46,100 nucleotides of DNA from Chiloscyllium plagiosum (lineage: Eukaryota), in contig NC_057718.1 in assembly GCF_004010195.1 (NCBI RefSeq), positions 48,357,345 through 48,403,444 of the forward strand, given 5' to 3'. The translations under genes were made by a program, and so were the position numbers. Position 1 is the stretch's first letter, and every line of letters begins with the position of its first letter. Shown here piece after piece: positions 1-46,100 of the stretch. The notes below the pieces were generated by a model. The model did not search any database. It saw nothing but the letters and a program-made list of their open reading frames with translations, and had not been told where the DNA came from.

Positions 1-105
1 GGAGGTTATAGGGGGTATAGGGGTTGATGGAGGGTGTGGGGGTATGGGGGTGATGGACGGTATAGGGGGTGGTGGAGGGTATAGGGGGTGCTGTGTGGGG
101 CGGCG
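1..105. repeat. G-rich low-complexity repeat (GGGGGTATA/GGTGGAGG-like units), G-quadruplex-prone
   Basis: Repeated G3-G6 runs separated by short TATA/TG spacers, directly visible. Confidence 0.75.
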
Positions 106-115
106 GGGCCCATAC

Positions 116-188
116 TTGGAAGATGATGTCTGCGGTGAGGGCGGTGCACGGCTGTAGGGGGTGTCGGGTGCAGGCCGGCGCTAGGAGC
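116..188 (-). CDS. Candidate coding exon of the same minus-strand gene ((R)LLAPACTRHPLQPCTALTADIIFQ)
   Basis: atactgcag acceptor and CAA|gtatgg donor; 73 nt, phase-compatible with 358-413 across a 169-nt GT-AG intron. Confidence 0.35.
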
Positions 189-357
189 CTGCAGTATAAG
201 CACAGGCCCAGGCCCGAAAGCTGGGCCCTCCCCTTCGGTTGGGTTCCGCCGCCAGGAGCGAGCAGGCCTGGGCCCGCGGGAGCAGGATGAGGCGGGGGGA
301 TGGGGATGGTCAGCCAGTTCCTCCCTCCCCCCCCCCAGGGGGGGCAATGTTTCCTAC

Positions 358-413
358 CGGGGGCCGCGGCTCCTGTTGCCCGGGCGGGAGAAGAGCGCCT
401 CCGGCTCTAGCTC
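358..413 (-). CDS. Candidate coding exon of an unidentified minus-strand gene (ELEPEALFSRPGNRSRGP+CG)
   Basis: Minus-strand attctccag acceptor and CCG|gtagga donor; 56 nt, open frame, ends in phase 2. No homology recognised. Confidence 0.3.
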
Positions 414-589
414 CTGGAGAATGATGCTCGGTGTCCTCCTCCACGCTCCGTCTCAGGAAATGAGCAGAATGTGTCCCTGAGCCGCTCACACAGCGAGCTG
501 CTGGCACCACCTTCGGGAAGGTTTAATGTTTTGTGTTTATGGGGTTTTCGGGGATTGGGAACAGAAACGCAGATAGTCAGCGCTCTTCA

Positions 590-920
590 CAAACACGGTA
601 CATGACACCAGTGCCTCACAGTCGGTGAGGTACCTCTCAAGTCCTGCCACTGTTGTAAACACAGGAATCACAGCAAATTCCCTCCAAGAACAATGGGATG
701 CCATCATCTGTTTTCTTTCTGTGGGGGTAAATATTGACTTCCCTGTTGTTCTTTTAAATAATGCCATGGGATTTTTTTTTCTCTCTATATCCAGCTGAGA
801 GCGACATCTATCGCGGTTTAACCCCCTTATCCAGGTTCCTTCAGTACCAGTGTCAGCTTTGAAGGAGGTCTGGAACTCACAAGCTTGTACTGTAGATGAA
901 AGTTGCAACCACAGCTGCTC
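590..920 (-). mobile_element. Degenerate DeuSINE (SacSINE1-like)
   Basis: Motifs cactgttgtaa, taaatattg, aataatgccatgggat, cggtttaac, cagtgtcagc and a tRNA-head remnant occur in the order expected for an antisense Deu-domain SINE (recalled consensus). Confidence 0.6.
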
Positions 921-1529
921 ACATATGTACTGAACGAAAATGTATTTTATACTGAACGTAATTCTGCCAGTTTAAAAGAGTTGATATAAGATCGTTCAAA
1001 TATCAACCGTTTGTTATGAAAATAAATACATGAAGGGAGTGGAAAAGCATGAAAAGATACCTATGATGTTTCTCTTTTACAGAGAACCTTTGGGTGGTAT
1101 TGATTTGATGACGGGTTACTAACTGTCATCTTTTGGGTGGCTATATGATTGTAGCAATGAATACATGGAAGTAACTTGGGGTGGCTTGAGCTTGATGCTC
1201 CAGTGTGAAAATGTAAAAACAATGCTCTTAGGTATCTCTCTACTTAGATTTAGGAGGGTGGAATATTTATTATTCATTCATGGGCTCCTTGCAGTTTTGC
1301 CATAAAATGTAAATATAACTTGTAAATAGAATGTAAATTTGTAAATATAATAAAGTATCTCAGAGTGCCACTCTACTGAAAGAAATTGAACTGTATTGCA
1401 CACACATAACAATTCAATGCTGACATCACTTTTACAAATGAGTATTGTCTTGAAAAGAGGCTTCTGTCATACTACTAAATATGCTAATATTCAGCTGCAT
1501 GCACATAAATTATCCTGTTCAACATAGTG

Positions 1530-1632
1530 ATGTAAACAAAAACACAAATTGCTGAAGAAACAAGCATGTCTGGCAACATCTTTGAAGAGAAAGTAGAATT
1601 AATGTTTTGAGTCCAGTGAACCTTCTTCAGAA
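1530..1632 (-). mobile_element. Degenerate Penelope-like terminal repeat with hammerhead-core remnant
   Basis: Minus strand reads ctgaagaagg...ctcaaaacattaattc...; related to 9380-9512 and 45340-45402. Confidence 0.5.
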
Positions 1633-1882
1633 CAAGTAATGGTGAAAAAAATAGTTGGTTATGTTTCTGAGCAGTTTGCTTGAGAGCAGAAGCTACTCAT
1701 TTCAAGTTCAAATATGTTTTGAAGTATTTTGAGAAAATTAGTTGGTGGATATTTTAATATACCAGGCAGCTATTTCAAAAGTTTATCAGTCTCCATGGGC
1801 CTGCCAACCTTTTGCAGCATTTTCTGTTTATATGTAAATAAATTTTTTGTTCAGAAACTATTTTTCAGGATTATATGTTATC

Positions 1883-2758
1883 TTGCCCATTAGGTCTCTT
1901 TTAAATCTTACCTCTCTCACCCTAAACCTAGGCCCTCTAGTTCTCGACTCCCCCACCCCAGGGAAAAGACCTTGTCTATCGACCCTATCCATGCCCTTCA
2001 AGATTTTATAAACCTCTATAAGGTCACTCCTTAGTCTCTGACGCTTTAGGGAAAACAACTCTTGCCTATTCAGTCTCTCCATATAGCTCAAACCCTCCAA
2101 CCTTGGCAACATCCTTGTAAATTTTTTCTGAACCCTTTCAAGTTTCACAATATTCTTCCTATAGGATGGAGACCAGAATTGCACATAATATTCCAAAAGT
2201 GGCCAAATAATGCCCTGCACAGCTGCAACATGACCTCCCAACTCCTATACTCAATGCTCTGACTAATAAAGGCAAGCATACGAAACGCCTTCTTCACTAA
2301 CCTGTCTACCTGTGACTCCACTCCAAGGTTTCTTTGTTTAGAAACACTCCTCAGGACCTTCTATTAAGTGTATAAGTCCTGCCCTGATTTGTATTTCCAA
2401 AATGCAGCACCTCACATTTATCTAATTAAACTCCATCTGCCACACCTTGGTCCATTGGCTCATGTGATCAAGATCCCTTTGTAATCTGAGGTTACCTTCT
2501 TCACTGTCCACTAAATCTCCAATTTTGATGTCATCTGCAAACTTACTAACTATACCTCCTATTTTCACATCCAAATCATTTATATAAATGTCTAAGAGCA
2601 GTGGACTCAGCAGAGATCCTTGTGGCACACTTCTGGTCACAGGCCTCCAGTCTGAAAAATCAACCCTCTACCACCACCCTCTGTCCTTTATTTTCGAGCC
2701 ATTCTGTAGCCAAGTGGATGCTTCTTCCTGTATTTCATGTGATCTAACCTTGCTAATC
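1883..2758 (-). mobile_element. CR1/HER1 LINE fragment (RT C-terminal part)
   Basis: ORFs give VPQGSLL, SKFADD and LEYYVQFWSP..LERVQKKFTRMLP; frameshifted and deleted. Confidence 0.93.
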
Positions 2759-3607
2759 TGTACTCAAAATAAATTAGCTATAATTTTAACTGTGAACTAT
2801 TTATTATTTTCATATTGTATGAATTGTTGGCAAAGGCTGAAAACTGCCATCAATTTATACAATGTTTCTGCTGTAATTTGCTTGGGATGGACAATAAATG
2901 TTGCCTTTGCCAGTTCAATGAGACTGTCATTATGTTGGGGTATAGAGTTAAAGTACTGATACAGCATTTGGAATTATTAGAAATACAAGAGGGATTAGGT
3001 ACTCTGGGTAGTGAAACATCAGAATGAGGTGATATTTGATTATGGTTGACATGAAGAAGTTGTGAAAAAGCTGAAGAGGGAATTTCAAAAAAAAGGATTT
3101 TTAAAAAAGCAGAAAAAGATAAAGAAGGGGAGATGAATTAAAAATGGAAATAGAAATTAGAAAACGAGAATTACAATTGCAAAGGGAAAGGAAAGGAAGG
3201 CAAGAGACAGAAAGAAAGAGAGAAACATGAGTATCAGCTTTCAATGACATTTGTGTAAAAAGAAACATGAGATGCTGATGCAAAATCTGAAAAGGTAAAT
3301 CCGAGTCATAATCTAAAGTTCGGTAAAGGAATATTTAAATTTTTTAGGTCTGGACAAGGTTTGATAAAAAGGATGTGGAGGCATTCATTATGGAAAATAG
3401 CTGACAGATTATTTGGTCAAAGAGAGCCTGGGCACTGCACAAACAGAGTAAGTCAACAAGTAAAACACTGTTCAAGGAGGTTTTTAGGGATTATTGCACT
3501 GTTAAAAAAAACTACAATGGTTGCATATGAATAAGTGCAAAAGTGCATATAGGCAAAAGTGTTGAAATTTAAGGAAATATCCTGGACATGACCTATACTG
3601 ACTTTAG

Positions 3608-3819
3608 TGTCAAAAATTGTGGCTCTGGAAAAGCAAAATCAGTCAGGCAGCATCCGAGGAGCAGGAGAGTCGATGTTTCGAGCAAAAGCTGTTCGTCGAT
3701 GAACAGCTGATGCTCGAAATGTCAACTGTCCTGCTCCTTGGATGCTGCCTGACCAGCTGTGCTTTTCCAGCACCACACTTTTTGATTCTGATCTCCAGCA
3801 TCTGCAGTTCTCACTTTCT
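3608..3819 (+). mobile_element. Palindromic Penelope-derived element with 16-bp TSD
   Basis: Inverted arms centred near 3697; tail ...ccagcatctgcagttctcactttctc. TSD cctatactgactttag (3592-3607) / cctatactgattttag (3820-3835). Confidence 0.85.
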
Positions 3820-3918
3820 CCTATACTGATTTTAGAAAAGTTACATAAAGTAATTTTGACAGGTGGATACAAACATTAGGAGCTGAAACCATGTATGAAA
3901 TTCTTTTTAAATTTAACT

Positions 3919-4032
3919 TATTTTTCAAATTAACCTGTTCATAGATAATATTACACACTTCTGGAGTTGGTGAAACCTAAATCCGGGATTCCTGGTCCAG
4001 AGGTAGGGACACTACTATTGCACCAAAGAGGG
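3919..4032 (-). mobile_element. Short tRNA-derived SINE, copy 1
   Basis: Reverse complement aligns with 4586-4695 (ccctc.ttggtgca..tagtg.ccctacc.ctggacc...ctccaga.gtgtgtaa). Confidence 0.7.
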
Positions 4033-4129
4033 TCTGTGCAGATCTTAAACAGAATATTCTCTTAGATGAATTTAAAAACTCACTATTTTCCATAATAAAG
4101 CACATGTTGAGGACTAAAAGGTTCAAATT

Positions 4130-4465
4130 AGAGTCGTACAGCACGGAAACAGACCCTTCTGTCCAACTCGTCCATGCCAACTAAGTTTTCCAAAATAAAC
4201 TAATCCCACTTGCCTGTGTTTGGCCCATATTCTTCCAAATGTTTCCTATTTGTGTACTTATCCAAATGTCTTTTAAATGTTGTACCCACATCCACCACTT
4301 CCTCAGGAAGTTCATTCTACACACGAACCACCCTCTGTGGAAAATAATTGCCCTTCTTGTCTTTTTAAAATCTCTCTCCTCTCACCTTAAAAATGTGCCC
4401 CCTACTTTTGAAAGCCCCCATCCTAGGGAAAAGACAACTACCATTAACTCTATCTATACTCCACA
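4130..4465 (-). mobile_element. CR1/HER1 LINE 3' end
   Basis: Same 3' tail (agagtc.tacagcacggaaacagaccctt...) as the other CR1 copies in the window. Confidence 0.88.
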
Positions 4466-4585
4466 TTATTCCAATTGCTGGACAAGCAGCATTAATGGCT
4501 GATGATTACGAGCTAACCTATATGATTAAACCTTTTTTTCTGTCACCTCATAAATTTGAAAGGGATAGAAAGTGTTCTGGAGGAG

Positions 4586-4695
4586 CCCTCTTGTGGTGCA
4601 GGGTAGTGCCCCTACCCCTGGACCCAGAGGCCCATGTTCAAATCCACCTGCTCCAGATGTGTGTAATAATATTGTGTAGGTTGATTAGAAAAATA
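4586..4695 (+). mobile_element. Short tRNA-derived SINE, copy 2
   Basis: A-box-like tggtgcagggtag and B-box-like gttcaaatcc; inverted homologue of 3919-4032. Confidence 0.7.
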
Positions 4696-5192
4696 GTTTT
4701 TTTAAATTTAGGCAGTAGTCAGGTGGAAGGAAGCAAGTAGCCATAGTAAAGAATGGAAAGCTAGGAATGCCTCAAGACCTCCACAAAGATCAGTAAGTGA
4801 AGAACTGAGGGTGAAGGTGAAGACTGAAGGTCAAAGTGTTTCTATTAAAACAAAGTGGGACAGGTAATTTGCAATGCTGGAAGTTGTGAGAGTAACCCAT
4901 GAAACTTATTGGAGTCTGAAAAAGGAGCTTGCAAGGAAAAAGCCACATATCAAATTGTAGTTGTAACTATAAGTAAGTGGCTGAAGATAAATATTCAATC
5001 ACTGAAATGGCCAATTGTTTCCCTTTGGTACTGGTATCCAGAGTAAGAGACTTATACCAGACTTCTTCAACAAATTCAAAATACTCTATTATTTCACAAA
5101 ACCTAATCTTAAAGAAGTGACAAAACTGATTAAGACCTAAGATCCAATCTAAAATTTGAACTATATTCCCTTTTAATCTCAACATAAACACT

Positions 5193-6107
5193 CAGAGGGG
5201 CATAGAGCTGTACAGTTGTACAGCACAGAAACAGAATCTTTGGTGCAACTCATCCATGTTGACCAGATATCCTCAATTAATCTCATCCCATTTTCTAGCA
5301 TTTGGCCTATATCTCACTAAATCCTTCCGATTCGTGTACCCATCCAGGTGCCTTTTAAATATTATAATTGTACCAGCCTCCACCCCTTCTTCTGGCAGCT
5401 CATTCCATACATGCACTACCCTCTGCCCATGATGTCCCTTTTAAATATTTCTCCTCTCACCTTAAAAGTATGCCCTCTACCTTTGCACTCCGCTATCCCT
5501 ATCTATGGCCTTCATGATTTTATAAACTTCTATAAGGTCACCCCTCAGCCTACGACACTCCAGGGAAAATAGCCCCTGCCTGTTCAGCCTCTCCCTATAG
5601 CTCAAACCCTCCAACCCTGGCAACATCCTTGTAAATCTTTTCTGAACCCTTTCATGATTTACAACATCTTTCCTATAGGAGGGAGACCAGAATTGAATGC
5701 AGTATTCCAAAAATGGACTAACCAATGTCCTATACAGCCACCACATGACCTCCCAACACCTATACTCAATGCACTGACCAATAAAGGAAAGCATACCAAA
5801 CATCTCCATCACTATCCTGCCTACTTGTGACTCTACTTTCAAGGAACAATAAACTTGCACTCCAAGGTCTCCTTGTTCAGCTTCCCAGGACCTTATCATT
5901 AAGTGTATAAGTCCTGTCCTGATATGCCTTTCCAAAATGCAGCACTTCATATTTATCTAAATTAAACTCCATCTGCCATTCCTGGCCCATCAGTCCATCA
6001 GATAAAGGCCCTGTTGTACTCTGAGGTAACCTTCTTCACTGTCCACTACATCACCAATATTGGTGTTATCTGCAAACTTACTAACCATACCTCCTATGTT
6101 CACATCC
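5193..6107 (-). mobile_element. 5'-truncated CR1/HER1 LINE
   Basis: ORFs SKFADNTNIG, DLGVQV and LEYCIQFWSP, plus the conserved 3' tail. Confidence 0.93.
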
Positions 6108-6319
6108 TGCTGATGACTTTTTTTAAAAGCAAAAGAGGGGGAAAAATCTATAGACCAATGGTCTGCAAATAAAGAAAATATTGATGAATTCTCATAACCC
6201 ATTAGGCTTGTTGAATTTTATTGAATTGTTGAATTTAACTGCTGATGGACGTATCTTTTTTCTTCTGTCTCTCATTTTTTCTAAAATATTAAAGTTTGTT
6301 TTGATGAGAAAATGTACCT

Positions 6320-6795
6320 TGGAGCAACTGAGACCGGAGCAAAGCGGGATAGAGGCCTGGAGTGGTGTGGAGTGTCTGAGAGCCACATTAGAGCGGGCTG
6401 GAGGTGTGGAGTGGCTGAGAGCAGAAGCAGAGTGGGCTGGTTGCACAGAGTGGAGCGGGGTACAGTTGTTGGACTGGCATCTGATGTGGGCGTTCAGTGG
6501 CTTATGAGACCGGTCAGACCACGTGTGGAAGCCCCTGCACAGACCTAATGCAATGTAATGTTTATCTTAAATCTGTTTATCTGACTGCAATGTTTCTCCT
6601 TTTAACTGTGTCTTAATTCTAACTTATACTATGAATCACTGTAAGGTTATGCTACTTTCTTTCATCTATATCCCTCCTTTTGTATCTAAAATTTATACCT
6701 AGGTACTTTGTACCTAAGATGGCACAATGAGAGGCAATATTGTGAACCTTTCACTGTACTCCTGTACTTGACTACACATGACAATTGTAATTCAT
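6320..6795 (+). repeat. Interspersed repeat with Rex1-like 3' tail
   Basis: 3' part (gtacctaagatg...tttcactgtactcct.tacttg...catgac) recurs at 36065-36190. Confidence 0.55.
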
Positions 6796-7411
6796 ATATC
6801 AAAGAAAGATCTTTTAAACAAAGCTTCAGTTCAATTGGAAATCAAGGCGAATCCAAGTCTTTGGATGATTGTCACAGTTTAGCTTTTCAGGCCAAAATAG
6901 AGGTGTTGATTTTATCAGGTTGCTAAACTTCAACCAGGAGAAAAAGAGGTCTAGCAGCCTTACTGCTAATTACTACTGCTTTTTTCTCTCTGTTTCATTT
7001 AAACTTAAAACAGAAATCAAATACAGTCAGAGCTGCAAGGTGACCAACATCAGAGGCCACATTGTTGCTTACAAAGACAGGATCCAGTAATTAAGGGAAC
7101 TCAATCGTTTTTATTCCAGAAAGTGTCCAAATGTTCAATATCTTCAGTTTTCCACATTGTCCATAAAAATGTAACATATTTCCAAATGTGAGTGACAATT
7201 TATCATGAGGTTTGAAATTTTCATGAAATTTTGTTTTAGTATGGGGGGGGAAGTTGGGGATTTATATGTGTCTTCACTAAGAATTAGAAATAAATATTTA
7301 TTAAAGTCTCTATTAGTAAGTTGCAAGGAAGCCCCTGAGAAATTTGAGTCAAGCTGAGCCATGTGAGTGCACAGCAGGCATAGAGAGAGTGGAGAATTAC
7401 TGTAACAGTGT

Positions 7412-7547
7412 GCTTTTATTCCTGATGAAGGGCTTTTGCCCGAAACGTCGATTTTGCCTGTCCTCGGATGCTGCCTGAATTGCTGTGCTCTTCCAGCACC
7501 ACTAATCCACAATCTGGTTTCCAGCATCTGCAGTCATTGTTTTTACC
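7412..7547 (+). mobile_element. Penelope-derived terminal repeat with intact minimal hammerhead core
   Basis: Nearly identical to 39480-39596; begins attcCTGATGAagggcttttgcccGAAAcGTC. Confidence 0.85.
7418..7453 (+). ncRNA. Minimal type I hammerhead ribozyme motif
   Basis: CUGAUGA 7422-7428, extra A, stem II GGGC-UUUU-GCCC, GAAA 7442-7445, palindromic ACGU stem III, GUC cleavage triplet 7447-7449; stem I very short. Confidence 0.7.
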
Positions 7548-7548
7548 C

Positions 7549-8497
7549 TGTTATGAAATGAAGGCAGCCAAACTAAATCAGCCTCTGTATTTGCATCACA
7601 ATAAAACTAACCATCAAAGACCCCGTGGTTCCTAACCAGACTTTTGAATAACTAATTCCAGATTTTACAGATAATTAATTCCAGTCACAAACAAAATCTC
7701 AAACATAAGACAGCTGTTTACTAAATACACAAGCAAAAAATAAACAAGGTAAGCCGATTAATGCCTATGGTTTAAACCTGAAACATTTGTTTTCAGTCCC
7801 AATTCACACAAAAGATAGAGACAAACACAGTTAAGGGATAAATAAAAGAAAATAATAAAACTGGTCATTACTTAAATGGCTTTCACAATGCATTGTTTCA
7901 CAGGCATAAATGTGAACTCTGGTTGCTTTTCTGGAACAGCCAATGAGGGTTATCTACTCTGTTTACTTAGGTATAGGTTGTAACATTTCTAACTCAGCTT
8001 TCTATTCTTTGGGCTTCTGGAAGCTGATTTAGCACATTAGGCAGGAAGCTTTCAAATCTTCATGCTATCTTGTCAGCAGCCAATCTTGTTTTCCAGAAAA
8101 CATAGCTTTAAAAAAAAATTAAATTCTAGTTCTGTCCTGGGAAACAGACTATTCTTTCCCAAGGCCTAAATCACCATTCAATAATGCCAACTGAGCATAG
8201 GGTCTATTCTAGACTTGCTGGAATTGATTCTCAGGTACTGACTTCGTTACTAGCCAACTTCTGCTATCTGTTTAAACAGAATGCTCTTCCTGGGGTTGCT
8301 GTGAGTGTGTCTGTGTCTGAAAGGAATCCCTTAAATCAAGAGTCTGCTTGCAATTAATCTCCAGGCCTGGCCTCAAACAAACTGTTTAATCTGTTCTTTT
8401 TTTTAACACAAGCTGTCCAAAGCACACAATTCATAACTCCAAACAAAAATTGAAAAAAAACATAAAAATAGTGAAAACCTCAGTAAGGGTTCTAACA
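7549..8497. mobile_element. Possible solo LTR
   Basis: Bounded by TGTTATGAA...TTCTAACA terminal inverted motif, ~950 bp; no TSD seen. Confidence 0.35.
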
Positions 8498-8655
8498 AGA
8501 GTCTTGAATGGAAATTCCCTTTATCTTTCTGCCATCTGGACAGGTTATAAGTTTAAAAGAAAAGGCAAAAAGTTACAGAGCATTTCCAAACAAGACCCTG
8601 AGAATTTATATGTCCCAGTTTGTGTTTCTGCTGATTGCAGCCTGGTCACTCCTTG

Positions 8656-8950
8656 TGCCTCACAGCGCCAGAGACCCGGGTTCAATTCCCGCCTCAGGCA
8701 ACTGACTGTGTGGAGTTTGCACGTTCTCCCCGTGTCTGCGTGGGTTTCCTCCAGGTGCTCCGGTTTCCTCCCACAGTCCAAAGATGCGCAGGTCAGGTGA
8801 ATTGGCCATGCTAAAATTGCCCGTAGTGTTAGGTAAGGGGTAAATGTAGGGGTATGGGTGGGTTGCGCTTCGGTGGGTCGGTGTGGACTTGTTGGGCCGA
8901 AGGGCCTGTTTCCACACTGTAATGTAATCTAATGTAATCTAATCTAATCT
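8656..8950 (+). mobile_element. HE1 (V-SINE family) SINE, 5'-truncated, young
   Basis: B-box gggttcaattccc, V-domain tgtggagtttgcacgttctccccgtgtctgcgtgggtttcctcc, CR1-like tail and (AATCT)n; CpGs retained. Confidence 0.93.
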
Positions 8951-9051
8951 ATACAGTATAGGTTACAGGTTTAAAAGAAGTTGTGTTTGCTGACTCAGAA
9001 GAGCATATGCAGTACGGTAATTGGCAGCTGGGGTAGGGAGGTTATTATGAG

Positions 9052-9072
9052 NNNNNNNNNNNNNNNNNNNNN
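9052..9072. other. Assembly gap (21 N)
   Basis: Run of N characters. Confidence 0.99.
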
Positions 9073-9379
9073 GAGAGGTGAGGGGGTGTGGTGAAGGTAT
9101 CAATTGGGACACTGTAGGGCAGACGATCAGGGCAACGGTGGGGTTGAAAAAGGTTTACCATCGGGACCCTAGAGAGAACTGGAGGACTGTGTGTGTGGGG
9201 ACGAGAATGTGTTGGAGGAAGAGGAGGAGGATAGGTCGATGAGGAGAATGTGAGGAGCTCATTCGATCCTGATCCACCCCAAGACCCAGTCCCTTGGTTT
9301 CCTCCCAACCCCACTCTTCGATAACCCCCACTCCCCAGATGCTGGATGTCTTTTCTGCCACTGAACCTCCTTTCAACAT

Positions 9380-9512
9380 AAATAAAAATGGAAAGAACTG
9401 CGGATGCTGTAAATCAGAAAAAAAGACAGAAACTACTGGAAAAGTTCAGTGGGTATGGCAGTATCTATGGAGAGAAATCAGAGTTAACGTTCAGGTTCAG
9501 TGATCCTTCACA
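9380..9512 (-). mobile_element. Degenerate Penelope-like terminal repeat
   Basis: aactgcggatgctg...actggaaaagttcag...ggcagtatctatggagagaaa..gagttaacgttc; same layout as the other Penelope ends. Confidence 0.6.
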
Positions 9513-10312
9513 ACAACATAATGCCTGTTATGTGCACATGCACATGACGCAACAGCATAGAGGGCCTGGAACCATGTGCATGCCCTTTCCGGGTGAGCTC
9601 ACAGGGGTGGGGGACCCACGGTTTTGGTATCAGCAAACACTGATAAAGGAAAAATTGTGTGAATGTTTGGTTTATCTTAGGCATTGCTGAATGGGATTTG
9701 ATATTCTGCTGGCAGGAATGGCTGATGACTTCGACACACAGAATTTCGAGTCATGTGACTCTGACATGATTTCATTGGACTCAACTGCCAAGTGCTTTAA
9801 CTGTATGTTGCCTATTCAATGATTGCACCACATCAATGCACTTACTGCTCCTTGACTTACAGTGTTGAGTATTGATGTTAGATATTCTCATGTGTGGAAA
9901 CAGTGCTTGGGAAATATATGCTTTCCCAAAATAGGAATTAAGAAAAAATGCACAGAATATCCATCTGTTCTTACAAATGCAAAAGAAATGCATTTGTGTA
10001 TTTTTAGGACACAAATTCAAAACCTGCCGAGTCTATATGGAAAAAGAAAAGACAGAATGCAATCATGTCTGTGACATATTGCCTGCAATACATTTGAAGA
10101 AACAATGTTGGATTGTGGGACTATATCAATTGTCATACACTAGTGAAACAAATGTTAAAAGAATGACTCTCACCCTGACAAGGTAAATATTTGCAAACAG
10201 ATATATAGAACAGTCAGATCATAAGATGATGAGTTTTGTTTATATTAAGCGCCAACAGTTTGTAAAAGTGTCGAGAAAGATGTGAAAGGGTCAAGCTTCT
10301 GTATCTATTGCC

Positions 10313-10484
10313 TTACAGAAGAGGTTGTAGGAGGTCATTACCAGGATGTGATGGGTCTTTGATGATGTTGACAGCCTTTCCGCAGCAGTGACCCGTGTAA
10401 ACAAAGTCCCCAAAAGGAAAGATGGCTTCTGTGATGGTCTGGGCTGTGCACACCATCTTCTGTAGTTTCTTACTGTCCTGGGCA
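10313..10484 (-). mobile_element. Rex1/Babar LINE 3' coding fragment
   Basis: AQDSKKLQKMVCTAQTIT...KAVNIIKDPSHPGNDLLQPL, typical of the Rex1 ORF C-terminus. Confidence 0.8.
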
Positions 10485-11096
10485 GAGATATACAGCATGG
10501 AAACAGACCTTTTGGTCCAACTCATCCATGCTAACCAGATATCCTAAATTAATCCAGTCCCATCTGTCAGCATTTATCCCATATCCCTCCAAACCCTTCC
10601 TATTCATACACCAATCCAGATGCCTTTTAAATGTTCTACCAGCCTCTACCACTTCCTCTAGCGGTTCATTCCATAAACGGACCATTGCCCCTTAGCTCCC
10701 TTTCAAGTCTTTCCCTTCTCACCATAAACCTATGCCCTCTGGTTTTGGACTCTCCTACCCTGACTTTTCACCGTATCTGTGCCCGTCATGATTTTATAAA
10801 CTTCTATGAGATCACCCCACAGCCTCCGACGGTCCAGGGAAAGTAGCCCCAGCCTATTAAGACTCTCCCGATAGCTCAAATCCTCCATCCCTGGCATCAT
10901 CCTTTTAAATCTTTTCTGAACCCTTTCAAGTTTAACAATATCTTTCCTATAGCAGGGACATCAGAATCAAATGCAGTATTCCAAAACCAATGTTCTGTAC
11001 AGCCACAACATGACCTCCTACCTCCTATACTCCATGGCAATAATGGCAAGTGTACCAAATGCTTTCTTCACTACCCTGTCTACATGTGACTCCACT
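10484..11096 (-). mobile_element. 5'-truncated CR1/HER1 LINE
   Basis: WNEPLEEVVEAG..FKRHLD motif and shared 3' tail. Confidence 0.9.
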
Positions 11097-12901
11097 GTAC
11101 TTTGCTTTTAAGAGAGTTGAACTTTAAGGACTTCATGCATTGTGTATTTATAATCCAAGCCAGACTCTTCCTGGCACTAAATCTGGTTTGGATTTGCAAG
11201 CTGCACATGCAGAAATCAACTGGTTTCCTGCACTGTCTGCTTCATAACTTATAATATGTTCTATTGCTTTAAATAAGCTAACCAATGGAGATAATAAGTC
11301 CTCGGTGAGCAACTAATTATTAAACCATTACTATTAACACAATATGGTGAACAGTGGTTAAAAACATCATACTGATGAGGCCTATCTTGCTTGAACAGTC
11401 TTAAGCCAATTTCTGTTCAGGTAGAACACATGGTTGACAGTCCTAAATCATGCTACAGTGCCTGAGACAACTTTTGATGTATTTGTTTGCTTAATAGTGG
11501 TGGAGAGTGTTAAAAACACAATTAAACTGACAAATCCCTATTGAGAGGTCATTTTAATTCACTTAAAAAGATAACTAACTGGAGTTTATGCCAGATCAAT
11601 ACAAAGGAAGGGAAGGCCAAACATATATTGCTAAAATGTCTACAAAATTCCTCAGTTCATATTTGGACACTGAAACCTCCCAACAGAATGTAATGTTTAA
11701 CCAACTCTCAAACTGATGCTTTCTAATATCAGTGTGCCTGGTGCAGAAAAGCAAGCCATTCAGATTTACTAAACGCCTGGGAATGAAGGTGATTTCAGGC
11801 ATAACACATCAGGATGAACAGCTGAAAATCTGAAAGATATTCAAAATAAATTATTCAAAATATATTAGAAGATCAATTTAGGGTCAGATTAAATTTTCAT
11901 ATTCATCAGCTAGAACTTATATCATTTAGACAGAAACTTGCAGTTCATACAGACCATTTCATGAGTTGAGGCAGGGAAAAAGTTGTACATTTTGTGATTT
12001 TTCAGATGCAGAGCTAGCAAACACAATTGAATTATTGAGCTAGTGATCATATTTACCTGTATTCCTGCTTGTCGATTGTCCTCTTTTGAAACAGACTTTG
12101 GACACTGGAGGACTGTGTCCGTTAAGGAATCCTATCCCAGTAACAGTCACCTTTTCAGAAGTGAATATTGCATTATGTTTTCTTCAAATATCCTTAGTTA
12201 GTCTCAAACTCAATCACTGCAATGTATTGTTACATATTTCAGGTAAATAAAACTTTTAAATTAAGTGCTGTAAGAATAGGATAGTAAGCATTTCATGACA
12301 TGCAGGTTGTAATCTAGTGCTGTGTTTGACCTTAACCCTTGCACTAGAACTTGCAAAAATCTCCAATGAGTTTGTTTACAGTTTAGAAAATGTATTCAAA
12401 TATATCTGACATTAACTGTTCAGGTCTGCCATAAATCTGAACAATCTGCTGAGCTCCAAGTTTATTCCTGTATAAAACTTCCAACAAACTGGATTTTCAG
12501 ATTACTCATTGTTTGTTTGCTTTGCTTGTTAATAAGCAGTGTTTAAGCTATCATTATCAGTATGTTAATTTTCCACTGGTAAACTGACAGACCTGTCACA
12601 TATTACTTTTATCTGTTTGGTTAAACTTTAACTTGAAAAAATTCTATTTACTCTTGAAACTTATTTGCATGATCTCATCCAGTTGCAAAATAGATAAGGA
12701 AGGTAAACCATCCAATATTGAATATTCCATTTGCTACAACTTCTAACTCTGGACTAGATAATGTCAACTGAGTATTCCCATTCCACGATTAGTATAACAT
12801 TACAGTTTACTTTAGAATATCTAAAGATTTTTAGAATTTTTATGGAGATGAAAATTTATTTGCAATAACCCTCAATCCATTTTTTTTAGCTCATTCATGG
12901 G

Positions 12902-13230
12902 GTGGAACGGTGACTCAGTGGTTAGTACTACTGCCTCAGGTTCGATTTCAACCTCAGACAACTGTCTGTGTGGAGTTTGCACATTCTCCCTGTGTCTGCA
13001 TGGGTTTCCTCTGGGTGCTCTGGTTTCCTCCCATAATCACAAAGATGTGCAGTTTAGGTGAATTGGCCATGCTAAATTGCCCGTAGTATTCAGGGATGTG
13101 TAGGTTAATTGCATTAATCAGGGGTAAAATGTAGAGTGGTAGGAGAATGGGTCTGGGTGGGTTGCTCTTCGGAGGGTTGGTGTGGGCTTGTTGGGCTGAA
13201 GGGCCTGTTTCCACACTGTAGGGATTCTAT
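12902..13230 (+). mobile_element. HE1 (V-SINE) SINE
   Basis: A-box ggtgactcagtggttag, B-box ggttcgatt, V-domain and CR1-type tail gggcctgtttccacactgtagggattctat. Confidence 0.92.
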
Positions 13231-14129
13231 ACTGAGTTAAAGTATAACTCAGTTAAATTAAATTAGATTAATTATTTTTCTTCTTGTGTCAAATTTCTTC
13301 CTTTCACATTGTTTAATTTAGATTAATTAAAACACTGTAATTAAGATTTCTTGTTTACTTGTAATTGGGCTCCGGTAATGTTCTAAGGAGGTTGGAATTT
13401 ATGTGGGTTGGGGAAGTAGTGCTGGTGTGAACGCTGTTTTGCTATCTCTCCACATTCCATTTAATTGCATGAGAAGAGACCTCTGCTCCATCAAATGGCA
13501 GCTCTCTAATCCTAGTAGAGCCAGGAACAGTAGCCACTGCTGAGGCTGCAGTAAGTGCTGGGTGGTGTTCATTGACGTAGCCAAACAAGGTAAGTGAGGT
13601 GGGTAGGGCATGGCATCATTGAGGTCAGGATGATGGGCCCATTCAGTGGGGTGGAGCAGTAGACAGGGCAAGGGGAAGGAGAAAAGCTTGGATTTGAAGT
13701 CCTGGATAGGGAGGGGCCTTTAATGAGCAAGGAAGCCTGTAAAGGAGGAACCATTACTTTAGTCCAGCCACCAGTCCAAAAGCAGTGAAAGTTGCTGATT
13801 ATACATTTGACATGGGCCTTTGCTGCTATGGGTTGAATCCCAGTGTGGTGGTGAGAGGAGGCTTTTAATTGGGCCTTAAAATGGCCAGTAAAAGGCCCAT
13901 AACTGGTTCACAGGCAAGTGGGCATTCCTAATGCCTGCAGAAAAATTATGGTAAGGCAGGGATGGATAGGCAGAAATAGATATAAACCCAGCCATGAGCC
14001 AACACACCCCAGGAGATTGTAAGATCCAGCCCAAACTGACTTGCCTGGAAATGGAGGGATCCTTGGTTTCACATTTTAGCCTCATTTCATTCACTTGTCT
14101 TATCTGTCCTCAATAATTTTGAAAATCTC

Positions 14130-14690
14130 GTGTCTGTGCCTTAGTTGCACCAAGTTCTTTTATCAATCATCCCCGTGCTTGCTCACCTCCATTGGCTTCT
14201 GGTTGTGCAGTGCCTTTATTTTAAAATTCTCATCCTTTAAAGTCCTCCACAGAAACATTGAAAATAGAAGCAGCAGGCTGTTTAGCAAATTAATTTCTGT
14301 CCACCATTCACCATGATCCTGGCTGATCCTCAAACTCAGTGCCATATACCCACACACTCTCTATATCATTTGACACTTTTAGCATCTGGAAATCTATTTA
14401 TTCTTGTTTTCACAGTCACACACTACACTTAGAAGTTTGTGCATCTTTATTTCTTGGCTGTTGGATATCCTTGATTTTAACTGGTAGCCATTCATTCAGT
14501 TAGCCATATCTTGAGCTTCCATCCCCGAACCTCTATGTCTCTCCACCTCTGTTTCCTTCTTTACACATGAAAACCTCAATTTTTGACTGACCTTTTGATT
14601 GCCAAGAATATCTCCTGGTGAAGCTCAGTGCAATATTTTGCTTCTTAGTATGTCTTAATACATTACTCTGTAAACAAATGTTACTGTATC
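14130..14690 (+). mobile_element. Old L2-like LINE 3' remnant interrupted by an antisense CR1 tail (~14250-14400)
   Basis: atcatccccgtgcttgctcacctccattggctt...tttaaaattctcatc encodes an IIPVLAHLHWL..FKILI-like L2 motif. Confidence 0.55.
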
Positions 14691-15659
14691 AAATGTTGAC
14701 TTAATTCAATCATAGACGTTTGTTGAAAGTCTCCTTTCAAAAATAGCATAAATATGAAATTGTCTTAACAAATAAAAAGAAAACCTGCAAGACCAAACAA
14801 AATGTAAAGATGTATATATTTTACAATTTGGTCTTTGGATGTGGGTAGCACTGCATTTTATTTCCCTGAGATGGGAATGATGGGCCTTTATCTTACACTA
14901 TCACAATCCTTGAGCTGACAGTATCCCCACATTATAAGGTAAAGAATTCTAGATTTTTAACACAGCAATGATGAAGAAACATTAGTTTAAGTTTCAGTCA
15001 GAATGATGTCAGATTTTGCGATGATAGTCATCCAAGGATCTTTCAGGTCTTCTCCTCATTGATGGTAGAGGTGGTGTAACTGTGAGGGATTGTCAAAGTT
15101 AAATTTTGTATGTTGCTGCACTGCAGCTGATAAATCACATACATTGTAGCCTCAGTGCCCCAGTGATGTAGAAACTGGACAGTAAACCCACTGAGCCTGA
15201 TCTGGTGGATGATGTTGAGCTACTGAATTGTTGTTTACATATTCATCCAGGTGAGTCATGAATATTCCATAACATTCTTAACCTGAACATTACAGATAGC
15301 AGAGGGGCTTTCAGATGTCAGAATATGAGTCATTCATTGCAGCATACACAGGCTGTTCCACTAAGCTTCTAAGCTATTGTATGGTGACTCGTATTGGTGC
15401 TGTTGAAGGGCAGCAGGAGGTTATTCAGTCTTCCATACTGGACAGGGTATTAGCTGGAAATTCTCTTGGACAAACTATCACTTGTTGGTCAAACGTGAAT
15501 GTTTTCCAGAAGTTATTCTGATCTGCTTTCTAAATGGAGTGTATATGATTGAAAGTAAACATTGTATTATTCTGAGGGAACAACCCTACTCTTAGAACAG
15601 AGTTAATTGATGACCTGAGGAACAGGAAACATGACAACAGCCAAGGATGTGTTAGGTTA

Positions 15660-17330
15660 CATAGGAAATAGGAACAGAAATAGGCTATTCAGCCCATTGA
15701 ACCTGCTTCATCATTCAACTAGATAACTGGTGATCATTCAACTAGATAGTTGCGATTTTCATATAGTATCCCAATATTCCTTAAAATGTTTAATATGTAA
15801 AAAAAATCTGTTGATGTATGCATTGAACATGCTCAATGACTAAACCTCCACAGCCTGATGCCATAGAGAATTCCAAAGATTTACCACCCTTTCAGTGAAA
15901 GAATTCCTCCTCACTTTAGTTCTTGATGTTTTACCTCTTCTGAGACTGTGCCTCTGGTTCAAGATCCAAGTCAAGGGAACCATCCTTCTCTACATTTCCA
16001 CTGTTGAGCTGGTAAGAATTCTGTTTGCTTCAATGAGATCACCTTTAATTCTTCTAGACAATAGGGAATATGGGTCCATTCTCCTCAAGCTGTCCTCATC
16101 AAACAATCTCACTGTCCCTGGAGTCAGTCTGGTCGACATTTATTCCACACCCTCTATGGGCATACATCCTTCCCTAGGAGAGGAGACCAAAAGTGTTCAA
16201 AAGTTCCACGTGATTTCACCAAGATTCCATACAATTGCAGCAAAAATTAGAAACATGGAAAATAGGAGCCATTTTACCCATTCAATTCACTCTGCCATTC
16301 GATATGATCATGGCTAATGTTGTATTTTAGTGTATTAATCCTGCTCACTTCCAATATCATTTGCCACATTTAACCACTTTCCATAAGCAATCCCAGCATT
16401 GCACGGATTAATTTGTAGAACCTACATTGAACTCCCTCCATGGTAGGTATACCCTTCATTAGATAAAGGACACCAAACTGTACACAATAATCGAGATGTG
16501 GTCTTCATTGTTCCCTCCAATTCTTTTCTTCCCTTGGACCGCTGAGGTCCTTGCAAAGCAGAGACTTCCAGAATGGATAGTCAGTGCTGTGATCTATGTC
16601 AGCACACAAATCTCCAGGTGTGAACATCAGATTGGCTGTATGTGTGTACAGCTGGGCAGCTTAGAGGGATCATTGGTGGTCTCACGAAGGCTGGTCACAA
16701 CTGGAGCAAGACATTTTCTTATCTGTACTCAAATCCACATGAATTTAATGCCAACATACCATTTGCCTTTCTAATTGCTTGCTGCAGATGCTTGCTGTTT
16801 TTTTTAAACTAATACACAAGAAAACCCAGGCCCCTTTGGACACCCACTCTTTCCAAGCTTCTCACCATTTAGGAAATATTCTTTCTTTCTGTTTTATTTT
16901 GTACTAAAGTGAGCAATTTCATACTTATTCACATTATATTCCAGTTGCCACTCGTTCAGCCTACCCAAGTCCTCTTGAAGTCTCTTTGCATTATCCTCAT
17001 GACTTACATTGTCCCCAGGTTTGGTGTCATCAGCAAATTTGGAAAATTACAATTGGTCCCTACTTTACAATCACTGATACAGATTGTGAACAGTTGGAAA
17101 CTAGTATTGACCCTTGCAGCATTTCCACTGGTGCCATCCTGAAAATGATTTGTTTTTTCCTACTCCCTACTCTGTAAGTGTTAACCAATTCTCAGTCCAT
17201 AGTTGAGTATTTCCCCCAATCCGATGCACACTAATTTTATTTACTAGCATCCTATGTAATATCTTATCAAAAGCCTTCTGAAAATTCAAATATACCACAC
17301 ATACTAGTTCTCCTTTCTCTATGTTAAAGA
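15660..17330 (-). mobile_element. Cluster of old antisense CR1 fragments
   Basis: CR1 tails at ~15660 and ~16250; RT remnants (ttggtgtcatcagcaaattt, cttatcaaaagccttctgaaaattc). Confidence 0.7.
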
Positions 17331-20094
17331 AATATTCTCCAAATTATGATGCTATTTGTCCAAAAGGCATGACCCAGGTCAGAAATCTTGGGCCTTAAGT
17401 GCATCTTTTTCAGAAAAAAAGTGTTTCCACTTCACTTTTTTTGTCAGGAGGCTATCCCTTTAAATGCTGCAGTTGGGTCAAAAGTTTTATTTTTAGAGAG
17501 ACTCACATTCTCATCCATAAAGTAGGAACGCTATTCATTGAGTCGATGTCACATGAATAAAGAACAGAATAAAAGATACTTGTCACTCCATATTCAATAG
17601 TGATTTGTTAAACTTAAAAATAAATCCTCAAAAATGGGTGCGATTTGACCTAAAGGGTGTTGGTCTGCTACAGGAGTTCAGCAATATCAGAAATCAAATA
17701 AAAAACTTTAGCTTTGAGTCCCCATATCACAACTTTGTCACCCAAGAAACTGGCCCCATGGCTATCAATAATAGTCTAACACTTCATTGAAATTAAACTA
17801 GTATACCCATTTACTAAGCTCATGGGCTACAAGATTTGGTATTTGTAGGTGGAAGACAAGAAAAGATTAAAAGATGGCAAAGAAGTTATCTTACTTAAAA
17901 AAATAAAGTTACCATAATCCTACTGGACAATAGGCTTGTTCTCTCATTAGACAGAGATTTTAAATTAAGGATCAGTAGATGTGTGAACTGCATTACCCCA
18001 GAGCTAGTAACTGTCCATCAAGGCTAGTTCAGGGCTCCAACAGGAATGTTTGTAATGTTCACATCCAAACACTAGTTTGCTCACAAAGACTCCCCTCTCC
18101 AAATTTCCACGGTATCTTTCTTGATTGAATAATTAGGTCAGCCCTCTTTTGTTCTCTTTTAACAATCACCAATCTCATAGCATTCCCATATCCTACCTAG
18201 ATTTTTGGATACATTACTGAATTCCCTCCCACAGCCAATGTCTGTGTAGGGGCAGAGTTGTACTGTTTTGTCTTTTCCCCAATTCCCGGCTTTATTATTT
18301 TTTTCCTTGAACCAGAGTAATTTCCCTCACTCTTCTTTGCACTGCACATTTCTAAGCTATCATATTTGGCATTGAACTGAAACTAGCTTCTACTTGCTTT
18401 CAGCTTCTACTGTACATTCTGTTGCATGGCACTATCACTGTGTTAAATGGGATGGATTCAGAACAGATCTAGCAGCTCAAAAGTGGGCATCTACAGATTC
18501 TCAGCAGTGGCAGAATTGTAATCTACTGCAATCTGTAACTGCATCCCAGTAGATTCCTCAGTCTTGTCATTATGATCAAGCCAAGGAAATAATATTTGTC
18601 CAATTAAGAGTATGAGAAAGCAGTCCAGGAGCAGCAATAAGTATCATAGTTAAAATTAGGTGTCAACTTGGTAAAGTGACTGAACAGGAAACAGTAGAAG
18701 TAGCCATCTACAGATCAAAGCTCTGCAGTAATGACCCATTATAAATGCTAACAAACAATTAAATACTGAATAGGATGCGGAGTTTCTATAAACAGTGTCA
18801 TAAATACAAACTTTATAGAATTATTATTATTTCAGACTGTCTCTTTAATTTAAGGTAAAATGGAGAAAGAAAATTATGGTCAAGTGACCTGTTCTGAATT
18901 CTGCCCACTAATAAGCCTGGGTGTTTGTTTGCTATGGGGTCAGTAGGATTCAGGTTGATTTACTGGGAGGAAGGTGCATGATGTTCACACCTGGAGAAAT
19001 GGTGATCAGCAGTTGTGCTGCCTGTGGGTGCACTGTTAGTCTTTAAGTTTCACAGGAAGATATTAGGTACATCATTCTTTATTACCAGATTTTAAACCAT
19101 GTTTAATTCCAAGATAGAATGGAGTTTGGTCAAATGATAACTAGTTAGCATTTCTACCTGGACACAAGGCTGAAATGATTAAAGTTGCTAGCAGGATAGA
19201 CTTTGAAAAGACAAGCCCCTATATTACTGTGTTGCAGATTTTCTGAAATATCCCTGAAATGCAAAGCAACAAGTCAGTCTGCAGGAATTAGAGAGCAAGC
19301 GAGAGAGAAAGCAGGATGAAGTGAGTTAGCCAGTGTTGCCGTAAGGCAGAAAAAATGCTGACTCTGTTGGTCACCACACTAACACTCGGACTGAAGTGAT
19401 CAAGTCTATTAGAATTTAAAGGAAGCTAGCAGATTCATCTAGCATAGGCTAAAGGGAAGGAATCTCCAGTGGAATCCTTTCAATGAAAGTCAGCTTTGGG
19501 ATAAGAAATTACTCAGCTGGGAAAGGGGAAAAGGAAGCAAGCTCTTGGAAGTTGGTAATAACTTAAACTGGTTCCAGGAAAATGAATCGTCCACTTGGTT
19601 TAGGATAAGGTGTAGATATTGGGATTTTTTTTAGTTGATAAAAGATAAATGGGATTTTTTTTCATGTAGTTAAAGTTTAAGTTGTATAAAAATATAATGC
19701 ATAGTCAATGTTGCTATTAGTTTGCTAATTGCAGTAAAAGCCTTAAAACTTGAAATATTGTTTTGTGATTCTTGCAGTCATTCATTGTAAATTCAGTAAC
19801 TTTTTAAAAGCTATCAGTTTCTATTGTGATTCTAACAATGTCCCCATTATCCATAATGACAAAGCCCAAATTGTGAGTGTAAGAGACAAGGTTGAGCATT
19901 TGCAACCATATTCAATCAGAAGTGCCAAATGAATGATCTGTCTTGATCTTCTGAGGTATTTACCATCACAGAAGCCTGTCTTCATCCAATTTGATTTATT
20001 CCATGTGATACCAATAAATACACAAGTGTGTTGGATTCGGCAAAGGTTGTGGCGTCTAACAATCATAGAATCACAGAATTGAATGGTGAACTTA

Positions 20095-20850
20095 TAATGA
20101 TTTATAAATTTATGAGGGACATAAATAACCAAAATTTTTTTCATTGGGTGGGAGAATTCAAAAATAGACGGCATTTGAAAAGGATGTGATGGCTAACTTT
20201 TTCAGGCAAAGGCTGGTGCGTGTATGGAACAAGCTGCCAGGGGAAGCGGTGGAGGCTGGTAAAATTACAACATTTAAAAGGTATGTGCATTGGTATATGA
20301 ATAGGAAGGGTTGAGAGAGATGTGGGCCAAATGCTGACAAATGGGTCTCGGTCAGACTGGATGTCTGGTCGGTGTGGGCAAATTGGATCGAAGGGCCTAT
20401 TTCTGTGCCTGATGAGTCTAAGTTGCAGCATAGAAGGAGGTCATTCAACTCATTGTGCCTGCGCTGACTGTTCAAATGAGCACCATTACCTCATACTAAT
20501 CTCCTGCATTTCCAGCCAAATAATCGTCTAAAGACCTCTTGAATGCCTCAATTGAACCTGCCTCTACGACATTTCCAGATAGTGAATGGCATACTGTAAC
20601 TACTCGCTGTGTAAAAGGTTTTCTCACAGCACCCTTTTACAACATAAATTTAAATCTATGCAGTCTCATTCTTGTTCCTTTTATGAGTATGAGCAATTTC
20701 TACCTATCTGCTTCATCCAGTCCCCTCTTATTTTGAAAACCTCTTTCAGATCTCACCTCAGCTGTCTTCTCTCCAAGGAAAACAATTCCAACTTCTACAA
20801 TCTATCCCTATAACTTAAATTTCTTATTCCTAGAACCATTCTTGTAAATT
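20095..20850. mobile_element. Tail-to-tail CR1 3' fragments (+ ~20095-20420; - ~20425-20850)
   Basis: Plus copy gives WNKLPGEAVEAG plus tail; minus copy carries an older-subfamily tail. Confidence 0.7.
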
Positions 20851-20859
20851 GATATTCCA

Positions 20860-22230
20860 ATAGTAGTGCTGAAAACGTGTGTCTTAGAAGTAGCCATGTC
20901 CTAGCCAAGTTCTTTCAGGACAGTTACAATACTGGCATCTACTCCATAAAGTGAATAATTACCCAGGGACATAATACTCACTGATAAGACGATGTACCCC
21001 ATCTGGCCAAGTACTTCCCCCTCTGGACAGTGGTGAGGGATCTCCAATCGTGGTATGAACCACACTTGCTCACCATAAGTCTTTCTGCAGAATCTCAGTT
21101 TCGGTTGTGCCTAGACCTTATTAAAACCCTGAATCAAACATGGACAAAAATGTTGAATTCCAGTGAGACTGAGGTGAGAGTGACAGTCCTAGATATCTGG
21201 CAGCACATGACTTAGTGTGACATTGAAAAACTCCTGTAAAATTGAATTAAATGCATATCAGAGTAAAAATTAGCCATTTTATTGAGTTATACCTTCTACA
21301 AAAAAAATGGTTATGGCTGGCTGAGACTAATCATCTAGCTCTGTCCTCAGTGCAGAGGTTCTTCAAGGCCTAACTAGTGTTAGAGGTGTTATCAATTGTA
21401 TTCTCCCCTTTATAAGGCCAGAAGTGAGGACATTTTCTGATAACTTACAATGTTCAGCTGCATTTGTAACAATTCAGTTAAAGCATTGCATCCCCATATA
21501 TAGTAAAGCCTGCACAACTTACAACCTTGGGTGGGTAATTTCCACCACACAAGCACCAGGCAACATTCATCCTTCCTCTGACAATCAAACTAATTACTAT
21601 CTTCAAACTCCATACCATTTACATTATTGACCAGAAACTGATCTGGACAAAGCCCGTTAATAATATGGTTACAAGAGCAGGTCAATGCATTAAAATACAG
21701 TGATTGGAAATACTGTGTCACGTTAAGATGAGCATAGCTCCAAGAATCCTCAAGGGGTGGTGAAAGTTTATTGTGGATAGATGGGAATGTGGAGTGATCT
21801 GATCAGCTATGATTTTATTGAATGGCAGGAGCAAACTTGAGGGGTTGAGTGGTCTATTCTTCCCTATCTGTGAAACATTCAGAACAAAGCAGGTTACTTG
21901 ATTGGCGCCCCTTCACCTCAAATCTTCATTCCTTCCATAACTGGCGTGCAAACGTTGCATATCAATTGCAGGTTACGCTTATTGAGGTTGCCTTGGCAAC
22001 AATTCTCAAATCTGTGACTTGCAAGAACCACAGCAGCAAGGTAGGGAATAGAAACATATTCAAGTTTTCCTCCAAATTACACACTAACTTATGTTGTAAG
22101 TATTGCAGTTCTTCTGTCATCACAAGGCCATATTCCTGGAACTCCCTGCTTAGCATAGCAATGGAGATGTCTTCACCACTTGAACTGCTTGGATAAGCAA
22201 TAAAAGTTGACCTGCTGGTGATGCCCACAT
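20860..22230 (+). mobile_element. Highly degenerate LINE of a second CR1-clade family
   Basis: ctagccaagttctttcaggacagttacaatactggcatcta, cattgaccagaaactgatctggac and tail gatgcccacattcc; related remnant at 28765-29330. Confidence 0.55.
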
Positions 22231-22335
22231 TCCTCTAATTAAAGAGGGAATCCAAATCTAATGCTGTTTTCTTAGCCTAAAGAATTTGGAAGTTAATTGT
22301 AGCAGCACCCAATAAAATCCCTGGTTAAAATTAGG

Positions 22336-23215
22336 TAGAGTCATAGAGATATACAGCACGAAACAGACCCTTCGGTCCAACTCGTCCATGCTGACCAAAT
22401 ATCCCAACCCAATCTAGTCCCACCTGCCAGCACCCGGCCCATATCCCTCCAAACCCTTCCTATTCATATACACATCCAGATCCCTTTTAAATGTTGCAAT
22501 TGTACCAGTCTCCACCACTTCCTTTGGCAGCCCATTCCACACACGCACCACCCTCTGCATGAAAAAGTTGCCCGTTAGGTCTCTTTTATATATTTCCCCT
22601 CTCACCCTAAACCTATGCCCTCTAGTTCTGGAGTCCGCCATCCCTGGGAAAAAAACCTAGTCTATTTACCCTACCCATGCCTCTCATGACTTTATAAACG
22701 TATATAAGGTCATCCCTCAGCCTCTGACACTCCAGGGAAAATAGCCCCAGCCTTTTCAACCTCTCTCTATAGCACAAATCCTCCAACCCTGGCAACTTCC
22801 TTGTAAATCTTTTCTGAACCCTTTCAAGTTTCACAACATCCTTCTGATAGGAAGGAGACCAGAATTGCACGCAATATTCCAACAGTGGCCTAACCAATGT
22901 CCTGTATAGCCGCAACATGACCTCCCAACTCCTGTACTCAATACTCTGATCAATAAAGGAAAGCATACCAGACGCCTTCTTCACTATCCTATCTACTTGC
23001 AACTCCACTTTCAAGGAGTTATGAACCTGCACTCCAAGGTCTCTTTGTTTAGCAACACTCCCCAGGATCTTACTATTAAGTGTATAAGTCCTGCTAAGAT
23101 TTGTTTTTCCGAATGCAGCACCTCACATTTATCTAAATTAAACTCCATCTGCGACTTCTCAGCTCACTGGCCCATCTGATCAAGATCCCATTGTAATCTG
23201 ATATAACCTTCTTCA
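22336..23215 (-). mobile_element. 5'-truncated CR1/HER1 LINE, relatively young
   Basis: ORF 22622-23032 (LYRTLVRPLLEYCVQFWSP) and complete tail ending tctatgactcta. Confidence 0.95.
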
Positions 23216-23904
23216 CAACTAGGTAAACTAAACATTGACTCAAATGTGTTTGGTTTGATCAGCCATTTACTTACTTAACAAACTAATGATTAATATTTAT
23301 TATGTGTATTAAATCCATATGCAGTTGCCACAGTGATCTCAACAGTTACAATTTGTTGTTTATTTCTCTGCTCTGGAAGTTGCCAAAGTCACAATGTTCC
23401 TTGGTATTTTCATCGTTGGTGTCAGCATGCTGTAAGCTGGTGGTCAATTCCTAAGAATGTCAAACAGAAACGTCCTGTCCCATTTGTATATTGGCACATC
23501 AAAGATTAATTCTTGGACACCCACATACACATCCTCATCCTTCACTTACATTACTTATGGACACAATGCCAGCTTCCATGCACAATACCACTCTAATGCC
23601 TCTCTCAAACCCTTCTATGCCCCTCTCATTTTGCTTGTCTGACACCCAGTCTTACCTGAGTTTTAAGTTTCACTGGCTCAATGTTGGAAAAAAAACCGAA
23701 GAGATTGTTTGTGGCTCTAACAATGAGCCTCTTGGACTCACCAGTTCTTTAAATCTAATATTCTGTGGTTAGAAAATCACTTCATTTTTAGGTGCAAGTC
23801 CATTTCACAGCCATTATAGTGTCAGGCTTACTTTTCAAAACAAAATGTTTTAAAGATCGAAGTTTTACATTTGACAATAAACCAATCACATAATCCATCC
23901 CTTC

Positions 23905-26532
23905 GTTAAATCAATAGTAGGGAATAAAGTAGGGTCAGATTGTGTAGAATCTGTGTGGGTAGAAATGGGGAACTGCAAAGGTAAACAACCACGGTTGGAG
24001 TTATATACAGGCTTATAAACAGTAGTCAGGAGCTGGGGTGCAAGATACACCAGGAGATAGAAAAGATGTGTAGGAAAGGCAAAGTTACATGTGATCATGG
24101 GGATTTCAAATGCAATTGGAATGGGAAAAACCGGTTGGTAGTGGATTGCAAGAAAAGGAATTTGTGGAATGTCTAAGAAATGGCTTTGCGGAGCAGTTTG
24201 TGGTGGACCCAACTCGGGAACAGGCAATGCTAGATTTATGTTTGTGCAATGAGGCAGACTTGACTGGGGAACTTAAGGTGACGGGACCCTTAGGAGGGAG
24301 TGATCATAATATAATTGAATTTACTCTATAATTTGAGAGGGAGAAGATAGAATCAGAGGTAACAGAATTACAGCTGAATAAAGGCAACTATAGAGGCATA
24401 ACGGAGGATCTAGGTAGAATTGACTGGGAGTGGAGGCTATCAGTAAAGACAGTGGGAAAGACAGTGGAACAACAATGGCAGGGGTTTCTGGGAGTAATTC
24501 AGGTGACACAGGAGAGATCGATCCTGAGGAAAAAGAAGCATGGTACAGGAAGGATGAGGCAACCATGGCTGACTAGGGAAGTCAGGGGTAGCATAAAAGC
24601 AAAAGAGAAAGCATATAATGTGGTGAAGGACAGTGGGAAACCAGAGGATTGGGAAGCTTACAAAGACCTATATAGGACAACAAGAAAAGAAATAAGGAAG
24701 AAGAAGATTAAATATGAGGGTAAGCTAGCCAGTAATATAAAGGAAAATTGAAAATATTTCCTTAGATATATAGCAAGAAAAAGAGAAGCAAAAGTGGACA
24801 TTGGGCTGCTGGAAAATGACATTGGAGACATAGTAGTGGGGACAAGGAAATGGCTGAAGAACTGAATAATTACTTTGCATCAATCTTCACGGTGGAAAAC
24901 ACAAGTAATTTCCCAAAATTTCAAGAGAGTGAGGGGACAGAGCTGAGTATCGTGGCCATTACCAAAGTGAAGGTGCTAGAAAAACTTAATGGCTTCAATT
25001 TGTATAAATCATCTGGACCAGACTACCCCAGTGTTCTAAGGAAGATAGCTGAACAGATAGTGGAAGAGTTAATAATGATCTTTCAGGAATCACTAGAATC
25101 AGGGAGGGTCCCAGAGGACTGGAAAATTATTAACTCGACAAATCTGCTTAAAATGGAATAAGGCAAAAGACTAAAAATTACAGACCGATTAGCCTAACCT
25201 TGGTCATGGGTAAGATCCTGGAATCCATTGTGAAGGATGAGATTTCTGAATACTTGAGATTATATGGTTTAATAGGGCAAAGTCAGCATTGTTTCACCAA
25301 GGGGAGGTCATGCCTGACAAATCTGCTAGAATTCTTTCCGGAAGTAATGAGCAGATTAGACCAAGGAGAGCCAATGCGGTTATCTACATGGACTTAAAGA
25401 AGGCCGTGGACAAGGTGCTGCACCAGAGACTACTGAGTAAGATATGGGCCCATGGTGTCAGAGGCAAGGTGTTAGCATGGATAGAAGCTTGGCTGTCTGG
25501 CAGAAAGCAAAGAGTGGGGATAAAAGAGTCCTTCTTAGGATGGCAGCCGATGACAAGTGATGTTCCATAAGGCTCAGTGTTGGGACCACAACTTTTCACT
25601 TTATACATTAATGATCTAAATGGAGGAACTGAGAGCATTCTGGCTAAGTTTGCAGGCAATACAAAGATACGTCAAGGGACAGATAACATTGAGGAGGCAG
25701 AGAGGCTGCAGAAGGATTTGGACTGGTTAGGAGAGTGGGCAAAGAGGTGGCAGATGGAGTACAATGTGGGAAAGCACTTTGGTAGGAAAAATAGAGGCAT
25801 GGACTATTTTCTAAATGGGGAGAAAATTCAGAATTCTGAAGTGCAAAGAGACTTGGGAGTTCTAATCTAGGATTCTTTCAAGGTAAACTTGCAGGTTGAG
25901 TCAGTAGTTCAGAGAGCAAAGGCAATGATGGCATTAATTTTGAGAGGATTTGAATGTAAAAGCAGGGATGTACTTCTGAGGCTCTGGTCAGACCACATTT
26001 GGAGTATTGTGTGCAGTTTAGAACAACACTCCCATGTCTCAGGAGTGTGTTCAGAAGAGGTTCACGAGAATTGTCCCTGGAATAAAAAGCTTAACATATG
26101 AGGAATGTTTGAGGACTGTGAGTTTATACTCTATAGAGTTTAGAAGGATGAGAGGGAATCTAATTGAAACATGGAGAACACTGAATGGCCTGGACAGAGC
26201 GGATGTTGGGAAGATGTTTCCATTGTAGAGCGACTAGGACACAAGGACATAGCCTTAGATTAAAAGGAAGACCTTTTAGAATGGCGATAACGAAAAACTT
26301 CTTCAGCCAGAGAATGGTGAATCTATGCAATTCATTGCCACAGAAGGCTGTGGAGGCCAGGTCATTGACTATATTGAAGACTGAGATAGATAGGTTCTTA
26401 AGTATTGAGGGGGATCAAGGATTACGGGGAGAAAGGGGGACAACGGGGTTGACAAGTTTATCAGCCATTATTGAATTGCGAAACAGACTGATGGGCTCAG
26501 TGGCCTAATTTCTGCTCATATATCTTATGGTG
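23905..26532 (+). mobile_element. Long CR1 LINE ORF2 relic (endonuclease C-half + RT + tail)
   Basis: PTREQAMLDL, LGGSDHNIIEF, QPWLTREV, VPEDWK, SCLTNLLEFF, LGPQLFTLYINDL; many stops and frameshifts; tail atatcttatgg. Confidence 0.95.
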
Positions 26533-26781
26533 TTATCACCTACAGTACTTTCCACGGTCTGCAATAACTTCTCCAAACTCCTCTGTCACTTCATTCCCCC
26601 CTTAAAACTTTCCTCTTCGAGTCAACTTTACATCTCCCCCTCTTTGGCAGCATGTCCTGTCTCCTTAAATTTCTGTGAAGTGCACTGGGATGTTTGTATA
26701 TTTTCAAACACAAAAAAAAACTTCCCTGCAAATTGTTCTAGGGAGTTAGCAGCAATATTATTAAACAATGTAGTCTCCCTG

Positions 26782-26870
26782 TTCCCGGAAAGTGCCGAAA
26801 CATTCAGCGAGTCCTGTACAAAGAAAACACAACTTCAATCGATTGGTTTAGCCTGATGCATATAAATAAG
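26782..26870 (+). promoter_or_regulatory. Putative core promoter of the C1orf115-like gene
   Basis: TTCCCGGAA (GAS/STAT, overlapping ETS core) 26782-26790, ATTGG (reverse CCAAT) 26842-26846 and TATAAAT 26861-26867, ~110 bp upstream of the ATG; local CpG enrichment. Confidence 0.5.
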
Positions 26871-26972
26871 ATAAAGCGGCCAAGGTTGAGATTACAGCAG
26901 CGCCAAAGGGCAGGTTACATTGTTTATCAGGATAGGATAGTGCAAAAATTCTACTTCCATGGAATCACCACA

Positions 26973-27386
26973 ATGACTGCGGAAAACTTAAAATCCCTGG
27001 TAAAAAGGCAGTTGCCATTCAGTGGTTTTGCCAGTTTTCAGGGTAGAAGGGGAAAATGTCATGCAATTGGAACTGACCAAGAAAACTTGCTTTCAACTGA
27101 CCAACAGTTGACGTTGGAAAACATAAGGCATTTCAAAGCTAAATTGAAAAAAGTCGCTATTCTCCCGACTGTCCAAGAGATCCAGGAGTCCGCAGATGGA
27201 CTTCAATGCGAAAGCACCGAGAAACCAGAATATGTTAAGAAGACATCAGGTTCTAAAAAAGTTCACATTGCTTTAATTCCAGACAGATATGAGCCTTTGA
27301 TCGAGTCTTTGGGAGAGAATCCGAATGAGGAGAGCAAAACGGCCAAAAAATTCAAAAGGAAGCAAAAGCTTAAAAAGTGCAAGAAG
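26973..27386 (+). CDS. C1orf115: C1orf115/RDD1 (required for drug-induced death 1, DUF4710) homologue, coding exon 1, 138 codons
   Basis: KKVHIALIPDRYEPL...KRKQKLKKCKK matches the recalled family motif RRVHFALLPERYEPL...RRKLKKYGK; begins MT (acaATG); phase-0 donor AAG|GTAAGA at 27387. Confidence 0.85.
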
Positions 27387-27974
27387 GTAAGAAAAATAGA
27401 CGTTCAAAATAATACTAAATTCGTAAGATTGTTAATTGCCGGATGGTAGAAGGTGTCTGGGCAAGTGTTTCTGCACTGACCTCTGCACACATCTCATACA
27501 CATCAATGTTATAAAGCAAAGGTAACTTTTTTTGTAGCAAGATATTGCGTACTCCAAGGCAGCCACTCCTCAAACTAATAAACTCAAAGAAAAATGATCC
27601 AATTTTATGAAGTTTGACCTCGCGGATTTTGGCAAATCTGCGCCATATCTCGCTGTCCCTCCCAGTATCTCAGCTCAGACCAGAATATCGTTCCTGAAGT
27701 ATTACGCCTAGAACTCAAACGCAATTTCCCAGATCAATATAACCGTAAGTACCCCTAATTTCCAAAGTGACCTTGACTAAACCACTTCGTTGCCTACTTC
27801 CTACCCATTCTCCCTGTGAAATATGCAAAGTTGGAAGAAAGATGTGGAGGAATGACATTATTGAATATCTCCTTAGAGAGCTAGCATGGGCAATGGGCTG
27901 ATTGGCTGCCTTCCGTAATGATTCTGCGGCTCCTGCGCAACTACTCGGAAGACGCAACCTTTTATACCAGTTTT

Positions 27975-28215
27975 CAGTTTTGTCCTCCCTTGAGACCACC
28001 AGCTTCTACAGCACTGTGGCTGACAGTGCTCTGGACTGTGTTGCGTTTCATGCAATTCTGCTTCTTTCCCCTCTGCCACACTCGTAGAACCTGGATACCA
28101 ATCCCCTTGTCAACAATTCCAACTCTGTATTTCACAAATCATTTGTTATTTTTGTCTCCTCAGCATGATGTTACCAACAGACACATGTTGCCCTCCTTCT
28201 GAAGGGACTGGTCAT
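27975..28215 (+). mobile_element. Degenerate Penelope/Poseidon ORF remnant
   Basis: actgtggctgacagtgctct, ccccttgtc, cagcatgatgttaccaacagacacat and ttctgaagggac resemble the recalled shark Penelope RT-to-GIY-YIG linker. Confidence 0.45.
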
Positions 28216-28764
28216 GACTCACAAAATGGCCAGATTTATGAGCTTCTGCAGGCTCTAAATTCTCTGCATAATCTGAATTTCTGGCCAAATAGTGTCAAGA
28301 ATTTATTTCATTTGAATTGTATAGATGTCTCTAAAGATAAATGACACAAAAGCAAATTATATTTTTAATGTTCTGGGATGTATTCTTTCCCCTATTTTGG
28401 TTAATAAGTTTAGGGACTTAAACATCTCAGGAAATGTCTCCTTTAAATCAGCTCAATTAATATCATGAACCTCAACGTTTTTGTACTTTGAGTTATGGCT
28501 TGTATCATCATTCCCTTTTGATTTGATGCGTCATCCTGATTTTTGTAGATAATTTGAATACATGAGGACTGTGAAAAAACTTAGATTATTTGCTATGTTG
28601 AGAATTGTGGTCCTAAAATTCTGCAAAACCTCTCAGCTGCTTGCCTTACTTTGCCAGTTAACTGACTTACCTCCTGGGGGAATGTACAGATGACCTATTT
28701 CACGTGTTTTAACTACTTCTTTTGAGGTTATTGATCTTCTACGAAATTGATATTCTCAATACGC

Positions 28765-29330
28765 CAGTGTCAGGCAATGACCATCTCCAGCAAAAGAGAA
28801 TCTAACCATCTGCTCCTCACAATTAATGGTATTATTATCGCTGGGTCCCCAGTTATCAACATCCTGGGGTTAGCATTAATTAGAAATTGAAGGAACCACC
28901 CATGTAAATACTATGGCTTCAAGAGTAGGTCAGACACTGGGCGTTCTACTCTCAAAACTGTATGCACAATCTACAAGGCACAAGTCATGGGTGCGATAGA
29001 ATACTGTCCAGTTGCCTGGATCAGTACAGCTCTGACAAGCTTAAGATTATCCAAGACAAAGCAGCTGACTTCATCACTGACAGATTGGTAGTTTACCATT
29101 TACAGATTGTATTGTTGTAATGTATCAAGAGTCCATTGGCAACACCTTCTACAAGTTGGAAGGAGCCAAGGGCATTAGATAGACAAGAACAGCACCCCCT
29201 GCAAGATTTCATTAAAACCACACCATCCTGACTTGGAACTATATTACCATTCCCAAACTGTCATTGGGTCAAAATCCTGGACACTTCTGAATAGCAGTGC
29301 CACGATGGCACTATTGACAGTCCCATTACA
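28765..29330 (+). mobile_element. Degenerate CR1-clade LINE (second family) 3' part
   Basis: caggcaatgaccatctccagcaa, atctacaaggcacaagtc, accatcctgacttggaactata; same family as 20860-22230. Confidence 0.6.
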
Positions 29331-29375
29331 CTGAAGAGCCTGAACTGACAGCACAGTGCAGGGCCAGTCTGAAGG

Positions 29376-31798
29376 GTCATAGAGTCATAGAGATGTACAG
29401 CATAGAAACAGACCTTTCGGTCCAACCTGTCCATATTGACCAGATATCCCAACCCAATCTAGTCCCACCTGCCAGCACACGGCCCGTATCCCTCCAAACC
29501 CTTCCTATTCATATACCCATCCAAATGCCTTTTAAATGTTGCAATTGTACCAGCCTCCACCACTTCCTCTGGCAGCTCATTCCACATACGTACCACCTTC
29601 TGTGTGAAAAAGTTGCCCCGTAGGTCTCTTTTATATGTTTCCCCTCTCACTCTAAACCTATGTCCACTAGCTCTAGGTTCCCTGACCCCATCCATGCCCC
29701 TCATAATTTTGTAAACCTCGATGAGGTCACCCCCCAGCCTCCGACACTCCAGGGAAAACAGCCCCAGCCTGTTCAGCCTCTCCCTATAGCTCAAATCCTC
29801 CAACACTGGCAACATCCTTGTAAATCTTTTCTGAACACTTTCAAGTTTCACAACATCTTTCCAATAGGAAGGAGACCAGAACTGCACGTAATATTCCAAC
29901 ACTGGCCTAACCAATGCCCTATAGAGCCACACATGACCTCCCAACTCCTGTACTCAATACTCTGACCAATAGAAAAAAGCTTACCAAACGCCTTCTTCAC
30001 TATCCTATCTACCTGCGACTTCACTGTCAAGGAGCTATGAACCTGCACTCCAAGGTCTCTTTGTTTAGCAACACTCCCTAGGACCTTACCATTAAGTGTA
30101 AGATTTGCTTTCCCAAAATGCAGCACCTCGCATTTATCTGAATTAAACTCCATCTGCTACTTCTCACCCCTTTGGCCCCCTCTGGTCAAGATCCTGTTGT
30201 AATCTGAGGTAACCTTCTTTGCTGTCCACTACACCTCCAATTTTGGTGTCATCTGCAAACTTACTAACTGTATCTTTTATGCTCGCATCCAAGTCATTTA
30301 CATAAATGACAAAACGTAGAGAGTCCAGCACCGATCCTTGTGGTACTCCACTGGTCACAGGCCTACAGTCTGAAAAACAACCCTCCACCACCACCCTCTG
30401 TCTTCTACCTTTGAGCCAGTCCTGTATCCAAATGGCTAGTTCTCCCTGTATTCCATGAGATCTAACCTTGCTAACCAGTCTCCCATGGGGAACCTTGTCG
30501 AACACCTTACTGAAATCCATATAGATCACATCTGCTACTCTGCCATCATCAATCCTCTTTGATACTTCTTCAAAAAACTCAATCAAGTTTGTAAGACATG
30601 ATTTCCCACTCACAAAGCCATGTTGACTATCCCTAATCAGTCCTTGCCTTTCCAAATACATGTACATCTAGTCCCTGAGGATTCCCTCCAACAACTTACC
30701 CACCACTGACGAAAAGCTCACTGATCTCTAGTTCCCTGGCTTTTCCTTACCACCTTTTTAAAATAGTGACACCACATTAGCCAACCTCCAGTCTTCCGGC
30801 ACCTCACCTATGACTATTGATGATACAAATATTTCAGCAGGAGGCCCAGCAATCACTTATTTAGCTTCCCACAGAGTTCTCGGGTACACCTGATCATGTC
30901 CTGGGGATTTATCCACCTTTATGCGTTTCAAGACATCCAGCACTTCCTCCTCTGTAATATGGACATTTTGCAAGATGTCACCATCTATTTCCCTACATTC
31001 TATATGTTTCATATCCTTTTCCACAGTAAATAATGATGCAAAATACTCGTTTAATATCTCCCTCATTTTCTGTGGCTCCACACAAAGGTCGCCTTGCTGA
31101 TCTTTAAGGGGCCCTATTCTCTCCCTGTTAACCTTTTGTCCTTAATGTATTTGTAAAAACCCTTTGGATTCTCCTTAATTCTATTTGCCAAAGCTATCTC
31201 ATGTCCCCTTTTTGCCCTCCTGATTTCCCCCTTATGTATACTTACTGCCTTTATACCCTTCTAAGGATTCACTCGATCTATCCTGTCTATACCTTATATA
31301 TGCTTCCTTTTTCTGAACCAAACCCTCAATTTCTTTTGTCATCCAGCATTCCCTATACCTACCAGCCTTTCCTTTCACCCAACAGCAATATACTTTCTCT
31401 GGATTCTCGTTATCTAATTTCTGAAGGCTTCCCATTTTCCAGCCGTCCCTTTACCTGCGAACATCAGTCCCCAATCTGCTTTTGAAAGTTCTTGCCTAAT
31501 ACCGTCAAAATTGGCCTTTCTCAAATTTAGAACTTCAACTTTTAGATCTGGTCTATCCTTTTCCATCACTATTTTAAAACTAATAGAATTATGGTCGTGG
31601 CCCCAAAGTGCTCCCCCACTGACACCTCAGTCACCTGCCCTCCCTTATTTCCCAAGAGTAGGTCAAGTTTTGCACCTTCCCTAGGAGGTACATCCACATA
31701 CTGAATCAGAAACTTTTCTTGTACACATTTAACAAATTCCTCTCCACCGAAACCCTTAACACCATGACAGTCTCAGTCTATGTTTGGAAAGTTAAAAT
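29376..31798 (-). mobile_element. Long CR1/HER1 LINE (endonuclease C-part + RT + intact tail), disrupted
   Basis: ORFs 29459-31435: SQHGFVSGKSCLTNL, YMDFSKVFDKVPH, GVPQGSVL, SKFADDTK; tail (tctatgac)n. Confidence 0.96.
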
Positions 31799-32184
31799 GG
31801 TCCAGTGATGGGAGATTAGAGTGAGCCATGAGGGGAGGATAAAAGAGGACAATGATCATGGAGGGGACCTCTGGTGACCCTACCCTTCAAGGAATCCCTC
31901 TCTTTCACCCTACCTTGGAAGGGATAGCCCTACCCCTCCCATCTCTCCAGCCATTGTGCTTGACACCAGCCTATACAGTTAATGTTACTGGGCTTCCTGA
32001 TTGCTGTGGGTGCTCCCTCATCTCATTCCCATGGATATAATATCAATGGTAATGTGAGTCCCTTTGTATTGTTATTAATTGGACTCAAGTGTGAATGAGC
32101 ACAAAGGCAGCTAGGCTTTTCATAGGAAGTTGCCGGGAGTGGAGGTTTAAAATATAAAAATGGACTGGAAAGCAGGGACCTTTT

Positions 32185-32402
32185 TCACTAGAAGTTGAGG
32201 GAGGACCTTCTGAAGTTTAAAAAATCATGAGGGGCAAAGATAAGGTGAATGACAAGGGGTCTTTTCCCTGGGGTAAGGGAGTTCAAAATTGGAGGCATAT
32301 ATTTAAGGTGTGAGGAGAAAGATTTAAAAAGGACATGAGAGGCAACCTTTTTACAGCTGTAGTTAATGTGTCGACTGAGCTGCCAGAGGAAGTGATGGAT
32401 GG
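32185..32402 (+). mobile_element. CR1 3' fragment
   Basis: tagaagttgagggaggacc...ggagaaagatttaaaaaggacatgagaggcaac. Confidence 0.75.
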
Positions 32403-33379
32403 TCATTTCTACACAGTTTCTGAATGATCATTTCAAAATTCTCCATAATTTGACTCAAAATTTATAATTTTATTTGGAAAAGTCATAAAAGTTGCTGAAC
32501 TGTAAAGATACCACGCCCCTGCAGTACACAAACATGTGCTTGTTTTAGGTTAAAGTAAAAACATACTTGTGGGGAAAAATAAATGGGCACATGCTTTTTA
32601 AATTGAACTACAACCTACCAAAGTGAATGTGCTTGAGGCTGACAATGAGTGGAAAAGTATAACATTTCTGAACTTTGACTGTCATCATTTTCATTGATGG
32701 TTTTAGGAGGTATGCTTTCCCTTAAGTTAAAATATGCTTACATTCAGTTAGAATTTTTGGCTTTACAGGTGAAAGAATGTACAAAAAGGGAACACATATA
32801 CAACAGAGAAACATTTAACTCAGACAGCTGTTTAGTGGTATACTCTATTATATACCTATACAGAAATAGTTTTATTTTGTCTGAGCAGTGTAATGACTAG
32901 TATCTTTAGCACCAGATATTTAACTCCTAGTTGGTATATCCGCATTTACAAACATGTACTAATCTTTCACCAGCAGTTTGCAAAAACAACAAAAGATATT
33001 GCAGGTCATGTTGGGATTTGCCCCGTACATTTGATCATTTTCTTTTAAAACAACAGTGAAAATTACAGTGAAGTTTGAAGTTCATTTGTGGACTACCTGC
33101 TTGCCATTTATGTCCCTCTACAGATTTTATGACATTGCTGTAATGACAAGTAGGCTTTTCAATATCAGTAAAGCTAAGATTACAGTCATGTTTTATTTGT
33201 TCCCTTGCTTTCTAGTAAAGAGAACATCCAAGCTGCTGCTTTATGTAAGGAGCAAGTGTAAAGATTTAACAAATTTAATGCTAATAGTTCCAATGTTATT
33301 CCTCCTTCACTGCCAATAAGGAAGTGGCTAACCAGCTGTCAATTATCTACTGTTTATTACAATTGGCATTGTAAAACTG

Positions 33380-33497
33380 CACATGTAAATTGCACATAGA
33401 TTGGGGGTGTTGATCTGGGTGGGATGCTGTGTGGAGGGTAGGTGCAAATTTGATGGGCTGAATGGCTTCTTTCTGCACTCTAGTGATTCTATGATTC
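33380..33497 (+). mobile_element. HE1 SINE 3' remnant
   Basis: tctgggtgggatgct...gatgggctgaatggc...ctgcactctagtgattctatgattc. Confidence 0.65.
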
Positions 33498-33769
33498 CAA
33501 ATCATATTCATCAGTTAGTGGTGCAATGTACTGGAGCATGACAGAGCCGTTCAAATATCTTAATACTTTACCGAAGAATAGAACACTGACATAATTTGTA
33601 CTCTGGATGCTCGTTTTTTGGTAATTCAAATATTCAATTATCTAATAATGCTAATTTTTACTCTTTAGAACATTTTAAAAGTCCTGCGTGCTGGATGGAA
33701 TTACTTTGTACTTGGCGTTCAAGAATTTGCACAAAATTACACAATGCCATATGCAACCTCTTTTACTGT

Positions 33770-33825
33770 GATTGCTGAGATGCGTTGAAGGACTGAGATT
33801 GCTGAGATGCGTTGAAGGACTGAGA
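33770..33825. repeat. Perfect 27-bp tandem duplication
   Basis: gattgctgagatgcgttgaaggactga twice (33770-33796, 33797-33823). Confidence 0.97.
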
Positions 33826-34514
33826 GAACATTGGAAGATTTCATACATTGTTGAATTTCTATGTTAATGATGCAAAATTATATGTTTGTAACTTTAAAAT
33901 ATTACTTTATGCTCAACATGAATCTGTACAGTTATTATAAAGTTAAATGATGGTTTTCTTAGAAGCCAATGCCAAAGGCTGTAGTAGATGCTGGCATCAT
34001 GAATCTCCTATACACTCATTACCATTTTTGTAGGCTAATCAGTTACCCTAAGGCAGATAGATTACTTTTGTTCATGATTGCTGCAGCAAATATATTGTAC
34101 TATCACAGACCTATATTTACAAATGTTCATTTTTAGATGTAAGCTTGTTCTCATTCTAATTGCTATTAAATTACAGATTTTATACATAGTAGTTTCCTTT
34201 GTTAATTGTAATTTATTTATAATGTTTGGTTTATTTCCATAGTCGTTGGAAACTATGCACAATAGGTGATTGATACAAAGACCTGTATCTTTATTGGTCA
34301 GTCATTGAAATAAAGCCACAAACTGTACTTCCATAAATGATTTCCTATCTCTGAACTATTATTAAGCTCAATAACTAAGTTTAGAAGTGCAGAAAACTGA
34401 CTTGTATGCACTGATAGCTTTTTTTTTGCTGGCATTAATCCATTGCATACAAAAGACTTAATGGAATTTTACAGAAACAATTGAACCAATCTGATGAATA
34501 GAGACAGGATTGAT

Positions 34515-35155
34515 TTGGACTATACTAACTGGAGTTTAGAAGAGTGATTGGGGATCTCTTAGAAACTTATAAAATGCTAACAGAACTAGACAAAATAGAT
34601 AAAGAAAGGATGTTCCTGATTGGAGTTGAGGGGGGTGGTGTTTGATATGGTCAGAACCAGGGGTCACAGTTAATGGTTAGGGAGTAGGAGACAGTGAGGT
34701 CTGCAGATGCTGGAGATCAGAGTTGAGAGTGTGTTGCTGGAAAAGCACAGCAGGTCAGGCAGCATCCGATGACCAAGAAAATCGATGTTTCGGGTCGGAG
34801 CTCAATGAAGGGTTCTGGATTGAAATGTCAATTTTCCTGCTCTTCGGATGCTGCCTGACCTGCTGTGCTTTTCCAACACCACACACCCAACTGTGGTTAT
34901 GGAGAAGCCCATTTAAGATTGAGATGAGAATTTCCTCACGCAGAGAGTGGTGAGCCTGTGAAATCTCCTGCACAAAACAGTTGAAGCCAAAACATCATTG
35001 TTTTTAAGAAGGAGATAGATATGGTTCTTAAGGCTAAATGGACCAAAGGGTATGGGGTGAAAGCAGGAACAGGTACTGAGCAGGATGATCATTTGAATGA
35101 TCATATTGGGCAGACTTGAAGGGCCGAATGGCCTGCTCCTGTTTTCTATATTTCT
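34515..35155 (+). mobile_element. CR1 3' fragment interrupted by a palindromic element
   Basis: ggagtttagaagagtg...gaaacttataaaat and tail gggccgaatggcctgctcctgttttctatatttctat. Confidence 0.8.
34688..34893 (-). mobile_element. Palindromic Penelope-derived element with degenerate 14-bp TSD
   Basis: Inverted arms around ~34805. TSD tggttagggagtag (34674-34687) / tggttatggagaag (34894-34907). Confidence 0.8.
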
Positions 35156-35894
35156 ATAAAGGGAGGAAAGGAAACATTTGTTCATAAAGACTTCTTAACA
35201 AAATGTTAATGATGTCATCAGAACATAGTGTTATTTTGCTGAATGTAATGACCAGATAGAAAATATCTAATTTAAATAAACAGAAAAAAACAGACATTTG
35301 ATCACTCAATTGTGAGAAGAACTGTTGACGTCTTGAATGTTCCTTTCTTTGAAACTATAAAGCGTCAAACAACAGTACCAACATAATTTAGCAAACAGAG
35401 GATAATATATATTCCATTAAGAAAAAGGAAAACACAGGAGCATCATCAGTGGAATGAAAACAGATATCAGTCAAATAATGGATAAAAGCATTACAACAGT
35501 AAATGAACAGTAAAGGAATTAAGGGTCATGCGACCTATGCATTGGAGCATCTTGAGCTGTCTGTGGAATCAGCACACATTGAGTTAAAACAGCTTTCTGG
35601 CAAATCTTTGACACAATATGTAAGTGAGCCTAAAGCATTTGTTTCTTTTCAACTAAGGAAAATATATGCAAATATCACTACCACATCTTTAACTGGGAGA
35701 TGATGGTCTGATCACTGGTGTTTATAGTAACAAAATAAATGGGTTGTATAACCATGGTAATAGAATGATTAGAAGAGATTGAGAAAAGCTATGTGTATCT
35801 TTGTTAGTCTCCCTGTCTCTTTTTATATCTCTGTCCTTAATTAAACAGTAGCAAGAATGAAAAGTAGAAATCCAAGGTGGAATCATTATAAGGG

Positions 35895-36190
35895 TTGTGA
35901 GTGAACTACTGGATATTGTAATGTCAGAGGCTGACATGGGGAAGCAGTCCCAGAGAAAACTTGTTTTGCAACAGCTGAGAGCTGGTGTGGGGTGCTCTGG
36001 AGCTTGGAGCAGAACAGGGATGGTTGTTGGACTGGAGTCTGGTGCAACAACTTTTTTTTTTCATTCCTCTTTTGCGTCTAAGATTTGTACCTGAGTACTT
36101 GTACCTAAGATGACTCCATAAAAGGAGACATTGTAAAACTTTTCACTGTACTCCTCTACTTGCATATCCATGACTGTAAATTCCATTCCA
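35895..36190 (+). repeat. Second copy of repeat with Rex1-like tail
   Basis: 3' ~125 bp similar to 6670-6795. Confidence 0.55.
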
Positions 36191-36289
36191 TAACAAACTG
36201 AAACACACAGCAACTGAACACACTTCAGCACCAGTACATTTTGGTTGAGAGGATAGGATGCAGAAATGTGGAGTTGCCTTCCAAGTCTA

Positions 36290-37545
36290 GGAGAGTTCTT
36301 TGAGAAGGCAACAAGCAGGATAGATAAAAGGGAGCAGGGGTGTACACGTAATATATTTGAATTTTTAGAAGGCACTTGATAAGTTACCACACATCAGGCT
36401 ACTAAATAAGTTAAGAGCCCATTGTATTGGAGGTACTGTATTAATATGGATAGAGGATTGACTTATTAGTAGAAGGCAGAGGGTTGGGAACATTTTCAGG
36501 TGGACCGCAGGGATCAGTGCTGGGACCGCAATTATTTACATTATATCTTAATGATTTGGATGAGGAAAGTGACTGTATTATAGCCAAGTTGCAGATGACA
36601 AAAAAAAGGGGGAAGGCAAATGGTGAGGATGGCACGAAGAGCCTGCAGAGGGATATTGACAGGTTAAGTAAGTGGGCAAAAGCTTGGCAGCTAGAATACA
36701 GAGGAACCTGGATTATCCGGCATTCGATGATCTGAAGGTCGAATTGTCTGGCAAGATCGCAAGGTTCCAATGTTTGACTAAACTATGCTATCCAGCATTC
36801 GATTATCTGGAATTTGATTAACCAAATGAAATACTCCATGTCCGTGTCCTTCGGATAATCAGGGTTCCTCTATATAATGTGGGGAAATGTGAGGTTATAT
36901 AATATGGCAAGAACAGTCGAGGAGCTGAATTTTATTTAAATGGAGAGAGACTATAGAAAGCCACAGAACTGTGAGATTTTGGGTCCTTGCTAAAACTGTA
37001 CACTGCACTAGTCAAACCACAAGTAGAATATTGTGAACAGTTTTGGATCCTTTATTGAAGGAAAAATACACTTGCATTGGAGGCAGTCCAGAGAGACTTC
37101 AGTAAGCTGATCCCAGTCTGGAAGGGCTCTCTTTTGAGAGGGAGTTGAATAGATTTGGCCAGTATTCATTGGAATATAGAAAAATGAGAGGCAACTTTAT
37201 TAAAACATACAAGATTCTTAGAGGACTTGACAGGGTAGATGCAGAAGCATTGTTTTCCCTTGTGGGAGGGTCTAGGACTAGAGGACACAATCTCAGAATA
37301 AGGAATTCTTTCTCTCATAGCATTATGAATCTATAGAATTCTTCACCACAGACAGCTGTTGAGCTTGGGCCATTATGCACATTCAAGGCTAAAATAGGCT
37401 GGTTTCTAATAAGTAAGGGAATCAAGGATTGCAGGGAAAAGACAGGAAAATAGAGTTGGTCATTATCAGATCAGCCGTGATCTCATTGAAAGGTGAAGCA
37501 GACTTGATGGGCTGAATGGCCTCTATCTGCTCCTGTGTCTTATGG
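36290..37545 (+). mobile_element. Old CR1 RT/3' fragment containing a MITE
   Basis: PQGSVLGPQLFTLYLNDLD and RKMRGNFIKTYKILRGLDRV; tail gtgtcttatgg. Confidence 0.88.
36699..36872. mobile_element. Tc1/mariner-pogo-type MITE (174 bp) with TA TSD
   Basis: TIRs cagaggaacctggattatccg / cggataatcagggttcctcta; TA at 36697-36698 and 36873-36874; removal restores CR1 frame EYNVGKCE. Confidence 0.88.
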
Positions 37546-38670
37546 ACTAAGTTAATGCACCATCTTGACTTAGCCATATGTCGCCTCTTCTTCTTTGCAA
37601 TTACAGACATCGAGAACTCTGATCTAACTAACAGCATTATCTGGATACTTTCATCAAATGGATTGCAGTGATTGAAGAAGATGGCTCACTACTACTTATT
37701 AAATGTCAAGTAGTGTGGGACAATAAATGGTGGCCTTGCTAGCAATCTATATCAGTAATGAGAATAATTCTTTTGAAAAAGTTATTCTTCAACTGTTCAT
37801 GAATCACGTGTTGTTTCACAATTAAGAGCAATGTGTCCAATTCTGCACATCATAGTGTAAGAGGAATGTCAAGGTCTTGGAGAGGTTGAAGAGAAGACTT
37901 ACCCAGAGTAACATCACACCTGAGCAATTTAATTATTTAGAGAGACAAGAGAAAATTGAATTTTTTATATTCATTAAGTATATTAGGAGCAACTGTTTGC
38001 AATAATGGATGTTTTACTAACCAGTGATCACAGATTAATGATAATCTGTGATAGAACCTTAAGGGTGATGATGAGAATTGTTTTTTTTGTGCAGTAAGTT
38101 ATTATTTGGAATGCATTGCATGAAAGAGTGGTGAAAGCAAATTCAATAGCAAATTTCGTAAAGAATTTGAATGTATGCCTGAAATAGAAAAATGTTTTGC
38201 AGAACTAAAGGGGAAAGGCTGAGGAGTGAGGCACATTGGTGAGAAAATATTGGGGGCTATGGACATGGGCTTAGCTGGGAAAAACATAGCAAGTTGTATT
38301 ATGCATTGTGGAACTCAAAACAAGAAATCACGAGAGATCATTTGAAAATCAGTAGGTATTTCCAATGATAAACAGCTACTCATTGACAGTAGTTTGTCTA
38401 GAGGTGTAAATAACCTCCCATCTCACCAAAAACCTGATAGGTTGAAAACAAATTTGAAGCAAGCTAATTGTTGAGACAGTTTAAAAGTTTATTATCTCAC
38501 TTAAAAGACAATGGATTTAGATTTTCCCAATACCGCATTTGGAAACATGATTTGACAGTTTGGGATAGCAACCATTTTTAAGTTTTGGTCTGCATAAAAC
38601 TCTGTCTGTAAGCAACTATTACACATAAAGCTCATGAGAGAAACATGAGACAAGTATTCAGGACTGCTGT

Positions 38671-39130
38671 AGCACCCAACCCATATCCCTCCAAATCCTT
38701 CCTATTCATACACCCATCTAGATGCCTTTTAAATGTTGCAATTGTACTAGCCTCCACCACTTCCTCTGGCAGCTCATTCCATACACATATCACCCGCTGT
38801 GTGAAAAAGTTGCTCCTTAAGTCTCTTTTATATCTTTCCCCTCTCACCTTAAACCTATGCCCTCTAGTTCTGGACACCCCGACCCCAGGGAAAAGACTGT
38901 CTATTTACCCTGTCCATGCCCCTCATGATTTTATAAACCTCTACAAGGTCACCCCTCAGCCTCCAATGCTCCAGGGAAAACAGCCCCAGCCTGTTCAGCC
39001 TCTCCCTATAGCTCAAATCCTCCAACCTAGGCAACATCCTTGTAAATCTTTTCTGAACCCTTTCAAGTTTCACAACATCTTTCCGATAGGAAGGAGACTA
39101 GAATTGCACGCAATATTCCAACACTCGCCT
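38671..39130 (-). mobile_element. CR1/HER1 3' segment of a 5'-inverted insertion
   Basis: KLERVQKRFTRMLP...WNELPEEVVEA; the terminal tail is missing. Confidence 0.9.
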
Positions 39131-39383
39131 CACCTGACTAAAGAAGTTGGGGGTTTGGTTCAGAAAAAGAAGGAAGTATATGTCAGGTATAGACAAGATA
39201 GATCAAATGAATCCTTAGAAGAGTATAAAGACAGTAGTAGTAGTATAAGAGGGAAATCAGAGTGCAAAATGAGGACTTGAGATAGCTTTGGCAAATAGAG
39301 TTAAGGAGAACTCAAAGGGTTTTTACAAATACAGTAAGGACGAAAGGGTAACTAGGGAGAGAATAGGGCCACTCAAAGATCAG

Positions 39384-39596
39384 ATTCTGGATCAGTGGTG
39401 CTGGAAGAGCACAGCAATTCAGGCAGCATCCGAGGACAGACAAAATCGACGTTTCGGGCAAAAGCCCTTCATCAGGAATGGGCTTTTGCCCGAAACGTCG
39501 ATTTTGCCTGTCCTCGGATGCTGCCTGAATTGCTGTGCTCTTCCAGCACCACTGATCCAGAATCTGGTTTCCAGCATCTGCAGTCATTGTTTTTAC
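39384..39596 (+). mobile_element. Young palindromic Penelope-derived element with perfect 15-bp TSD
   Basis: Arms 39381-39467 and 39480-39566 (87 bp, one mismatch), 12-nt loop. TSD ccactcaaagatcag at 39369-39383 and 39597-39611. Confidence 0.93.
39444..39479 (-). ncRNA. Minimal hammerhead ribozyme motif
   Basis: Minus strand attcCTGATGAagggcttttgcccGAAAcGTCgatt, identical to the core at 7418-7453. Confidence 0.7.
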
Positions 39597-40583
39597 CCAC
39601 TCAAAGATCAGCAAGGCAGCCTTTGTGTGGAACCACAGGAGATGGGGGAGATACTAAATGAGTATTTTGCATCAGTGTTTAGTGTGGAATAGGACATGGA
39701 AGGTATAGAATGTAGGGAAATAGATGATGACGTCTTGAAAAATGTTCATAATACAGAGGAGGAAGTGCTGGATGTCTTGAAATGCATAAAGTGGATGAAT
39801 CCCCGAGAGCTGATCAGGTGTACCCTAGACCTTTGTGGGAAGCTAGAGAAGTGATTGCTGGGCCCCTTGCTGAGATATTTATATCATCGAAAGTCACTGG
39901 TGAGGTGCCGGAAGACTGGAGGTTGGTTAACGTGGTGCCGCTATTTAAGAAAGGTGGTAAAGACAAGCCAGGGAAGTATAGACCAGTGACCCTGACGTCG
40001 GTGGTGGGCAAGTTGTTGGAAGTTGTTGAGGGACAGGGATGTATATGTATTTGGAAAGGCAAGGACTGATTAGGGATAGTCAACATGGCTTTGTGTGTGT
40101 GAAATCATGTCTCACAAACTTGATTGAGTTTTTTGAAGAGGTAACAAAGAGGATTGATGAGGGCAGAACAGTGGACTTGATCGATATGAACCTCAGTAAG
40201 GCATTCGACAAGGTTCCCCATGGGGAACTGGATAATAAGGTTAGATCTCACGGAATACAGAGAGAACTAGCCATTTGGATATAGAACTGGCTCAAAGGTA
40301 GAAGACAGAGGGTGGTGATGGAGGGTTGTTTTTCAGACTGGAAGCCTGTAACCAGTGGAGTGCCACAAGGACCGGAACTGGGTCCATTACTTTTCGTCAT
40401 TTATATAAATGATTTGGATGTGAGCATAAGAGGTATAGTTAGTAAGTTTGCAGATGACACCAAAATTGGAGGTGTAGTGGACAGCAAAGAAAGTTACTTC
40501 GGATTACAATGGGATCTTGATTAGATGGGCCAATGGGCTGAGAAGTGGCAGATGGAGTTTAATTTAGATAAATGTGAGGATGT

Positions 40584-40795
40584 AGGATGTATACATTTAA
40601 TAGTGAGGTCCTGGGGAGTGTTGCGGAACAAAGAGACCTTGGAGTGCAGGTTCATAGCTCCTTGAAAGGATAAATGTGAGGTGCTGCATTTTGCGAAAGC
40701 AAATCTTAGCAGGATGTATACATTTAATAGTGAGGTCCTGGGGAGTGTTGCGGAACAAAGAGACCTTGGAGTGCAGGTTCATAGCTCCTTGAAAG
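40584..40795 (+). repeat. 85-bp perfect direct duplication inside CR1
   Basis: 40584-40668 = 40711-40795; gataaatgtgagg is also duplicated (40567-40579, 40669-40681). Confidence 0.93.
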
Positions 40796-40869
40796 TGGAG
40801 TCGCAGATAGATAGGATAACGAAGAAGGCGTTTGGCATGCTTTCCTTTATTGGTCAGAGTATTGAGACT

Positions 40870-42485
40870 TCCTTAGAAGAAGAGACTTATATGGGGCAGA
40901 ATCTGTTTAGTGATTCTGATTGGGGTTTCCTGAAACAATGTGGGGATAGTCCAACTAGAGGAGGGGCCATACTGGACCTTATATTGGCTAATGAGCCTGG
41001 CCACCTTTAAGTGGGAGAGCATTTGGAAACAGTGATCACAACTCCTTAAGTTTTAGGGTATGAGTCAGGATCAGTCAGGACCTTGCAGGAAGATACTAAA
41101 TTGGGAAAGGGCAAATTATGTAAGTATTAGGCAGGAGCTAGAGAGAGTTAATTGCAGCTGTTTTGGTCAAGTGCACGTTTGACATGTGTGAGTTGTTTAA
41201 AGACCTGCTGATCAGGGTTCAGCATGGGCATGTTCCAGTGAGGAGGAAGGTCAAGGATGGCAATGTAAGGCATCATTGTTTAATGAGGGAGGTTATGAAT
41301 TTAGTTAAAAGGGAAAAGAATGTGTATGTAAGATTTAGGAAGCGAAAATTGGACAGGGCCTGTTAGGAATATAAATAAAGCAGGAAAGAACTCAAGCAGG
41401 GAATTAGAAGAGCAAGGATGGGCCATGAGATGACCTTGACAAGAAGGATCAATGAGAATCCCAAGGCATTCTATGCACACAATAAAAACTGAAGATAATG
41501 AAGAAGCAGGTAGGACCACCCAGGGATAAAGGAGGGAACTTGTGCTCAAAGATAAAGGATGTGGATGTGATCCTAAATTAGTACATTACATCGGTATTGA
41601 CCCAGGATAAGGAGGTAGAGGATAGTGAGATTAATGTGGAGCATGCTGTTATGCTAAGGCATTTTGAGATCAAAAAAGAAATGGTGTTGGATCTCATGAA
41701 GATCAATAAATTGGATAAGTCCCCAGGGCCTGATGGTATCTACCCCAGGTTATTGAGAGAGTCAAGAGGGAGATTGATAGGCCCTTGACCAAGATCTTTG
41801 TATCCTCACTAATCACTGGAGAGGTTCCAGAGGACTGGTGAGTAGCTAAAGTTGTTCCTTTGGTCAAGAAGAGGAATAGGGATAATCCAGGAACCTATAG
41901 AATGGTGAGTCTCACATGTGTGGTTTGGAAGCTATTGGAGAGAATTCTTAGGAATACAATTTACATGCATTTGGAAAAGCGTGGCCAAATTAAGAATAGT
42001 CAGCGTGGCTTCATGTGGGGCAAGTCACTAACGTAATTGAGTTTTTCGAGGACATGATGAAGGTGATGAATGAGGGTGGTGCAGTAGAAGTTGCCTACAT
42101 GGATTTTAGTAAGGCTTTCCACAAGCCTTATCCAGTAGATTAAGTTGTGTGGGATCCATGATGACTTGGCCACTTGGATTCGGAATTGGCTTGGCCATAG
42201 AAAGCAGAGGATAGTCATGGAATGATGTTTTTTCTGGTGTTTGGAAGGATCTGTGAATGGATCTCTGCTGCTTGTGATATATATAAATGACTTGGATGAT
42301 GAATGGGTTAGTAAGTTTGCAGGCGACACAAAGATCAGTGGATTTTGTGGATAGTGTGGGAGGTTGATACAAAGGGATAAAGATCAGTTGCAGAAATGGA
42401 TGAAGAAATGGCAGATGGAGTTTAATCTGGGCAAGTGTGAGGTGCTGCACTAAAGGAGATCAAATGTTAAGGAAAGGTATAAATG
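40870..42485 (+). mobile_element. Older CR1 ORF2 relic
   Basis: DSPTRGGAILDLILANEPG, KSPGPDGIYPRLLRE, SKFAGDTK remnants. Confidence 0.9.
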
Positions 42486-42494
42486 TTAATCGTC

Positions 42495-43035
42495 ATTATT
42501 TATCATAGTAGTTCCTCGCAGATACGGATGAGTCTCTTCGACTCTCAGGGTGTGTCTGTAGGTACAGACCAACATGGCTTCCACAGTCTCTGTTATACTG
42601 GGGTTGAAGGTGGTCATGGGAAAGGTGGGTAGGGTGTTATCTCCTTTCGCTTGGCTTCTGCATTTTCCTGATAGCAAGTCTCAAGATGCTCAATGCCTCC
42701 CTGGATGCTCTTCCTCCACTTTGGACAGACTTGGGCCAGTGATTCCCAGTTGCCTGTGGGAATGCCACACTTCAGCAGTGAGGCCTTGAGGGTATCCCTG
42801 AAGCACTTCCTCTGTTCACCTGGGGTTTGCCTGCCCTTTCAGCGCAGGGAGTAGATCATCTGCTTGGAAGTCTCATGTCTTTTATGCAGATGATGTGCCC
42901 AGCCCATTGTAAGTGATCAAGGGTGGTCAGTGCCTCGATGCTGGGGATGTTGGCCTGGTTGAGAATGTTAGTGTCAGTGCACCTTTTTTCCCACATAGTG
43001 TCTGTCTGGCTTGCCATAGCCACGTGACCTCCACT
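42495..43035 (-). mobile_element. RTE-clade LINE 3' fragment
   Basis: TNILNQANIPSIEALTTLDHLQWAGHI...RLP, typical RTE C-terminal motif. Confidence 0.75.
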
Positions 43036-43289
43036 ACTGCTGTAAGTTGCTTCCACTTTAGTTTGTGGTGGCCATTAGATGTGCTTATTCCATTAGATTG
43101 GCAATTTGAGAACTTAAAAAATTATTGGGCTTCTTGTGATTGGTGGTCGTGAGATCATTGCTGAAGTATAATTCAACAATGACAGAAACCATGGTAATAA
43201 AGTCCTGACATCATCTTTTTCGATATGCAGTAGCTATTCTGGTGATGTCATTGATGCAAAGTGTAGAGCAGACCTTTCTAGTCAACATG

Positions 43290-43382
43290 TCAAGAAATGT
43301 TATTGCACACCTCTGAAGCAGTTGGGACTTGTACATGGGCCTTCTAACGCAGAGGTAGGGACATTACCACTGCACTACAAGG
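43290..43382 (-). mobile_element. tRNA-derived SINE, third copy of the 3919/4586 family
   Basis: cagaggtagggacattaccactgcactacaag matches cagaggtagggacactactattgcaccaaag at ~3997-4029. Confidence 0.6.
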
Positions 43383-43461
43383 TCATCATTGAGTAGAATG
43401 TCTCAGCTTAGAGAATGAGATGAGTGATATTCAATTGAATTCAATTGATTCAGTTGTCTTG

Positions 43462-43700
43462 ATCAGATCCCTCAAAGTTGCCACCTAAGTTGATAGGGTT
43501 GACAAGAAGGCATATGGTGTGTTGGCTTTCATTAGCAGGGGGAATGTGTTTAAGAGCTGTAAAGTTATGCTGCAGTTACATAAAGCCCTGGTTAGACCAC
43601 ATTTGGAATATTGTGTTTAATTCTGGTCCCCTCATTATAGAAAGGATGTGGAAGCGTTAGAAAGAGTGCAAAGAAGATTTACCAAGATGCTGCCTGAACT
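43462..43700 (+). mobile_element. CR1 fragment
   Basis: aagaaggcatatggtgtgttggctttcatt...ctggttagaccacatttggaatattgtgt. Confidence 0.8.
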
Positions 43701-44100
43701 TTCATGTCATTGTGTAGCAGGCAAAAATGGTGACAAACTTCATGGTGCAACTAAAGCAGAGAAGGGCACTCTGTAATGCTTCCCGATTGATGGTGTCAAA
43801 GGCTTTTGTAAGGTCGAAGGCAGCCATGTACAGGGATAGGTTATTTTCTCTGCATTTCTCCTGCAGCTGTCACACGGTGCAAACCATGTCCGTTCTGCCC
43901 TTCTATGGCCGAAAGCCATATTGTCACTCGGCCACAGGGAGGAGACGATTGAGGAGGAACTTGGCAATGACTTTTCTAATGGTCGACAGCAGGGAGATTC
44001 CCCTGTAGTTACCACAGTCGGACTTGTTCCCTTTATTGAAAGTGCTCACAACTGTGGCATCTTGGAGGTCTCTCAGGATGCTCTCCTCCTTTCAGATAAG
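43700..44100 (-). mobile_element. RTE-clade LINE RT fragment
   Basis: Minus strand gives NYRGISLLST and MAAFDLTKAFDTINREAL..KFV. Confidence 0.8.
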
Positions 44101-45499
44101 GCAGACAAGGGCATAAATCTGTGTTGCTGATTATTTGTTTAAACATAACCATTTGAAAATTAAAAGAGGAACTACAAAAGTTCTAAATTAAATTCATGAT
44201 TCATGAATCTTCCTAAGGGCTCACTTGGTGTGGTCATGACATCAGACATTAGATAGATCTTTTAAGTGCCTGCATGTGCACAGCTAGCTAAGTGGCTTTC
44301 TTGTGTTGTATAATCTATTAGAAAAAGACACTTATAGCCCTTTAAGGTTACTGGCATGAAAAGTCAGCAGTTAACCAGTGCAGAATTTAACGCAGAATGA
44401 TCATGCAGAATACAAGCTACTCCCAGCAAATTGGTTAGAAAAGTGGGAGGACAACTTTGCTTCTATAGTTCTGAAAATCATCAAAACCTTTAACTTCTGA
44501 AAATTAGGAAGTCTCCTGGCAACCAAAAGACAACAGATGAATCAACCATTTTACATCCATCGAATTGCAATTCATAATCTGAATGTAATTGCCTGAAGTC
44601 AAACTTGACCAAACTTGGTCACATTTTATCTCTGTGCCTGTTAAATATATCATAATTACATCTAGTTTTCAATATTATAGCAAGTATCAATGTGAAAGCA
44701 GGTGTGACATGTATATTTCAATGCTAGAGAATCTTTGTGAAGCATATGCACTGACATTGTAGTAGTTAACTATGTGACTGACCTTCAAACTCTATAATTA
44801 CATAATGCTGATTGATTCTAATTTAAAATTAACTGACTAGTTGGAACTTTGAATCTTCACACATCAGCAAAATATTATTAACAACAGGCAAGGAATACAA
44901 ATGATAACATGAATTGATTTTGTAATGTTCTTAACACTTTTTCACAATAGTTAGTTTGACATATGCCCTTCTATAAATTAAATGCATTGATGACACTAAT
45001 GTTTTGCTTCACTATTGATTTCTTTTGTAACTGGAAAGAGCATTTCAAATATTTTCGTGATCTGAAGGTATTGTTGATAAACAATAAACCGTGGCCTTTG
45101 TGCTTGCTAACCCTATCTGATGCATTTAAAGTGAGGTTGCCATGCCAACTTTAGAATAGGGCCATCATTCAAGTCTTTTCAGATGCTAAAGACTTTCTAA
45201 TATCTATCCAGGGTGAACCTGTTCAGGGTTGGGTTGGAGCTCACTTTGCATTAGCCTAAATTCAGACCTTGCCAAAGTTTCCAGCATCAATGTAATAATA
45301 ATTTGGTCATGTTTCTGGCCTCAGAAATTTGCAGCACTTCCAGATCCAAAGAAGAGTGGTATTGGACTCAAACATTAATTTTGTTTCTGTCTCCATAGAT
45401 GTGCATAATTATATTTGCAGATACAATCTATTTTGATCAAAAAGTGCTCAATCTGCAGGTAGTCAATCCATGTGATATTTTATAAATTCTTACTTTGCA

Positions 45500-45866
45500 A
45501 TTAGAACCAGTCTGACTCAAGACAGATTCTAACCTCACACCTTGAATGCGTTGTCTGAGCTGAGATGTCACCTTTTTTTATAAAACCTTAAGTTATCTCG
45601 AGAATGTGACTTAAAGAAGTTCTGGGATGTACATGTTAATGAACCAAAATCTGCAACTCATTCTAAAAGATGAAAGACTTAACAGCAATCTAGATTTTTT
45701 TCAATATATCATTTCAGTTACATGACACTGTAATCTTTTGCTAAAAATTGCGTCTTGTGATCCTGCTCCACAACCACCTGATGAAGGAGCAGCACTCCGA
45801 AAGCTACTACTTCCAAATAAACCTGTTGGACTATAACTTGGTGTTGTCTGATTTTTCACTTTGTCC
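45500..45866 (+). mobile_element. Penelope-like 3' UTR/pseudo-LTR of a second family with hammerhead core
   Basis: cacCTGATGAaGGAGcagcaCTCCGAAAgcta (45775-45806) followed by aaataaacctgttggactataac. Confidence 0.7.
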
Positions 45867-45867
45867 A

Positions 45868-46100
45868 AGAATGTAGGGAGGCTGTGGAGAAGGTAGTACT
45901 GACAGGGAATACTTGCGGACACAGAGATAGGTTCAAGTGTGTATATTTCAATGCAAGGAGTATCAGAAATAAGGTGGGTGAACTTAAGGCATGGATTGGT
46001 ACTTGGGGCTACGATGTTGTGGCCATCACAGAAACGTGGATAGAAGAGGGACAGGAATGGTTGTTGGAGGTTCCTGGTTACAGATGTTTCAGTAAGATTA
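45868..46100 (+). mobile_element. Start of CR1 ORF2 (AP-endonuclease), runs off the window
   Basis: Uninterrupted FKCVYFNARSIRNKVGELKAWIGTWGYDVVAITETWIEEG...PGYRCFSK. Confidence 0.92.

What the first reader, a model, noticed from the sequence alone, without database searches (positions are those of the whole stretch)
39369..39611. Young hairpin retroelement: 87-bp palindrome, hammerhead core and perfect 15-bp TSD
Seen: a 213-bp insert splits a CR1, with 87-bp inverted arms (one mismatch), a 12-nt loop, a 30-bp unique tail and a perfect TSD ccactcaaagatcag. The fold-back point falls in a hammerhead core: complete on the minus strand of the left arm, lacking CUGAUGA on the right arm. Known: Penelope-like elements (PLEs) carry minimal hammerheads in their pseudo-LTRs and often have inverted 5' ends. 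Inference: this is a recently mobilised, non-coding, ribozyme-bearing PLE derivative.
Basis: partly seen in the sequence, partly recalled or inferred. Interest (0 to 1): 0.75.

Follow-up and report, generated by a model that had tools for sequence, protein, structure and literature searches.

The report
Head-to-head Penelope retroelement end insertion
This is a real, fairly recent insertion of two cut-down, mirror-image copies of the tail end of a very abundant Penelope-like jumping gene, laid down in a pattern already described for that class, so it is a clean example rather than a new kind of element.

Summary
The '12-nt loop' is not a loop but the extra 5' end of the inverted copy; it carries the CUGAUGA box of a minimal hammerhead that matches the published Penelope-like (PLE) consensus. 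The window holds three more copies (one 98% identical single arm, two older palindromes), and public runs of this species and a relative show a hugely abundant family with a fixed 3' end and varied inversion points. Inverted 5'-truncated copy + 30-40-nt tail on one arm + variable duplication is the published insertion pattern of endonuclease-bearing PLEs. Most likely this is a doubly 5'-truncated PLE-end insertion, built at integration, not a hairpin element that copies itself as a unit. The coding partner was not found, age relative to the species split is undated, and the hammerhead is locked in the hairpin here. The scan has reported this family repeatedly on other DNA of the same genome. 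Ordinary.

The parts
39369..39383 (+). Left target-site duplicate (15 nt); its last 3 nt also pair as the outer end of the inverted arm (microhomology)
   Evidence: single in paralogous CR1; carries a base private to this CR1 copy, present in both duplicates
39381..39479 (-). Inverted, tail-less copy of the element's end, reading on the minus strand from just 5' of the hammerhead core to the internal start point 30 nt before the 3' end
   Evidence: 97% identical over 99 nt to the single-arm copy at 7418-7516
39448..39475 (-). Complete minimal type I hammerhead core: CUGAUGA (C3 at 39475), bulged A, 4-bp helix II with 4-nt loop, GAAA, palindromic helix III remnant, predicted cleavage after 39448; helix I only 2 contiguous pairs
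   Evidence: descriptor scan; matches published consensus in PMC4209133 supplement Fig. S3
39468..39479 (.). 12-nt centre: the overhang by which the inverted copy is longer at its 5' end than the direct copy; holds the CUGAUGA box on the minus strand; can form a 3-bp mini-stem
39480..39566 (+). Direct copy, 5'-truncated at the first base of helix II (no CUGAUGA)
   Evidence: 115 of 117 nt identical to 7430-7546 together with the tail
39567..39597 (+). 30-nt PLE-type 'tail', present on the direct arm only; the family's 3' end falls at 39597, one base into the right duplicate
   Evidence: loose ends pile at 39597 in 4 of 4 runs (206, 140, 186 contigs; 92 reads; agreement 0.35-0.38)
39597..39611 (+). 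Right target-site duplicate (15 nt)
39135..40866 (+). Host CR1 (LINE) fragment split by the insert; 85-87% identical to the paralogue at 29953-31341, whose ORF piece hits Pfam RVT_1
7418..7547 (+). Same young subfamily, single arm with tail, complete core (C3 at 7422), no inverted arm, no duplicate of 6 nt or more
3592..3835 (+). Older palindromic copy with tail, arms 74 of 92 identical, 16-nt duplicate (15 of 16), centre inside the CUGAUGA box
34672..34904 (-). Older palindromic copy with tail, arms 65 of 82 identical, decayed duplicate (10 of 13), centre at the CUGAUGA box

Best explanation
An insertion of the 3' (pLTR) end of an endonuclease-bearing Penelope-like element, truncated on both arms and joined head to head at integration. 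Shown: 15-nt duplication of a single CR1 site, inverted tail-less arm, direct arm with 30-nt tail, minimal hammerhead at the junction, large family with fixed 3' end. Inferred mechanism: the element's GIY-YIG nuclease cuts both strands 15 nt apart; one 3'-OH primes reverse transcription at the distal start site (tail end), the other at the proximal site 30 nt upstream (3-nt microhomology with the target); each cDNA copies uncleaved sense RNA past the hammerhead cleavage site and stops at or just 5' of the core; the two cDNA ends are joined (3-nt microhomology available in the centre) and filled in. The palindrome is thus a scar of integration; the copy is non-coding, dead, and its hammerhead is sequestered in the hairpin.
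For: Architecture equals the published PLE pattern: inverted 5'-truncated copy, 30-40-bp tail at one end only (PMC8557442 passages), 31-bp tail, 8-10-bp duplications and palindromes at head-to-head junctions (PMC3846280 passages and Discussion). In vitro an anole PLE cuts and extends both strands, starts at two sites separated by the tail, and uses uncleaved RNA (PMC11167929 main text). Here 3 of 3 palindromic copies in the window begin the inverted arm at the same internal position, about 30 nt before the 3' end, and carry the tail on the other arm only. All arms run through the predicted cleavage site. Centres differ: three different centres in the window, 7 of the 15 joints shown (1,470 more not shown) link two arms, 5 of these with one arm ending at 39474-39479 and the other starting at 39552-39572, 2 with both arms ending 3' of the hammerhead. 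A 98% identical copy has no inverted arm. Loose ends at 39479 (69 contigs in X5, 134 reads in X21) share their first 8 consensus letters between two runs, so some copies run on upstream into a longer element.
Against: No RT/GIY-YIG ORF was linked to this terminus: none in the window (15 of 73 ORFs scanned against Pfam), no locus in microbial/viral collections, no protein hit. Some junctions have summed depths far above single copy (39476-39552: 1,687 in X5; 39412-39525: 444 in X1 and 1,039 in X10, versus about 16 for the unique flank), so certain palindromes have been amplified as units by some route. The three window palindromes belong to different subfamilies, so their different centres are weak evidence on their own. 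The target here is not AT-rich, unlike the preference reported in vitro. The two-primer join is inferred; no intermediate is seen.
Confidence: 0.78

Rival explanations
1. Same PLE origin, but the palindrome comes from fold-back self-priming (on an antisense template, as proposed in PMC3846280) or snap-back of one cDNA, not from two separately primed cDNAs.
For: Arms are 86 of 87 identical; the centre can form a 3-bp stem with a 5-nt loop abutting the arms; the older copy at 3619 has a gapless palindromic centre; this model is published.
Against: Each arm holds sequence the other lacks (12 nt at the centre on one, the 30-nt tail on the other), so one snap-back cannot template both; the inverted arm starts at a fixed internal site in 3 of 3 copies, which matches the second start site measured in vitro.
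Confidence: 0.1
2. A dedicated non-autonomous hairpin element: a palindromic master locus is transcribed and reinserted whole by a PLE in trans.
For: A few arm-to-arm junctions have depths of hundreds to over a thousand and recur in two runs or two species. Non-autonomous PLE derivatives are known.
Against: This copy's own centre was not seen as a recurrent joint among those shown; many different centres exist; a near-identical single-arm copy exists; an 87-bp RNA hairpin would hide both start sites and the hammerhead.
Confidence: 0.08
3. Non-LTR retrozyme or SINE unrelated to PLE termini.
For: Short, non-coding, hammerhead-bearing, duplications longer than 4 bp.
Against: No head-to-tail tandem, only one complete core, minimal rather than canonical hammerhead, no tRNA-like head found, no poly(A); tail-on-one-arm is PLE-specific.
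Confidence: 0.02
4. Assembly chimera or post-insertion DNA fold-back.
For: No listed contig spans this locus's junctions (contigs break in repeats).
Against: Perfect duplication of a site with a copy-private base; arms differ at one site; two older copies with 20%-diverged arms have the same layout and their own duplications; head-to-head joints occur in 3 of 3 independent DNA runs.
Confidence: 0.02

Closest known systems
Complex insertions of endonuclease-bearing Penelope-like elements: inverted pLTR plus 'tail' (Arkhipova et al. 2013, PMC3846280; Craig et al. 2021, PMC8557442)
   Same: Head-to-head inverted 5'-truncated copy, about 30-nt tail on one arm only, variable target duplication, palindromic junction.
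   Different: Both arms are cut down to about 100 nt with no ORF; duplication 15 nt against 8-10 nt in the rotifer examples read; family far more abundant.
[quoted passage not shown]
   Same: CUGANGA, one bulged base, G-C opening helix II, GAAA, palindromic helix III remnant, UH; that paper also notes pairs of motifs 100-700 bp apart on opposite strands and mostly solo truncated copies.
   Different: No cartilaginous fish among the motifs listed in its Fig. S3 or found by term search of the one readable supplement; helix I is only 2 contiguous pairs; here the two arms meet inside the motif.
Poseidon PAc of Anolis (Frangieh et al. 2024, PMC11167929)
   Same: Two reverse-transcription start sites separated by the tail; both strands cut and extended; uncleaved RNA is the template.
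   Different: In PAc the ORF starts inside the hammerhead at stem II; here no ATG lies at that position and the clade of the partner is untested.
Non-LTR retrozymes (Cervera and De la Pena 2020, PMC7229834; Li et al. 2026 preprint 10.64898/2026.07.22.740005)
   Same: Non-coding, type I hammerhead, PLE-pLTR related.
   Different: Retrozymes are head-to-tail tandem arrays with two or more complete hammerheads; this is head-to-head with one.

Membership tests
Endonuclease-bearing Penelope-like elements | Terminus linked to an ORF with PLE-clade RT and GIY-YIG endonuclease | tested here: inconclusive
   No such ORF in the window; no genome held; collection scans and one protein search blank; shared upstream continuation exists but only 30 mixed letters are shown
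Endonuclease-bearing Penelope-like elements | Minimal type I hammerhead in the pLTR | tested here: met
Endonuclease-bearing Penelope-like elements | Inverted 5'-truncated copy joined head to head | tested here: met
   3 of 4 full-length family copies in the window
Endonuclease-bearing Penelope-like elements | 30-40-nt tail on one end only, fixed 3' end, no poly(A) | tested here: met
   30 nt; 3 of 3 palindromes; pile of loose ends at 39597
Endonuclease-bearing Penelope-like elements | Variable target-site duplication, sometimes absent | tested here: met
   15 nt, 16 nt, about 13 nt decayed, none
Active hammerhead ribozyme | Self-cleavage of the RNA | not testable with these tools
   Folding cost +31.6 kcal/mol in this copy; no pile of molecule ends listed in one poly(A) single-cell run of which about 2 in 100 was read, an insensitive test
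Non-LTR retrozymes | Head-to-tail tandem units, two or more with complete hammerheads | tested here: not met
MITE / fold-back DNA transposon | Inverted repeats at both termini with a short fixed duplication | tested here: not met
   30-nt tail lies outside the right arm; duplications vary; single-arm copy exists
tRNA-derived SINE | tRNA-like Pol III head | tested here: not met
   ARAGORN 0 genes (a weak test for decayed heads); the insert is fully accounted for by two copies of one terminus

The most novel reading that the evidence does not exclude
The hammerhead region itself sets where PLE cDNA synthesis ends: two template RNAs pair through the palindromic helix III (the dimeric hammerhead), are presented to the two cut strands by a dimeric RT, and both cDNAs stop at the paired core. 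The minimal hammerhead would then serve as a template-pairing and termination device rather than (only) a nuclease, explaining head-to-head PLE insertions. In the window all 7 arm 5' ends of the 4 copies lie within about 13 nt around CUGAUGA, upstream of the cleavage site; but one search also shows palindromes with one or both arms ending well 3' of the core, and a transcript start just upstream of the core explains the clustering as well.
Probability: 0.12. Interest if true: 0.6.

Novelty: new member of a known kind. Interest (0 to 1): 0.2.

Why it matters
As a single locus, little: it is one dead copy among very many. As material, the family is useful: PLE integration is still poorly understood, and thousands of short, young head-to-head insertions with clean duplications give a natural record of cut stagger, the two priming sites and where cDNAs stop. 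If the stop point proved to be set by the hammerhead, it would give the minimal PLE ribozyme a role that current in vitro work has not found.

Tried and rejected
Rfam: no match at gathering level in the window; at E up to 10 only generic hairpin miRNA models far below their cut-offs, rejected as hairpin artefacts. No own genome held, so no genome-wide tabulation. Exact-pattern scans of metagenome, viral (28, 44) and prokaryotic genome contigs (45): 0 loci each, uninformative for an animal repeat. Six-frame motif search for PLE RT/GIY-YIG words found nothing convincing; Pfam on 15 of the 73 ORFs of 90 aa or more gave only RVT_1 in a CR1 and RDD1. The open 43-codon frame across the single-arm copy was tried as a possible PLE ORF start against longer proteins: 2 candidates, none at E 0.01; an open stretch this short is expected by chance. 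Run search listed no RNA holder on record. Laying runs could not genotype this locus: the 228-232-nt 'skip' joints have depths of 29-371 and carry the CR1 consensus base, so they come from paralogous CR1 copies, not from an empty allele. RNA run X21 covers the element on both strands but 93 in 100 laid reads run on into other sequence and the unique flank has depth 0-0.22, so transcription of this copy is not shown. Literature searches for a description of this shark family listed none; subscription papers, Repbase and Dfam were not searchable, one supplement of PMC4209133 and the preprint's supplements could not be seen. Look-up of earlier findings by sequence gave nothing.

Full report
Observation. 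Every stated measurement is right. The 15-mer is repeated exactly at 39369-39383 and 39597-39611, the insert is 213 nt, the arms are 39381-39467 and 39480-39566 with one mismatch at 39440, the centre is 12 nt and the tail 30 nt. A 15-nt match at these ends has a chance of about 2e-7. Taking out the insert and one duplicate gives a sequence collinear with the paralogous CR1 at 30940-31240, with the site once and the frame open; a piece of that paralogue hits Pfam RVT_1. Both duplicates carry a base that differs from the paralogue and from the CR1 consensus seen in three DNA runs (loose ends before 39600), so the duplication was made from this CR1 copy after it had begun to decay.

The hammerhead. 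A descriptor scan of both strands finds three minimal type I cores in the window (C3 at 7422 +, 39475 -, 45778 +) against 0.03 per simulated window. The motif at 39475 agrees with the consensus printed in Fig. S3 of PMC4209133 (supplement parts 1-2 read; main text parts 1-2 of 4). Helix I has only two contiguous pairs. The 12-nt centre is exactly the 5' helix I strand, the CUGAUGA box and the bulged base of the inverted copy; it equals the first 12 nt of the single-arm copy at 7418. The direct arm starts at helix II. In a transcript through this locus the core is buried: freeing it costs 31.6 kcal/mol, against 3.1 in the single-arm copy. Rfam has no match.

The family. BLAST and a profile search find four full copies in the window and one distant relative at 9393-9492: this one; 7418-7547, 115 of 117 nt identical, single arm, no duplication of 6 nt or more; and two older palindromes at 3606-3822 and 34683-34892 with arms 74 of 92 and 65 of 82 identical and duplications of 15 of 16 and 10 of 13. 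In 3 of 3 palindromes the inverted arm starts at the same internal position about 30 nt before the 3' end and the tail is on the other arm. Of 24 runs listed I laid 4 on 37400-40400. Organism A matches the unique flank with 3 differences in 1,197 and 919 nt (the window's species); organism B differs at 31 of 1,203. In all three DNA runs the element's bins have summed depth about 2-3 million against 4-16 for the single-copy contig; the tool warns this is no copy number, but the family is clearly very large in both species. Loose ends pile at 39597 in 4 of 4 runs with low agreement (0.35-0.38) and AT-rich consensus: a fixed 3' end followed by many different flanks. Loose ends also pile at 39479 (69 contigs in X5, 134 reads in X21; agreement 0.41-0.46; same first 8 letters), i.e. 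a mixture of truncation there and continuation into a longer element. Of the 15 joints shown (1,470 not shown), 7 link two arms: 5 have one arm ending at 39474-39479 and the other starting at 39552-39572, and 2 have both arms ending 3' of the hammerhead. So inversion points vary and do not always fall in the core. Some of these joints have high depth (up to 1,687), which shows that a few palindromes were amplified as units.

Age. One difference in 102 paired sites gives a 95% range of 0.02-5.5% pairwise divergence; the A-B flank divergence is 2.6%, and one or no difference would be seen with P = 0.26 if the insertion were as old as that split. It is young against the older copies and the host CR1 (85-87% to its paralogue), but 'recently mobilised' is not dated. 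No listed contig spans the junctions and the skip joints come from paralogous CR1 copies, so presence or absence in other individuals is open.

What is known. Craig et al. 2021 (PMC8557442, passages) list an inverted 5'-truncated copy at the 5' end and a 30-40-bp tail at one end as general features of PLE insertions. Arkhipova et al. 2013 (PMC3846280, passages and Discussion) describe inverted pLTRs with a 31-bp tail, 8-10-bp duplications and palindromes at head-to-head junctions, and propose self-priming on an antisense template. Frangieh et al. 2024 (PMC11167929, parts 1-2 of 4) show in vitro that a Poseidon protein cuts and extends both strands, starts at two sites that bound the tail, and uses uncleaved RNA. 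Retrozymes are tandem (PMC7229834 passages; preprint 10.64898/2026.07.22.740005 parts 1-3 of 5). The curation guide PMC8969392 (passages) says the same of PLE ends. Six searches listed no paper on this particular family; repeat databases and most subscription papers were out of reach.

Mechanism. Most likely (0.78) a staggered double cut 15 nt apart, priming of one strand at the tail end (1-nt overlap with the target) and of the other at the internal site (3-nt overlap), copying of uncleaved RNA through the cleavage site, stops 12 nt apart at the 5' side of the core, and end joining. The cut, priming and join are inferred from the sequence and from the anole work; only the product is shown. 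Each arm has sequence the other lacks, which a single snap-back cannot give. The missing piece for membership is the coding partner: none in the window, no genome, blanks. That the organism is a shark rests on my recall of such repeats and on the scan's earlier notes, not on a test here.

Earlier findings. My reading was filed before looking. Notes on other DNA of the same genome reach the same conclusion many times; they are not independent support. One of them suggested the transcript-start explanation for clustered 5' ends, which I list as the alternative to the novel case and did not test.

Verdict. Real, well observed, and ordinary: a new example of the known head-to-head PLE end insertion. 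Interest 0.2; the reading that the hammerhead sets the stop and pairing point has probability about 0.12 and would merit about 0.6.

Noticed in passing
window 45400-45880 (+), C3 at 45778: A second, unrelated repeat end with a minimal hammerhead-like core (4-bp helix II, no contiguous helix I pair); probably another PLE family. No ORF seen upstream.
   Followed up: partly
window 9393-9492 (-): Distant relative of the family (profile E 3.8e-6), single arm, decayed.
   Followed up: partly
window 40567-40795: Inside the host CR1, an 85-nt stretch is duplicated at 100% identity with a 13-nt repeat between, like a tandem duplication whose first copy lost about 29 nt; recent event or assembly slip.
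   Followed up: no
window 38671-39134 (-) and 39135-40866 (+): The host CR1 is in two non-overlapping pieces of opposite orientation that are adjacent in the paralogue (29474-29912 and 29953-31341), as in twin-primed 5' inversion; no flanking duplication longer than 7 nt was found.
   Followed up: partly
window 26742-27449 (+): 235-codon open frame with a Pfam RDD1 hit (E 7.6e-10): probably an exon of a host gene, about 12 kb from the insert.
   Followed up: partly
joints on window 39412-39525 and 39476-39552: Some arm-to-arm junctions have depths of hundreds to over a thousand and recur across runs or species: particular palindromes have been amplified as units, by an unknown route.
   Followed up: no
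window 9052-9072: Run of 21 N (assembly gap).
   Followed up: no
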